Shown piece after piece: positions 1-8,623 of a stretch of DNA of 8,623 bases. The number at the start of each line of letters is the position of its first letter. Position 1 is the stretch's first letter. The translations under genes were made by a program, and so were the position numbers. Source of the stretch: a virus (lineage: Duplodnaviria > Heunggongvirae > Uroviricota > Caudoviricetes); IMG/VR virus record IMGVR_UViG_3300029085_000036; one strand, given 5' to 3'. Below the pieces are notes generated by a model that ran no database searches, had not been told where the DNA came from, and saw nothing but the letters and a program-made list of their open reading frames with translations.

Positions 1-1
1 T

Positions 2-1444
2 AGCCATATTGAAGGGGCGAGCAAACAAAGTGATTTTGTCCAGGCGGGTCATCAGTATGGTTTTAATAACTTATTAACGCTGTATGGTGGCTCGATGGTC
101 GCGAATAATTATTACGCGTTCACTTTGGGGACTGGCTGGAATACACGCATTGGTGCCATTTCCGTCGATGCCACGAAGTCGCATAGTAAACAAGACAACG
201 GCGATGTGTTTGACGGGCAAAGTTATCAAATTGCCTACAACAAATTTGTGAGCCAAACGTCGACACGTTTTGGTCTGGCGGCCTGGCGTTATTCGTCGCG
301 TGATTATCGGACATTTAATGATCACGTATGGGCAAACAATAAAGATAATTATCGCCGTGATGAAAACGATATCTATGACATTGCCGATTATTACCAGAAC
401 GATTTTGGCCGTAAAAATAGCTTCTCTGCCAATATGAGTCAGTCATTGCCAGAAGGCTGGGGTTCTGTGTCCTTAAGTACGTTATGGCGAGATTACTGGG
501 GGCGTAGCGGCAGCAGTAAGGATTATCAGTTGAGTTATTCCAACAACCTGCGAAGGATAAGCTATACCCTCGCGGCAAGCCATGCTTATGACGAGAATCA
601 TCATGAAGAGAAACGTTTTAATATTTTTATATCGATTCCCTTTGATTGGGGTGATGACGTTACGACGCCTCGTCGGCAAATATATATGTCTAACTCAACG
701 ACGTTTGATGATCAGGGGGTTGCCTCAAATAATACGGGATTATCAGGAACCGTTGGAAGCCGGGATCAGTTTAACTATGGGGTCAACCTGAGTTATCAGT
801 ATCAGGGAAATGAAACGACAGCTGGGGCTAATTTAACCTGGAACGCGCCGGTTGCGACAGTGAATGGCAGTTATAGTCAGTCGAGTGCTTATCGACAGGC
901 TGGAGCCAGTGTTTCAGGGGGCATTGTCGCCTGGTCGGGTGGCGTTAATCTGGCAAACCGTCTTTCTGAAACGTTTGCTGTGATGAATGCGCCAGGAATT
1001 AAAGATGCTTATGTCAATGGGCAAAAATATCGCACAACAAACCGTAATGGAGTGGTGGTATACGACGGAATGACACCTTATCGGGAAAATTACCTGATGT
1101 TGGATGTGTCACAAAGCGATAGCGAAGCAGAATTACGTGGCAACCGGAAAATTGCCGCCCCTTATCGCGGCGCGGTTGTACTGGTTAATTTTGATACCGA
1201 TCAGCGCAAGCCATGGTTTATAAAAGCGTTAAGAGCGGATGGGCAACCATTAACGTTTGGTTATGAAGTCAATGATATCCATGGTCATAATATTGGTGTT
1301 GTCGGCCAGGGAAGCCAGTTATTTATTCGCACCAATGAAGTACCGCCATCGGTTAATGTGGCAATTGATAAGCAACAAGGGCTTTCATGCACAATCACCT
1401 TCGGTAAAGAGATTGATGAAAGTAAAAATTATATTTGCCAGTAA
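2..1444 (+). CDS. yehB: Fimbrial outer-membrane usher protein, C-terminal ~480 aa; 5' end lies outside the window
   Basis: Reading frame is open from base 2 with no stop and continues into the track ORF 95..1444 (stop TAA 1442-1444). Gly/Ser/Asn/Tyr-rich composition typical of chaperone-usher beta-barrel proteins. Lies directly upstream of a yehA-like gene and convergent with rcnB, matching the K-12 yehDCBA/rcnBA/rcnR arrangement as I recall it. Confidence 0.8.
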   Translation, partial: SHIEGASKQSDFVQAGHQYGFNNLLTLYGGSMVANNYYAFTLGTGWNTRIGAISVDATKSHSKQDNGDVFDGQSYQIAYNKFVSQTSTRFGLAAWRYSSRDYRTFNDHVWANNKDNYRRDENDIYDIADYYQNDFGRKNSFSANMSQSLPEGWGSVSLSTLWRDYWGRSGSSKDYQLSYSNNLRRISYTLAASHAYDENHHEEKRFNIFISIPFDWGDDVTTPRRQIYMSNSTTFDDQGVASNNTGLSGTVGSRDQFNYGVNLSYQYQGNETTAGANLTWNAPVATVNGSYSQSSAYRQAGASVSGGIVAWSGGVNLANRLSETFAVMNAPGIKDAYVNGQKYRTTNRNGVVVYDGMTPYRENYLMLDVSQSDSEAELRGNRKIAAPYRGAVVLVNFDTDQRKPWFIKALRADGQPLTFGYEVNDIHGHNIGVVGQGSQLFIRTNEVPPSVNVAIDKQQGLSCTITFGKEIDESKNYICQ

Positions 1445-1459
1445 TAGTCAGGTGGTTCT

Positions 1460-2494
1460 ATGGAAATTCGCATAATGCTATTTATAGTAATGATGATGGT
1501 TATGCCTGTGAGCTATGCGGCATGTTATAGTGAGTTATCTGTTCAGCACAATTTGGTTGTTCAGGGGGATTTTGCACTTACTCAAACACAAATGGCGACA
1601 TATGAGCATAATTTTAATGATTCGTCATGCGTGAGTACAAATACTATCACCCCTATGAGCCCGTCGGATATTATTGTTGGACTTTATAACGATACCATTA
1701 AATTAAATTTACATTTTGAATGGACAAATAAAAACAACATTACGTTGTCAAATAATCAGACCAGTTTCACCAGTGGTTATTCGGTAACGGTGACACCTGC
1801 GGCCAGTAATGCAAAAGTGAATGTTTCTGCGGGGAGCGGTGGTTCAGTGATGATTAATGGAGTTGCGACATTATCCAGTGCTTCATCATCGACACGCGGG
1901 AGTGCCGCAGTACAATTTCTACTGTGTTTATTAGGTGGTAAGTCATGGGATGCATGTGTAAATAGCTACAGAAATGCATTGGCACAAAATGCAGGTGTCT
2001 ATTCCTTTAATCTGACATTGTCATACAACCCGATAACCACAACCTGCAAACCGGACGATTTATTAATTACGTTAGAGAGTATTCCCGTTTCACAATTACC
2101 AGCCACAGGTAACAAAACAACAATAAATAGTAAAAAAGGGGATATTATTCTGCGTTGTAAAAATTTATTAGGTCAACAAAATCAAACATCACGGAAAATG
2201 CAGGTGTATTTATCAAGTTCTGACTTGTTAACCAACAGCAACACGATCCTGAAAGGTGCGGAAGATAATGGCGTAGGATTTATTCTTGAAAGTAATGGTA
2301 CGCCAGTCACACTTTTAAATATCACTAACAGCAGTAAAGGATATACGAATTTAAAAGAAATTGCGGCAAAGTCAAAACTTACAGATACAACGGTTTCAAT
2401 TCCGATAACGGCCAGTTACTACGTCTACGATACAAACAAAGTTAAATCTGGCGCACTGGAGGCAACCGCATTAATCAACGTGAAATACGACTAA
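1460..2494 (+). CDS. yehA: Fimbrial subunit/adhesin-like protein of the yeh chaperone-usher operon (344 aa)
   Basis: ATG at 1460 with a Shine-Dalgarno-like CAGGTGG 4 nt upstream. Hydrophobic N-terminal signal peptide (MEIRIMLFIVMMMVMPVSYA). Ser/Thr/Asn-rich secreted-protein composition. Length and position match YehA from memory. Followed by a strong intrinsic terminator. Confidence 0.8.
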   Translation: MEIRIMLFIVMMMVMPVSYAACYSELSVQHNLVVQGDFALTQTQMATYEHNFNDSSCVSTNTITPMSPSDIIVGLYNDTIKLNLHFEWTNKNNITLSNNQTSFTSGYSVTVTPAASNAKVNVSAGSGGSVMINGVATLSSASSSTRGSAAVQFLLCLLGGKSWDACVNSYRNALAQNAGVYSFNLTLSYNPITTTCKPDDLLITLESIPVSQLPATGNKTTINSKKGDIILRCKNLLGQQNQTSRKMQVYLSSSDLLTNSNTILKGAEDNGVGFILESNGTPVTLLNITNSSKGYTNLKEIAAKSKLTDTTVSIPITASYYVYDTNKVKSGALEATALINVKYD

Positions 2495-2549
2495 TAACAA
2501 GCAAGACGAGCAAGTGGCTAATAATAAAAATATTAAGGTGTCTGCATTC

Positions 2550-2577
2550 CCCCCTCTCTCCGAGGGGGCTTTTTTTT
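2550..2577 (+). terminator. Rho-independent terminator downstream of yehA; overlaps the rcnB stop codon on the opposite strand
   Basis: Perfect 7-bp GC-rich stem CCCCCTC (2550-2556) / GAGGGGG (2562-2568), 5-nt loop TCTCC, then C and a run of 8 T (2570-2577). Confidence 0.8.
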
Positions 2578-2914
2578 AGCGATGATAAAAAATCTCACCG
2601 TCGTAGGCTTTAATGATTTTACCGTCGGTGTCGCTGATCAACACGTACGCGCCACCCATATAGGTCCAGTGCGTCCCGGCATCAGGCGCGGGCAGGTTAC
2701 GTAACTGCCACTGCTTAATGTTGTACTCATCGGTGCGGTACATCTCTGGGACGGTGTCACCTGGTTTGAAATGCTTAAAGTCAGCAATGAAACTGCTTAA
2801 CTCATACTTAGAAATTCCCGAGGTATTGGTCGAACCCGCGGTGGCTGGTGCGGCCCAGGCGGCACTGGTAACCAGCAAAAGCGCACCCAGCAACATCTTA
2901 TTTTTAATGGTCAT
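2576..2914 (-). CDS. rcnB: Periplasmic nickel/cobalt homeostasis protein RcnB (112 aa)
   Basis: Minus-strand ORF; chosen start is the internal ATG at 2914 (MTIKNKMLLGALLLVTSAAWA signal peptide) preceded by GGAGA, rather than the upstream ATG of the 172-aa track ORF. Located downstream of rcnA on the same strand. Sequence recognised from memory as YohN/RcnB. Confidence 0.85.
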   Translation of the reverse strand: MTIKNKMLLGALLLVTSAAWAAPATAGSTNTSGISKYELSSFIADFKHFKPGDTVPEMYRTDEYNIKQWQLRNLPAPDAGTHWTYMGGAYVLISDTDGKIIKAYDGEIFYHR

Positions 2915-3030
2915 AAACTCTCCACTTTGGGGATCTGTAATATCAGTCGCATATCTTTCCTGCCATACAATATAACTGACAAGCGATATTTTGTTAGTGA
3001 TCCCATGATTTCGTAAAAAGTGTAAATGAA

Positions 3031-3051
3031 AGGATGCCCTAAAAGCATCCT
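3031..3051 (-). terminator. Putative hairpin (partial terminator or attenuator) between rcnA and rcnB
   Basis: 7-bp stem AGGATGC (3031-3037) / GCATCCT (3045-3051) with a 7-nt loop. On the minus strand it is followed by a T-rich tract (TTCATTTACACTTTTT). Function is inferred only. Confidence 0.35.
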
Positions 3052-3132
3052 TAGCGTGCAGAGAGTCAGCGGAAATAGCTGATTTAAGAATCATCCTGGG
3101 CTGAAGATAACATGCAAGCCTAAAGGATTGAG

Positions 3133-3957
3133 TTATCGCATTATGCCCATGAAGCCATGTACGCCCATATACACACCAACTAAGCCAATCAACAGACTGG
3201 AAAAATAGGGAGCGCGTTTAGCGAGAGTGTTAAATCCGCTCCAGCGTTTTGCGACCTGCTGAACGCTGATTGCTGCGCCAACGCCTACGGTGACAAGCGT
3301 TAACGCCAGGCCGAGGCTGAAACTGACGACCAGTGTTGCGCCCAGTGTCAGGGCTTTCAACTGAATGCAAATCAACAGCACGGTAATTGCTGCCGGGCAG
3401 GGGATAAGGCCACCGGTTAAGCCAAATAGCAAAATTTGCCAGTTGGTGACCTCTCTACCATCAAAGCGTCGTTTAATGTCATTGGCATGGGCTCGTGCAT
3501 GGGCATCCTGATACTCGCCATGTTCGTGATGGTGATGATGTCCATGGTCGTGGTGATCTTCGTGATCGTGGTGATGATGCTCATGATCATGCTCGTGCAT
3601 ATTCTCCAGCCAGTTGCGTTCGCCGCGCCAGGTACGCCAGAACATCCAGAACGCGGTGCTAATAATGATCACTGCGGAAATCAACTGGAGCCACGGTTCA
3701 GCTGATTGAGCAGTAAAGTGTTTGCTGATCACCATCCCGCCAAAGGCAATTAACCAGACCACTGCGGTATGCGAAATGGTTGCTGCCAGTCCGAGCATCA
3801 CCGCCTGTTTAATGGTGCCTTTGATGGCGATGATAAACGCCGCCATCATCGTTTTTGAGTGCCCCGGTTCCAGGCCATGAAGCGCACCAAGTAAGATGGC
3901 GCTGGGGATGAAGAACCAGGCGTTTCCTTGCTGAAGAAGTGTTGTAAATTCGGTCAT
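3133..3957 (-). CDS. rcnA: Nickel/cobalt efflux transporter RcnA (274 aa) with a His-rich cytoplasmic loop
   Basis: Minus-strand ORF with ATG at 3957. Multiple hydrophobic transmembrane segments and a long His/Asp/Glu-rich stretch (HEHDHEHHHHDHEDHHDHGHHHHHEH). Divergent from rcnR with RcnR operators between them. Confidence 0.95.
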   Translation of the reverse strand: MTEFTTLLQQGNAWFFIPSAILLGALHGLEPGHSKTMMAAFIIAIKGTIKQAVMLGLAATISHTAVVWLIAFGGMVISKHFTAQSAEPWLQLISAVIIISTAFWMFWRTWRGERNWLENMHEHDHEHHHHDHEDHHDHGHHHHHEHGEYQDAHARAHANDIKRRFDGREVTNWQILLFGLTGGLIPCPAAITVLLICIQLKALTLGATLVVSFSLGLALTLVTVGVGAAISVQQVAKRWSGFNTLAKRAPYFSSLLIGLVGVYMGVHGFMGIMR

Positions 3958-3994
3958 GATAATAATTCTTAGTATTAATTCGGCAATCTGATTC

Positions 3995-4029
3995 TACTCC
4001 CCCCCAGTACCTGATACTACCCCCCAGTA
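3995..4029. promoter_or_regulatory. Two RcnR operator sites in the rcnA-rcnR divergent promoter region
   Basis: TACT-CCCCCCC-AGTA at 3995-4009 and TACT-A-CCCCCC-AGTA at 4015-4029. On the opposite strand both read TACT-G6-N-AGTA, the published RcnR recognition motif. Confidence 0.85.
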
Positions 4030-4077
4030 GATTAATAGTGCTATGATTTTTCATATTCTTGTTAACCAGGTGTTGCC

Positions 4078-4350
4078 ATGTCTCATACAATCCGTGATAA
4101 ACAGAAACTGAAAGCGCGTGCCAGTAAGATTCAGGGCCAGGTCGTGGCGCTCAAGAAAATGCTCGACGAACCGCATGAATGCGCTGCAGTTTTACAACAG
4201 ATTGCTGCTATCCGTGGCGCGGTAAACGGTCTGATGCGGGAAGTGATTAAAGGCCATCTGACGGAACACATCGTTCACCAGGGGGATGAGCTAAAACGTG
4301 AAGAAGATCTGGATGTCGTTCTGAAGGTGCTGGATTCTTATATCAAATAA
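4078..4350 (+). CDS. rcnR: Ni/Co-responsive transcriptional repressor RcnR (90 aa; CsoR/RcnR family)
   Basis: ORF of 90 aa ([38 protein letters not shown]...), divergent from rcnA across the G/C-tract operators. Recognised from memory as YohL/RcnR. Confidence 0.95.
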
Positions 4351-4439
4351 TTTCACAACGTTATTGTAATACCGCCGTTTTTCCCCGTTTACAACGCGTG
4401 CGCTGGACATTACCATCCTCCTCTGCGATTTATTATCGC

Positions 4440-4491
4440 AACCAAACGACTCGGGGTGCCCTTCTTTGTGAAGGCTGAGAAATACCCGTAT
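4440..4491 (+). ncRNA. TPP (THI-box) riboswitch aptamer, 5' portion only (thiM leader type), truncated at its 3' side
   Basis: Contains GGGGTGCCC...GGC, CTGAGA and ACCC elements in the order expected for the P2/P3/J3-2 part of a TPP aptamer. Matches the E. coli thiM leader as I remember it up to ...ATACCCGTAT. The expected continuation (CACCTGATCTGG... P4/P5 helix) and thiM are absent. Confidence 0.75.
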
Positions 4492-4522
4492 TTTCTCATT
4501 TAGTGTTTTTTGCGGTTCGGGG

Positions 4523-4604
4523 TTGTTCGTGGTTGTTTGCGTATGCATTTGATATTAAATATAATATTGCGTTTTCTTGTTTGTCATTGTTCGTCGTTGT
4601 TCGT
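4523..4604. repeat. Three copies of TTGTTCGT (4523-4530, 4587-4594, 4597-4604) plus the variant TTGTTTGCGT; candidate integrase arm-type binding sites
   Basis: Direct repeats read from the sequence, clustered between the junction and the int start codon. Their role as arm sites is inferred. Confidence 0.4.
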
Positions 4605-4620
4605 AGAGCTTCAACGAAAT

Positions 4621-4644
4621 GTGTGGTCAGTTGTGTGGTCAGTT
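4621..4644 (+). repeat. Perfect 12-bp tandem duplication GTGTGGTCAGTT x2, upstream of int
   Basis: GTGTGGTCAGTT at 4621-4632 and again at 4633-4644, identical. Lies 36 bp upstream of the int GTG start. Confidence 0.85.
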
Positions 4645-4679
4645 TTTTGAGGCTGGAGGACTGAAAAGAGGATCTGATA

Positions 4680-5900
4680 GTGGGAAAAGCACTAAACAAA
4701 CTGAGCGATTCGACGTTAAAAAAATTGGCGGCTGTCCAGGCAGAAAAAGAGCGTTTTTACTCCGACGGGGGCGGGCTGGAGATTAAACACTCAAAGGGCG
4801 GCAAATTAACCTGGTATTTCCGGTACCGAACAGGAGGACGTGAGGTTGCTGCTGAGCGGCTAAAGTTGGGGGCTTATCCTGAATTGTCGCTGAAAGCCGC
4901 AAGGGAAAAACGCACACAGTGCCGGTCATGGCTGGCAGAGGGTAAAAACCCCCGTTATGAGTTGTGCACCACAGTAAAGGAAGCACTAAAACCCGTTACG
5001 GTGAAGGAGGCGATTAACTACTGGCTGGAGGAATACGCGAAGGATAACCGCAAAGACTACATAAAGCTGGTGCAACGTATGGATAAGCACATCATTTGCC
5101 ATATAGGGGCAATTCCCCTTGATAAGTGTGATACAAGGCAGTGGATCGCATGTTTTGACCGTGTACGAAAAAAAGCACCAGTAGCAGCGGGGCACGTCAT
5201 GCAAACCTGCAAACAAGCGCTAAAGTTCTGCCGCAGGAGGCGCTACGCGTTCAGTAATGCCCTGGACGATTTGATCGTCAGCGATGTGGGTAAGAGAGCA
5301 GAAATTCGCGAGAGAGTGCACAGCAACAGCGAATTAAAGGAAATTTTACGCGCTATTGATGGTGATGTGTTCGCGCCTTACTACAGCGCGTTAATGCGCT
5401 TGCTGATTGTGTTCGGGTGCAGAACGGCAGAGGTCAGACTTTCAGAGATCAAAGAATGGGATCTGAAAGAAATGTTGTGGACAGTGCCAAAAGAGCACAG
5501 CAAAACGAAGGTAACGATATTCAGGCCAATACCCGATGGCATTTTGCCGTTCATTCAGAAGCTGGTGGAGCAGAACCGGCATACAGGGTTATTACTCGGA
5601 GAACTGAAAAAAGATACCACGGTAGCGCAATATGGGCGAAATGCGCATAAGCGGCTTAACCAGGAACACTGGACGCTGCATGACTTTCGCCACACGTTTA
5701 CAACGATGCTGAACGATTTAGGTGTCGATCCGCATATCGTGGAGCACATCACAGCGCATCAGATGCCTGGTCAGCAAAAAACCTATAACCATTCACGCTA
5801 TTTACAGGCGAAGCGGGACGCGTTGAATCTGTGGGTTGAGCGTCTCGATGTGCTGGCTGGAAATCATGAAAATATTGTTATGCTGAAGGTGGCTAAATGA
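4680..5900 (+). CDS. int: Tyrosine site-specific integrase, P4-like (406 aa), GTG start
   Basis: GTG at 4680 is the first canonical start after an in-frame stop at 4662-4664, with AAGAGGA 7 nt upstream. N-terminal arm-binding-type region (GGLEIKHSKGGKLTWYFRYR). C-terminal catalytic-type motifs (HDFRHTF, YNHSRY). Sits next to the junction with chromosomal sequence. Confidence 0.9.
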   Translation: MGKALNKLSDSTLKKLAAVQAEKERFYSDGGGLEIKHSKGGKLTWYFRYRTGGREVAAERLKLGAYPELSLKAAREKRTQCRSWLAEGKNPRYELCTTVKEALKPVTVKEAINYWLEEYAKDNRKDYIKLVQRMDKHIICHIGAIPLDKCDTRQWIACFDRVRKKAPVAAGHVMQTCKQALKFCRRRRYAFSNALDDLIVSDVGKRAEIRERVHSNSELKEILRAIDGDVFAPYYSALMRLLIVFGCRTAEVRLSEIKEWDLKEMLWTVPKEHSKTKVTIFRPIPDGILPFIQKLVEQNRHTGLLLGELKKDTTVAQYGRNAHKRLNQEHWTLHDFRHTFTTMLNDLGVDPHIVEHITAHQMPGQQKTYNHSRYLQAKRDALNLWVERLDVLAGNHENIVMLKVAK

Positions 5901-6616
5901 AATTACCTAAAAGACTCTATTATCCGTTACCTGAAGCGGCAGAAAAGTTAGGATGTACAATAAGGGATCTCTATCATTTCGCTAGTACAGGTGCCATTGA
6001 TATTTCTGTATTTATTCCTGAGCATAGTGTTGGGAACTGTGAGGTTTATTTTCTTGAGGGATTTAAAGATAATAAACGGAATGGACTAATATTCCAGGAC
6101 GGCAAAACAATTAATTTAGAGAAGAAAGTAGATGATAGATTATATATAGCAAATTTTATTGCTGGTTTTTTCTATGTAAACAAAAAGGCGTTCTCTGATA
6201 TTGAGTTTAAACATAATAACATCATAAGCTCACCAACATTATATTTTTACCCTGATAGACTTGGCGGTGGATTAGAAATAACTCCAGAAGGGGAAAATCT
6301 CAAGCCATTTGATATAGATGTTGATTATTTATGTGTGATGGCAGATGATTTAAATAATGTAAAAGATGAAGGTAGTTTTCGTAATCTTACAGAAGATAAC
6401 CCCAAAAGAGCAGCAAAAAGGAATGAGGTTATTTACTCTTTAATTAAACTTATTCCAGAAATGGGTGATGTAGACCTAGACACGGAATCATTACCTAAAA
6501 TAGCAGATTTAATTGATTCTATAGCTGCATCCAGAGGGATAGAATTTCCCAAAACACATTGGCAGACATGGCAAAAGTATTTGGGGCGTGAATCTCAACA
6601 AAAACGCAAAAAGTGA
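5897..6616 (+). CDS. Hypothetical 239-aa cargo protein with a possible N-terminal helix-turn-helix; AT-rich, family unrecognised
   Basis: ATG at 5897 overlaps the int stop (ATGA) and has a strong Shine-Dalgarno AAGGTGG 4 nt upstream. Visibly AT-rich compared with int and alpA. The N-terminus (LPEAAEKLGCTIRDLYHFASTGAI) resembles excisionase/AlpA-type HTH. The C-terminal ~190 aa match nothing I recognise. Confidence 0.65.
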   Translation: MKLPKRLYYPLPEAAEKLGCTIRDLYHFASTGAIDISVFIPEHSVGNCEVYFLEGFKDNKRNGLIFQDGKTINLEKKVDDRLYIANFIAGFFYVNKKAFSDIEFKHNNIISSPTLYFYPDRLGGGLEITPEGENLKPFDIDVDYLCVMADDLNNVKDEGSFRNLTEDNPKRAAKRNEVIYSLIKLIPEMGDVDLDTESLPKIADLIDSIAASRGIEFPKTHWQTWQKYLGRESQQKRKK

Positions 6617-6644
6617 TATCACGTGCTGGTAGTGTGATATCACA
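6612..6644. promoter_or_regulatory. Two copies of the perfect palindrome GTGATATCAC (second extended to GTGTGATATCACAC), 9 bp apart; candidate operator or hairpin upstream of alpA
   Basis: GTGATATCAC at 6612-6621 (overlapping the cargo stop codon) and GTGTGATATCACAC at 6631-6644. A TAGAAT -10-like hexamer lies at 6666-6671. Confidence 0.5.
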
Positions 6645-6707
6645 CAAACGGCGTTTTACCACCGCCTAGAATCGTCCTCGTTCGGCAACGTTCGGGGACG
6701 TTTTTTT

Positions 6708-6932
6708 ATGAATCAAAATACACAATTTCAATCACTATCAGATCGCGTAATCCGTGAGGATGAATGTCGTAAGTTAACAGGAGTGTGCCGCACTACACGC
6801 TATGAACTGGAGAAAAAAGGATGCTTTCCGTCACGTCTTAATCTGGGCGGTCGTTCTGTAGGTTGGCTGCTGTCCGAGGTTATGGAATGGGTTAAAAGCC
6901 GGGATCGCATTAATTCAGGCAAGGCAGCGTAA
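6708..6932 (+). CDS. alpA: AlpA-family phage regulatory protein / excisionase-like (74 aa)
   Basis: Small ORF with the characteristic AlpA/Vis-type pattern (...CRKLTGVCRTTRYELEKKGCFPSRLNLGGRSVGWLLSEVMEWV...). Lies downstream of int as in P4-like and CP4-57-like elements. Confidence 0.85.
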   Translation: MNQNTQFQSLSDRVIREDECRKLTGVCRTTRYELEKKGCFPSRLNLGGRSVGWLLSEVMEWVKSRDRINSGKAA

Positions 6933-6959
6933 AGGGGAGTATATGGCACATAAAACAAA

Positions 6960-6979
6960 GGCGACCGGGGGCGGTCGCC
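6960..6979 (-). terminator. Rho-independent terminator for the minus-strand small-gene pair
   Basis: Stem GGCGACC (6960-6966) / GGTCGCC (6973-6979) with a G-rich loop. On the minus strand it is followed by TTTGTTTTAT. No comparable U-tract on the plus strand. Confidence 0.55.
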
Positions 6980-7043
6980 AATGGGAATACACTAAACATA
7001 AGCCCAGCCATCATAGCGATTTGCTGGCTGGTGGGCAATGTGA

Positions 7044-7253
7044 TCAGCCTGGTGGGCGGTTCCTGTTAGCTTTCATTACCCGGGGCTGTTTATTGAGAAA
7101 CTCATCAAGCGCAAATTTTGTAGGCGCTGGTTCTGTATTTGGTGGCATTTGTTTAGCGTGTGTCTTTTCTTTCTGGCGTGCAACAATGCTCTGTAAAAGC
7201 AATCTTCGTTGTTCTGCGAAAATCTCTTCAGTGGATAGGTATTTTTTGCTCAT
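7044..7253 (-). CDS. Hypothetical small basic protein (69 aa)
   Basis: Minus-strand ORF (MSKKYLSTEEIFAEQRRLLLQSIVARQKEK...) directly downstream of the 59-aa gene and followed by the terminator at 6960-6979. Overlaps the implausible 317-aa plus-strand ORF, which I reject. Confidence 0.45.
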   Translation of the reverse strand: MSKKYLSTEEIFAEQRRLLLQSIVARQKEKTHAKQMPPNTEPAPTKFALDEFLNKQPRVMKANRNRPPG

Positions 7254-7310
7254 AGTGCCGACCTGTAAAGCAATGCGCCGGAGTACCTCACACCACAGCG
7301 CTGATAGTGA

Positions 7311-7490
7311 TTATTCTTGCTCTTTAGCCTTGCGTCGCTGGCGGTATTCAACTTCTCGCTTTAATGCTGCTGTTACAAACTGCCCTGTACTTTCACCAGG
7401 CATTTTTACCGCCTCAACATTGTTCATAACTTCATGCGGAACCCTTGCCGCAACTGTTTGTGATTTTGCGTTTACTGCTTTTGTCGCCAT
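7311..7490 (-). CDS. Small 59-aa protein, possibly a ribbon-helix-helix or YlcI/YnfO-like prophage regulator; not in the supplied ORF track
   Basis: Hand-translated from the reverse complement: MATKAVNAKSQTVAARVPHEVMNNVEAVKMPGESTGQFVTAALKREVEYRQRRKAKEQE, with stop TAA at 7311-7313. ATG at 7490 has GAGGGG about 8 nt upstream. Divergent from the early operon across the repeat-bearing control region. Family assignment is from memory. Confidence 0.5.
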   Translation of the reverse strand: MATKAVNAKSQTVAARVPHEVMNNVEAVKMPGESTGQFVTAALKREVEYRQRRKAKEQE

Positions 7491-7540
7491 GTTGTGTACC
7501 CCTCACAAAAAACAAATGCAGTATGCAGGAAAAAAAACAA

Positions 7541-7593
7541 GTGTTCAACACTTGACGTGTTCAACACCTGAGTTTAAATTGGTGTTCAACACC
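7541..7593. promoter_or_regulatory. Three copies of a dyad-symmetric 11-bp motif GTGTTCAACAC (7541-7551, 7557-7567, 7582-7592) in the divergent control region; candidate operators
   Basis: Exact repeats read from the sequence. Each is an inverted repeat GTGTT-C-AACAC. Overlaps promoter-like hexamers TTGACG (7552-7557) and TAAATT (7575-7580) on the plus strand, and TTGAAC/CATACT on the minus strand. Confidence 0.6.
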
Positions 7594-7689
7594 TTGTTGA
7601 TGCAAGGTGCAGAAACGACGAAACCCGGCAGTGCGCTAACACTAACCGGGCTTCTAACCACCAACGATAGCAAGAATATCGAGGTAGCT

Positions 7690-7896
7690 ATGAGAAATCA
7701 TACCACACACCCGCAAGGGCGGGACTCACACAACCTGAATAAATACATCTGGCGTTTTATTGCCCTGAGCACCGCACAACCGCGCGTGATTCACATTGAG
7801 GCCACCAGCGAACAGGAAGCACGCCAGCAATCCCCGGCTGGCTGCGTGATGGTATTTACTGCCCGTATTCGTCAGGGGGTGCGCCATGTGCAATAA
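7690..7896 (+). CDS. Small 68-aa protein, possibly Icd/Kil-like host cell division inhibitor; first gene of the island early operon
   Basis: Internal ATG at 7690 of the long track ORF, with GAGGT 4 nt upstream. Sequence pattern (...WRFIALSTAQPRVIHIEATSEQEARQQSPAGCVMVFTARIRQ) resembles Icd-like proteins of P4-like prophages as I recall them. Stop overlaps the start of the next gene. Confidence 0.45.
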   Translation: MRNHTTHPQGRDSHNLNKYIWRFIALSTAQPRVIHIEATSEQEARQQSPAGCVMVFTARIRQGVRHVQ

Positions 7897-8338
7897 CACC
7901 CGTCCGGACGCAGCCGCCGAAGCAATCAAAACACTGATTGATGCGCTGATTGATATTTCTGTTATCGCGGACAGGGCGCATAAGCACGCCACCAGTGAAA
8001 CAGAATATGCCGGGGCTTTCGTTCCTCACTCACTGGCTGTTATGCAACTTAGTGCTGATATGGCACTGAATGAGGCTAAAGCCATCCTGATTGCTGATTG
8101 TGAAAATGGGGGGGTTATGCGTGATGATCGTTTTAATGCCCTGAAACAGGAATTTCCCGGCGTTCCTGATGATGCGGCTGATGCGCTTTCGTCAATGCCA
8201 GAACTTATTAGAGCGGCTTTTTTCTTACTTTCCACGAGAGAATATAAATCAACGGGGCTTGATGTACTGAATATCGCCGCCGATTATGCTGATTTCGTGA
8301 CAGAGGTTATTTTAAGAAAAACGACGGACGGGGATTAA
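7886..8338 (+). CDS. Hypothetical acidic 150-aa protein of the early operon (possibly the counterpart of P4 orf151)
   Basis: ATG at 7886 with a strong Shine-Dalgarno AGGGGG 6 nt upstream. Overlaps the upstream gene stop by 11 nt. Helical, acidic composition. Confidence 0.6.
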   Translation: MCNNTRPDAAAEAIKTLIDALIDISVIADRAHKHATSETEYAGAFVPHSLAVMQLSADMALNEAKAILIADCENGGVMRDDRFNALKQEFPGVPDDAADALSSMPELIRAAFFLLSTREYKSTGLDVLNIAADYADFVTEVILRKTTDGD

Positions 8339-8339
8339 T

Positions 8340-8573
8340 ATGCGTGATATTTACCACGAAACAATAGACCGCGCATTTCTTGCACTTTCTCACAGTGAAA
8401 ACATGCTGGAAATATTGCGCATATGGCTTGAAACACTTGGCGACAATGAACGCGACAAACAAAAATCAAGAATTGCCACGGCATTAATAACGCTTCTTGA
8501 GCCTGTAATAAATGAGTTGCAGGAAATAGAGACATTACACGACCAGTATAAAGCGCCCCACACCGGAGAATAA
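8340..8573 (+). CDS. Hypothetical 77-aa protein of the early operon
   Basis: ATG at 8340, one base after the stop of the 150-aa gene (tight coupling). No recognisable family. Confidence 0.5.
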   Translation: MRDIYHETIDRAFLALSHSENMLEILRIWLETLGDNERDKQKSRIATALITLLEPVINELQEIETLHDQYKAPHTGE

Positions 8574-8578
8574 AAATA

Positions 8579-8623
8579 ATGAAACTTAAATATTCTGGCT
8601 TAACTGCCAGTGGCAAAACTCGC
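8579..8623 (+). CDS. 5' end of a gene with an N-terminal Walker A (P-loop) motif; 3' end lies outside the window
   Basis: ATG at 8579 with GGAGA about 10 nt upstream. The 15 visible codons are MKLKYSGLTASGKTR, containing GLTASGKT, which fits GxxxxGK[ST]. Confidence 0.4.
   Translation, partial: MKLKYSGLTASGKTR

What the first reader, a model, noticed from the sequence alone, without database searches (positions are those of the whole stretch)
4440..4700. Integrative island appears to be inserted inside the thiM TPP riboswitch aptamer rather than at a tRNA
Bases 4447-4491 carry the 5' half of a TPP aptamer (GGGGTGCCC...GGC, CTGAGA, ACCC) and match the E. coli thiM leader as I remember it up to ...ATACCCGTAT. 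The expected 3' half (CACCTGATCTGG..., P4/P5 helix, 3' strand of P1) and thiM itself are missing. In their place is a T/AT-rich repeat-bearing arm and a P4-type integrase gene transcribed away from the junction. P4-like integrases normally target tRNA or tmRNA 3' ends, so a riboswitch target would be unusual. It would also split or re-wire regulation of thiMD. Depending on the length of the shared att core, the riboswitch may or may not be reconstituted at the far end. A two-base difference in the P3 loop (CTTCTTTGTGAAGG here, CTTCTGCGTGAAGG in my recollection of K-12) could be strain variation or could mark element-derived sequence. A promoter-like TTTACA (4388-4393) / 17 bp / TACCAT (4411-4416) upstream may be the native thiM leader promoter.
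Basis: partly seen in the sequence, partly recalled or inferred. Interest (0 to 1): 0.7.

Follow-up and report, generated by a model that had tools for sequence, protein, structure and literature searches.

The report
Phage satellite island splits thiM riboswitch
A mobile phage-satellite island has inserted in the middle of the RNA switch that lets E. coli sense vitamin B1, cutting the switch in two; the insertion site was already catalogued, but I found no paper noting that it lies inside the switch.

Summary
Window 4442-4491 is the 5' half of the E. coli thiM TPP riboswitch aptamer (Rfam RF00059 positions 1-58 of 105). It is identical to island-free genomes up to base 4491, and foreign DNA starts at 4492. 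That DNA is the left arm of a capsid-forming phage-inducible chromosomal island (cf-PICI): a repeat-bearing arm, a P4/CP4-type tyrosine integrase (4680-5900), AlpA and further island genes.

In six related complete genomes the island is 10.6-16 kb. Its far end carries only a 14-bp direct repeat of the core, AGAAATACCCGTAT, followed by the 3' half of the aptamer and intact thiM-thiD. The riboswitch is therefore split and not rebuilt. The island supplies no substitute 5' half.

The site is occupied in 76 of 5426 complete E. coli genomes. Salmonella integrases 71-76% identical sit at the same position.

The att site itself is already published: EcCI224, core AGAAATACCCGTAT, listed as "frmR-thiM" in Fillol-Salom 2018, Table S1. 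None of the papers I could search notes that this core lies inside the riboswitch.

The P3-loop difference is a natural allele. How thiMD is transcribed in occupied strains is unresolved.

The parts
4078..4350 (+). rcnR, the last host gene before the junction
   Evidence: Annotated as rcnR in the matching E. coli genomes. PF02583 in near-identical loci.
4388..4416 (+). Sigma-70-like site TTTACA-17-TACCAT, candidate native thiM promoter; it now faces the island integrase
   Evidence: Only + strand site in 4300-4720. Identical in MG1655. Salmonella has TTTACA-17-TATGCT at the same place (sequence read). No mapping experiment was consulted.
4442..4491 (+). 5' half of the thiM TPP riboswitch aptamer (P1 5' strand, P2, P3, CUGAGA, ACCC, J2-4)
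   Evidence: 3'-truncated RF00059 hit, model positions 1-58 of 105, 21.2 bits. 100% identical to the annotated riboswitch of island-free genomes. Aligned to MG1655.
4478..4491 (.). attL copy of the 14-bp att core AGAAATACCCGTAT
   Evidence: Direct repeat at both island ends in CEA106S and in five further genomes. Same core as published for EcCI224. With the island flank it forms the imperfect inverted repeat GAGAAAT-ACCCGT-ATTTTCTC (read); this is a candidate pair of core-type Int sites (inference).
4492..4679 (+). Island arm of attL (the P' arm of attP), T-rich and repeat-bearing
   Evidence: Absent from island-free genomes. Repeats listed.
4577..4652 (+). Arm repeat of about 75 bp, also present in the other island arm; it contains the tandem TGTGTGGTCAGT at 4620-4643 (candidate arm-type Int sites)
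   Evidence: Local alignment to L001 35558-35631, with 1 mismatch and a 2-bp gap. Conserved in six right arms. Salmonella arms carry the same tandem motif, or TGTGAGGTCAGT.
4680..5900 (+). Tyrosine integrase of the P4/CP4 type with an N-terminal arm-binding domain
   Evidence: PF13356 at 5.5e-18 and PF00589 at 5.1e-17. phrog_1 integrase. N-terminal match to the solved 'CP4-like integrase' domain 3jtz. The identical protein lies next to rcnR in all 8 contigs shown of the 24 read.
5897..6616 (+). Conserved island ORF of unknown function (239 aa)
   Evidence: Called in all near-identical loci. No Pfam or PHROG match.
6708..6932 (+). AlpA-type regulator/excisionase
   Evidence: PF05930 at 1.1e-15. 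phrog_2790, 'excisionase and transcriptional regulator'.
7690..7896 (+). Small Icd-like / repressor-like island gene
   Evidence: phrog_6196 at 5e-45. The counterpart genes in related islands are annotated 'host cell division inhibitor Icd-like'.
7886..8573 (+). Two further island ORFs (150 aa and 77 aa) of unknown function; the island runs past the end of the window
   Evidence: phrog_2512 and phrog_2196. In near-identical loci they are followed by DUF4222, a D5-type primase, SSB, PerC, capsid, protease and portal genes.

Best explanation
The window holds the left junction (attL) of a capsid-forming phage-inducible chromosomal island (cf-PICI).

Its tyrosine integrase recombined the island's attP with a 14-bp core, AGAAATACCCGTAT, in the host chromosome. 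That core lies inside the thiM TPP riboswitch aptamer. It covers the last three bases of the CUGAGA thiamine-pyrimidine-binding motif, the 3' strand of P2 (ACCC) and the J2-4 linker.

Insertion splits the aptamer. The 5' half (P1 5' strand, P2, P3, CUGAGA) stays with the presumed thiM promoter and now points into the island's int gene. The 3' half (P4/P5, P1 3' strand, the Shine-Dalgarno (SD) sequestering platform) stays with thiM-thiD, 10-16 kb away. The island duplicates only the core and brings no replacement half, so the riboswitch cannot form in cis while the island is integrated. Precise excision would restore it.

Shown: the junctions, the core, the split, the island type, recurrence in E. 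coli and Salmonella.

Inferred: thiMD loses TPP control. Its leader defaults to the SD-open fold. Its transcription no longer comes from its own promoter. The crossover lies in ACCCGTA, between the inverted AGAAAT/ATTTTCT core sites. The TGTGTGGTCAGT tandems are arm-type Int sites.
For: Junctions.
- Window, MG1655 and the CEA106S attL and attR are aligned.
- MG1655 has a full TPP hit of 71.2 bits.
- The window half scores 21.2 bits over model positions 1-58.
- The attR half scores 38.4 bits over model positions 47-105.
- Adding the island arm lowers that score to 36.8 bits.
- No TPP hit reaches the gathering score anywhere across the whole CEA106S island and its flanks.

Island type.
- Integrase and AlpA are in the window.
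- The identical integrase is followed by a D5 primase, SSB, PerC, capsid, S78 protease, portal and head-closure genes in all 8 contigs shown of the 24 read.
- In CEA106S the island ends after HNH, terS and terL, with no tail or lysis genes.

Recurrence.
- 76 of 5426 complete E. coli genomes carry both junctions.
- Different cargo (classical PICI EcCI224, cf-PICIs) shares the same int/att module.
- O157:H7 has both an empty site (strain 3-5-1, TPP riboswitch annotated) and an occupied one (MB41-1).
- Near-identical islands sit next to both host P3-loop alleles.
- Salmonella integrases 71-76% identical sit at exactly the same position.

Published.
- The same core and site are listed for EcCI224.

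Consequences.
- RNAfold keeps the anti-SD paired to GGGAAG. The first three SD bases are unpaired with p of about 0.74-0.96 in attR leaders with up to 40 nt upstream of the core.
- None of the six occupied genomes has a sigma-70-like site within 800 bp upstream of thiM, and none is shared among them within 1.5 kb. The same criteria find TTTACA-17-TACCAT in MG1655.
- thiM and thiD are annotated intact in all six.
Against: - The far end of the island in the window's own genome was not seen. The window stops 4.1 kb into the island, so the attR evidence comes from relatives (CEA106S is 98% identical over the shared parts).
- No excised attP form was found in IMG/VR or in metagenome contigs. Mobility therefore rests on comparative evidence only.
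- The regulatory consequences are predictions. The fold predictions change with the assumed 5' end: SD pairing rises for leaders of 120 nt or more.
- Some islands have terminator-like hairpins between their last gene and thiM. Read-through as the source of thiMD mRNA is therefore doubtful, and the real source is unknown.
Confidence: 0.9

Rival explanations
1. The insertion is physiologically neutral. An unrecognised outward-reading promoter in the island's right end, or at the attR junction, transcribes thiMD. The only change is loss of TPP repression, giving constitutive ThiM and ThiD.
For: thiM and thiD are intact in all six occupied genomes examined. The attR leader is predicted to leave the Shine-Dalgarno (SD) sequence open. 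The site is tolerated in 76 genomes of varied background.
Against: No sigma-70-like site is conserved in the roughly 210-bp arm or within 1.5 kb upstream of thiM. Intact ORFs prove little if the insertions are recent.
Confidence: 0.4
2. The insertion silences or strongly lowers thiMD. This would make carriers dependent on external thiamine, because ThiD is needed for de novo synthesis (established knowledge). Such a cost is tolerable in the gut.
For: The only recognisable promoter is displaced by 10-16 kb. Terminator-like hairpins lie between island genes and thiM in EcCI224, UMNF18 and the O157 island. Occupancy is low, at 1.4% of genomes.
Against: No pseudogenisation of thiM or thiD. No phenotype data. 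CEA106S has no + strand terminator-like site downstream of terL.
Confidence: 0.3
3. The island right arm provides a surrogate 5' half, so the hybrid attR leader is still a working, if weaker, TPP riboswitch. This would parallel tRNA-targeting elements that rebuild the tRNA 3' end.
For: cmscan can thread the arm sequence (GAGGU ... GUAAGA) onto the 5' half of the model and still reports E=5e-6.
Against: That full-length alignment scores 1.6 bits less than the 3' half alone (36.8 against 38.4). It needs a 43-nt insertion in P3 and several non-canonical pairs. CUGAGA becomes GUAAGA. The GAGG is GAAG in UMNF18. PGAP annotates no riboswitch at occupied sites, although it does at empty ones.
Confidence: 0.03
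4. The junction is a fixed, decayed remnant and not an active element. The riboswitch half would then be a scar of one old event.
For: No attP circle was found in public viral or metagenome contigs.
Against: The integrase ORF is intact and occurs identically in 191 blocks of the collection. A full cf-PICI gene set is present. The same int/att module carries different cargo. Empty and occupied sites occur within one lineage. Both host alleles are found next to the island. The same target is used in Salmonella.
Confidence: 0.05

Closest known systems
EcCI224, a classical Gram-negative PICI of E. coli Ecol_224 (Fillol-Salom et al. 2018, ISME J, PMC6092414, Table S1)
   Same: Same att site and identical core AGAAATACCCGTAT, listed as 'frmR-thiM'. 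The attL junction and arm are about 92% identical over window 4441-4690 (H97). The left end has the same order of integrase, ORF and AlpA.
   Different: EcCI224 is 10.6 kb and has a protease-capsid fusion and a DUF1441 gene, not a full head module. The island here belongs to the capsid-forming type. The paper does not mention the riboswitch.
cf-PICI family, prototype EcCIEDL933 (bioRxiv 10.1101/2022.09.08.507074)
   Same: About 15 kb with int at the left end, AlpA, primase, then capsid, protease, portal, head-closure, connector, HNH, terS and terL, and no tail genes. The paper states that E. coli cf-PICIs use six attB sites, four of them shared with classical PICIs. That fits this site being used by both kinds.
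   Different: I could not read that paper's table of att sites. Whether this site, or this island, is listed there is unknown. The location of EcCIEDL933 itself was not checked.
P4 / CP4-57-type integrases that target tRNA or tmRNA 3' ends
   Same: Same domain architecture: N-terminal arm-binding domain PF13356 plus catalytic domain PF00589, with an AlpA partner. The attP arms carry repeats. The target is a conserved structured-RNA sequence.
   Different: tRNA-targeting elements carry a copy of the displaced gene end, so the tRNA stays intact (own knowledge). Here only 14 bp are duplicated and the RNA element is broken.
Intact E. coli thiM TPP riboswitch (Rfam RF00059)
   Same: Window 4442-4491 is its 5' half, base for base.
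   Different: Model positions 59-105 and the expression platform are absent from the window.
Prophages and islands that interrupt a host gene and restore it on excision ('active lysogeny', e.g. the Listeria comK prophage; own knowledge, not tested here)
   Same: Reversible interruption of a functional host element by site-specific recombination.
   Different: The interrupted element here is a cis-regulatory RNA and not a coding sequence. No evidence exists that excision is used as a switch.

Membership tests
TPP riboswitch (RF00059) | Complete aptamer with both sensor arms (P2/P3 with CUGAGA, and P4/P5) closed by P1, scoring at or above the Rfam gathering score of 54.3 bits | tested here: not met
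   The window has only model positions 1-58. It scores 21.2 bits as a truncated hit and 19.6 bits in a full-length alignment. The whole-window scan gives nothing. It is a fragment of a member, not a member.
TPP riboswitch (RF00059) | Homology of the fragment to a bona fide member | tested here: met
   Colinear with the MG1655 thiM riboswitch, which scores 71.2 bits. 100% identical to riboswitch features annotated in island-free genomes.
PICI / cf-PICI (phage satellite) | int at one end, AlpA-type regulator, and genes mostly transcribed in one direction | tested here: met
PICI / cf-PICI (phage satellite) | Own primase/replication module and a size of about 10-15 kb | tested here: met
   A D5-type primase lies downstream in loci that carry the identical integrase. 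The island is about 15.3 kb in CEA106S and 10.6 kb for EcCI224. The island's size in the window's own genome was not seen.
PICI / cf-PICI (phage satellite) | cf-PICI hallmark: own capsid, protease, portal, head-completion and terminase genes, but no tail or lysis genes | tested here: met
   Capsid, S78 protease, portal and head-closure genes in L008-L015. HNH, terS and terL come next, then attR, in CEA106S and O157 MB41-1. This was shown in relatives, because the window ends before these genes.
PICI / cf-PICI (phage satellite) | Induction and packaging by a helper phage | not testable with these tools
   Needs experiments.
PICI att site 'frmR-thiM' (Fillol-Salom 2018) | Core AGAAATACCCGTAT between rcnR (called frmR there) and thiM | tested here: met
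   Core at window 4478-4491. The published table entry was read. The Ecol_224 locus was inspected.
Tyrosine integrase, P4/CP4 type | Arm-binding N-terminal domain plus tyrosine recombinase catalytic domain | tested here: met
   PF13356 and PF00589 are above their cut-offs. The N-terminal domain matches 3jtz and 3ju0. Catalytic residues were not checked individually.
Tyrosine integrase, P4/CP4 type | Recombination activity at this att site | not testable with these tools
   Only comparative evidence: empty and occupied sites and direct repeats. No attP was found in public contigs.

The most novel reading that the evidence does not exclude
Riboswitch aptamers can serve as integration targets in the way tRNA genes do, but destructively. 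On this reading the satellite turns thiMD from a TPP-repressed operon into a TPP-blind one, with expression that depends on the island. It also places its own integrase downstream of the host thiM promoter. Integration and excision would then act as a reversible switch on thiamine salvage and synthesis in about 1.4% of E. coli and in some Salmonella.
Probability: 0.3. Interest if true: 0.6.

Novelty: new member of a known kind. Interest (0 to 1): 0.4.

Why it matters
Phage satellites are said to use 'unique att sites', which are usually described as intergenic. This one is a conserved regulatory RNA, and the insertion breaks it.

That gives a simple, testable prediction: carriers have lost vitamin-B1 feedback on thiMD and may have altered thiamine autonomy. 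Natural empty and occupied pairs are available for the test, for example O157:H7 strains 3-5-1 and MB41-1.

The finding also bears on annotation. Riboswitch scans silently drop the element in occupied genomes. Island-boundary finders that look only for tRNA genes will miss this site.

It is an incremental point about a known element and does not describe a new system.

Tried and rejected
- **tRNA or tmRNA at the boundary:** none in the window.
- **Full or rebuilt riboswitch:** rejected.
- **P3-loop variant as element-derived DNA:** rejected. It is a common host allele, and the island sits next to both alleles.
- **Relatives in species-representative genomes:**
  - The search for related loci with the integrase found nothing.
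  - The exact attL junction pattern also gave 0 hits.
- **Excised attP form:** absent from IMG/VR and from metagenome contigs. The attL pattern gave only 8 integrated IMG/VR proviruses, which I did not study further.
- **Outward promoter toward thiM:** neither the tool scan nor a relaxed script scan found a conserved candidate.
- **Read-through from the island as the source of thiMD mRNA:** not supported uniformly, because some islands have terminator-like hairpins.
- **Literature on thiM or a riboswitch as an att site:**
  - The text searches gave nothing relevant.
  - Two apparent hits were unrelated.
- **cf-PICI att-site table:** the supplement is not held, and the published version is not held either.
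- **Far end in the window's own lineage:** I could not chain contig look-ups to reach it, because only window proteins may be looked up and 10 kb of flank falls about 1.2 kb short.
Full report
**What is in the window**

The left 4.35 kb is ordinary E. coli chromosome: the end of yehB, yehA, rcnB, rcnA and rcnR. After rcnR (4078-4350) comes the start of the thiM leader. It has a sigma-70-like TTTACA-17-TACCAT at 4388-4416, the only such + strand site in 4300-4720.

Next is the 5' half of the thiM TPP aptamer. Cut at 4491, the stretch gives a 3'-truncated Rfam RF00059 hit at 4442-4491, covering model positions 1-58 of 105, at 21.2 bits and E=0.014. Extended into the following DNA it reaches only 19.6 bits against a gathering score of 54.3. 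A whole-window scan reports no TPP element. The same region of MG1655 scores 71.2 bits full length. No tRNA or tmRNA is present.

**Where the host sequence ends**

Aligned with MG1655, the window is colinear up to ...GGCTGAGAAATACCCGTAT (4491) and unrelated from 4492. Most of the 872 genomes whose best match is at least 99% identical match window 4441-4491 at 100%. In the listed rows, such as ATCC 25922 and NRG 857C, that match stops exactly at 4491 and the stretch is annotated as a riboswitch.

This also settles the P3-loop question. CTTCTTTGTGAAGG is a common host allele. Near-identical islands lie next to both the TTTG and the TGCG allele, so the difference is strain variation on the bacterial side of the crossover.

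**What is inserted**

- Bases 4492-4679 are a T-rich arm with repeats.
- Bases 4680-5900 encode a 406-aa tyrosine integrase. It has the arm-binding domain PF13356 and the catalytic domain PF00589. Its N-terminus matches solved 'CP4-like integrase' domains.
- Downstream are a conserved ORF, an AlpA regulator/excisionase (6708-6932) and small genes with PHROG matches.
- The identical integrase occurs in 191 blocks of the assembly collection. In all 8 contigs shown of the 24 read, it sits next to rcnR. It is followed by DUF4222, a D5-type primase, SSB, PerC, major capsid, S78 protease, portal and head-closure genes.
- In the complete genome of strain CEA106S (98% identical over the shared island parts) the island is about 15.3 kb. 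It ends with HNH, terS and terL, and has no tail or lysis genes.

This is the gene set of a capsid-forming PICI as defined in bioRxiv 10.1101/2022.09.08.507074.

**The other end**

I inspected six complete genomes: CEA106S, O157:H7 MB41-1, Ecol_224, VG35A2, UMNF18 and an ST80 strain. In each, the right end reads island arm, AGAAATACCCGTAT, then CACCTGATCTGGATAATGCCAGCGTAGGGAAG..., and then thiM-thiD, both annotated intact.

The direct repeat is therefore 14 bp (window 4478-4491). In the riboswitch it spans the last three bases of CUGAGA, the 3' strand of P2 and J2-4.

The aptamer is not rebuilt:
- Across the CEA106S island and its flanks nothing reaches the gathering score.
- The 3' half alone scores 38.4 bits as a 5'-truncated hit, model positions 47-105.
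- Letting the model use the island arm as a 5' half lowers the score to 36.8 bits.
- NCBI's PGAP annotation pipeline marks a TPP riboswitch at an empty site but not at occupied ones.

**Anatomy of the att region**

Both arms carry a repeat of about 75 bp: window 4577-4652 matches CEA106S locus L001 35558-35631. It includes a tandem TGTGTGGTCAGT. About 210 bp of the right arm is conserved among islands with different cargo.

At attL, the core plus the island flank reads GAGAAAT-ACCCGT-ATTTTCTC. This is an imperfect inverted repeat of the kind that flanks the overlap region of tyrosine-recombinase core sites. Calling these arm-type and core-type Int sites is inference.

**How common it is, and whether it is mobile**

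- Queries for attL and for attR each find 76 of 5426 complete E. coli genomes with the full junction. They include ST131, ST648, ETEC, porcine, avian and wildlife isolates and a few O157:H7 strains.
- Within O157:H7 there is an empty site (strain 3-5-1) and an occupied one (MB41-1) in the same local background.
- The same int/att module carries a classical PICI (EcCI224), cf-PICIs and other variants.
- Integrases 71-76% identical in Salmonella enterica sit at the same nucleotide position of the Salmonella thiM riboswitch, with the same arm motif.
- The next clade, 67% identical, sits beside cspD. A 55% identical Citrobacter clade sits elsewhere. Riboswitch targeting is therefore a property of one integrase subclade.
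- No excised attP form was found in IMG/VR or in metagenome contigs.
- No species-representative genome carries the junction.

**Consequences for thiMD (inferred)**

TPP binding needs both sensor arms of the aptamer (established knowledge of RF00059). With the arms 10-16 kb apart, regulation in cis is lost.

RNAfold predicts that attR leaders with up to 40 nt upstream of the core keep the ligand-free fold. In that fold the anti-Shine-Dalgarno (anti-SD) stretch CUUCUUC pairs with GGGAAG, and the first three SD bases are free (p of about 0.74-0.96). The prediction degrades for leaders of 120 nt or more.

The only recognisable promoter now faces int. Using the criteria that detect it in MG1655, none of the six occupied genomes has a sigma-70-like site within 800 bp upstream of thiM, and none is shared among them within 1.5 kb.

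Island genes run in the same direction as thiM. However, EcCI224, UMNF18 and the O157 island have terminator-like hairpins before thiM. How thiMD is transcribed in carriers is therefore open. Because ThiD is required for de novo thiamine synthesis (established knowledge), carriers could range from TPP-blind constitutive to thiamine-dependent.

**Comparison with what is known**

The att site is published. Table S1 of Fillol-Salom et al. 2018 (PMC6092414) lists EcCI224 in strain Ecol_224 with core AGAAATACCCGTAT and site 'frmR-thiM'. That paper and its supplements never mention a riboswitch, thiamine or TPP. The two cf-PICI preprints do not mention thiM or a riboswitch either.

Full-text searches combining thiM or riboswitch with integrase, attB, prophage or PICI returned nothing relevant.

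The same table shows that integrases of Gram-negative PICIs routinely use non-tRNA sites. What stands is that the target is a structured regulatory RNA and that, unlike a tRNA target, it is destroyed and not rebuilt.

**Verdict**

The observation and the interpretation are correct. The element is a new, unnamed member of a known family at a known att site. The added value is that this site is recognised as the thiM TPP aptamer, that the split is demonstrated, and that there is a testable regulatory consequence. Interest is moderate (0.4).

Noticed in passing
window 7617-7689 (-): Sub-threshold Rfam match to the SymR antitoxin RNA (33.4 bits against a gathering score of 61, E=0.0024). It lies directly upstream of, and antisense to, the leader of the Icd-like/repressor-like gene at 7690-7896. 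It may be a small regulatory RNA of the island or a chance match.
   Followed up: no
window 6943-7896 (+): This mechanical 317-aa ORF is probably not a gene. In near-identical loci gene callers place small genes here instead: 7044-7253 (-), 7311-7490 (-, phrog_949) and 7690-7896 (+).
   Followed up: partly
window 4587-4558 (-): Good sigma-70-like site ATGACA-18-TATATT (10 of 12) in the island arm. It points leftward out of the island, across attL and antisense to the half riboswitch. It is only partly conserved in related arms (read).
   Followed up: partly
L003 11678-13950 and L030 734-3006 (E. coli O157:H7): O157:H7 strains carry a lineage-specific segment of about 2.3 kb between rcnR and the riboswitch (outer membrane protein, hypothetical, HTH-like genes). 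It replaces the K-12 sequence right up to AACCAAACGACTC, so the TTTACA-17-TACCAT element is absent there, in both empty and occupied strains. thiM must use a different promoter in this lineage.
   Followed up: partly
L001 35093-35262 (CEA106S island, downstream of terL): Three direct TTGCGGGTTA iterons and three inverted copies (ATAACCCGC, CTAACCCGC, ATAACCCGC) flank an AT-rich stretch. This layout resembles a PICI replication origin, or possibly a packaging site.
   Followed up: partly
L016 2760-2830 and L017 2745-2810 (Salmonella enterica): Salmonella relatives of the integrase (71-76% identity) are inserted at the identical position of the Salmonella thiM riboswitch. Both contigs break inside the island, so the cargo is unknown.
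   Followed up: partly
L001 35453-35755 (-), and the same place in L005-L007: RefSeq annotates a 'hypothetical protein' of 90-100 aa on the minus strand. It spans attR from the thiM leader into the island arm. It is a chimeric ORF created by the insertion and is most likely spurious.
   Followed up: no

What the first reader, a model, noticed from the sequence alone, without database searches (positions are those of the whole stretch)
5897..6616. AT-rich 239-aa cargo gene translationally coupled to the integrase: candidate undescribed accessory or defence function
The gene sits in the variable int-to-alpA slot of a P4-like element. Its start overlaps the int stop (ATGA) and it has a strong Shine-Dalgarno (AAGGTGG), so it is probably co-expressed with int. 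Its base composition is conspicuously AT-rich compared with the flanking int and alpA, suggesting separate horizontal acquisition. The N-terminal ~40 aa look like an excisionase/AlpA-type HTH; the remaining ~190 aa resemble nothing I recognise. Variable loci of P4-like satellites are known hotspots for anti-phage systems, so a single-protein defence or abortive-infection effector with a DNA-binding N-terminus is a plausible hypothesis. An atypical large recombination directionality factor or regulator is the alternative.
Basis: partly seen in the sequence, partly recalled or inferred. Interest (0 to 1): 0.75.

Follow-up and report, generated by a model that had tools for sequence, protein, structure and literature searches.

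The report
Satellite regulator with its own operator
The AT-rich gene after the integrase belongs to an undescribed protein family of enterobacterial phage satellites that always comes with two palindromic DNA sites in front of the satellite's master switch gene alpA, so it is more likely a regulator of satellite induction than an anti-phage weapon.

Summary
A 239-aa ORF (5897-6616) overlaps the int stop (ATGA), follows AAGGTGG, and has 34% GC against 49% for int. The element is a 13.6-kb PICI-type satellite next to rcnR, not a P4 with sid/psu/delta.

The protein ("X") has no Pfam, NCBIfam or PADLOC match. Only its first ~45 residues resemble a solved fold, the Xis/AlpA/MerR winged helix. An exhaustive profile search finds 532 relatives. 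Those that carry a name are "hypothetical", from Enterobacterales. In 18 of the 19 distinct loci examined, X sits directly between int and alpA; one viral-contig locus starts at X itself, so int could not be seen.

The new finding is a pair of 10-bp palindromes that starts at the X stop codon (GTGATATCAC, 6613-6622 and 6634-6643). The pair lies 60-64 nt before the alpA ATG. It is absent from sister elements with DUF6387 or nothing in the slot. The box sequence changes symmetrically between clades and tracks a helix in X's C-terminal domain.

The middle domain is hypervariable, even within one backbone.

Best reading: X binds these boxes and gates alpA, possibly sensing the helper phage. A defence effector is not supported but not excluded.

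The parts
4577..4646 (.). Left attachment-site repeat (attL) of the 13.6-kb satellite
   Evidence: A 70-nt direct repeat, 97% identical, lies 13,562 bp apart in the complete island of strain TUM1881 (L001 18681-18750 and 32243-32312). It was mapped to the window by the fixed offset between L001 and the window and read.
4680..5900 (+). int, P4-family tyrosine integrase (406 aa)
   Evidence: Pfam Arm-DNA-bind_3 5.5e-18 and Phage_integrase 5.1e-17. Its stop TGA 5898-5900 overlaps the start of X.
5886..5892 (+). Shine-Dalgarno AAGGTGG for X, inside the end of int
   Evidence: Read directly from the sequence, 4 nt before the ATG. A similar AGGTGA precedes the Serratia homologue.
5897..6031 (+). X, residues 1-45: Xis/AlpA/MerR-type winged helix, the most conserved part of the family (YYPL..AA..L.C...D..H)
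6032..6391 (+). X, residues 46-165: hypervariable beta-rich middle domain (31% GC)
6392..6616 (+). X, residues 166-239 plus stop: conserved helical C-terminal domain (SPKxAAKRxEVI ... TWxKYLGR, basic tail); candidate box-binding domain
   Evidence: Four helices, pLDDT 78-88. 94% identical among E. coli alleles that differ elsewhere. The motif of its first helix co-varies with the box sequence.
6613..6622 (.). X-box 1, GTGATATCAC; it contains the X stop codon (TGA 6614-6616)
   Evidence: Conserved in position in every X locus that has the canonical C-terminus.
6634..6643 (.). X-box 2, GTGATATCAC, 21 bp centre-to-centre from box 1
   Evidence: It is the only tandem palindrome pair with at most one mismatch in each X-bearing locus (8.6-40 kb) where the scan found a pair; it missed the more diverged Klebsiella and L025 second boxes. 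The spacer sequence is free and the spacing is fixed.
6667..6672 (+). AT-rich hexamer TAGAAT: either the -10 of the alpA promoter or the A-tract of the leader terminator
   Evidence: A similar hexamer (CAATAT, CAAAAT, TTAAAT, TACAAT) lies 22-23 nt after box 2 in the lineages read by eye. No -35-like hexamer follows box 2. Its function is inferred, not shown.
6673..6707 (+). alpA leader hairpin (CGTCCTCG...CGGGGACG) plus T7 run abutting the alpA ATG; the alpA Shine-Dalgarno lies in the 3' arm
   Evidence: RNA fold -38.6 kcal/mol for 6600-6715, z = -3.8. Compensatory changes in 4 of 8 pairs across 10 lineages.
6708..6932 (+). alpA, master activator of Gram-negative PICIs (74 aa)
   Evidence: PF05930 1.1e-15; phrog_2790 excisionase/transcriptional regulator 2.2e-17. 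Its role is taken from PMC6092414.

Best explanation
X is the founding example of an undescribed family of satellite-encoded, sequence-specific DNA-binding regulators. It is made at a low constitutive level together with the integrase (ATGA coupling; inferred). It binds, probably as dimers and through its conserved C-terminal helical domain, to the two 10-bp palindromes (X-boxes) that begin at its own stop codon (inferred from co-occurrence and co-variation). From there it gates expression of alpA, the master activator of the island, whose start codon lies a fixed 60-64 nt downstream behind a terminator-like hairpin. The sign of the control is not resolved. If the AT-rich hexamer is the -10, the boxes sit at about -40 and -61 of a promoter with no -35, which are activator-like positions. 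Otherwise X could act on read-through at the hairpin. The hypervariable beta domain, with the N-terminal Xis-like winged helix, is proposed to be the input module. It may recognise a helper-phage product, which would make X a functional analogue of the Stl repressors of Gram-positive PICIs (speculative).
For: (1) Fixed position. X lies directly after int (ATGA overlap, 8-bp overlap or 4-nt gap) and before alpA in 18 of the 19 distinct X loci compared; the 19th (L026) starts at X, so int was not seen. They come from Escherichia, Salmonella, Klebsiella, Citrobacter, Trabulsiella, Serratia, a Dickeya-type protein and metagenomes. Integrases are down to about 50% identical and AlpA down to 54%.
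(2) The boxes belong to X. A tandem pair of 10-bp palindromes 20-22 bp apart lies just after X, starting at its stop codon in the canonical clade, in every lineage except the Serratia type. It is the only pair with at most one mismatch in each locus where the scan found a pair.
(3) The pair is absent from elements with DUF6387 or an empty slot, although their AlpA is 90% and their Int 96% identical to X-bearing ones. The boxes therefore go with X, not with AlpA or Int.
(4) Selection acts on the boxes and on spacing, not on the spacer. Nine X-linked pairs in viral contigs all have an 11-nt spacer, with 7 different spacer sequences. The distance from box 2 to the alpA ATG is 62 nt in 14 of 16 lineages (60 and 64 in the others), across otherwise unconserved sequence.
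(5) The boxes change symmetrically between clades: GTGATATCAC, GGGAATTCCC/GGAATTTCC and GTAATATTAC. Each copy stays self-palindromic, as expected for a dimeric protein's site and not required for an RNA stem.
(6) Box type tracks the first helix of the C-terminal domain. The AKK/RxE motif goes with GTGAWWTCAC in 11 of the 13 loci tabulated (L038 and L039 depart from it) and in all 5 read, four of them new and predicted beforehand. QAA goes with GGAAWTTCC in 2 independent lineages. QARVI goes with GTAATATTAC in 2 lineages. The N-terminal helix is identical in proteins with different boxes (window versus L012) and very different in proteins with the same boxes (L009, L034).
(7) Mosaic evolution. 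The same backbone (int 96-100% identical, alpA 92-100%) carries three X alleles. The ends are 94-98% identical and the middle 20-30%. A distant clade shows the same pattern.
(8) The literature states that no repressor or sensor is known for Gram-negative PICIs and that alpA induction by helpers is unexplained (PMC6092414; PMC11773190).
Against: No binding, expression or phenotype data exist; everything is comparative. The only domain with a recognised DNA-binding fold is the N-terminal one, yet co-variation points to the C-terminal domain, whose fold matched nothing. That co-variation rests on three box classes, two of them with only two lineages each. Two GTGATATCAC loci do not carry the AKK/RxE motif exactly (L038 AATKSAII, L039 AKKEKII). 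Within the GTGATATCAC class the C-terminal 'TW.KYLGR' helix varies without any change of box. Most related PICIs lack X and are still helper-inducible, including the studied EcCICFT073, where alpA appears to be the second ORF. X therefore cannot be a universal requirement. The Serratia-type relatives have no boxes. The AT-rich hexamer could simply be the A-tract of a terminator, so the promoter geometry is uncertain. A sensor role for the middle domain is analogy only.
Confidence: 0.45

Rival explanations
1. X is an accessory anti-phage (defence, abortive-infection or helper-interference) protein carried as cargo in a satellite hotspot. The boxes would then be incidental, or would only regulate X's own module.
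For: The int-to-regulator interval is a recognised place for accessory genes in PICIs (PMC10085698; PMC6092414). The slot is polymorphic: X alleles, DUF6387 or empty. X is present in a minority of E. coli (55 of 5,426 complete genomes for the close alleles). Hypervariability of one domain is typical of proteins in conflict with phages. Satellite regulators can double as immunity proteins (Stl2, abstract of PMC11846896).
Against: There are no PADLOC hits and no nuclease, NTPase, TIR/SIR2, transmembrane or toxin-like domain by Pfam, NCBIfam or fold search. One homologous family holds the same position across deeply diverged PICI backbones, whereas hotspots usually hold unrelated systems. The fixed geometry between the boxes and the alpA start is hard to explain for a free-standing effector. 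DefenseFinder models and the Cell 2022 PICI-defence paper could not be consulted.
Confidence: 0.17
2. X is an integrase accessory protein, such as an atypical large recombination directionality factor or integration cofactor, acting at the att sites through its Xis-like N-terminus.
Against: AlpA already provides the excision and induction function in these islands (PMC6092414; PMC11773190). Sister islands with 95-96% identical integrases lack X. The only conserved cis-element linked to X lies about 2 kb from the att core and next to alpA. No X-box-like sequence occurs near attL, in 4350-4680.
Confidence: 0.1
3. The paired palindromes are an RNA element, a 3' stem-loop that ends or stabilises the int-X transcript. 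They say nothing about what X does, so X's function stays open.
For: Because each box is self-complementary, the two copies can also pair with each other: a 10-bp stem with an 11-nt loop in the predicted fold of 6600-6715. In the distant E. coli clade box 1 is embedded in a GC-clamped hairpin followed by T6 (L030). In variant lineages the inter-copy pairing (7-9 of 10) is about as good as the self-symmetry.
Against: An RNA stem does not need each arm to be a palindrome, yet all three sequence classes keep that property. Most lineages have no U-run after box 2. The box class co-varies with residues of X. A strong terminator-like hairpin already follows 30 nt downstream.
Confidence: 0.13

Closest known systems
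Stl / Rpr master repressors of SaPIs and other Gram-positive PICIs
   Same: Both are encoded next to int in a phage satellite. Both are modular: a DNA-binding part plus a highly divergent part. In Stl the divergent part binds a helper-phage protein, and different alleles couple the island to different helpers (PMC6092414). X likewise has conserved ends, a hypervariable middle, and a cognate site in front of the island's master regulatory gene.
   Different: No sequence or fold relationship was detected. X is co-directional with int and translationally coupled to it, rather than divergently transcribed. Its recognisable DNA-binding fold is Xis/MerR-type. The box positions suggest activation as readily as repression. 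X is absent from most Gram-negative PICIs.
AlpA / Vis / Xis family (Pfam PF05930 Phage_AlpA, PF12728 HTH_17)
   Different: X does not match PF05930 or PF12728, even at E = 1. Only 2 of 143 relatives touch HTH_17. X is 3-4 times longer, with two further domains. A bona fide AlpA is encoded immediately downstream.
MerR-family regulators (including minimal members TnrA/GlnR, BldC, CvkR)
   Different: No Pfam MerR match. The model shows no long dimerisation helix after the wing. The boxes lie upstream of the putative core promoter, not in the spacer between -35 and -10. Box specificity tracks the C-terminal domain rather than the winged helix.
Defence hotspots of phage satellites (P4 psu-int hotspot; PICI accessory regions)
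   Same: A polymorphic, AT-rich locus beside the integrase of a satellite, with alternative occupants. Accessory genes are reported there (PMC10085698).
   Different: The occupant here is one old family that co-diverges with the element and is wired to alpA. It has no match to known defence proteins in PADLOC.
DUF6387 (PF19924)
   Same: It occupies exactly the same slot in a 96%-identical int backbone, also with an ATGA overlap and a similar GC (33.6%).
   Different: It is unrelated in sequence, it has no X-boxes, and it brings a different sequence upstream of the alpA hairpin.

Membership tests
Phage-inducible chromosomal island (Gram-negative PICI), for the element | int at one end, followed co-directionally by alpA and a primase/replicase | tested here: met
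   int and alpA are in the window. A DUF927 primase lies downstream in the complete island of TUM1881.
Phage-inducible chromosomal island (Gram-negative PICI), for the element | Size of about 10-18 kb, flanked by att direct repeats, with no tail or lysis genes | tested here: met
   70-nt repeats lie 13,562 bp apart. No structural or lysis genes are annotated in L001. Related elements are cf-PICIs with capsid genes only.
Phage-inducible chromosomal island (Gram-negative PICI), for the element | Induction, packaging and transfer by a helper phage | not testable with these tools
   This needs experiments.
P4-like satellite, for the element | psu-delta-sid capsid-hijacking operon, epsilon/ash and alpha primase (PMC10085698) | tested here: not met
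   None of Psu, Delta or Sid is annotated in the full island. Only int, alpA, an Icd-like gene and a primase are shared. The island ORFs were not scanned with dedicated HMMs.
AlpA / excisionase HTH (PF05930, PF12728), for protein X | Match to the family profile above its threshold | tested here: not met
   No Pfam family at E <= 1 for X. HTH_17 is hit by 2 of 143 relatives.
AlpA / excisionase HTH (PF05930, PF12728), for protein X | Small (50-90 aa) single-domain winged-helix protein | tested here: not met
   X is 239 aa with three domains. Only residues 8-40 share the fold.
MerR family, for protein X | MerR-type HTH profile plus a coiled-coil dimerisation helix | tested here: not met
Known anti-phage defence proteins, for protein X | Match to a model of a known or candidate defence system | tested here: not met
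   PADLOC-DB 2.0.0 gives no hit at E <= 1 for X or its neighbours. DefenseFinder models, including the PICI-derived 'FS_' systems, were not available.
Known anti-phage defence proteins, for protein X | Protection against phage when expressed | not testable with these tools
   This needs plaque or EOP assays.
Stl-like satellite master regulator (functional class), for protein X | Binds operators that control the island's regulatory gene | tested here: inconclusive
   A cognate tandem palindrome pair lies at a fixed distance from alpA, co-occurs with X and co-varies with X. Binding itself was not tested.
Stl-like satellite master regulator (functional class), for protein X | Activity switched by binding a helper-phage protein | not testable with these tools
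   The only indirect hint is the hypervariable middle domain.
Stl-like satellite master regulator (functional class), for protein X | Sequence or fold homology to Stl/CI-type repressors | tested here: not met
   No HTH_3/XRE or other Pfam hit. No such fold match.

The most novel reading that the evidence does not exclude
X is the missing helper-phage sensor of a subset of Gram-negative PICIs. It would be a constitutively made, box-bound switch at the alpA control region. Its hypervariable beta domain would recognise a helper-phage protein and thereby decide which phages can induce the island. That would be an independently evolved counterpart of Stl, built from two previously unseen folds, and it could also act as an infection-triggered interference device.
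Probability: 0.25. Interest if true: 0.85.

Novelty: new variant of a known kind. Interest (0 to 1): 0.64.

Why it matters
How Gram-negative PICIs sense their helper phage is an acknowledged open question. The founding paper states that no global repressor is evident, that alpA is switched on by the helper in an unknown way, and that the inducer was still being sought (PMC6092414). A 2025 study again reports helper-dependent alpA induction without a mechanism (PMC11773190).

This finding offers a concrete, testable protein-DNA pair placed exactly at that control point. It also offers natural allelic series, with the same backbone and different middle domains, that are ready-made specificity-swap experiments.

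It adds an unannotated family of more than 500 sequence clusters to the satellite "integration zone", with two domains of unknown fold. It also cautions against reading every AT-rich polymorphic gene in a satellite hotspot as a defence system.

Tried and rejected
Sequence and fold searches that gave nothing useful:
- Pfam, NCBIfam, PADLOC and PHROGs on X returned nothing, apart from a weak phrog_13283 hit over the N-terminal 47 aa (E = 0.02).
- phmmer against PDB returned nothing.
- A profile of the C-terminal domain against PDB gave a marginal hit to a FusB-type protein (E = 0.0066 over 46 residues) and a weak hit to the ribbon-helix-helix protein ORF56 (E = 0.53). I considered an RHH fold and rejected it, because the stretch that would form the DNA-contacting strand is strongly acidic (DVDLD) across the family.
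- Pfam and PHROGs on 143 relatives gave only HTH_17 in 2 members and phrog_13283 in 9.
- Rfam found no family in the window.
- tblastn of X against 50,697 GenBank phage records found no match.

Searches that fell short:
- GTDB species representatives yielded only one locus.
- A diverse alignment could not seed a viral-contig scan.
- The Cell 2022 paper on PICI-encoded immunity is not held, so I could not check whether a relative was tested there.

Readings considered and dropped:
- Scanning viral contigs for tandem GTGATATCAC also returned about 50 unrelated hits: iteron-like arrays in ~40% GC phages, coding repeats and high-GC phages. A tandem pair alone is therefore not diagnostic. The diagnostic features are the X linkage, the 11-nt spacer and the position at the stop codon.
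- AlpA as the box-binding protein was rejected, because 90%-identical AlpA alleles occur with and without boxes.
- The boxes as Int arm sites was rejected on distance from the att core.
- A simple correlation between the box sequence and the C-terminal 'TW.KYLGR' helix was tested and failed (L036).
Full report
**1. Where we are**

The window is Escherichia coli chromosome: yehB'-yehA-rcnB-rcnA-rcnR. An island begins just after rcnR. In strain TUM1881, which carries the same island, it runs from rcnR to thiM. It is flanked by a 70-nt direct repeat 13,562 bp apart. The left copy is window 4577-4646.

The gene order in TUM1881 is int, X, alpA, a small reverse gene, an Icd-like gene, several small ORFs, DUF4222, a DUF927 primase, SSB, ProQ/FinO, PerC and DUF1441. 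Iteron-like repeats follow the primase. No Psu, Sid or Delta and no tail or lysis genes are annotated. This is the organisation of Gram-negative phage-inducible chromosomal islands (PICIs), described in PMC6092414 and PMC10111431. It is "P4-like" only in having a P4-family integrase, alpA, icd and a primase. No tRNA gene is present and no Rfam family matches.

**2.

- The ORF at 5897-6616 encodes 239 aa.
- Its ATG overlaps the int stop as ATGA, and AAGGTGG lies 4 nt upstream.
- GC is 33.9% (GC3 23.8%), against 49.1% for int (GC3 55.4%) and 45.8% for alpA.
- The neighbours are a P4-type integrase and a true AlpA.

**3. The protein**

X matches nothing in Pfam, NCBIfam or PADLOC. In PHROGs it gives only a weak N-terminal hit. 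It matches nothing in PDB by sequence.

An AlphaFold2 model built on 23 homologues has mean pLDDT 84. It shows three parts:
- a winged helix (residues 8-40);
- a beta-rich domain (about 48-148) ending in a helix;
- a disordered linker (160-166) and a four-helix C-terminal domain (169-237).

**4. The family**

A word-indexed search found 24 clusters, the named ones all from Enterobacterales. The exhaustive profile search found 532 representatives at E <= 1e-3, of which 120 are at E <= 1e-10. Of 143 scanned, two touch HTH_17 and none touches any other Pfam family. Every source name seen is "hypothetical protein". The named sources are Escherichia, Salmonella, Klebsiella, Citrobacter, Trabulsiella, an unnamed Enterobacterales bacterium, Dickeya, Providencia and Pluralibacter, and the same protein is encoded in a Serratia genome. 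No homologue occurs in 50,697 GenBank phage records.

**5. Position**

I compared 19 distinct X loci in detail. In 18 of them the family member lies directly after a P4-type integrase, with an ATGA or 8-bp overlap or a 4-nt gap. The 19th, viral contig L026, starts at X, so its upstream side could not be seen. In all 19 it lies directly before alpA or an AlpA-like gene, inside a PICI or capsid-forming PICI. This holds although the integrases are only about 50% identical and the attachment sites differ: the rcnR-thiM interval, cspD-clpS, next to a TetR-family regulator and RND efflux genes, near mug, and others. X diverges roughly in step with Int and AlpA. For example, in Klebsiella X is 42% identical, Int 52% and AlpA 63%. 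This fits an old resident of this satellite lineage better than a recently captured cargo.

Slot genes are AT-rich in all ten loci tabulated (nine X loci and the DUF6387 locus), 7-17 GC points below int. The composition is therefore a family trait and not evidence of recent import.

**6. The slot is nevertheless polymorphic**

Close X alleles occur in 55 of 5,426 complete E. coli genomes. Related alpA/int backbones occur in 643. Many of these have an empty 410-420-bp int-alpA spacer. Others have a DUF6387 gene, which is also ATGA-coupled to int.

Within one backbone (int 96-100% identical, alpA 92-100%) I found three X alleles and DUF6387. The breakpoints fall at the int stop on the left. On the right they fall inside the C-terminal coding region, at the boxes, or at the alpA leader.

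**7. Mosaic structure**

Between the window allele and the O157:H7 allele, DNA identity is 98% over the first 20 codons. It falls to 18-43% in the middle and returns to 98% over the last 60 codons. At protein level the N-terminal part is 75% identical, the middle 27% and the C-terminal part 94%. A distant E. coli/Salmonella clade (298-308 aa) shows the same pattern. A hypervariable middle between conserved ends is what one expects of a specificity determinant.

**8. The new element: X-boxes**

The X stop codon is part of GTGATATCAC (6613-6622). An identical copy follows at 6634-6643. Every X locus with a canonical C-terminus has such a pair, 20-22 bp centre to centre, starting at or within a few bases of the stop codon:
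- GTGATATCAC twice in E. coli, Salmonella and several metagenomic lineages;
- GTGAATTCAC plus GTGATATCCC in Klebsiella;
- GTGATATCAC plus GTGATTTCAC in Citrobacter;
- GTGAAATCAC plus GTGAAATCGC in L025;
- GTGAACTCCC plus GGGAATTCCC in Trabulsiella;
- GGAATTTCC plus GGAAATTACC in L037;
- GTAATATTAC-type pairs in the distant clade, 25-33 nt after the stop codon rather than at it.

It is the only tandem palindrome pair with at most one mismatch in each locus (8.6-40 kb) where the scan found a pair. Looser two-mismatch pairs elsewhere (in rcnA, for instance) are chance, and the scan missed the diverged Klebsiella and L025 second boxes. The pair is absent from the DUF6387 and empty-slot elements, even though their AlpA (90%) and Int (96%) are near-identical to those of X-bearing elements. 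Only the Serratia-type relatives, which have a different C-terminus and a 53-nt X-alpA spacer, lack boxes.

**9. Evidence that the boxes are a protein site belonging to X**

(a) The spacer is free and the spacing is fixed. Nine X-linked pairs in IMG/VR all have 11-nt spacers, with seven different sequences.

(b) The changes between clades are symmetric (G3/C8 to A3/T8, T2/A9 to G2/C9). Each copy therefore stays a palindrome. A dimeric protein requires this and an RNA stem does not.

(c) Box class follows the first helix of the C-terminal domain:
- [ST]xAK(K/R)xE(L/I/V)I goes with GTGAWWTCAC. It is present in 11 of the 13 such loci tabulated; L038 (AATKSAII) and L039 (AKKEKII) depart from it. 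It is also present in all five loci read, four of them new lineages where I predicted the motif from the box before reading the protein.
- (K/N)QAA(F/L)I goes with GGAAWTTCC, in two lineages whose C-termini are otherwise dissimilar.
- (L/A)QARVI goes with GTAATATTAC, in two lineages.

The N-terminal recognition helix does not follow box class. It is identical (TIRDLYH) in the window and in the Trabulsiella protein, which have different boxes. It is very different in L009 and L034, which share the window's boxes.

(d) The distance from box 2 to the alpA ATG is 62 nt in 14 of 16 lineages, and 60 or 64 in the other two. The intervening sequence is unconserved apart from a hairpin.

**10. The alpA leader**

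Directly before the alpA ATG lies a GC-rich hairpin followed by a T-run (6673-6707). The alpA Shine-Dalgarno lies in its 3' arm. The fold is far better than shuffled sequence (z = -3.8). Four of eight pairs show compensatory changes across ten lineages, including the DUF6387 element.

Just upstream of the hairpin is an AT-rich hexamer (TAGAAT here; CAATAT, CAAAAT or TTAAAT elsewhere), and no -35 is recognisable. There are two readings:
- If the hexamer is a -10, transcription would start inside the 5' arm. It would then escape both termination and Shine-Dalgarno sequestration. The boxes would be centred near -40 and -61, which are classical activator positions.
- The hexamer may instead be only the A-tract of a bidirectional terminator. 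In that case alpA would depend on read-through from int-X, and X could act on that.

I cannot decide between these, so the sign of regulation remains open.

**11. Model**

X is co-translated with Int in the quiescent island (inferred). It occupies the two X-boxes through its C-terminal domain (inferred from co-variation). It gates alpA, which the literature shows to be the helper-dependent master activator needed for excision, replication and transfer (PMC6092414; PMC11773190). The hypervariable beta domain, perhaps together with the highly conserved Xis-like N-domain, would be the input. By analogy with Stl that input could be a helper-phage product (speculative).

X is not essential to PICI biology in general, because most relatives lack it. 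It is better seen as an optional control module that replaces the long int-alpA regulatory spacer of other PICIs.

**12. Rivals**

- A defence effector remains possible. The slot is known for accessory genes, the locus is polymorphic and one domain is hypervariable. However, nothing in the protein looks like an effector, PADLOC is silent, and the wiring to alpA is left unexplained.
- An RDF or Int cofactor fits the N-terminal fold and the coupling to int. It does not fit the location of the only linked cis-element, nor the dispensability of X in sister islands.
- The boxes could be an RNA 3' stem-loop. That fails to explain the self-symmetry of each copy and the co-variation with the protein.

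**13. Verdict**

X is an undescribed family, best explained as a satellite regulator with its own operator at the alpA control region. I rate it a new variant of a known kind (satellite master-switch regulators), and it bears directly on the open question of how Gram-negative PICIs are induced. All functional statements are inferences from comparative sequence analysis. Binding, regulation and sensing remain to be tested.

Noticed in passing
window 6673-6707 (and the same place in L003, L006, L008, L011, L012, L025, L026, L033): A conserved terminator-like hairpin plus T-run abuts the alpA start codon, with the alpA Shine-Dalgarno in its 3' arm. Four of its 8 pairs show compensatory changes. 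It is also present in PICIs without X, so it is a general feature of alpA control (termination or translation gating) that I did not find described.
   Followed up: partly
L003 9798-10652: A DUF6387 protein (284 aa, 33.6% GC) occupies the same slot in a 96%-identical int backbone. It is also ATGA-coupled to int, is unrelated to X, and brings a different sequence upstream of the alpA hairpin. It is a second uncharacterised slot family.
   Followed up: partly
window 5954-5977 (X residues C20, D24, H27): Cys20, Asp24 and His27 lie at i, i+4, i+7 on the second helix of the winged helix. They are invariant in the 23-sequence alignment, and H27 is nearly invariant in 143 sequences. This could be a metal-binding or interface triad rather than DNA-contact residues.
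   Followed up: no
L001 25084-25237 and 31666-31732: Arrays of TGCGGGTTAT / TAACCCGCAAA repeats lie just downstream of the DUF927 primase, and again near the right end of the island. They are probably the replication-origin iterons of the satellite.
   Followed up: no
L003 14862-15575 (-); L006 16438-16711 (-): A HEPN-domain gene lies between the primase and the capsid gene of one E. coli cf-PICI. An Abi_C-domain gene lies at the far end of a Klebsiella cf-PICI locus. These are better candidates for satellite-borne defence cargo than X.
   Followed up: no
L040 about 4500-4600 and about 40 similar IMG/VR contigs (35-60 kb, about 40% GC): A group of unrelated phage contigs carries dense arrays of TGATATCA(C/T) repeats, including GTGATATCAC-N12-GTGATATCAC. 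They look like iterons or operator arrays of another phage family. No X homologue is nearby.
   Followed up: partly
window 6943-7896 (+): A 317-aa ORF here overlaps the YlcI/YnfO-family gene on the other strand (7311-7490). It has no family match and is probably spurious. From about window 7050 onward the window also differs from strain TUM1881, so the region downstream of alpA is a second variable zone.
   Followed up: no
L002 (E. coli O157:H7, cspD-clpS): The O157:H7 element that carries the 257-aa X allele looks decayed. It has pseudogenes after icd, and only terS and a capsid gene remain of a packaging module. The allele is nevertheless conserved in the 24 O157:H7, O103:H2 and related genomes listed, out of 49 carrying partial matches of at least 90% identity.
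   Followed up: no

What the first reader, a model, noticed from the sequence alone, without database searches (positions are those of the whole stretch)
6612..6707. Paired perfect palindromes GTGATATCAC overlapping the cargo stop codon and preceding alpA
GTGATATCAC (6612-6621) and GTGTGATATCACAC (6631-6644) are exact palindromes 9 bp apart. They could be operator sites for a dimeric regulator (AlpA or the cargo protein's HTH). Alternatively the pair could fold as a 10-12 bp stem-loop that terminates or stabilises the int-cargo transcript. A TAGAAT -10-like hexamer (6666-6671) and a short direct repeat CGTTCGG x2 (6679-6694) follow, just before the alpA ATG. This looks like a regulatory junction separating cargo expression from alpA expression.
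Basis: seen in the sequence. Interest (0 to 1): 0.4.

Follow-up and report, generated by a model that had tools for sequence, protein, structure and literature searches.

The report
Paired operator sites upstream of alpA
Two identical DNA palindromes, always the same distance in front of the master switch gene (alpA) of a phage-parasitic island, look like docking sites for a still unidentified regulator. They give a testable handle on how such islands sense their helper phage.

Summary
The palindromes are real but lie one base right of the reported coordinates: GTGATATCAC at 6613-6622 and GTGTGATATCACAC at 6632-6645, centres 21 bp apart.

A single 10-bp palindrome is not rare here. The identical pair and its conservation are.

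The window holds a PICI/cf-PICI-type phage satellite with the gene order int, an uncharacterised 239-aa gene, then alpA.

In 21 of 22 distinct related junctions carrying that gene family, a dyad pair sits in the same register. Spacing is 20-22 bp and the second centre usually lies 66-69 nt before the alpA ATG. Only 1 of 29 junctions with another upstream gene has such a pair (p = 4e-12).

The spacer and flanks are free to vary. The dyad sequence changes in classes (GTGA-NN-TCAC, GGAA-N-TTCC). These classes follow the C-terminal domain of the upstream protein, not AlpA.

As an RNA hairpin the pair is not conserved.

It holds the alpA ribosome-binding site and is followed by seven T.

Best reading: operators for a dimeric regulator at a promoter with no -35 element, plus an insulating hairpin. 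The binding protein and the transcription start are inferred, not shown.

The parts
4680..5900 (+). Tyrosine integrase of the island (P4-type, with an arm-binding domain). Its stop overlaps the start of the next gene (ATGA at 5897-5900).
   Evidence: Pfam Arm-DNA-bind_3 and Phage_integrase. Overlap read.
5897..6616 (+). It has an N-terminal Xis/MerR-like winged helix, a hypervariable beta-rich middle and a C-terminal helical domain (type 1, ...TWQKYLGR). It is the candidate binder of the dyads.
6613..6622 (.). Dyad site 1, GTGATATCAC. It contains the stop codon of the upstream gene. Its centre is 90.5 nt before the A of the alpA ATG.
   Evidence: Invariant in 7 E. coli variants whose upstream proteins are 35-60% identical. 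Same register in distant relatives.
6623..6631 (.). Nine-base gap between the 10-mer and the 14-mer. It lies within the 11-nt spacer between the two 10-mer cores (6623-6633), which is free to vary.
   Evidence: Five of the 11 spacer positions vary among E. coli variants. The spacer is unrelated in sequence in distant loci. Mean information is 0.45 bit per column against 1.81 for site 1.
6632..6645 (.). Dyad site 2, GTGTGATATCACAC (core 6634-6643). Its centre is 69.5 nt before the alpA ATG. That is about -41 if transcription starts near 6680.
   Evidence: the only 14-bp palindrome in the window. Centre-to-ATG distance is 66-69 nt in 17 of 21 family junctions.
6667..6672 (+). TAGAAT: a -10-like hexamer directly 5' of the hairpin. 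Alternatively, the A-rich flank that pairs with the T-run.
   Evidence: An nAnAAT-type hexamer abuts the stem in most relatives. The folds extend the stem into it with A-U pairs, so the reading is ambiguous. No -35-like hexamer lies upstream.
6673..6700 (+). Conserved hairpin: 5' arm CGTCCTCG (6673-6680), 12-nt loop (6681-6692), 3' arm CGGGGACG (6693-6700). The two CGTTCGG copies span 6679-6695, covering the loop and the adjoining stem bases. The 3' arm holds the alpA Shine-Dalgarno GGGGA (6694-6698).
   Evidence: -17.7 kcal/mol, z -4.0. Present in 17 of 17 distinct junctions, with compensatory changes at five or more stem positions and G-U intermediates.
6701..6707 (+). Run of seven T directly after the hairpin. 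Together they look like an intrinsic terminator 1 nt before the alpA ATG.
   Evidence: Read. The U-run is absent in several relatives (L019, L020, L021, L074, L075).
6708..6932 (+). alpA (74 aa), the master activator gene of Gram-negative PICIs.
   Evidence: Pfam Phage_AlpA, E 1.1e-15. Role taken from PMC6092414 and 10.1101/2022.09.08.507074.

Best explanation
The two palindromes are a pair of operator sites for a dimeric DNA-binding regulator that controls alpA, the island's master activator gene.

They sit two helical turns apart (21 bp), at a fixed distance upstream of alpA. The stretch where a -35 element would lie holds no such element. If transcription starts about 7 nt after the TAGAAT hexamer (near 6680), the centres lie near -41.5 and -62.5. 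That is the classical layout of an activator-dependent promoter.

The most likely binder is the protein encoded immediately upstream (5897-6616), probably through its C-terminal helical domain. This protein is co-expressed with the integrase. Its hypervariable middle domain could sense a helper-phage product.

The hairpin at 6673-6700 is a separate element with a different job. In transcripts that read through from int and the upstream gene, it sequesters the alpA ribosome-binding site. With the T-run in this island, it would also terminate those transcripts. Leaky upstream transcription therefore cannot set off AlpA's positive feedback. Transcripts that start inside the 5' arm lack the hairpin and are translated.

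Shown: the anatomy, the conservation, the covariation and the associations.

Inferred: that a protein binds, which protein, the start site, the sign of regulation and the insulator role.
For: 1. Identical dyads 21 bp apart; the only 14-bp palindrome in the window.

2. Both dyads are invariant in 7 E. coli island variants whose upstream proteins are only 35-60% identical. Five of 11 spacer positions vary.

3. The register is fixed relative to the alpA ATG in relatives from Klebsiella, Citrobacter, Trabulsiella, and unassigned read-assembly and IMG/VR contigs. This holds even where the dyads lie inside the upstream coding sequence (L102, L021/L097).

4. In an AlpA-anchored set, 21 of 22 distinct junctions with the family gene have a dyad pair. 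Only 1 of 29 with other upstream genes does (Fisher p = 4e-12). Shuffles give 10.7% anywhere and 1.9% in register.

5. Sequence changes keep the symmetry. L165 site 2 is GCGATATCGC and L016 is GGGGAATTCCCC. Whole classes exist: GTGA-NN-TCAC and GGAA-N1-2-TTCC.

6. Self-complementarity of each arm is needed by a dimer on DNA, not by an RNA hairpin. The arm-to-arm fold is not conserved.

7. The dyad class follows the C-terminal domain type of the upstream protein (10/10 and 10/10). It is independent of the N-terminal type (L166, L178).

8. No -35-like hexamer is present in any locus.

9. The hairpin is conserved in 17 of 17 junctions, with compensatory and G-U changes and the Shine-Dalgarno in the 3' arm. 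A transcript starting at 6680 is unstructured: -4.2 kcal/mol, z +0.8.

10. In the literature, alpA promoters are switched on by helper phages independently of SOS and partly independently of AlpA. The inducer is unknown (PMC6092414 and PMC11773190).
Against: - There is no binding, footprint or transcription-start data. All positions relative to +1 depend on taking TAGAAT as the -10.
- That hexamer could instead be the A-rich flank that pairs with the T-run. In some relatives it has T at the second position, where -10 elements normally have A.
- The link between dyad class and C-terminal domain is confounded by adjacency of 0-60 bp. They would be co-inherited anyway.
- The C-terminal domain has no recognisable DNA-binding fold.
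- The N-terminal winged helix, the only recognisable DNA-binding domain, does not covary with the dyads.
- Islands with a closely similar AlpA (about 91% identical; L004) lack the dyads, so they are not universally needed for alpA expression.
- The U-run is not conserved, so termination is not a general property of the hairpin.
Confidence: 0.6

Rival explanations
1. The dyads are operators, but the binder is not the upstream protein. It is a helper-phage regulator or a host factor. The island would then read the phage's own activator directly, as satellite P4 reads P2 Ogr at its late promoters.
For: - alpA transcription depends on a helper phage, and the inducer is unknown.
- At the same place, other islands (L147 type, with a DUF6387 gene upstream) carry a single dyad, TCACCG-N3-CGGTGATAA. 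Its right half matches the lambda operator half-site as I recall it.
- The C-terminal domain has no known DNA-binding fold.
Against: - The dyad pairs occur almost only with the family gene (21/22 against 1/29). Their class follows its C-terminal domain.
- In IMG/VR the exact pair turned up, outside these satellites, only in unrelated phage groups. These include low-GC contigs with arrays next to ribbon-helix-helix genes, high-GC contigs with arrays, and repeats inside coding sequence.
Confidence: 0.2
2. The pair acts as RNA. The two copies pair into a 10-12 bp stem-loop at the 3' end of the int/upstream-gene message, terminating it or protecting it from exonucleases.
For: In the window the fold is good: -13.8 kcal/mol, z -3.25. 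It lies at the stop codon of the upstream gene.
Against: - No U-run follows it.
- An RNA stem does not need each arm to be self-complementary.
- The fold is weak in Klebsiella (z -0.6), Citrobacter (z -1.5) and Trabulsiella (z -1.0).
- Substitutions keep symmetry within a site rather than pairing between sites (L165).
- The register is tied to the alpA ATG, not to the stop codon. The sites lie after the stop in L018 and inside the coding sequence in L102 and L021.
Confidence: 0.08
3. The dyads are AlpA's own binding sites, used for its known positive autoregulation.
For: AlpA activates its own promoter in EcCICFT073 and EcCIMP1. AlpA is a winged-helix DNA binder.
Against: - The AlpA core is identical in L014 and L033 (GTGAT class) and L022 (GGAA class), and differs at one residue in L010 (GTGAA/GTGAT).
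- L004 has AlpA about 91% identical to the window's and no pair. L021 has AlpA of the same family, about 54% identical, and only a single palindrome.
- From my own knowledge, Xis/AlpA-type proteins typically bind direct repeats as monomers.
Confidence: 0.05
4. The dyads have no function of their own. They are carried along with the 3' end of the upstream gene, or mark a recombination boundary for module exchange.
For: They adjoin or overlap the 3' end of a gene with shuffled domains.
Against: - Conservation is confined to the dyads, while the spacer and flanks drift.
- Symmetry-preserving changes occur.
- Spacing and distance to alpA are constant across loci whose upstream proteins are only 29-45% identical to the window's.
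- They persist inside coding sequence, where they constrain codons.
Confidence: 0.05

Closest known systems
Satellite phage P4: late promoter P_LL upstream of vis (the alpA homologue), activated by P2 Ogr or P4 Delta (from my own knowledge; context in PMC10111431)
   Same: A satellite with the order int, then an AlpA-family gene, then a replication module. The AlpA homologue is the first gene behind a promoter that has no usable -35 element and depends on an activator bound at an upstream dyad. This links satellite induction to the helper.
   Different: As I recall it, the P4 site is a single TGT-N12-ACA dyad centred near -55, bound by zinc-finger Ogr/Delta proteins. Here there are two 10-14 bp dyads 21 bp apart, with other sequences. 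There is also an extra gene between int and alpA and a hairpin over the ribosome-binding site.
SaPI master repressor Stl and its operators (Gram-positive PICIs; from my own knowledge and PMC6092414)
   Same: An island-encoded DNA-binding protein with a variable part that could bind a helper-phage protein, sitting next to the island's control region. This is the functional role proposed here for the upstream protein.
   Different: Stl is a repressor transcribed divergently from str/xis, with an HTH_3-type domain. Here the gene is co-oriented with int and alpA. The fold is different, and the promoter layout points to activation. No sequence or fold relation was found.
Class II / class I activator-dependent sigma-70 promoters (CRP, FNR) and cooperatively bound phage operators such as lambda OR1-OR2 (from my own knowledge)
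   Same: Dyad-symmetric sites for dimers, an integral number of helical turns apart. The inferred centres are near -41.5 and -62.5. No -35 hexamer is present.
   Different: The half-sites (GTGAT, GGAA) match neither CRP (TGTGA-N6-TCACA) nor FNR nor lambda operators. The transcription start here is inferred, not mapped.
Insulating terminator of Tn916 (PMC11658703, abstract seen)
   Same: A hairpin or terminator inside a mobile element that prevents premature expression of downstream element genes from upstream transcription.
   Different: Here the hairpin also contains the Shine-Dalgarno of the protected gene and abuts its start codon. The U-run is not conserved in all relatives.
EcCICFT073 alpA promoter (PMC6092414)
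   Same: The same kind of island. alpA is self-activating and induced by helper phages.
   Different: CFT073 has no gene between int and alpA and carries a different alpA allele. It has no dyad pair and no obvious hairpin; instead it has ACAAC/GACACAA repeats. The published reporter data therefore cannot be transferred directly.

Membership tests
Operator pair for a dimeric DNA-binding protein | Each site is dyad-symmetric | tested here: met
   Perfect 10-bp and 14-bp palindromes. Symmetry is kept through sequence change in relatives (L165 GCGATATCGC, L016 GGGGGAATTCCCCC, L098 TGGAAATTTCCA).
Operator pair for a dimeric DNA-binding protein | Sites an integral number of helical turns apart, with spacing conserved while the spacer sequence is free | tested here: met
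   Centre-to-centre distance is 20-22 bp in 21 junctions. The spacer carries 0.45 bit per column against 1.81 for site 1, which was the alignment anchor, and 1.05 for the unanchored site 2.
Operator pair for a dimeric DNA-binding protein | Specific binding by a protein | not testable with these tools
   Needs EMSA or footprinting. Only indirect association with the upstream gene family is available.
Activator-dependent (class II plus class I) sigma-70 promoter | Weak or absent -35 hexamer with a usable -10 | tested here: inconclusive
   No -35-like hexamer in the window or relatives, and the consensus scan calls no promoter here. An nAnAAT hexamer abuts the hairpin in most loci, but it may be the A-rich flank of the stem.
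Activator-dependent (class II plus class I) sigma-70 promoter | Activator sites centred near -41.5 and -61.5/-62.5 relative to a mapped start | not testable with these tools
   The centres at 6638.5 and 6617.5 give -41.5 and -62.5 only if +1 is at 6680. No start-site data are available.
Intrinsic (Rho-independent) terminator, for 6673-6707 | G+C-rich stem-loop directly followed by a U-run | tested here: met
   8-bp stem with 6 G-C pairs and one G-U pair, 12-nt loop, T7. The scan tool did not list it because its loop limit is 3-8 nt.
Intrinsic (Rho-independent) terminator, for 6673-6707 | The feature is conserved in relatives | tested here: inconclusive
   The stem is conserved and covaries in 17 of 17 junctions. 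The U-run is missing in L019, L020, L021, L074 and L075.
RNA stem-loop formed by the two palindromes | Arm-to-arm pairing conserved or compensated in relatives | tested here: not met
   z -3.25 in the window, but -0.6, -1.5 and -1.0 in Klebsiella, Citrobacter and Trabulsiella.
AlpA (PF05930) autoregulatory sites | Sites covary with, or always accompany, the AlpA allele | tested here: not met
   Identical or near-identical AlpA cores go with different dyad classes. L004, with about 91% identical AlpA, has no pair.
P2 Ogr / P4 Delta-dependent late promoter | TGT-N12-ACA dyad centred near -55 (motif recalled from memory) | tested here: not met
   The sequence 6600-6680 holds TGT...ACA only with a 6-nt gap, inside site 2.
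MerR-type promoter | Dyad located between a -35 and a -10 element separated by 19-20 bp | tested here: not met
   No -35 or -10 pair flanks either dyad. Only the N-terminal fold of the upstream protein resembles MerR.
Gram-negative PICI / cf-PICI satellite (context of the window) | Co-oriented int, alpA, primase/replicase and further modules; no complete set of phage structural and lysis genes | tested here: met
   The window has int, alpA and an Icd-like gene. L001 is 99.7% identical across the query 5897-6950 and continues with a DUF927 primase, SSB and PerC, ending before thiM. The O157 relative L002 has the capsid and terminase module of the cf-PICI type described for EcCIEDL933.
Pseudomonas aeruginosa AlpA antiterminator system | AlpA with a 21Q-like fold that binds GGGACG between -35 and -10 and bypasses a downstream terminator | tested here: not met
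   The papers describe a protein with DNA-contact residues up to position 142 and eight helices, and compare it only with phage Q proteins. The 74-aa Phage_AlpA protein here is much shorter and has a different domain. The shared name appears to be coincidental.

The most novel reading that the evidence does not exclude
The uncharacterised protein between int and alpA could be a missing phage sensor and master regulator for a large subset of Gram-negative PICIs and cf-PICIs, including islands of the type described as EcCIEDL933.

It would have three parts: a Xis-like winged helix, a hypervariable beta domain that binds a helper-phage protein, and a new C-terminal DNA-binding domain. As a dimer it would occupy the two dyads at about -41 and -62 and switch alpA on or off.

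The dyad classes and C-terminal types would then be matched specificity pairs that keep co-resident islands from cross-talking.
Probability: 0.25. Interest if true: 0.8.

Novelty: new variant of a known kind. Interest (0 to 1): 0.55.

Why it matters
How helper phages switch on alpA is an open question. The 2018 paper that defined Gram-negative PICIs says the inducer was still under study (PMC6092414). I found nothing in the searched literature about these dyads or this gene family.

The conserved dyad pair gives a defined cis-element and a candidate trans-factor to test. It is present in islands of the type described for EcCIEDL933, an island studied experimentally.

If the upstream protein binds the dyads, the matched operator and domain classes would also offer a natural set of orthogonal regulator-operator pairs.

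If nothing binds, the hairpin remains a clear example of insulating a self-activating master regulator from upstream transcription.

Tried and rejected
1. AlpA as binder. Rejected by lack of covariation.

2. RNA hairpin formed by the two palindromes. Not conserved.

3. N-terminal winged helix as the specificity partner. Its recognition-helix region does not follow the dyad class. L166 and L178 combine a type-1-like N-terminus with a type-2 C-terminus and GGAA dyads.

4. P. aeruginosa AlpA antitermination. A much larger protein with a different fold that shares only the name.

5. Known defence systems or families for the upstream protein. No PADLOC, PHROG or Pfam hit. DUF6387, which sits at the same position in other islands, is not related.

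7. Rfam. No family matches at the junction. There is only a weak symR-like hit elsewhere.

8. Helper phages carrying the same dyad pair. The IMG/VR pattern scan found satellites of this family plus unrelated phage groups. These were low-GC contigs with arrays next to ribbon-helix-helix genes, high-GC contigs with arrays, and coding repeats. None gave a link to a coliphage regulator.

9. Genome-collection scan with the protein family. Only one locus was returned, from Serratia, because the peptide pattern was narrow.

10. Search with the C-terminal domain alone. Only fragments of the same gene were returned. Family members with longer middle regions have the same three-part layout, and the one looked up (P0058) sits in the same int-X-alpA context. 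Binder and linkage therefore could not be separated.

11. CRP, FNR, lambda, MerR and Ogr site models, compared from memory with the sequence. None fits.

12. Integron attC-like recombination site. Rejected, because the register is tied to alpA and not to the gene end.
Full report
**Context**

The window carries E. coli chromosomal genes: yehB, yehA, rcnB, rcnA and rcnR. These are followed by a mobile island:
- a tyrosine integrase (4680-5900);
- an unannotated 239-aa ORF (5897-6616) whose start overlaps the int stop (ATGA);
- alpA (6708-6932, Pfam Phage_AlpA, E 1e-15);
- a region whose end encodes an Icd-like protein.

No tRNA gene is present. A genome that is 99.7% identical across 5897-6950 shows the island continuing with a DUF927 primase, SSB and PerC, and ending at thiM (L001). 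The O157 relative (L002) adds a capsid, portal and terminase module. That is the cf-PICI type described for EcCIEDL933. The finding therefore lies in the int-alpA control region of a PICI-type phage satellite.

**The observation**

The elements exist but lie one base to the right of the reported coordinates:
- GTGATATCAC at 6613-6622, containing the stop TGA at 6614-6616;
- GTGTGATATCACAC at 6632-6645;
- TAGAAT at 6667-6672;
- CGTTCGG at 6679-6685 and 6689-6695;
- the alpA ATG at 6708.

One perfect 10-bp palindrome is not remarkable. The window has 10, and shuffles average 8.65. What is unusual is an identical copy 21 bp away. The motif, with up to one mismatch, occurs nowhere else in the window, against 0.23 expected. 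The only 14-bp palindrome in the window is here too.

**Conservation within E. coli**

The junction occurs in 66 of 5426 complete E. coli genomes, always downstream of this ORF family. alpA-like sequence alone matches 412 genomes.

Seven island variants have upstream proteins only 35-60% identical to the window's. In all seven, both palindromes are invariant, while 5 of the 11 spacer positions vary. An island whose AlpA is about 91% identical but which has a DUF6387 gene upstream (L004) lacks the palindromes. It shares only the last 40 or so bases before alpA.

**Conservation beyond E. coli**

Protein-first retrieval gave loci from Klebsiella, Citrobacter, Trabulsiella, an unclassified member of Enterobacterales, and unassigned read-assembly and metagenome contigs. 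All have the order int, family gene, alpA.

When the junctions are right-aligned on the alpA ATG, two dyads fall in the same register in nearly all of them. The sequences vary:
- GTGATATCAC twice in L018, L019, L020 and L184;
- GTGAATTCAC plus GTGATATCcc in Klebsiella;
- TGTGATATCACA plus TGTGATtTCACA in Citrobacter;
- GGTGAACTCCCC plus GGGGGAATTCCCCC in Trabulsiella;
- TGGAAATTTCCA twice in L098;
- TGGAATATTCCA in L099-L101.

The sites lie after the stop codon in L018 and inside the coding sequence in L102 and L021/L097. Their position is therefore tied to alpA, not to the end of the upstream gene.

Eight further loci came from an exact-pattern scan of IMG/VR. They are biased by construction and I left them out of the statistics. 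Some of those contigs were later recovered independently by the protein- and AlpA-anchored searches, and those recoveries do count.

**An unbiased test**

I fetched 80 IMG/VR loci using AlpA alone. These reduced to 51 distinct junctions, which I classed by whether the upstream ORF matches the family profile.

A detector looked for two similar dyads with 4-nt arms, a 0-2 nt centre, at most one mismatch in total, and centres 19.5-22.5 bp apart. Results:
- 21 of 22 family junctions had a pair;
- 1 of 29 other junctions had one (Fisher p = 4e-12);
- 10.7% of shuffled sequences had a pair anywhere, and 1.9% had one in the expected register.

The centre of the second dyad lies 66-69 nt from the ATG in 17 of the 21. 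It lies at 74 nt in the four whose hairpin loop is longer.

Information content is concentrated in the dyads. Site 1 carries 1.81 bits per column, but it was the alignment anchor, so this value is inflated. Site 2, unanchored, carries 1.05. The spacer carries 0.45 and the flanks 0.34-0.41.

**DNA operator or RNA hairpin**

Two identical palindromes can always pair with each other, so the good fold in the window (-13.8 kcal/mol, z -3.25) is expected. That fold is not maintained in Klebsiella (z -0.6), Citrobacter (z -1.5) or Trabulsiella (z -1.0), and no U-run follows it.

An RNA stem has no need for each arm to be self-complementary. A dimer on DNA does. Substitutions keep symmetry within a site: GCGATATCGC in L165 and GGGGAATTCCCC in L016. 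I conclude the pair is a DNA-level element for a symmetric protein.

**Who binds**

*AlpA is unlikely.* Its core is identical in L014 and L033 (GTGAT class) and L022 (GGAA class), and differs at one residue in L010 (GTGAA/GTGAT). L004 has about 91% identical AlpA and no pair. L021 has a more distant AlpA and only one palindrome.

*The upstream protein is the best candidate.* Its model (pLDDT 82.9) shows three parts:
- a beta-rich, hypervariable middle;
- a C-terminal four-helix domain with no recognisable relative.

The N-terminal recognition region does not follow the dyad class. The C-terminal domain does:
- type 1 (...TWxKYLGR) goes with GnGA-NN-TCnC in 10 of 10 junctions;
- type 2 (...WLKDxDID...) goes with GGAA-N1-2-TTCC in 10 of 10.

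This includes proteins that combine a type-1-like N-terminus with a type-2 C-terminus (L166, L178).

This is the pattern expected if the C-terminal domain reads the dyads. However, the two are at most 60 bp apart and would be co-inherited anyway. I could not find family members outside the int-X-alpA context that would break the linkage. A helper-phage or host binder remains possible.

**The second element**

- 5' arm CGTCCTCG (6673-6680);
- 12-nt loop (6681-6692);
- 3' arm CGGGGACG (6693-6700);
- then T7 and the ATG.

It folds at -17.7 kcal/mol (z -4.0). All 17 distinct junctions tested have it. There are compensatory changes at five or more stem positions and G-U intermediates. One is the U-G pair in the window itself, where L002 has U-A.

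The 3' arm always holds the purine-rich Shine-Dalgarno of alpA. The U-run is strong in E. coli and several others but absent in L019, L020, L021, L074 and L075. Occlusion of the ribosome-binding site is therefore the universal property, and termination an addition in some lineages.

A hexamer of the form nAnAAT (TAGAAT here) abuts the stem in most loci. It could be a -10 element, which would place the start inside the 5' arm. An RNA starting at 6680 is unstructured: -4.2 kcal/mol, z +0.8. It could equally be the A-rich flank that pairs with the U-run. I cannot decide between these without a mapped start.

**Model**

This part is inferred.
- int and the upstream gene are transcribed constitutively and are translationally coupled.
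- Their read-through transcripts fold the hairpin, which blocks alpA translation and, in this island, terminates transcription.
- alpA has its own promoter with no -35 element.
- With +1 near 6680, the dyads are centred at about -41.5 and -62.5, the classical positions for an activator dimer.
- The regulator bound there turns alpA on when a helper phage is active, and AlpA then amplifies its own expression.

Published work fits this. alpA promoters respond to helper phages, not to SOS, and still respond partly without AlpA. The inducer is unknown (PMC6092414 and PMC11773190). Repression by occlusion is an alternative sign for the same architecture.

**Comparison with known systems**

- The nearest analogue is satellite P4. 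Its AlpA homologue Vis is the first gene behind the activator-dependent late promoter P_LL (my own knowledge; context in PMC10111431). The site and the activator there are different.
- Functionally, the proposed sensor-regulator resembles SaPI Stl, without any homology.
- The hairpin resembles insulating terminators such as the one described in Tn916 (PMC11658703).
- EcCICFT073, the experimentally studied PICI, has no intervening gene, no dyad pair and no obvious hairpin. Its reporter data cannot be transferred.
- I found no paper mentioning this motif as an operator, or this gene family.

**Verdict**

The operator reading is well supported by comparative evidence, but there is no direct binding evidence. 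The AlpA-binder and RNA stem-loop readings are not supported. The more strongly conserved RNA element was overlooked.

This is a new variant of a familiar kind of control region. It is of moderate to good interest because it gives a concrete, testable entry to the unsolved question of how these satellites sense their helpers.

Noticed in passing
window 6681-6692, and the hairpin loops of L010-L183: The hairpin loop carries a conserved direct repeat with a 10-nt period, GAAC-N6-GAAC, in most lineages, even though the stem covaries. In the E. coli lineages (window, L004) the loop reads GTTC-N6-GTTC. Its reverse complement matches the others at 9 of 12 positions, against 5 of 12 in the direct sense (my comparison by eye with the L080 loop). 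The whole hairpin cassette therefore looks inverted. A conserved loop suggests that a protein, perhaps AlpA or the conserved N-terminal winged helix, recognises it.
   Followed up: partly
L147-L150, L163, L173, L176: about 55-75 nt before the alpA ATG: Islands with a DUF6387-like gene upstream of alpA carry a single dyad, TCACCG-N3-CGGTGATAA, at about the same place as the paired dyads. Its right half equals the lambda operator half-site TATCACCGC as I recall it. This may mean that a lambdoid CI/Cro-type protein acts directly on alpA in those islands.
   Followed up: partly
window 6943-7896: The 317-aa ORF after alpA is probably not one real gene. Only its last 90 or so residues match Icd-like 'transcriptional repressor' PHROGs. 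Related islands are annotated there with short Icd-like genes or pseudogenes and antisense YlcI/YnfO genes. Published work places P4-like immunity RNAs in this zone (PMC10111431).
   Followed up: partly
window 6960-6979 (- strand) and 7617-7689 (- strand): A perfect 8-bp inverted repeat, GGCGACCG-N4-CGGTCGCC, is followed on the minus strand by a T-rich tail, making a terminator-like site just after alpA. There is also a weak symR-like Rfam match (33 bits against a gathering score of 61, E 0.0024).
   Followed up: no
L023-L086 (IMG/VR), e.g. L040 1543-1620: In unrelated low-GC phage contigs of 34-62 kb, arrays of four to eight (A/G)TGATATCA(C/T) motifs lie between a TTGACA-N17-TATAGT promoter and genes for ribbon-helix-helix proteins. 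High-GC contigs (L056, L058, L071-L073, L082, L083) have similar GTGATATCAC arrays. The same palindrome seems to have been adopted as an operator by other protein families.
   Followed up: partly
L088 8170-8245 and 8440-8490 (E. coli CFT073, EcCICFT073): The 365-bp int-alpA spacer of EcCICFT073 has no ORF. It holds runs of (G/A)AACAAC and GACACAA direct repeats, a different solution for the same control region.
   Followed up: no
window 5897-5900: The int stop and the start of the next gene overlap (ATGA), suggesting translational coupling. Called or annotated gene coordinates give the same 4-nt overlap in most relatives, though not in all (L012, L006, L008).
   Followed up: partly
window 4351-4679: The island lies between rcnR and thiM with no tRNA gene at the junction. 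The attachment site was not identified. Relatives in Klebsiella, Citrobacter and Trabulsiella sit next to a TetR-family regulator gene that adjoins RND efflux-pump genes.
   Followed up: no

What the first reader, a model, noticed from the sequence alone, without database searches (positions are those of the whole stretch)
7044..7490. Convergent minus-strand pair of small genes (59-aa RHH-like plus 69-aa basic protein) with its own terminator
A 59-aa ORF missing from the supplied track (below its length cutoff) has a good ribosome-binding site, a ribbon-helix-helix or YlcI/YnfO-like character, and lies divergent from the early operon across the operator repeats. It is followed on the same strand by a 69-aa basic ORF and then an intrinsic terminator at 6960-6979. 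A small DNA-binding protein followed by a small basic protein resembles a repressor module or a compact toxin-antitoxin-like pair. The long plus-strand 317-aa ORF covering this region is probably an artefact.
Basis: partly seen in the sequence, partly recalled or inferred. Interest (0 to 1): 0.5.

Follow-up and report, generated by a model that had tools for sequence, protein, structure and literature searches.

The report
Satellite repressor cassette nested antisense
Two real small leftward genes in an E. coli phage satellite encode a likely ribbon-helix-helix repressor of the satellite's early promoter and an optional, fast-evolving small protein, both lying antisense inside a long rightward reading frame that evolution keeps open.

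Summary
Both minus-strand ORFs, their ribosome-binding sites and the terminator at 6960-6979 are real, and RefSeq annotates both genes in related strains.

The island (int, alpA, icd-like) is a PICI/cf-PICI-type phage satellite beside rcnR.

- **59-aa protein.** It is a YlcI/YnfO-family protein with a predicted ribbon-helix-helix fold. In about 25 related loci it always sits divergent from the early (icd/ash-to-primase) operon. Three palindromic repeats there overlap both promoters. Its beta-strand residues 11-15 covary one-to-one with the repeat core across six specificity classes. AlpA type and the first early gene do not. It is therefore most likely the satellite's autoregulated operator-binding repressor.
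- **69-aa protein.** It belongs to a fast-evolving family found almost only in Escherichia (92 clusters). It is always co-oriented downstream of such a gene, but is absent from many elements with the same repressor. It looks like accessory cargo, not a toxin.
- **317-aa plus ORF.** It is not simply an artefact. Its C-terminal 68 aa is the Icd/Kil-like gene. The whole frame resembles P4 eta: it starts 11 nt after alpA and is stop-free in six lineages.
- **Antisense RNA.** A conserved minus-strand hairpin suggests a small antisense RNA over the icd start.

All functions are inferred from sequence and comparison.

The parts
7311..7490 (-). 59-aa YlcI/YnfO-family ribbon-helix-helix protein; proposed operator-binding repressor of the satellite
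7044..7253 (-). 69-aa basic protein, an accessory gene co-oriented 57 nt downstream of the RHH gene; function unknown
   Evidence: Family of 92 clusters, nearly all E. coli, Shigella or E. albertii. F47, L49 and F52 are near-invariant. AF2 predicts helix 8-35, a linker and helix 48-55. Always downstream of an RHH gene where examined. No family hits.
6960..6979 (-). Intrinsic terminator closing the leftward two-gene operon, 28 nt beyond the alpA stop
   Evidence: 8-bp stem with 7 G-C pairs plus TTTGTTTTAT on the minus strand. There is no T-run on the plus strand.
7520..7548 (-). Predicted leftward promoter: -35 TTGAAC (7548..7543, inside repeat 1), 17-nt spacer, -10 CATACT (7525..7520)
   Evidence: Read from the sequence. 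A CATACT or TATACT hexamer at the same position is present in the intact upstream regions; L014, L020 and L021 are deleted or rearranged there. It scores 8/12, below the scan's 9/12 threshold, so it rests on conservation.
7541..7551 (.). Operator repeat 1 (GTGTTCAACAC, 5+1+5 palindrome), overlapping the leftward -35
   Evidence: 3 copies found against 0.13 expected.
7557..7567 (.). Operator repeat 2, in the spacer of the rightward promoter
7582..7592 (.). Operator repeat 3, just after the rightward -10 (around +1)
7552..7580 (+). Predicted rightward early promoter: TTGACG, 17 nt, TAAATT
   Evidence: Promoter scan. TTGACG is conserved at this place in the relatives.
7608..7690 (-). Candidate small antisense RNA. 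The 5' hairpin carries the anti-Shine-Dalgarno sequence of the icd-like gene. The 3' hairpin (7620-7654) plus U-run acts as terminator.
   Evidence: Fold of -36.6 kcal/mol, z = -4.8. 11 of 14 pairs show compensatory changes in 17 loci. 230 of 238 cells pair on the minus strand against 202 on the plus strand, with 28 G-U and 0 A-C. Weak Rfam symR hit, 33 bits against a gathering score of 61.
7690..7896 (+). 68-aa Icd/Kil-like gene, first gene of the early operon; nested C-terminal part of the long ORF
   Evidence: NF033153 at 65.5 bits and phrog_6196 at 5e-45. The same domain sits at the C-terminus of P4 Eta (73.3 bits).
6943..7896 (+). 317-aa eta-like bridging ORF that runs antisense through the whole leftward cassette and the operator region, in frame with the icd-like gene
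   Evidence: ATG lies 11 nt after the alpA stop, behind GGGGAG. 0 stops in this frame against 6 and 12 in the other two frames over 367 nt of sequence that is non-coding on the minus strand. The same holds in L001, L027, L002, L023 and L037. P4 eta has the same layout.
6708..6932 (+). alpA (activator/excisionase family), convergent with the cassette
   Evidence: Pfam PF05930, 1.1e-15.

Best explanation
The window carries the left end of a PICI/cf-PICI-type phage satellite integrated next to rcnR. The 59-aa gene encodes a ribbon-helix-helix dimer that binds the three GTGTTCAACAC palindromes between the divergent promoters. Binding at repeats 2 and 3, which lie in the spacer and around +1 of the rightward promoter, would keep the early icd/kil-to-primase operon off in the quiescent state. 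Binding at repeat 1, which overlaps the leftward -35, would limit the repressor's own synthesis. In this role it would be the satellite's immunity-type repressor. The 69-aa gene is transcribed with it and ends at the 6960-6979 terminator. It is an optional, rapidly diversifying cargo gene whose product probably acts by binding another protein through its helix and its FALxxFL motif. It is neither a toxin nor an obligate partner of the repressor. The whole cassette lies antisense inside an eta-like reading frame that starts right after alpA. When a helper phage turns on alpA, rightward transcription probably reads through the cassette into the early operon. Translation of that frame would protect the transcript from polarity, bypassing the repressed promoter and colliding with repressor transcription. 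Shown by computation: the fold class, the conserved architecture, the operator/beta-strand covariation and the open frame. Inferred: DNA binding, repression, co-transcription, read-through, and any role of the 69-aa protein.

For: **Architecture.** The order int-(cargo)-alpA, then the leftward RHH gene, then three repeats, then the rightward icd/ash...DUF4222-primase operon is conserved in Escherichia, Klebsiella, Pectobacterium, Xenorhabdus, Yokenella, Dryocola and Edwardsiella.

**Covariation between RHH residues 11-15 and the operator core.**
- QT[VIL]AA goes with GTGTTGAACAC.
- [KR]KLEA goes with GTGTCAGCCAC.
- QSLKS goes with GTGTGGCCCAC.
- QKLQA goes with TGGATTCCA.
- AQKKI goes with GTGCACCCCCAC-type repeats.
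- AKKNI goes with GTGCGCAC.
- Residues K9, S10 and R16 are invariant in the main YlcI-type alignment, and the outer GTG/CAC bases stay constant in the first three classes.

**Controls.** Five AlpA types and several first early genes (Icd-like, Ash fusion, unrelated) are discordant with operator class.

**Repeat positions.** The repeats overlap both predicted promoters.

**69-aa family.** Synteny is consistent, but the gene is dispensable.

**Eta-like frame.**

**Literature.** AlpA is the helper-induced activator of Gram-negative PICIs, and no global repressor is known for them (PMC6092414).
Against: - No experiment supports any step. There is no binding, expression or transcript data here.
- No Pfam RHH family is matched above threshold, and no solved structure matches by sequence.
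- The covariation involves a gene and sites less than 100 bp apart, so linkage alone keeps them together. Only about five independent class switches were observed.
- The leftward promoter scores only 8/12 to consensus.
- The eta-like frame is closed in L003, L005-7, L011 and L026, so read-through protection cannot be universal.
- Published work describes these elements as unidirectional and AlpA-activated, with no need for a repressor.
Confidence: 0.62

Rival explanations
1. The 69-aa protein is a functional partner of the RHH protein, such as a co-repressor, an anti-repressor or a sensor that couples repression to a helper-phage signal, rather than independent cargo.
For: In the loci examined where the upstream gene could be read, family members lie directly downstream of an RHH gene in the same orientation. 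One locus has two tandem RHH-plus-partner modules. RHH and partner are exchanged together as a cassette in the same island backbone. The basic C-terminal tail of the RHH protein is conserved and could be a docking site.
Against: The same or near-identical RHH protein with the same operators occurs without any partner, in Edwardsiella L026 and in L002, L003 and L008-L023. A 78%-identical partner allele goes with an RHH of another specificity class that differs at most residues. No coevolution between the two is visible.
Confidence: 0.2
2. The pair is a type II toxin-antitoxin module: the RHH protein is the antitoxin and the 69-aa protein is the toxin.
For: The gene order (small DNA-binding protein first, small basic protein second) and autoregulatory repeats resemble TA loci. 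The closest structural matches of the RHH model are antitoxin DNA-binding domains: TacA2, CopA_SO, VapB12 and MazE9.
Against: No toxin or defence family is matched. The predicted structure is a single long helix plus disordered regions, not a toxin fold. The RHH protein has no domain beyond the RHH core and a short basic tail to neutralise a toxin. The RHH protein is conserved without the partner in most genera. A 57-nt spacer separates the genes rather than overlapping or abutting them. The repeats sit on the satellite's early promoter.
Confidence: 0.06
3. The repeats are bound by another protein (AlpA or the Icd/Kil-like product), and the 59-aa protein has a different job.
For: AlpA is a DNA-binding activator of these islands (PMC6092414). 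PHROGs label the Icd-like family 'transcriptional repressor'.
Against: AlpA type and the first early gene change independently of the repeat sequence, whereas the RHH class never does. The PHROG label most likely traces to the old protein annotation of P4 cI, which covers the same ORF and is now attributed to an RNA (PMC10111431).
Confidence: 0.05
4. Only the plus strand is coding here. The minus-strand ORFs are shadows of the 317-aa gene.
For: The plus frame is open and has the same pairwise dN/dS (0.27) as the minus frame. PGAP annotates only the plus ORF in strain CEA106S.
Against: The plus-frame protein has no homologues apart from its Icd-like end. The reading frame over the conserved hairpin differs between loci. 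The frame is closed in six loci, while the minus-strand RHH protein is conserved with invariant residues over seven genera. Substitutions follow position 3 > 1 > 2 in the minus frames, which is 1 > 3 > 2 in the plus frame.
Confidence: 0.02

Closest known systems
Bacteriophage P4 immunity region (vis - eta with nested kil - cI RNA - epsilon - alpha)
   Same: An AlpA-family gene is followed by a long ORF that starts at or near its stop. That ORF spans an internal early promoter and ends in an Icd/Kil-like domain just before the next early gene. NF033153 scores 73.3 bits in P4 Eta and 65.5 bits here. A primase operon lies downstream. In P4, translation of eta/kil prevents premature termination (PMC10111431; primary work by Forti et al. 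1999, cited from memory).
   Different: P4 immunity is an RNA (CI with seqA/seqC). No C4 or isrK Rfam match is found here, even at E up to 1. Here a leftward protein cassette (RHH plus partner) with three protein operators sits antisense inside the eta-like frame. The P4 record annotates no such genes. Pairwise similarity of the Kil-like parts is weak (BLASTP E 0.46).
Phage P22 immI (Mnt and Arc ribbon-helix-helix repressors, sar antisense RNA) and P1 immI (c4 RNA - icd - ant)
   Same: A small RHH repressor is transcribed divergently from an operon whose first gene appears to be covered by a small antisense RNA. The first gene here is Icd-like, as in P1 (comparison from established knowledge).
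   Different: No sequence match to Arc or Mnt families. There are three palindromes rather than one Mnt operator. The element is a satellite, not a phage. The antisense RNA is only predicted.
Stl/Rpr master repressors of Gram-positive PICIs (SaPIs)
   Same: Same position and logic: a leftward regulator divergent from the excision/replication operon, next to int, keeps the island quiescent (PMC6092414).
   Different: Stl proteins are large helix-turn-helix proteins relieved by helper-phage proteins. Here the candidate is a 59-aa RHH protein, and induction in this lineage is reported to need AlpA. Gram-negative PICIs were described as unidirectional, with no known repressor.
YlcI/YnfO family (NF041551; Pfam DUF3950), named after E. 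coli K-12 DLP12 and Qin prophage genes
   Same: The 59-aa protein passes the NCBIfam cut-off. Related cassette alleles (L023, L033-35, L037) also hit Pfam DUF3950 or NF041551.
   Different: The window protein itself does not hit Pfam DUF3950. No function for the family was found in the searchable literature.
RHH antitoxins of type II toxin-antitoxin systems (TacA2, CopA_SO, VapB12, MazE9 N-domain)
   Same: These are the best structural matches of the model, with a small autoregulating DNA-binding protein encoded first in a two-gene operon.
   Different: There is no toxin-binding extension, no recognisable toxin, the partner is dispensable, and the operators control a satellite early promoter.

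Membership tests
YlcI/YnfO family (NCBIfam NF041551) | Score above the curated cut-off of the family model | tested here: met
   59.7 bits against a cut-off of 30, residues 9-50 covering the whole 42-position model.
Pfam DUF3950 (PF13132) | Score above the gathering threshold | tested here: not met
   No hit for the window protein. The more distant allele in L023 does pass (29.9 against 25).
Ribbon-helix-helix (Arc/MetJ/CopG) superfamily | N-terminal strand, helix A, G-x-S/T turn, helix B | tested here: met
Ribbon-helix-helix (Arc/MetJ/CopG) superfamily | Sequence match to a curated RHH family | tested here: not met
   Only sub-threshold hits in a few members (CB_ParB_C 0.15, PSK_trans_fac 0.03). 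No PDB sequence match.
Ribbon-helix-helix (Arc/MetJ/CopG) superfamily | Dimer whose paired strands read repeated or palindromic operators | tested here: inconclusive
   Three 5+1+5 palindromes are present, and the strand residues covary with their core in six classes. Dimerisation and binding could not be tested.
Type II toxin-antitoxin module | Second gene encodes a recognisable toxin | tested here: not met
   No Pfam, NCBIfam, PHROG or PADLOC hit. The model is a helix, a disordered linker and a short helix.
Type II toxin-antitoxin module | The two genes occur as an obligate pair | tested here: not met
   The RHH gene occurs without the partner in L002, L003, L008-L023 and L026.
Type II toxin-antitoxin module | Growth inhibition by the toxin, neutralised by the antitoxin | not testable with these tools
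   Needs expression experiments.
P4-type eta/kil nested genes | Long ORF starting at the stop of the AlpA/Vis gene and ending in a Kil/Icd-like domain | tested here: met
   The ATG at 6943 lies 11 nt after the alpA stop, behind GGGGAG, and NF033153 covers residues 268-311. In P4, the eta ATG overlaps the vis stop, and NF033153 covers residues 146-193.
P4-type eta/kil nested genes | CI immunity RNA with seqA/seqC targets inside the ORF | tested here: not met
   No C4 or isrK match in the window at E up to 1.
P4-type eta/kil nested genes | Translation of the frame prevents transcription termination | not testable with these tools
   Only indirect support: 0 stops in frame against 5-19 in the other frames, in six lineages.
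PICI / cf-PICI phage satellite | int, alpA, a primase/replication module and, for cf-PICI, its own capsid and packaging genes | tested here: inconclusive
   The window holds int and alpA only. The same backbone at the same site in strain CEA106S continues into primase, SSB, capsid, protease, portal, TerS and TerL. Strain 405 shows primase and a protease/capsid fusion.
SymR-like antisense RNA (Rfam RF01809) | Score above the gathering threshold | tested here: not met
   33.4 bits against 61. The resemblance is in layout only.

The most novel reading that the evidence does not exclude
The 59-aa RHH protein is the missing master repressor of Gram-negative PICIs and cf-PICIs. It would come in at least six exchangeable immunity specificities. 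Its cassette is encoded antisense inside a translated eta-like frame, so both strands are read. AlpA-driven read-through would flip the switch by transcriptional interference, while a cis-antisense RNA holds down the Icd/Kil-like gene. The partner family would then be a repressor-linked arms-race gene expressed in the quiescent state.
Probability: 0.3. Interest if true: 0.75.

Novelty: new variant of a known kind. Interest (0 to 1): 0.58.

Why it matters
Published descriptions of Gram-negative phage-inducible chromosomal islands say they are transcribed in one direction and have no known global repressor, with AlpA as the only regulator (PMC6092414). This locus, and about 25 relatives in seven genera, show a conserved leftward RHH gene whose DNA-reading residues track the operator sequence at the early promoter. 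That gives a concrete candidate repressor with predictable immunity classes. It can be tested in existing cf-PICI and PICI systems by binding assays and residue swaps. The locus also links these islands mechanistically to P4 through the eta/kil-like nested frame. It gives a clean example of a frame kept open on one strand while the other strand encodes the conserved proteins, which affects annotation: PGAP picks different strands in different strains. Finally, the fast-evolving partner family is an unexplored set of small proteins expressed next to the repressor, a position where phages often keep exclusion or counter-defence genes.

Tried and rejected
- **Family searches on the 69-aa protein.** Pfam, NCBIfam, PHROGs and PADLOC gave nothing. 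An exhaustive phmmer search of 1.84 billion representatives found only 5 relatives. Only a profile of synteny-derived relatives opened up the family.
- **Sequence search of the RHH profile against PDB.** Only chance hits.
- **Pairwise dN/dS to decide the coding strand.** Uninformative: 0.27 in both the minus frame and the in-phase plus frame. Codon-position counts were used instead.
- **Fold search for the 69-aa model.** Not run, because a single helix plus disorder gives meaningless matches.
- **Locating the characterised EcCICFT073 island in CFT073 by coordinates.** This landed on a lambdoid prophage. The cf-PICI preprint gives no coordinates. So it is not established whether the prototype islands carry this cassette.
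- **tblastn of the Icd-like protein against phages.** It did not find P4. The link to P4 was made through the shared NCBIfam domain.
- **Locus L030.** It has a partner-family gene under a 341-aa opposite-strand ORF, but no RHH gene could be read upstream of it. It was left out of the counts.
- **A minus-strand promoter-like hit at 7269..7241.** Rejected, because its -10 lies inside the 69-aa ORF.
- **Literature searches.** Searches for YlcI, YnfO, DUF3950, satellite plus ribbon-helix-helix, and EcCICFT073 plus repressor found no functional description.
Full report
**Observation.** The window contains a 59-aa ORF at 7311-7490 and a 69-aa ORF at 7044-7253, both on the minus strand.
- Each has a purine-rich ribosome-binding sequence 8 nt before the ATG.
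- The 69-aa product is basic, with pI 10.3.
- A strong minus-strand terminator-like hairpin with a T-run lies at 6979..6960.
- Three exact copies of GTGTTCAACAC lie at 7541, 7557 and 7582, between the pair and the rightward genes. Shuffles expect 0.13 copies, and none of 200 shuffles reached 3.
- RefSeq annotates both minus genes in related strains, as 'YlcI/YnfO family protein' and 'hypothetical protein'.

The description at the given coordinates is therefore correct.

**Context.** Positions 1-4350 are chromosomal: the yehB/yehA fimbrial genes and rcnB, rcnA and rcnR. From 4680 onward there is a tyrosine integrase, a 239-aa protein of unknown function and an AlpA-family gene. The leftward pair follows, and then an Icd-like gene.

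Strain CEA106S has the same backbone at the same site. There it continues into DUF4222, primase, SSB, PerC, capsid, protease, portal, connectors, HNH, TerS and TerL. The island is therefore a phage satellite of the PICI/cf-PICI kind.

**The 59-aa protein.**
- It passes the NCBIfam YlcI/YnfO model at 59.7 bits against a cut-off of 30. It also matches phrog_949.
- No Pfam family is matched.
- It has 74 homologue clusters in Escherichia, Salmonella, Klebsiella, Pectobacterium, Serratia, Proteus, Xenorhabdus and others.
- The alignment shows an invariant G-E-S turn between two helices and a polar/hydrophobic N-terminal segment.
- The AlphaFold model (pLDDT 81) has helices at 19-28 and 35-58.
- Sequence searches against solved structures found nothing.

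I accept the RHH fold at moderate confidence.

**Conserved architecture and covariation.** In loci from seven genera the gene always sits divergent from the early operon. That operon runs from icd-like or ash, through DUF4222, to primase. The gene is convergent with alpA or with cargo genes.

The roughly 200-bp intergenic region keeps the same layout in almost all of them. That layout is a TTGACG -35, three repeats, a CATACT/TATACT -10 for the leftward gene, and a hairpin. L014, L020 and L021 are partly deleted or rearranged there.

The repeat core differs between groups of loci, and residues 11-15 of the protein differ with it:

| Residues 11-15 | Operator core |
|---|---|
| QT[VIL]AA | GTGTTGAACAC |
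| [KR]KLEA | GTGTCAGCCAC |
| QSLKS | GTGTGGCCCAC |
| QKLQA | TGGATTCCA |
| AQKKI | GTGCACCCCCAC-type |
| AKKNI | GTGCGCAC |

K9, S10 and R16 are invariant in the main YlcI-type alignment. The outer GTG/CAC bases of the repeat stay constant in the first three classes.

By contrast, five unrelated AlpA types are distributed across these classes. The first rightward gene (Icd-like, an Ash fusion, or unrelated) also varies within a class. The protein that reads the repeats is therefore most likely the RHH protein.

There is a caveat. The gene and its sites are adjacent, and only about five independent class switches are seen.

**Promoters.**
- The rightward promoter is TTGACG (7552-7557), 17 nt, TAAATT (7575-7580). 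Repeat 2 lies in its spacer and repeat 3 over the start region.
- The leftward promoter, read from the sequence, is TTGAAC (7548..7543), 17 nt, CATACT (7525..7520). Its -35 lies inside repeat 1.

This is the geometry of a repressor that shuts the early promoter and limits its own synthesis.

**The 69-aa protein.** Single-sequence searches found almost nothing.

The genes downstream of the RHH gene in other E. coli loci share a motif, (K/R)FAL(E/D)xF(L/V)xK, and often an N-terminal EIFAEQRR helix. A profile search then found 92 clusters. All named ones are from E. coli, Shigella or E. albertii, are 57-80 aa long, and are annotated as hypothetical.

The model is a confident helix at 8-35, a proline-rich disordered linker, a short helix at 48-55 and a basic tail.

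In the loci examined where the upstream gene could be read, members lie directly downstream of an RHH gene. One locus has two such modules in tandem.

However, several observations argue against an obligate pairing:
- The gene is missing from elements with the same RHH protein. One example is an Edwardsiella element whose RHH protein is identical over 58 residues.
- A 78%-identical allele accompanies an RHH protein of another specificity class.
- There is no toxin or defence family match.
- The RHH protein has no extra domain with which to neutralise a toxin.

I therefore read the gene as optional cargo co-expressed with the repressor, and I rate the toxin-antitoxin idea as unlikely. Its actual function remains unknown. 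My best guess is that it binds a phage or host protein through its helical motif.

**The plus-strand ORF.** The last 68 codons (7690-7896) are a real Icd-like gene (NF033153; phrog_6196).

The same domain ends P4 Eta, the 199-aa ORF whose start overlaps the vis stop. In P4, eta and its nested kil are translated, and that translation controls termination (PMC10111431).

Here the 317-aa frame starts 11 nt after the alpA stop, behind GGGGAG. It ends overlapping the next gene's start.

Over sequence that is non-coding on the minus strand, this frame has 0 stops. The other two frames have 6 and 12. The counts for the other lineages are:

| Locus | Stops in this frame / other two frames |
|---|---|
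| L001 | 0/5/12 |
| L027 | 0/11/19 |
| L002 | 0/19/17 |
| L023 | 0/15/16 |
| L037 | 0/8/13 |

Several of these lineages carry different cassette alleles.

In L002 and L023 the start is coupled to the stop of the upstream gene. In L001 and L037 it lies about 10 nt downstream of it, and in L027 57 nt downstream.

Against a protein-coding role for the N-terminal part:
- The amino-acid sequence is not conserved.
- The frame over the conserved hairpin differs among loci.
- Six loci have the frame closed.
- Substitution patterns show that protein-level constraint lies on the minus frames.

The frame seems to be selected to stay open, not to encode a conserved protein. PGAP annotates the plus ORF in CEA106S and the minus genes in strains 405 and CE10.

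**Antisense RNA.** The minus strand of 7605-7692 folds into two hairpins at -36.6 kcal/mol, z = -4.8.
- The 3' hairpin (7620-7654) is followed by a T-rich run.
- It keeps 11 of 14 pairs through compensatory changes in 17 loci.
- 230 of 238 cells pair on the minus strand, with 28 G-U and no A-C. Only 202 pair on the plus strand.
- The 5' hairpin contains the complement of the icd Shine-Dalgarno sequence and start codon.
- An extended -10-like TGGTATGAT sequence lies just upstream on the minus strand.
- Rfam gives only a sub-threshold SymR match.

This suggests a cis-antisense RNA controlling the Icd/Kil-like gene. It is not proven.

**Model.** In the quiescent island, the leftward promoter makes the RHH repressor and the 69-aa protein. 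The repressor holds the early promoter and its own promoter. The antisense RNA damps any leak of the Icd/Kil-like gene.

When a helper phage induces alpA (PMC6092414), rightward transcripts from alpA pass the one-way terminator. They are translated through the bridging frame and enter the early operon, while opposing leftward transcription. These steps are inferred.

**Novelty.** The searchable literature gave no function for YlcI, YnfO or DUF3950, and no RHH repressor in phage satellites. Gram-negative PICIs are described there as unidirectional and without a known repressor. The genes themselves are already annotated, and the parts (RHH repressor, eta/kil, antisense RNA) are known kinds. The combination is a new variant.

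Noticed in passing
window 7605-7692 (minus strand): A conserved two-hairpin RNA lies antisense to the Shine-Dalgarno sequence and start of the Icd/Kil-like gene. Its 3' hairpin plus U-run has strand-specific covariation (28 G-U, 0 A-C). It gives only a weak SymR-like Rfam hit, below threshold.
   Followed up: partly
window 6943-7896 (plus strand): The 317-aa ORF behaves like P4 eta with a nested kil. It starts 11 nt after alpA and is stop-free in six lineages, although it runs antisense through two genes and an operator region.
   Followed up: yes
L037 11634-12400 (E. coli CEA106S, same island backbone and integration site): A different allele of the whole cassette replaces the window's: a 65-aa DUF3950-type RHH gene, a 58-aa partner and GTGCGCAC operators. 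PGAP annotates only the opposite-strand 247-aa ORF there.
   Followed up: partly
L026 6001-6183 (Edwardsiella hoshinae): The RHH protein is identical to the window's over residues 1-58, with near-identical operators, in another genus. The element has a different AlpA and no partner gene, which suggests recent inter-genus spread or module exchange.
   Followed up: partly
L005 4001-5125: Two RHH-plus-partner modules lie in tandem. The second RHH is Arc-like (FQFRLDPDLREKM) and scores below the YlcI/YnfO cut-off (20 bits).
   Followed up: no
window 6613-6622 and 6634-6643: Two exact GTGATATCAC palindromes lie 21 bp apart, just upstream of alpA. They are candidate regulator sites at the alpA promoter.
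   Followed up: no
window 5897-6616 (plus strand): A 239-aa ORF has a start that overlaps the integrase stop (ATGA). It matches no family in Pfam, NCBIfam or PADLOC. It occupies the cargo slot between int and alpA, which holds unrelated genes in other elements.
   Followed up: no
L027 2789-3011 (E. coli CE10): PGAP calls the 5' end of the bridging ORF a partial Icd-like pseudogene. This hints that the cassette was inserted into, or duplicated with, an Icd-like gene.
   Followed up: no
window 7886-8338 and 8340-8573 (plus strand): The next early genes (150 aa and 77 aa) match only PHROGs of unknown function (phrog_2512 and phrog_2196). The first one overlaps the icd stop by 11 nt.
   Followed up: no

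What the first reader, a model, noticed from the sequence alone, without database searches (positions are those of the whole stretch)
7500..7690. Divergent control region with three dyad-symmetric GTGTTCAACAC operators overlapping promoter hexamers
Three exact copies of an 11-bp inverted-repeat motif lie between the divergently oriented 59-aa gene and the early operon. They overlap candidate -35/-10 elements on both strands (plus: TTGACG 7552-7557 and TAAATT 7575-7580; minus: TTGAAC and CATACT). This is the architecture of a repressor-controlled genetic switch and probably governs island maintenance versus induction. The spacings (16 and 25 bp start to start) suggest cooperative binding on one DNA face for one pair.
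Basis: seen in the sequence. Interest (0 to 1): 0.5.

Follow-up and report, generated by a model that had tools for sequence, protein, structure and literature searches.

The report
Repressor switch of a phage satellite
Three identical 11-bp palindromes cover the promoters between a tiny ribbon-helix-helix gene and the main operon of a phage-satellite island; in about 90 related islands they change in step with that protein's predicted DNA-reading residues, which makes it a strong candidate for the repressor not yet identified in Gram-negative PICI satellites.

Summary
GTGTTCAACAC occurs exactly three times (7541, 7557, 7582) and nowhere else in the window; no shuffle gave any copy. The sites cover the -35, the spacer and the -10/+1 edge of a conserved rightward promoter (TTGACG-17-TAAATT) and the -35 of a weaker leftward promoter.

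The divergent 59-aa gene encodes a ribbon-helix-helix (RHH) protein of the YlcI/YnfO family. Across about 90 related loci the promoter layout stays the same, but the repeated dyad exists in at least 8 sequence classes. Each class tracks the protein's N-terminal beta-strand: residue 14 alone carries 94% of the class information. AlpA, the Icd-like protein, integrase and the downstream ORFs do not track it. This points to heteroimmune repressor/operator pairs, and AlpA is not the operator reader.

The same interval holds a second, unreported layer. A roughly 80-nt antisense RNA on the minus strand (about 7691 to 7608) overlaps the Icd-like ribosome-binding site. It has strong covariation and 104 G·U against 3 A·C cells, and it matches SymR in both search directions.

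The module is present in the prototype Gram-negative PICI EcCICFT073, whose literature calls a global repressor "unclear". The mechanism is classical, close to P22 immI or CopG/RNAII. Binding and repression remain untested.

The parts
7311..7490 (-). rhh: 59-aa ribbon-helix-helix protein of the YlcI/YnfO family, the proposed operator-binding repressor
7541..7551 (.). O1: operator dyad GTGTT-C-AACAC (extended dyad 7538-7554). It covers the -35 (TTGAAC) of the leftward promoter and abuts the -35 of the rightward promoter.
   Evidence: O1 is invariant in 28 unique intergenic sequences of the same class.
7557..7567 (.). O2: operator dyad that starts at the last base of the -35 TTGACG and fills the spacer of the rightward promoter
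   Evidence: A site occupies this same position (offset +5 from the -35) in every operator class. Only the central base varies within the class.
7582..7592 (.). O3: operator dyad (13-bp dyad 7581-7593) immediately after the -10, over the predicted transcription start of the rightward operon
   Evidence: It lies at offset +27 to +31 in all classes. Only the central base varies.
7552..7580 (+). P_R: sigma-70 promoter TTGACG-17-TAAATT for the Icd-like/early operon
   Evidence: The promoter scan gives 9 of 12 matches. TTGAC is conserved in essentially all related loci, with a TAnnnT hexamer 17 bp downstream. The -35 is invariant within the class.
7520..7548 (-). P_L: inferred promoter of rhh. The -35 TTGAAC is the reverse complement of 7543-7548, the -10 CATACT is the reverse complement of 7520-7525, and the spacer is 17 bp.
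   Evidence: Read from the sequence. It matches 8 of 12, below the scan threshold. The AGTAT(A/G) block is conserved across loci and is overlapped by an extra operator copy in most other classes.
7608..7691 (-). SymR-like cis-antisense RNA of about 80 nt. It has a 5' two-tier hairpin carrying the anti-Shine-Dalgarno CCUC, the motif UGGUUAGA, and a 14-bp terminator hairpin followed by a U-rich tail. It is complementary to the leader and ribosome-binding site of the Icd-like gene.
   Evidence: Rfam SymR hit at 7689-7617, 33.4 bits, E 0.0024, below the gathering score of 61. The same hit recurs in 5 relatives. RNAalifold predicts 24 pairs, 15 of them with compensatory changes. 96.7% of cells are paired and 0 of 500 shuffles reach this. 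There are 104 G·U against 3 A·C cells, and the minus strand is more stable in 29 of 29 sequences. MFE is -36.6 kcal/mol, z -5.3. Model R1 scores 89.7 bits here and 74-85 bits in loci it was not trained on.
7697..7705 (-). Inferred extended -10 promoter of the antisense RNA (TGG-TATGAT on the minus strand), inside codons 3-6 of the Icd-like ORF
   Evidence: Read from the sequence. AAT(C/T)ATACCA is conserved in relatives while codon 2 varies, and L001 reads TGGTATAAT. No -35 was found. Not tested.
7590..7612 (.). Dyad or hairpin CACCTTG-N6-CAAGGTG directly after O3, at the 5' end of the P_R transcript. Its role is unknown.
   Evidence: (I4). An inverted repeat is present at this position in most loci, with no strand preference (mean MFE -7.3 on both strands).
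7690..7896 (+). First gene of the rightward operon: a 68-aa Icd-like protein. Its Shine-Dalgarno GAGG lies at 7681-7684. Its 3' end overlaps the next ORF (7886-8338) by 11 nt.
   Evidence: NCBIfam NF033153 scores 68.8 bits against a cut-off of 25, and phrog_6196 matches. ORF coordinates.
7044..7253 (-). orf69: small basic protein downstream of rhh in the leftward operon. It is an accessory gene and not a universal partner.
   Evidence: No Pfam, NCBIfam or PHROG match. A family with the motif (R/K)FA..F.L..FL follows rhh in about 55 of 96 loci, including EcCICFT073, but is absent from the non-E. coli loci.
6960..6979 (-). Strong intrinsic terminator (GGCGACCG-CCCC-CGGTCGCC followed by TTTGTTTTAT). 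It probably ends the leftward rhh-orf69 transcript and lies between that transcript and the convergent alpA.
   Evidence: The terminator scan gives 8 pairs, 7 of them G-C.
6708..6932 (+). alpA (PF05930). In published PICI work AlpA is an activator. Here it is convergent with rhh, and its sequence does not co-vary with the operators.
   Evidence: Pfam E 1.1e-15. Mosaic analysis. Published role from PMC6092414.

Best explanation
The interval 7500-7690 is the immunity/maintenance switch of a PICI-type phage satellite integrated next to rcnR.

Proposed mechanism:
1. The divergent 59-aa gene encodes a ribbon-helix-helix repressor. Its dimers read the 11-bp dyad GTGTT-N-AACAC with the N-terminal beta-strand, residues 12 and 14 above all.
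2. Occupancy of O2 (end of the -35 plus the spacer) and O3 (edge of the -10 plus the start site) occludes RNA polymerase at P_R. This silences the rightward operon, which begins with an Icd-like gene and in full-length relatives continues into the primase/replication and packaging genes.
3. O1 lies over the -35 of the repressor's own weak promoter and gives negative autoregulation.
4. A second layer sits in the same interval. A constitutive SymR-like antisense RNA of about 80 nt is made from the minus strand. It pairs with the leader and Shine-Dalgarno region of the Icd-like mRNA and blocks translation of transcripts that escape repression.
5. Different islands carry different matched repressor/operator pairs, which makes them heteroimmune.

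Shown here: the sites, their promoter overlap, the RHH fold assignment, the protein-operator co-variation, and the structured minus-strand RNA.

Inferred: actual binding, the direction of regulation, autoregulation, the action of the antisense RNA, and how induction (AlpA or a helper-phage factor) overrides the repressor.
For: - **Sites.** Three exact sites, none expected by chance. P_R was found independently by the scan.
- **Co-variation.** In 90 loci, 18 combinations of beta-strand and operator show no exception. Examples: KSQT[VIL]AAR with GTGTTnAACAC (n=51), KSKKLEAR with GTGGCTGACAC (n=20), and KSQALKAR or KSQSLKSR with GTGG[GA]CCACAC (n=11). Loci whose proteins begin MTRD or MSDN instead of MATK (L022, L024, L027) have sites ending ...CAG instead of ...CAC and mostly beginning CTG or ATG instead of GTG.
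- **All copies change together.** All 2-4 copies within a locus change together while the -35, the -10 and the site positions stay fixed.
- **Most informative residue.** Residue 14 has the highest mutual information with operator class of all 59 positions (0.94 of the class entropy); residue 12 scores 0.63.
- **Other proteins do not track the class.** RHH proteins with the window's beta-strand but only 60-70% overall identity keep the window's operator, whereas proteins of 47-64% identity with a different strand do not. Identity ranges of AlpA, the Icd-like protein, integrase, orf150 and orf77 overlap completely between the two groups.
- **Within-class conservation.** Operators vary only at the central base, while the spacer at 7568-7574 is hypervariable.
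- **Antisense RNA.**
- **Generality.** The same module is in EcCICFT073.
Against: - There is no experimental evidence of binding or repression.
- The repressor gene and the operators are adjacent, so part of the association could reflect co-inheritance. The loci are not phylogenetically independent, and there are only 37 unique proteins in 8 classes.
- P_L is a weak match (8 of 12). In this allele it lacks the operator copy that overlaps the leftward -10 in most other classes, so autoregulation here is the least secure step.
- Published work on EcCICFT073 describes AlpA as the activator of the island and reports no repressor (PMC6092414). The switch could therefore be subordinate to AlpA rather than the master control.
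- The antisense promoter has no recognisable -35, and the RNA has not been detected experimentally in anything I could search.
Confidence: 0.72

Rival explanations
1. The dyads are read by another island protein and the 59-aa protein is a bystander. Candidates are AlpA (an excisionase-type regulator and the known PICI activator) or the Icd-like protein, which PHROGs labels 'transcriptional repressor'.
For: AlpA is the only experimentally supported regulator of Gram-negative PICIs (PMC6092414). phrog_6196 and phrog_1743 are annotated 'transcriptional repressor'. One 1-mismatch copy of the motif lies at the start codon of the alpA-like gene in L001.
Against: AlpA proteins 96-97% identical to the window's occur with GTGTTCAACAC, GTGGCTGACAC and GTGGGCCACAC operators. 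Icd-like proteins of 90-97% identity likewise occur with all three classes. Identity ranges overlap fully between loci with the same operator and loci with a different one. The single extra 1-mismatch match is about what chance predicts for 19 kb (0.65 expected).
Confidence: 0.05
2. The leftward pair rhh-orf69 is a type II toxin-antitoxin operon. The RHH protein would be an antitoxin that autoregulates its own promoter through the dyads, with no role in controlling the rightward operon.
Against: The downstream ORF is missing or unrelated in 40% or more of loci, and in all loci outside the E. coli-type islands, yet these keep the RHH protein and the operators. It matches no toxin family and is only 57-75 aa long. 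The 59-aa RHH protein has no C-terminal toxin-binding domain, only a basic tail. The universally conserved sites sit on the -35, spacer and +1 of the rightward promoter, and in this window no site overlaps the leftward -10.
Confidence: 0.06
3. The RHH protein does bind the dyads, but it is not the maintenance repressor. It could be a Cro-like or CopG-like modulator that trims expression during the active cycle, for example to control copy number, while silencing of the island depends on the absence of AlpA.
For: Published data show that AlpA expression alone triggers excision and runaway replication of EcCICFT073 (PMC6092414), an island that carries this module. CopG/RNAII of pMV158 is a precedent for an RHH protein plus an antisense RNA used as a copy-number control (PMC4485353 abstract).
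Against: The rhh gene is transcribed divergently from its own promoter, away from the operon it would trim, as for P22 mnt or lambda cI. Cro and CopG, by contrast, are the first genes of the operon they regulate. The existence of many matched specificity classes is typical of immunity repressors. Nothing here measures expression state, so this rival is only weakly disfavoured.
Confidence: 0.13
4. The repeats are not operators. They could be iterons of a replication origin, a packaging (pac/cos) site, or recombination-directionality or integrase arm sites.
For: PICIs do carry iteron-type origins and packaging sites, and short repeated motifs are typical of both (general knowledge).
Against: There are only 2-4 copies, each a perfect dyad, at fixed positions relative to the -35 and -10 hexamers of two divergent promoters. 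The sites do not co-vary with integrase or AlpA. They lie about 2.8 kb from the island end next to rcnR. In the full-length relative L001 the motif occurs nowhere else in the island.
Confidence: 0.03

Closest known systems
Bacteriophage P22 immI region (mnt / O-mnt / P-ant / arc / sar RNA / ant), described from my own knowledge of the literature
   Same: A small RHH repressor gene (mnt) is transcribed divergently from the operon it silences, and its operator overlaps the target promoter. A small cis-encoded antisense RNA (sar) blocks translation of a downstream gene in that operon. The function is to maintain the quiescent state.
   Different: No detectable sequence homology (hhalign to Arc gives probability 5%, to Mnt 0.1%). 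Here there are three single-dyad sites rather than one 17-21-bp tetramer operator. There is no second Arc-like RHH protein in the rightward operon. The antisense RNA targets the first gene (Icd-like) rather than ant. The host element is a satellite, not a phage.
Plasmid pMV158 CopG (RHH) plus antisense RNAII control of repB (PMC4485353)
   Same: Two layers act on one replication-related operon: an RHH transcriptional repressor at the promoter, and a small antisense RNA that blocks translation.
   Different: CopG is the first gene of the operon it represses (self-regulated and co-transcribed), whereas here the repressor gene is divergent. That system is plasmid copy-number control rather than island immunity. 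The sequences are unrelated.
SymR antisense RNA of the SymE/SymR locus (Rfam RF01809)
   Same: Both are antisense RNAs of about 77-85 nt that start next to the start codon of the target ORF and cover its ribosome-binding site. Both have a 5' hairpin plus a terminator hairpin. Shared sequence blocks are AGyCAUA, UUGUGrUUAG and GUGUUGGCGCAC. The similarity holds in both directions: Rfam SymR hits the island RNAs at 28-40 bits, and the island model hits K-12 symR at 31 bits, E about 1.6e-5.
   Different: The hits fall below the Rfam gathering score (61), so this is not a member by Rfam's criterion. The target is an Icd-like protein, not SymE. The upstream control is an RHH operator array rather than a LexA box (the LexA box is from my knowledge of the SymE literature).
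P1/P7 immI (c4 RNA - icd - ant), from my own knowledge, and the C4/isrK/P4-CI immunity RNAs reported in some Gram-negative PICIs (PMC10111431)
   Same: An Icd-family ORF is the first gene of an early or antirepressor operon, and its translation is shut off by a small RNA. The Icd ORF overlaps the next gene, which suggests coupling.
   Different: C4 and CI RNAs are processed from the sense transcript and act in trans. Here the RNA comes from the opposite strand (104 G·U against 3 A·C cells). No C4 or isrK hit appears in the window at E<=1. The P1 locus has no RHH operator array.
Stl/Rpr master repressors of SaPIs and other Gram-positive PICIs (as summarised in PMC6092414)
   Same: Position and proposed role match: a repressor gene divergent from the replication/packaging operon, just right of int, that keeps the satellite silent until a helper acts.
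   Different: Stl and Rpr are larger and, as I recall, helix-turn-helix proteins of unrelated sequence. Their derepression by helper-phage proteins has been demonstrated. For this RHH protein neither repression nor an inducer is known, and in Gram-negative PICIs AlpA is the documented activator.
YlcI (DLP12) / YnfO (Qin) prophage proteins, NCBIfam NF041551 / DUF3950
   Same: Same curated family by score (59.7 bits against 30). The RHH-like pattern is the same: basic N-terminal strand, R-x-P, and G-x-(S/G) before helix 2.
   Different: K-12 ylcI lies next to nohD and the cos region of a lambdoid prophage. Reading its upstream region, I saw no matching dyad array. Its function is undescribed in the papers searched. 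The satellite subfamily has no tblastn match in 50,697 deposited phage genomes.

Membership tests
Ribbon-helix-helix (Arc/MetJ/CopG) DNA-binding superfamily | Beta-strand followed by two helices (beta-alpha-alpha) in a domain of about 45 residues | tested here: met
Ribbon-helix-helix (Arc/MetJ/CopG) DNA-binding superfamily | G-x-S/T/N turn at the N-terminus of helix 2, and alternating polar and hydrophobic residues in the strand | tested here: met
   G32-E33-S34 is invariant in 33 homologues. Positions 13, 15 and 17 are hydrophobic or small, and positions 12 and 14 are polar and variable. The register matches Arc residues 6-28.
Ribbon-helix-helix (Arc/MetJ/CopG) DNA-binding superfamily | Obligate dimer whose paired beta-strands insert into the major groove of a (pseudo)symmetric site | not testable with these tools
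   Only a monomer could be modelled. Indirect support: the sites are perfect dyads, the central base is free to vary, and strand residues 12 and 14 predict operator class.
YlcI/YnfO family (NCBIfam NF041551) | Whole-protein score at or above the curated cut-off of 30 bits | tested here: met
   59.7 bits, E 2.1e-16, covering residues 9-50 and the full 42-position profile.
Repressor/operator immunity switch (lambdoid or P22-immI type) | Repeated operator sites that overlap the -35/-10 of divergent promoters between the repressor gene and the target operon | tested here: met
   The positions are conserved across about 90 loci.
Repressor/operator immunity switch (lambdoid or P22-immI type) | Matched variation of repressor recognition residues and operator sequence between heteroimmune elements | tested here: met
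   18 strand/operator combinations with no exception, while the other island proteins are uncorrelated.
Repressor/operator immunity switch (lambdoid or P22-immI type) | Demonstrated binding and repression, and immunity to a superinfecting element of the same type | not testable with these tools
   This needs EMSA or footprinting, reporter assays and transfer assays.
SymR antitoxin RNA (Rfam RF01809) | Score at or above the gathering threshold of 61 bits | tested here: not met
   33.4 bits in the window and 28-40 bits in five relatives. I therefore call it SymR-like and not a member.
SymR antitoxin RNA (Rfam RF01809) | Cis-antisense RNA that starts next to the target start codon, covers the ribosome-binding site, and has two hairpins ending in a terminator | tested here: met
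   The hit starts at 7689, next to the ATG at 7690. The structure is supported by covariation. A reciprocal model hits K-12 symR. Transcription itself is not tested.
C4 / isrK / P4-CI immunity RNAs | Match to Rfam C4 or isrK models on the sense strand of the leader | tested here: not met
   No such hit at E<=1 in the window or in 11 related loci. Strand asymmetry favours the minus strand.
Gram-negative phage-inducible chromosomal island (PICI / cf-PICI) | Integrase followed by alpA at one end of the element | tested here: met
   int lies at 4680-5900 (PF00589, PF13356) and alpA at 6708-6932 (PF05930).
Gram-negative phage-inducible chromosomal island (PICI / cf-PICI) | Primase/replication module and packaging or capsid genes downstream, no lysis or tail genes, total size about 10-18 kb | tested here: inconclusive
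   The window ends at 8623, before these genes. Relatives sharing the switch do have them: L001 has primase, SSB, HK97 capsid, portal and terminase, and EcCICFT073 has primase, SSB, capsid and decoration protein.
Gram-negative phage-inducible chromosomal island (PICI / cf-PICI) | Induction and transfer by a helper phage | not testable with these tools
   Shown experimentally for EcCICFT073 (PMC6092414), which carries a different specificity class of the same module.
Type II toxin-antitoxin operon with RHH antitoxin | Conserved toxin gene co-transcribed with the antitoxin, and an antitoxin C-terminal toxin-binding region | tested here: not met
   The downstream small ORF is absent or unrelated in many loci and matches no toxin family. 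The protein ends in a short basic tail.

The most novel reading that the evidence does not exclude
This RHH/operator pair, together with its SymR-like antisense RNA, is the maintenance and immunity system not yet identified in Gram-negative PICI and cf-PICI satellites, including the prototype EcCICFT073. It would exist in at least eight heteroimmune specificities that are shuffled independently of integrase, AlpA and the replication genes. It would also be the point at which helper phages, directly or through AlpA, trigger satellite induction. A corollary is that the chromosomal SymR regulator shares ancestry with this satellite antisense RNA.
Probability: 0.4. Interest if true: 0.75.

Novelty: new variant of a known kind. 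Interest (0 to 1): 0.6.

Why it matters
Gram-negative PICIs are widespread satellites; this immunity type alone is in 487 of 5426 complete E. coli genomes. They move virulence and defence genes between strains. The founding paper states that a global repressor in these elements is "unclear" and that only the activator AlpA is known (PMC6092414).

A small, recently annotated RHH gene with matched operators, present in the prototype EcCICFT073, gives a concrete and testable candidate for three open questions: how the islands are kept silent, what a helper phage has to overcome, and why co-resident islands may or may not cross-regulate.

The natural set of matched protein/operator pairs (residues 12 and 14 against the dyad core) is also a ready-made specificity code for an 11-bp RHH site. 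The antisense RNA adds a second control point that annotation pipelines miss.

Tried and rejected
- Pfam found no RHH family for the 59-aa protein; the only match was a spurious Med10 hit.
- A profile search of PDB sequences found nothing relevant.
- Foldseek against the PDB gave only non-significant hits.
- hhalign against Arc and Mnt from remembered sequences gave the right register but low probability. I use it only to map positions.
- tblastn of the RHH protein against 50,697 phage records found no match.
- Searches for YlcI/YnfO/DUF3950, for a PICI repressor, for cf-PICI plus RHH or master repressor, for Icd-like plus satellite, and for EcCICFT073 found no description of this module. One of these was badly posed and mostly returned irrelevant papers.
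- I first considered the leader hairpin to be a sense-strand C4/CI-like immunity RNA or a terminator. I rejected this because Rfam gives no C4 or isrK hit and because the G·U/A·C asymmetry points to the minus strand.
- I tested whether the dyad after O3 (7590-7612) is an RNA hairpin of one strand. There is no strand preference, so it is left unexplained.
- The helical-phasing argument was rejected: spacing varies from 22 to 26 bp among relatives.
- K-12 ylcI was checked as a possible characterised relative. It lies at cos/nohD without such operators.
- My first anchor regexes for the leader mis-registered several loci, and I re-anchored them. L011 was dropped from alignment A2 for that reason.
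Full report
**1. Observation**

The motif GTGTTCAACAC occurs exactly at 7541, 7557 and 7582. With the central base left free and no mismatch allowed, these are the only matches in 8.6 kb, and no copy appeared in 200 shuffles. Each site is a 5+1+5 dyad. O1 extends to 17 bp (7538-7554) and O3 to 13 bp (7581-7593).

The consensus scan independently reports a plus-strand promoter, TTGACG (7552-7557), 17 bp, TAAATT (7575-7580). O1 therefore ends just before the -35, O2 starts at the last base of the -35 and fills the spacer, and O3 starts 2 bp after the -10 and covers the expected start site.

They match only 8 of 12 positions, so the scan did not list them.

**2. Context**

The left half of the window is E. 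coli-type chromosome: fimbrial usher and adhesin genes, then an ORF rich in His-Asp repeats and two small ORFs. I take these to be rcnA, rcnB and rcnR from their sequence and order; I did not run a family search on them. An island follows:

- integrase, 4680-5900 (+)
- a 239-aa ORF
- AlpA, 6708-6932 (+)
- two minus-strand genes, orf69 at 7044-7253 and the 59-aa gene at 7311-7490
- the intergenic region in question
- a rightward set of overlapping small ORFs that starts with a 68-aa Icd-like protein at 7690-7896

A relative in E. coli E200139 continues rightward into a DUF4222 gene, primase, SSB, HK97 capsid, protease, portal, HNH and terminase. That is a capsid-forming PICI layout.

**3. The 59-aa protein is a ribbon-helix-helix protein**

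- It passes the curated YlcI/YnfO model (59.7 bits against a cut-off of 30).
- Its 33-sequence alignment shows an invariant K9-S10, R16, P18-H19 and G32-E33-S34. Positions 13, 15 and 17 are hydrophobic, and positions 11-15 are variable.
- AlphaFold gives a disordered N-terminus and two confident helices, as expected for an RHH monomer whose strand forms only in the dimer.
- hhalign places residues 9-31 in register with Arc 6-28, with low probability, so I use it only for mapping. As I recall the published Arc-operator structure, Arc contacts DNA with Q9, N11 and R13; on that basis the window's T12, A14 and R16 take those positions.
- Among 22 alleles of the window's class, 161 codon differences from the window are synonymous and 17 are nonsynonymous, so the gene is under purifying selection.

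**4. Comparative test**

I fetched 31 loci from species-representative genomes (Edwardsiella, Pectobacterium, Kosakonia, Yokenella, Serratia, Xenorhabdus, Proteus, Klebsiella and others) and 80 from IMG/VR.

In every locus with an intact intergenic region the layout is the same:

- an RHH gene on one side
- a conserved AGTAT(A/G) block (the reverse complement of a TATACT-type -10), usually overlapped by one site
- an A-rich spacer
- TTGAC followed at once by a site
- a TAnnnT hexamer 17 bp later, followed by another site

The repeated sequence itself, however, differs between loci, and all copies within a locus differ together. It tracks the protein's beta-strand with no exception in 90 loci and 18 combinations:

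| Beta-strand | Operator | Loci |
|---|---|---|
| KSQT[VIL]AAR | GTGTT[CT]AACAC | 51 |
| KSKKLEAR | GTGGCTGACAC | 20 |
| KSQALKAR / KSQSLKSR | GTGG[GA]CCACAC | 11 |
| KSKRFDVR, KSQKTSVR, KSKKIDVR | GTGTC(C/T)nnCAC | 3 |
| KSQK[LV]Q[AT]R | GTGGA[GA]TCCAC | 2 tabulated; L009 (V) seen only |
| KSQKMSAR | (C/A/G)TGGGTGCCAG | 2 |
| KSQKIQAR | CTGGAATCCAG | 1 |

A Klebsiella locus with strand KSAQKKIR has sites of the form GTGGGGGTGCAC. The three loci whose proteins begin MTRD or MSDN instead of MATK (L022, L024, L027) have sites that end ...CAG instead of ...CAC and mostly begin CTG or ATG instead of GTG.

Of all 59 alignment positions, residue 14 is the best predictor of operator class (mutual information 0.94 of the class entropy). 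Residue 12 scores 0.63.

Overall RHH identity is not what matters. Proteins only 60-70% identical to the window's, but with the same strand, keep GTGTTCAACAC. Proteins 47-64% identical with another strand do not.

The islands are mosaics:

- An RHH protein 100% identical to the window's is found with integrases of 19-97% identity and AlpA proteins of 30-97% identity.
- AlpA proteins of 96-97% identity and Icd-like proteins of 90-97% identity are found with three different operator classes.
- Identity ranges for AlpA, Icd-like, int, orf150 and orf77 overlap completely between loci with the same operator and loci with a different one.

Within the window's class (28 distinct intergenic sequences), the operators vary only at the central base (O2: T in 25, C in 3; O3: C in 25, T in 1, A in 2). 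The -35 is invariant, and the spacer at 7568-7574 is hypervariable.

This is the pattern expected for dyad half-sites read by a symmetric dimer whose specificity residues lie in the strand. Physical linkage of gene and sites means that co-inheritance contributes to the association. Co-inheritance does not explain three things: the concerted change of all copies, the restriction of variation to the central base, or the concentration of information at residue 14.

**5. A second layer in the same interval**

Rfam gives one hit in the window: SymR, on the minus strand at 7689-7617, with 33.4 bits, below the gathering score of 61. The same sub-threshold hit recurs at the homologous place and strand in five relatives, at 28-40 bits.

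An alignment of 29 non-redundant sequences in minus-strand orientation (A2) gives the following:

- A consensus of 24 pairs, 15 of them with compensatory changes.
- 96.7% of cells paired, against 85.5% in shuffles; 0 of 500 shuffles reach the observed value on any measure, and slid controls give 36-46%.
- 104 G·U cells against 3 A·C cells, so the structure is 96.7% paired as a minus-strand RNA but only 82% paired as a plus-strand RNA.
- The minus strand is the more stable strand in 29 of 29 sequences, with mean MFE -35.2 against -22.7 kcal/mol.

The window's RNA folds at -36.6 kcal/mol with z -5.3.

A covariance model built from A2 scores 74-85 bits in loci it was not trained on, including EcCICFT073. 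It also hits the annotated symR of E. coli K-12, full length and on the right strand, at 31 bits with E about 1.6e-5 (the E-value is rough). The aligned sequences share the blocks AGyCAUA, UUGUGrUUAG and GUGUUGGCGCAC.

The RNA would start at about 7689-7691, next to the Icd-like ATG at 7690. It would run across the Shine-Dalgarno sequence (GAGG, 7681-7684) and end after a 14-bp hairpin with a U-rich tail near 7610. A TGG-TATGAT extended -10 lies at 7705-7697 on the minus strand. This block is conserved in relatives while the adjacent codon 2 varies. The promoter is inferred, not tested.

**6. Link to the literature**

The prototype Gram-negative PICI, EcCICFT073, carries the same module between its alpA-type gene and its primase operon:

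- a YlcI/YnfO gene (strand KSQALKAR)
- a 57-aa downstream gene
- operators GTGGGCCACAC (two copies) on the rightward promoter and GTGGGGGACAG over the leftward -10
- the SymR-like RNA
- an Icd-like first gene

These small genes carry late RefSeq locus tags (C_RS30120, C_RS30125, C_RS30800).

[quoted passage not shown] It also reports that AlpA, induced by the helper phage, activates the island (PMC6092414). Later papers that I could search do not describe this repressor. One paper notes C4/isrK-type immunity RNAs in some PICIs (PMC10111431). No paper was found on YlcI/YnfO function. The library does not cover most subscription journals, so prior description cannot be excluded.

**7. Most likely mechanism**

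Shown:
- the sites and their overlap with the promoters
- the RHH assignment
- matched variation of protein and operator
- a structured minus-strand RNA over the Icd-like ribosome-binding site

Inferred:
- RHH dimers bind each dyad. O2 and O3 occlude RNA polymerase at P_R and silence the Icd-like/replication operon.
- O1 over the -35 of P_L gives autoregulation. This is the least secure step, because this class lacks the site over the leftward -10 that most other classes have.
- The antisense RNA blocks translation of leaky transcripts. Because the Icd-like ORF overlaps the next ORF by 11 nt (7886-7896), this probably lowers downstream expression too, as is known for P1 icd-ant (my own knowledge).
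- Induction must override the RHH protein, through AlpA or a helper-encoded factor. Nothing here shows which.

**8. Rivals**

- *A type II toxin-antitoxin operon (rhh-orf69).* Weak. The second gene is not universal, matches no toxin family, and the conserved sites sit on the other promoter.
- *A Cro- or CopG-like trimming role rather than maintenance.* Cannot be excluded without expression data. It is the main residual uncertainty.
- *Iterons, packaging sites or recombination sites.* These do not fit the promoter-locked positions or the lack of co-variation with integrase and AlpA, and the motif is absent elsewhere in a full island.

**9. Comparison with known systems**

The closest analogues in function are listed below.

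- **P22 immI:** a divergent RHH Mnt repressor, an operator over P-ant, and the sar antisense RNA.
- **pMV158 CopG plus RNAII.**
- **SymR:** the RNA layer is SymR-like.
- **P1 immI:** the target gene is Icd-like, as in P1 immI.
- **Stl/Rpr:** the position and proposed role correspond to Stl/Rpr of Gram-positive PICIs.

Membership is met for the RHH superfamily and for NCBIfam YlcI/YnfO. It is not met for Rfam SymR (below threshold), for the C4/isrK RNAs, or for type II toxin-antitoxin systems. There is no detectable homology to Mnt or Arc.

**10. Verdict**

The mechanism is a classical one, so it is not categorically new. The family, its set of matched specificities, the coupled SymR-like antisense RNA, and its presence in EcCICFT073 (where no repressor has been reported) make it a worthwhile and directly testable lead. 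This immunity type alone occurs in 487 of 5426 complete E. coli genomes.

Noticed in passing
window 7608-7691 (minus strand); L116 3828-3921: The structured antisense RNA over the Icd-like ribosome-binding site resembles SymR in both search directions. Rfam SymR hits the island RNAs at 28-40 bits. A model built only from island RNAs hits K-12 symR at 31 bits, and the two share sequence blocks. This suggests common ancestry between the chromosomal SymR regulator and the satellite RNA.
   Followed up: yes
L114 22931-33655 (E. coli CFT073, NC_004431.1 1377930-1388654): The prototype PICI EcCICFT073 carries the same RHH/operator/antisense/Icd-like module in a different specificity class (KSQALKAR with GTGGGCCACAC). 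The small genes have late RefSeq locus tags (C_RS30120, C_RS30125, C_RS30800), which may explain why they do not appear in the published maps.
   Followed up: yes
window 7590-7612: An inverted repeat, CACCTTG-N6-CAAGGTG, begins inside the right half of O3. An equivalent dyad follows the last operator in most related loci but shows no strand preference. It could be a 5' mRNA hairpin or a binding site for another protein.
   Followed up: partly
window 7044-7253 (minus); L114 25243-25416: The small basic ORF downstream of rhh belongs to an unannotated family of 57-75 aa with a motif like RFAPCAFALEQFLKEY or KFALDEFLNK. It is found after rhh in about 55 of 96 loci across several operator classes, but not outside the E. 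coli-type islands. Its function is unknown.
   Followed up: partly
L003 5853-5921, L005 5893-5961, L007 5966-6038, L022 5519-5587: The Rfam int-alpA RNA motif (RF02996) scores above its gathering threshold in four related islands. It is not detected in the window, where a 239-aa ORF lies between int and alpA.
   Followed up: no
window 7886-7896: The Icd-like ORF overlaps the next ORF (150 aa, phrog_2512, unknown function) by 11 nt. This suggests translational coupling, so the antisense RNA could control more than the first gene.
   Followed up: no
window 6960-6979: A strong G+C-rich hairpin with a T-run on the minus strand lies between the convergent alpA and orf69. It is probably the terminator of the leftward transcript and possibly works in both directions.
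   Followed up: no
L002 3001-3174 (Edwardsiella hoshinae NBRC 105699): An RHH protein identical to the window's over 58 residues, with the same operators and leader, occurs in Edwardsiella. The window's flanks look like E. coli chromosome, so this immunity module occurs in at least two genera.
   Followed up: partly
L001 8282-8292: A single 1-mismatch copy of the operator (GTGCTTAACAC, minus strand) overlaps the start codon of the alpA-like gene in a full-length relative. About 0.65 such matches are expected by chance in that locus, so it is probably chance.
   Followed up: no
L115 6252-6446 (E. coli K-12 ylcI, DLP12): The family's namesake, YlcI, has the same RHH-like pattern but lies divergent from nohD next to the cos region of a lambdoid prophage. 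Reading its upstream region, I saw no dyad array of this kind. Its role there, possibly related to packaging, is undescribed.
   Followed up: partly
window 7557-7567 compared with relatives (L001, L033-L077): In 25 of 28 distinct intergenic sequences of this class, O2 reads GTGTTTAACAC. The window carries the rarer C variant, which is why its three sites are identical.
   Followed up: yes
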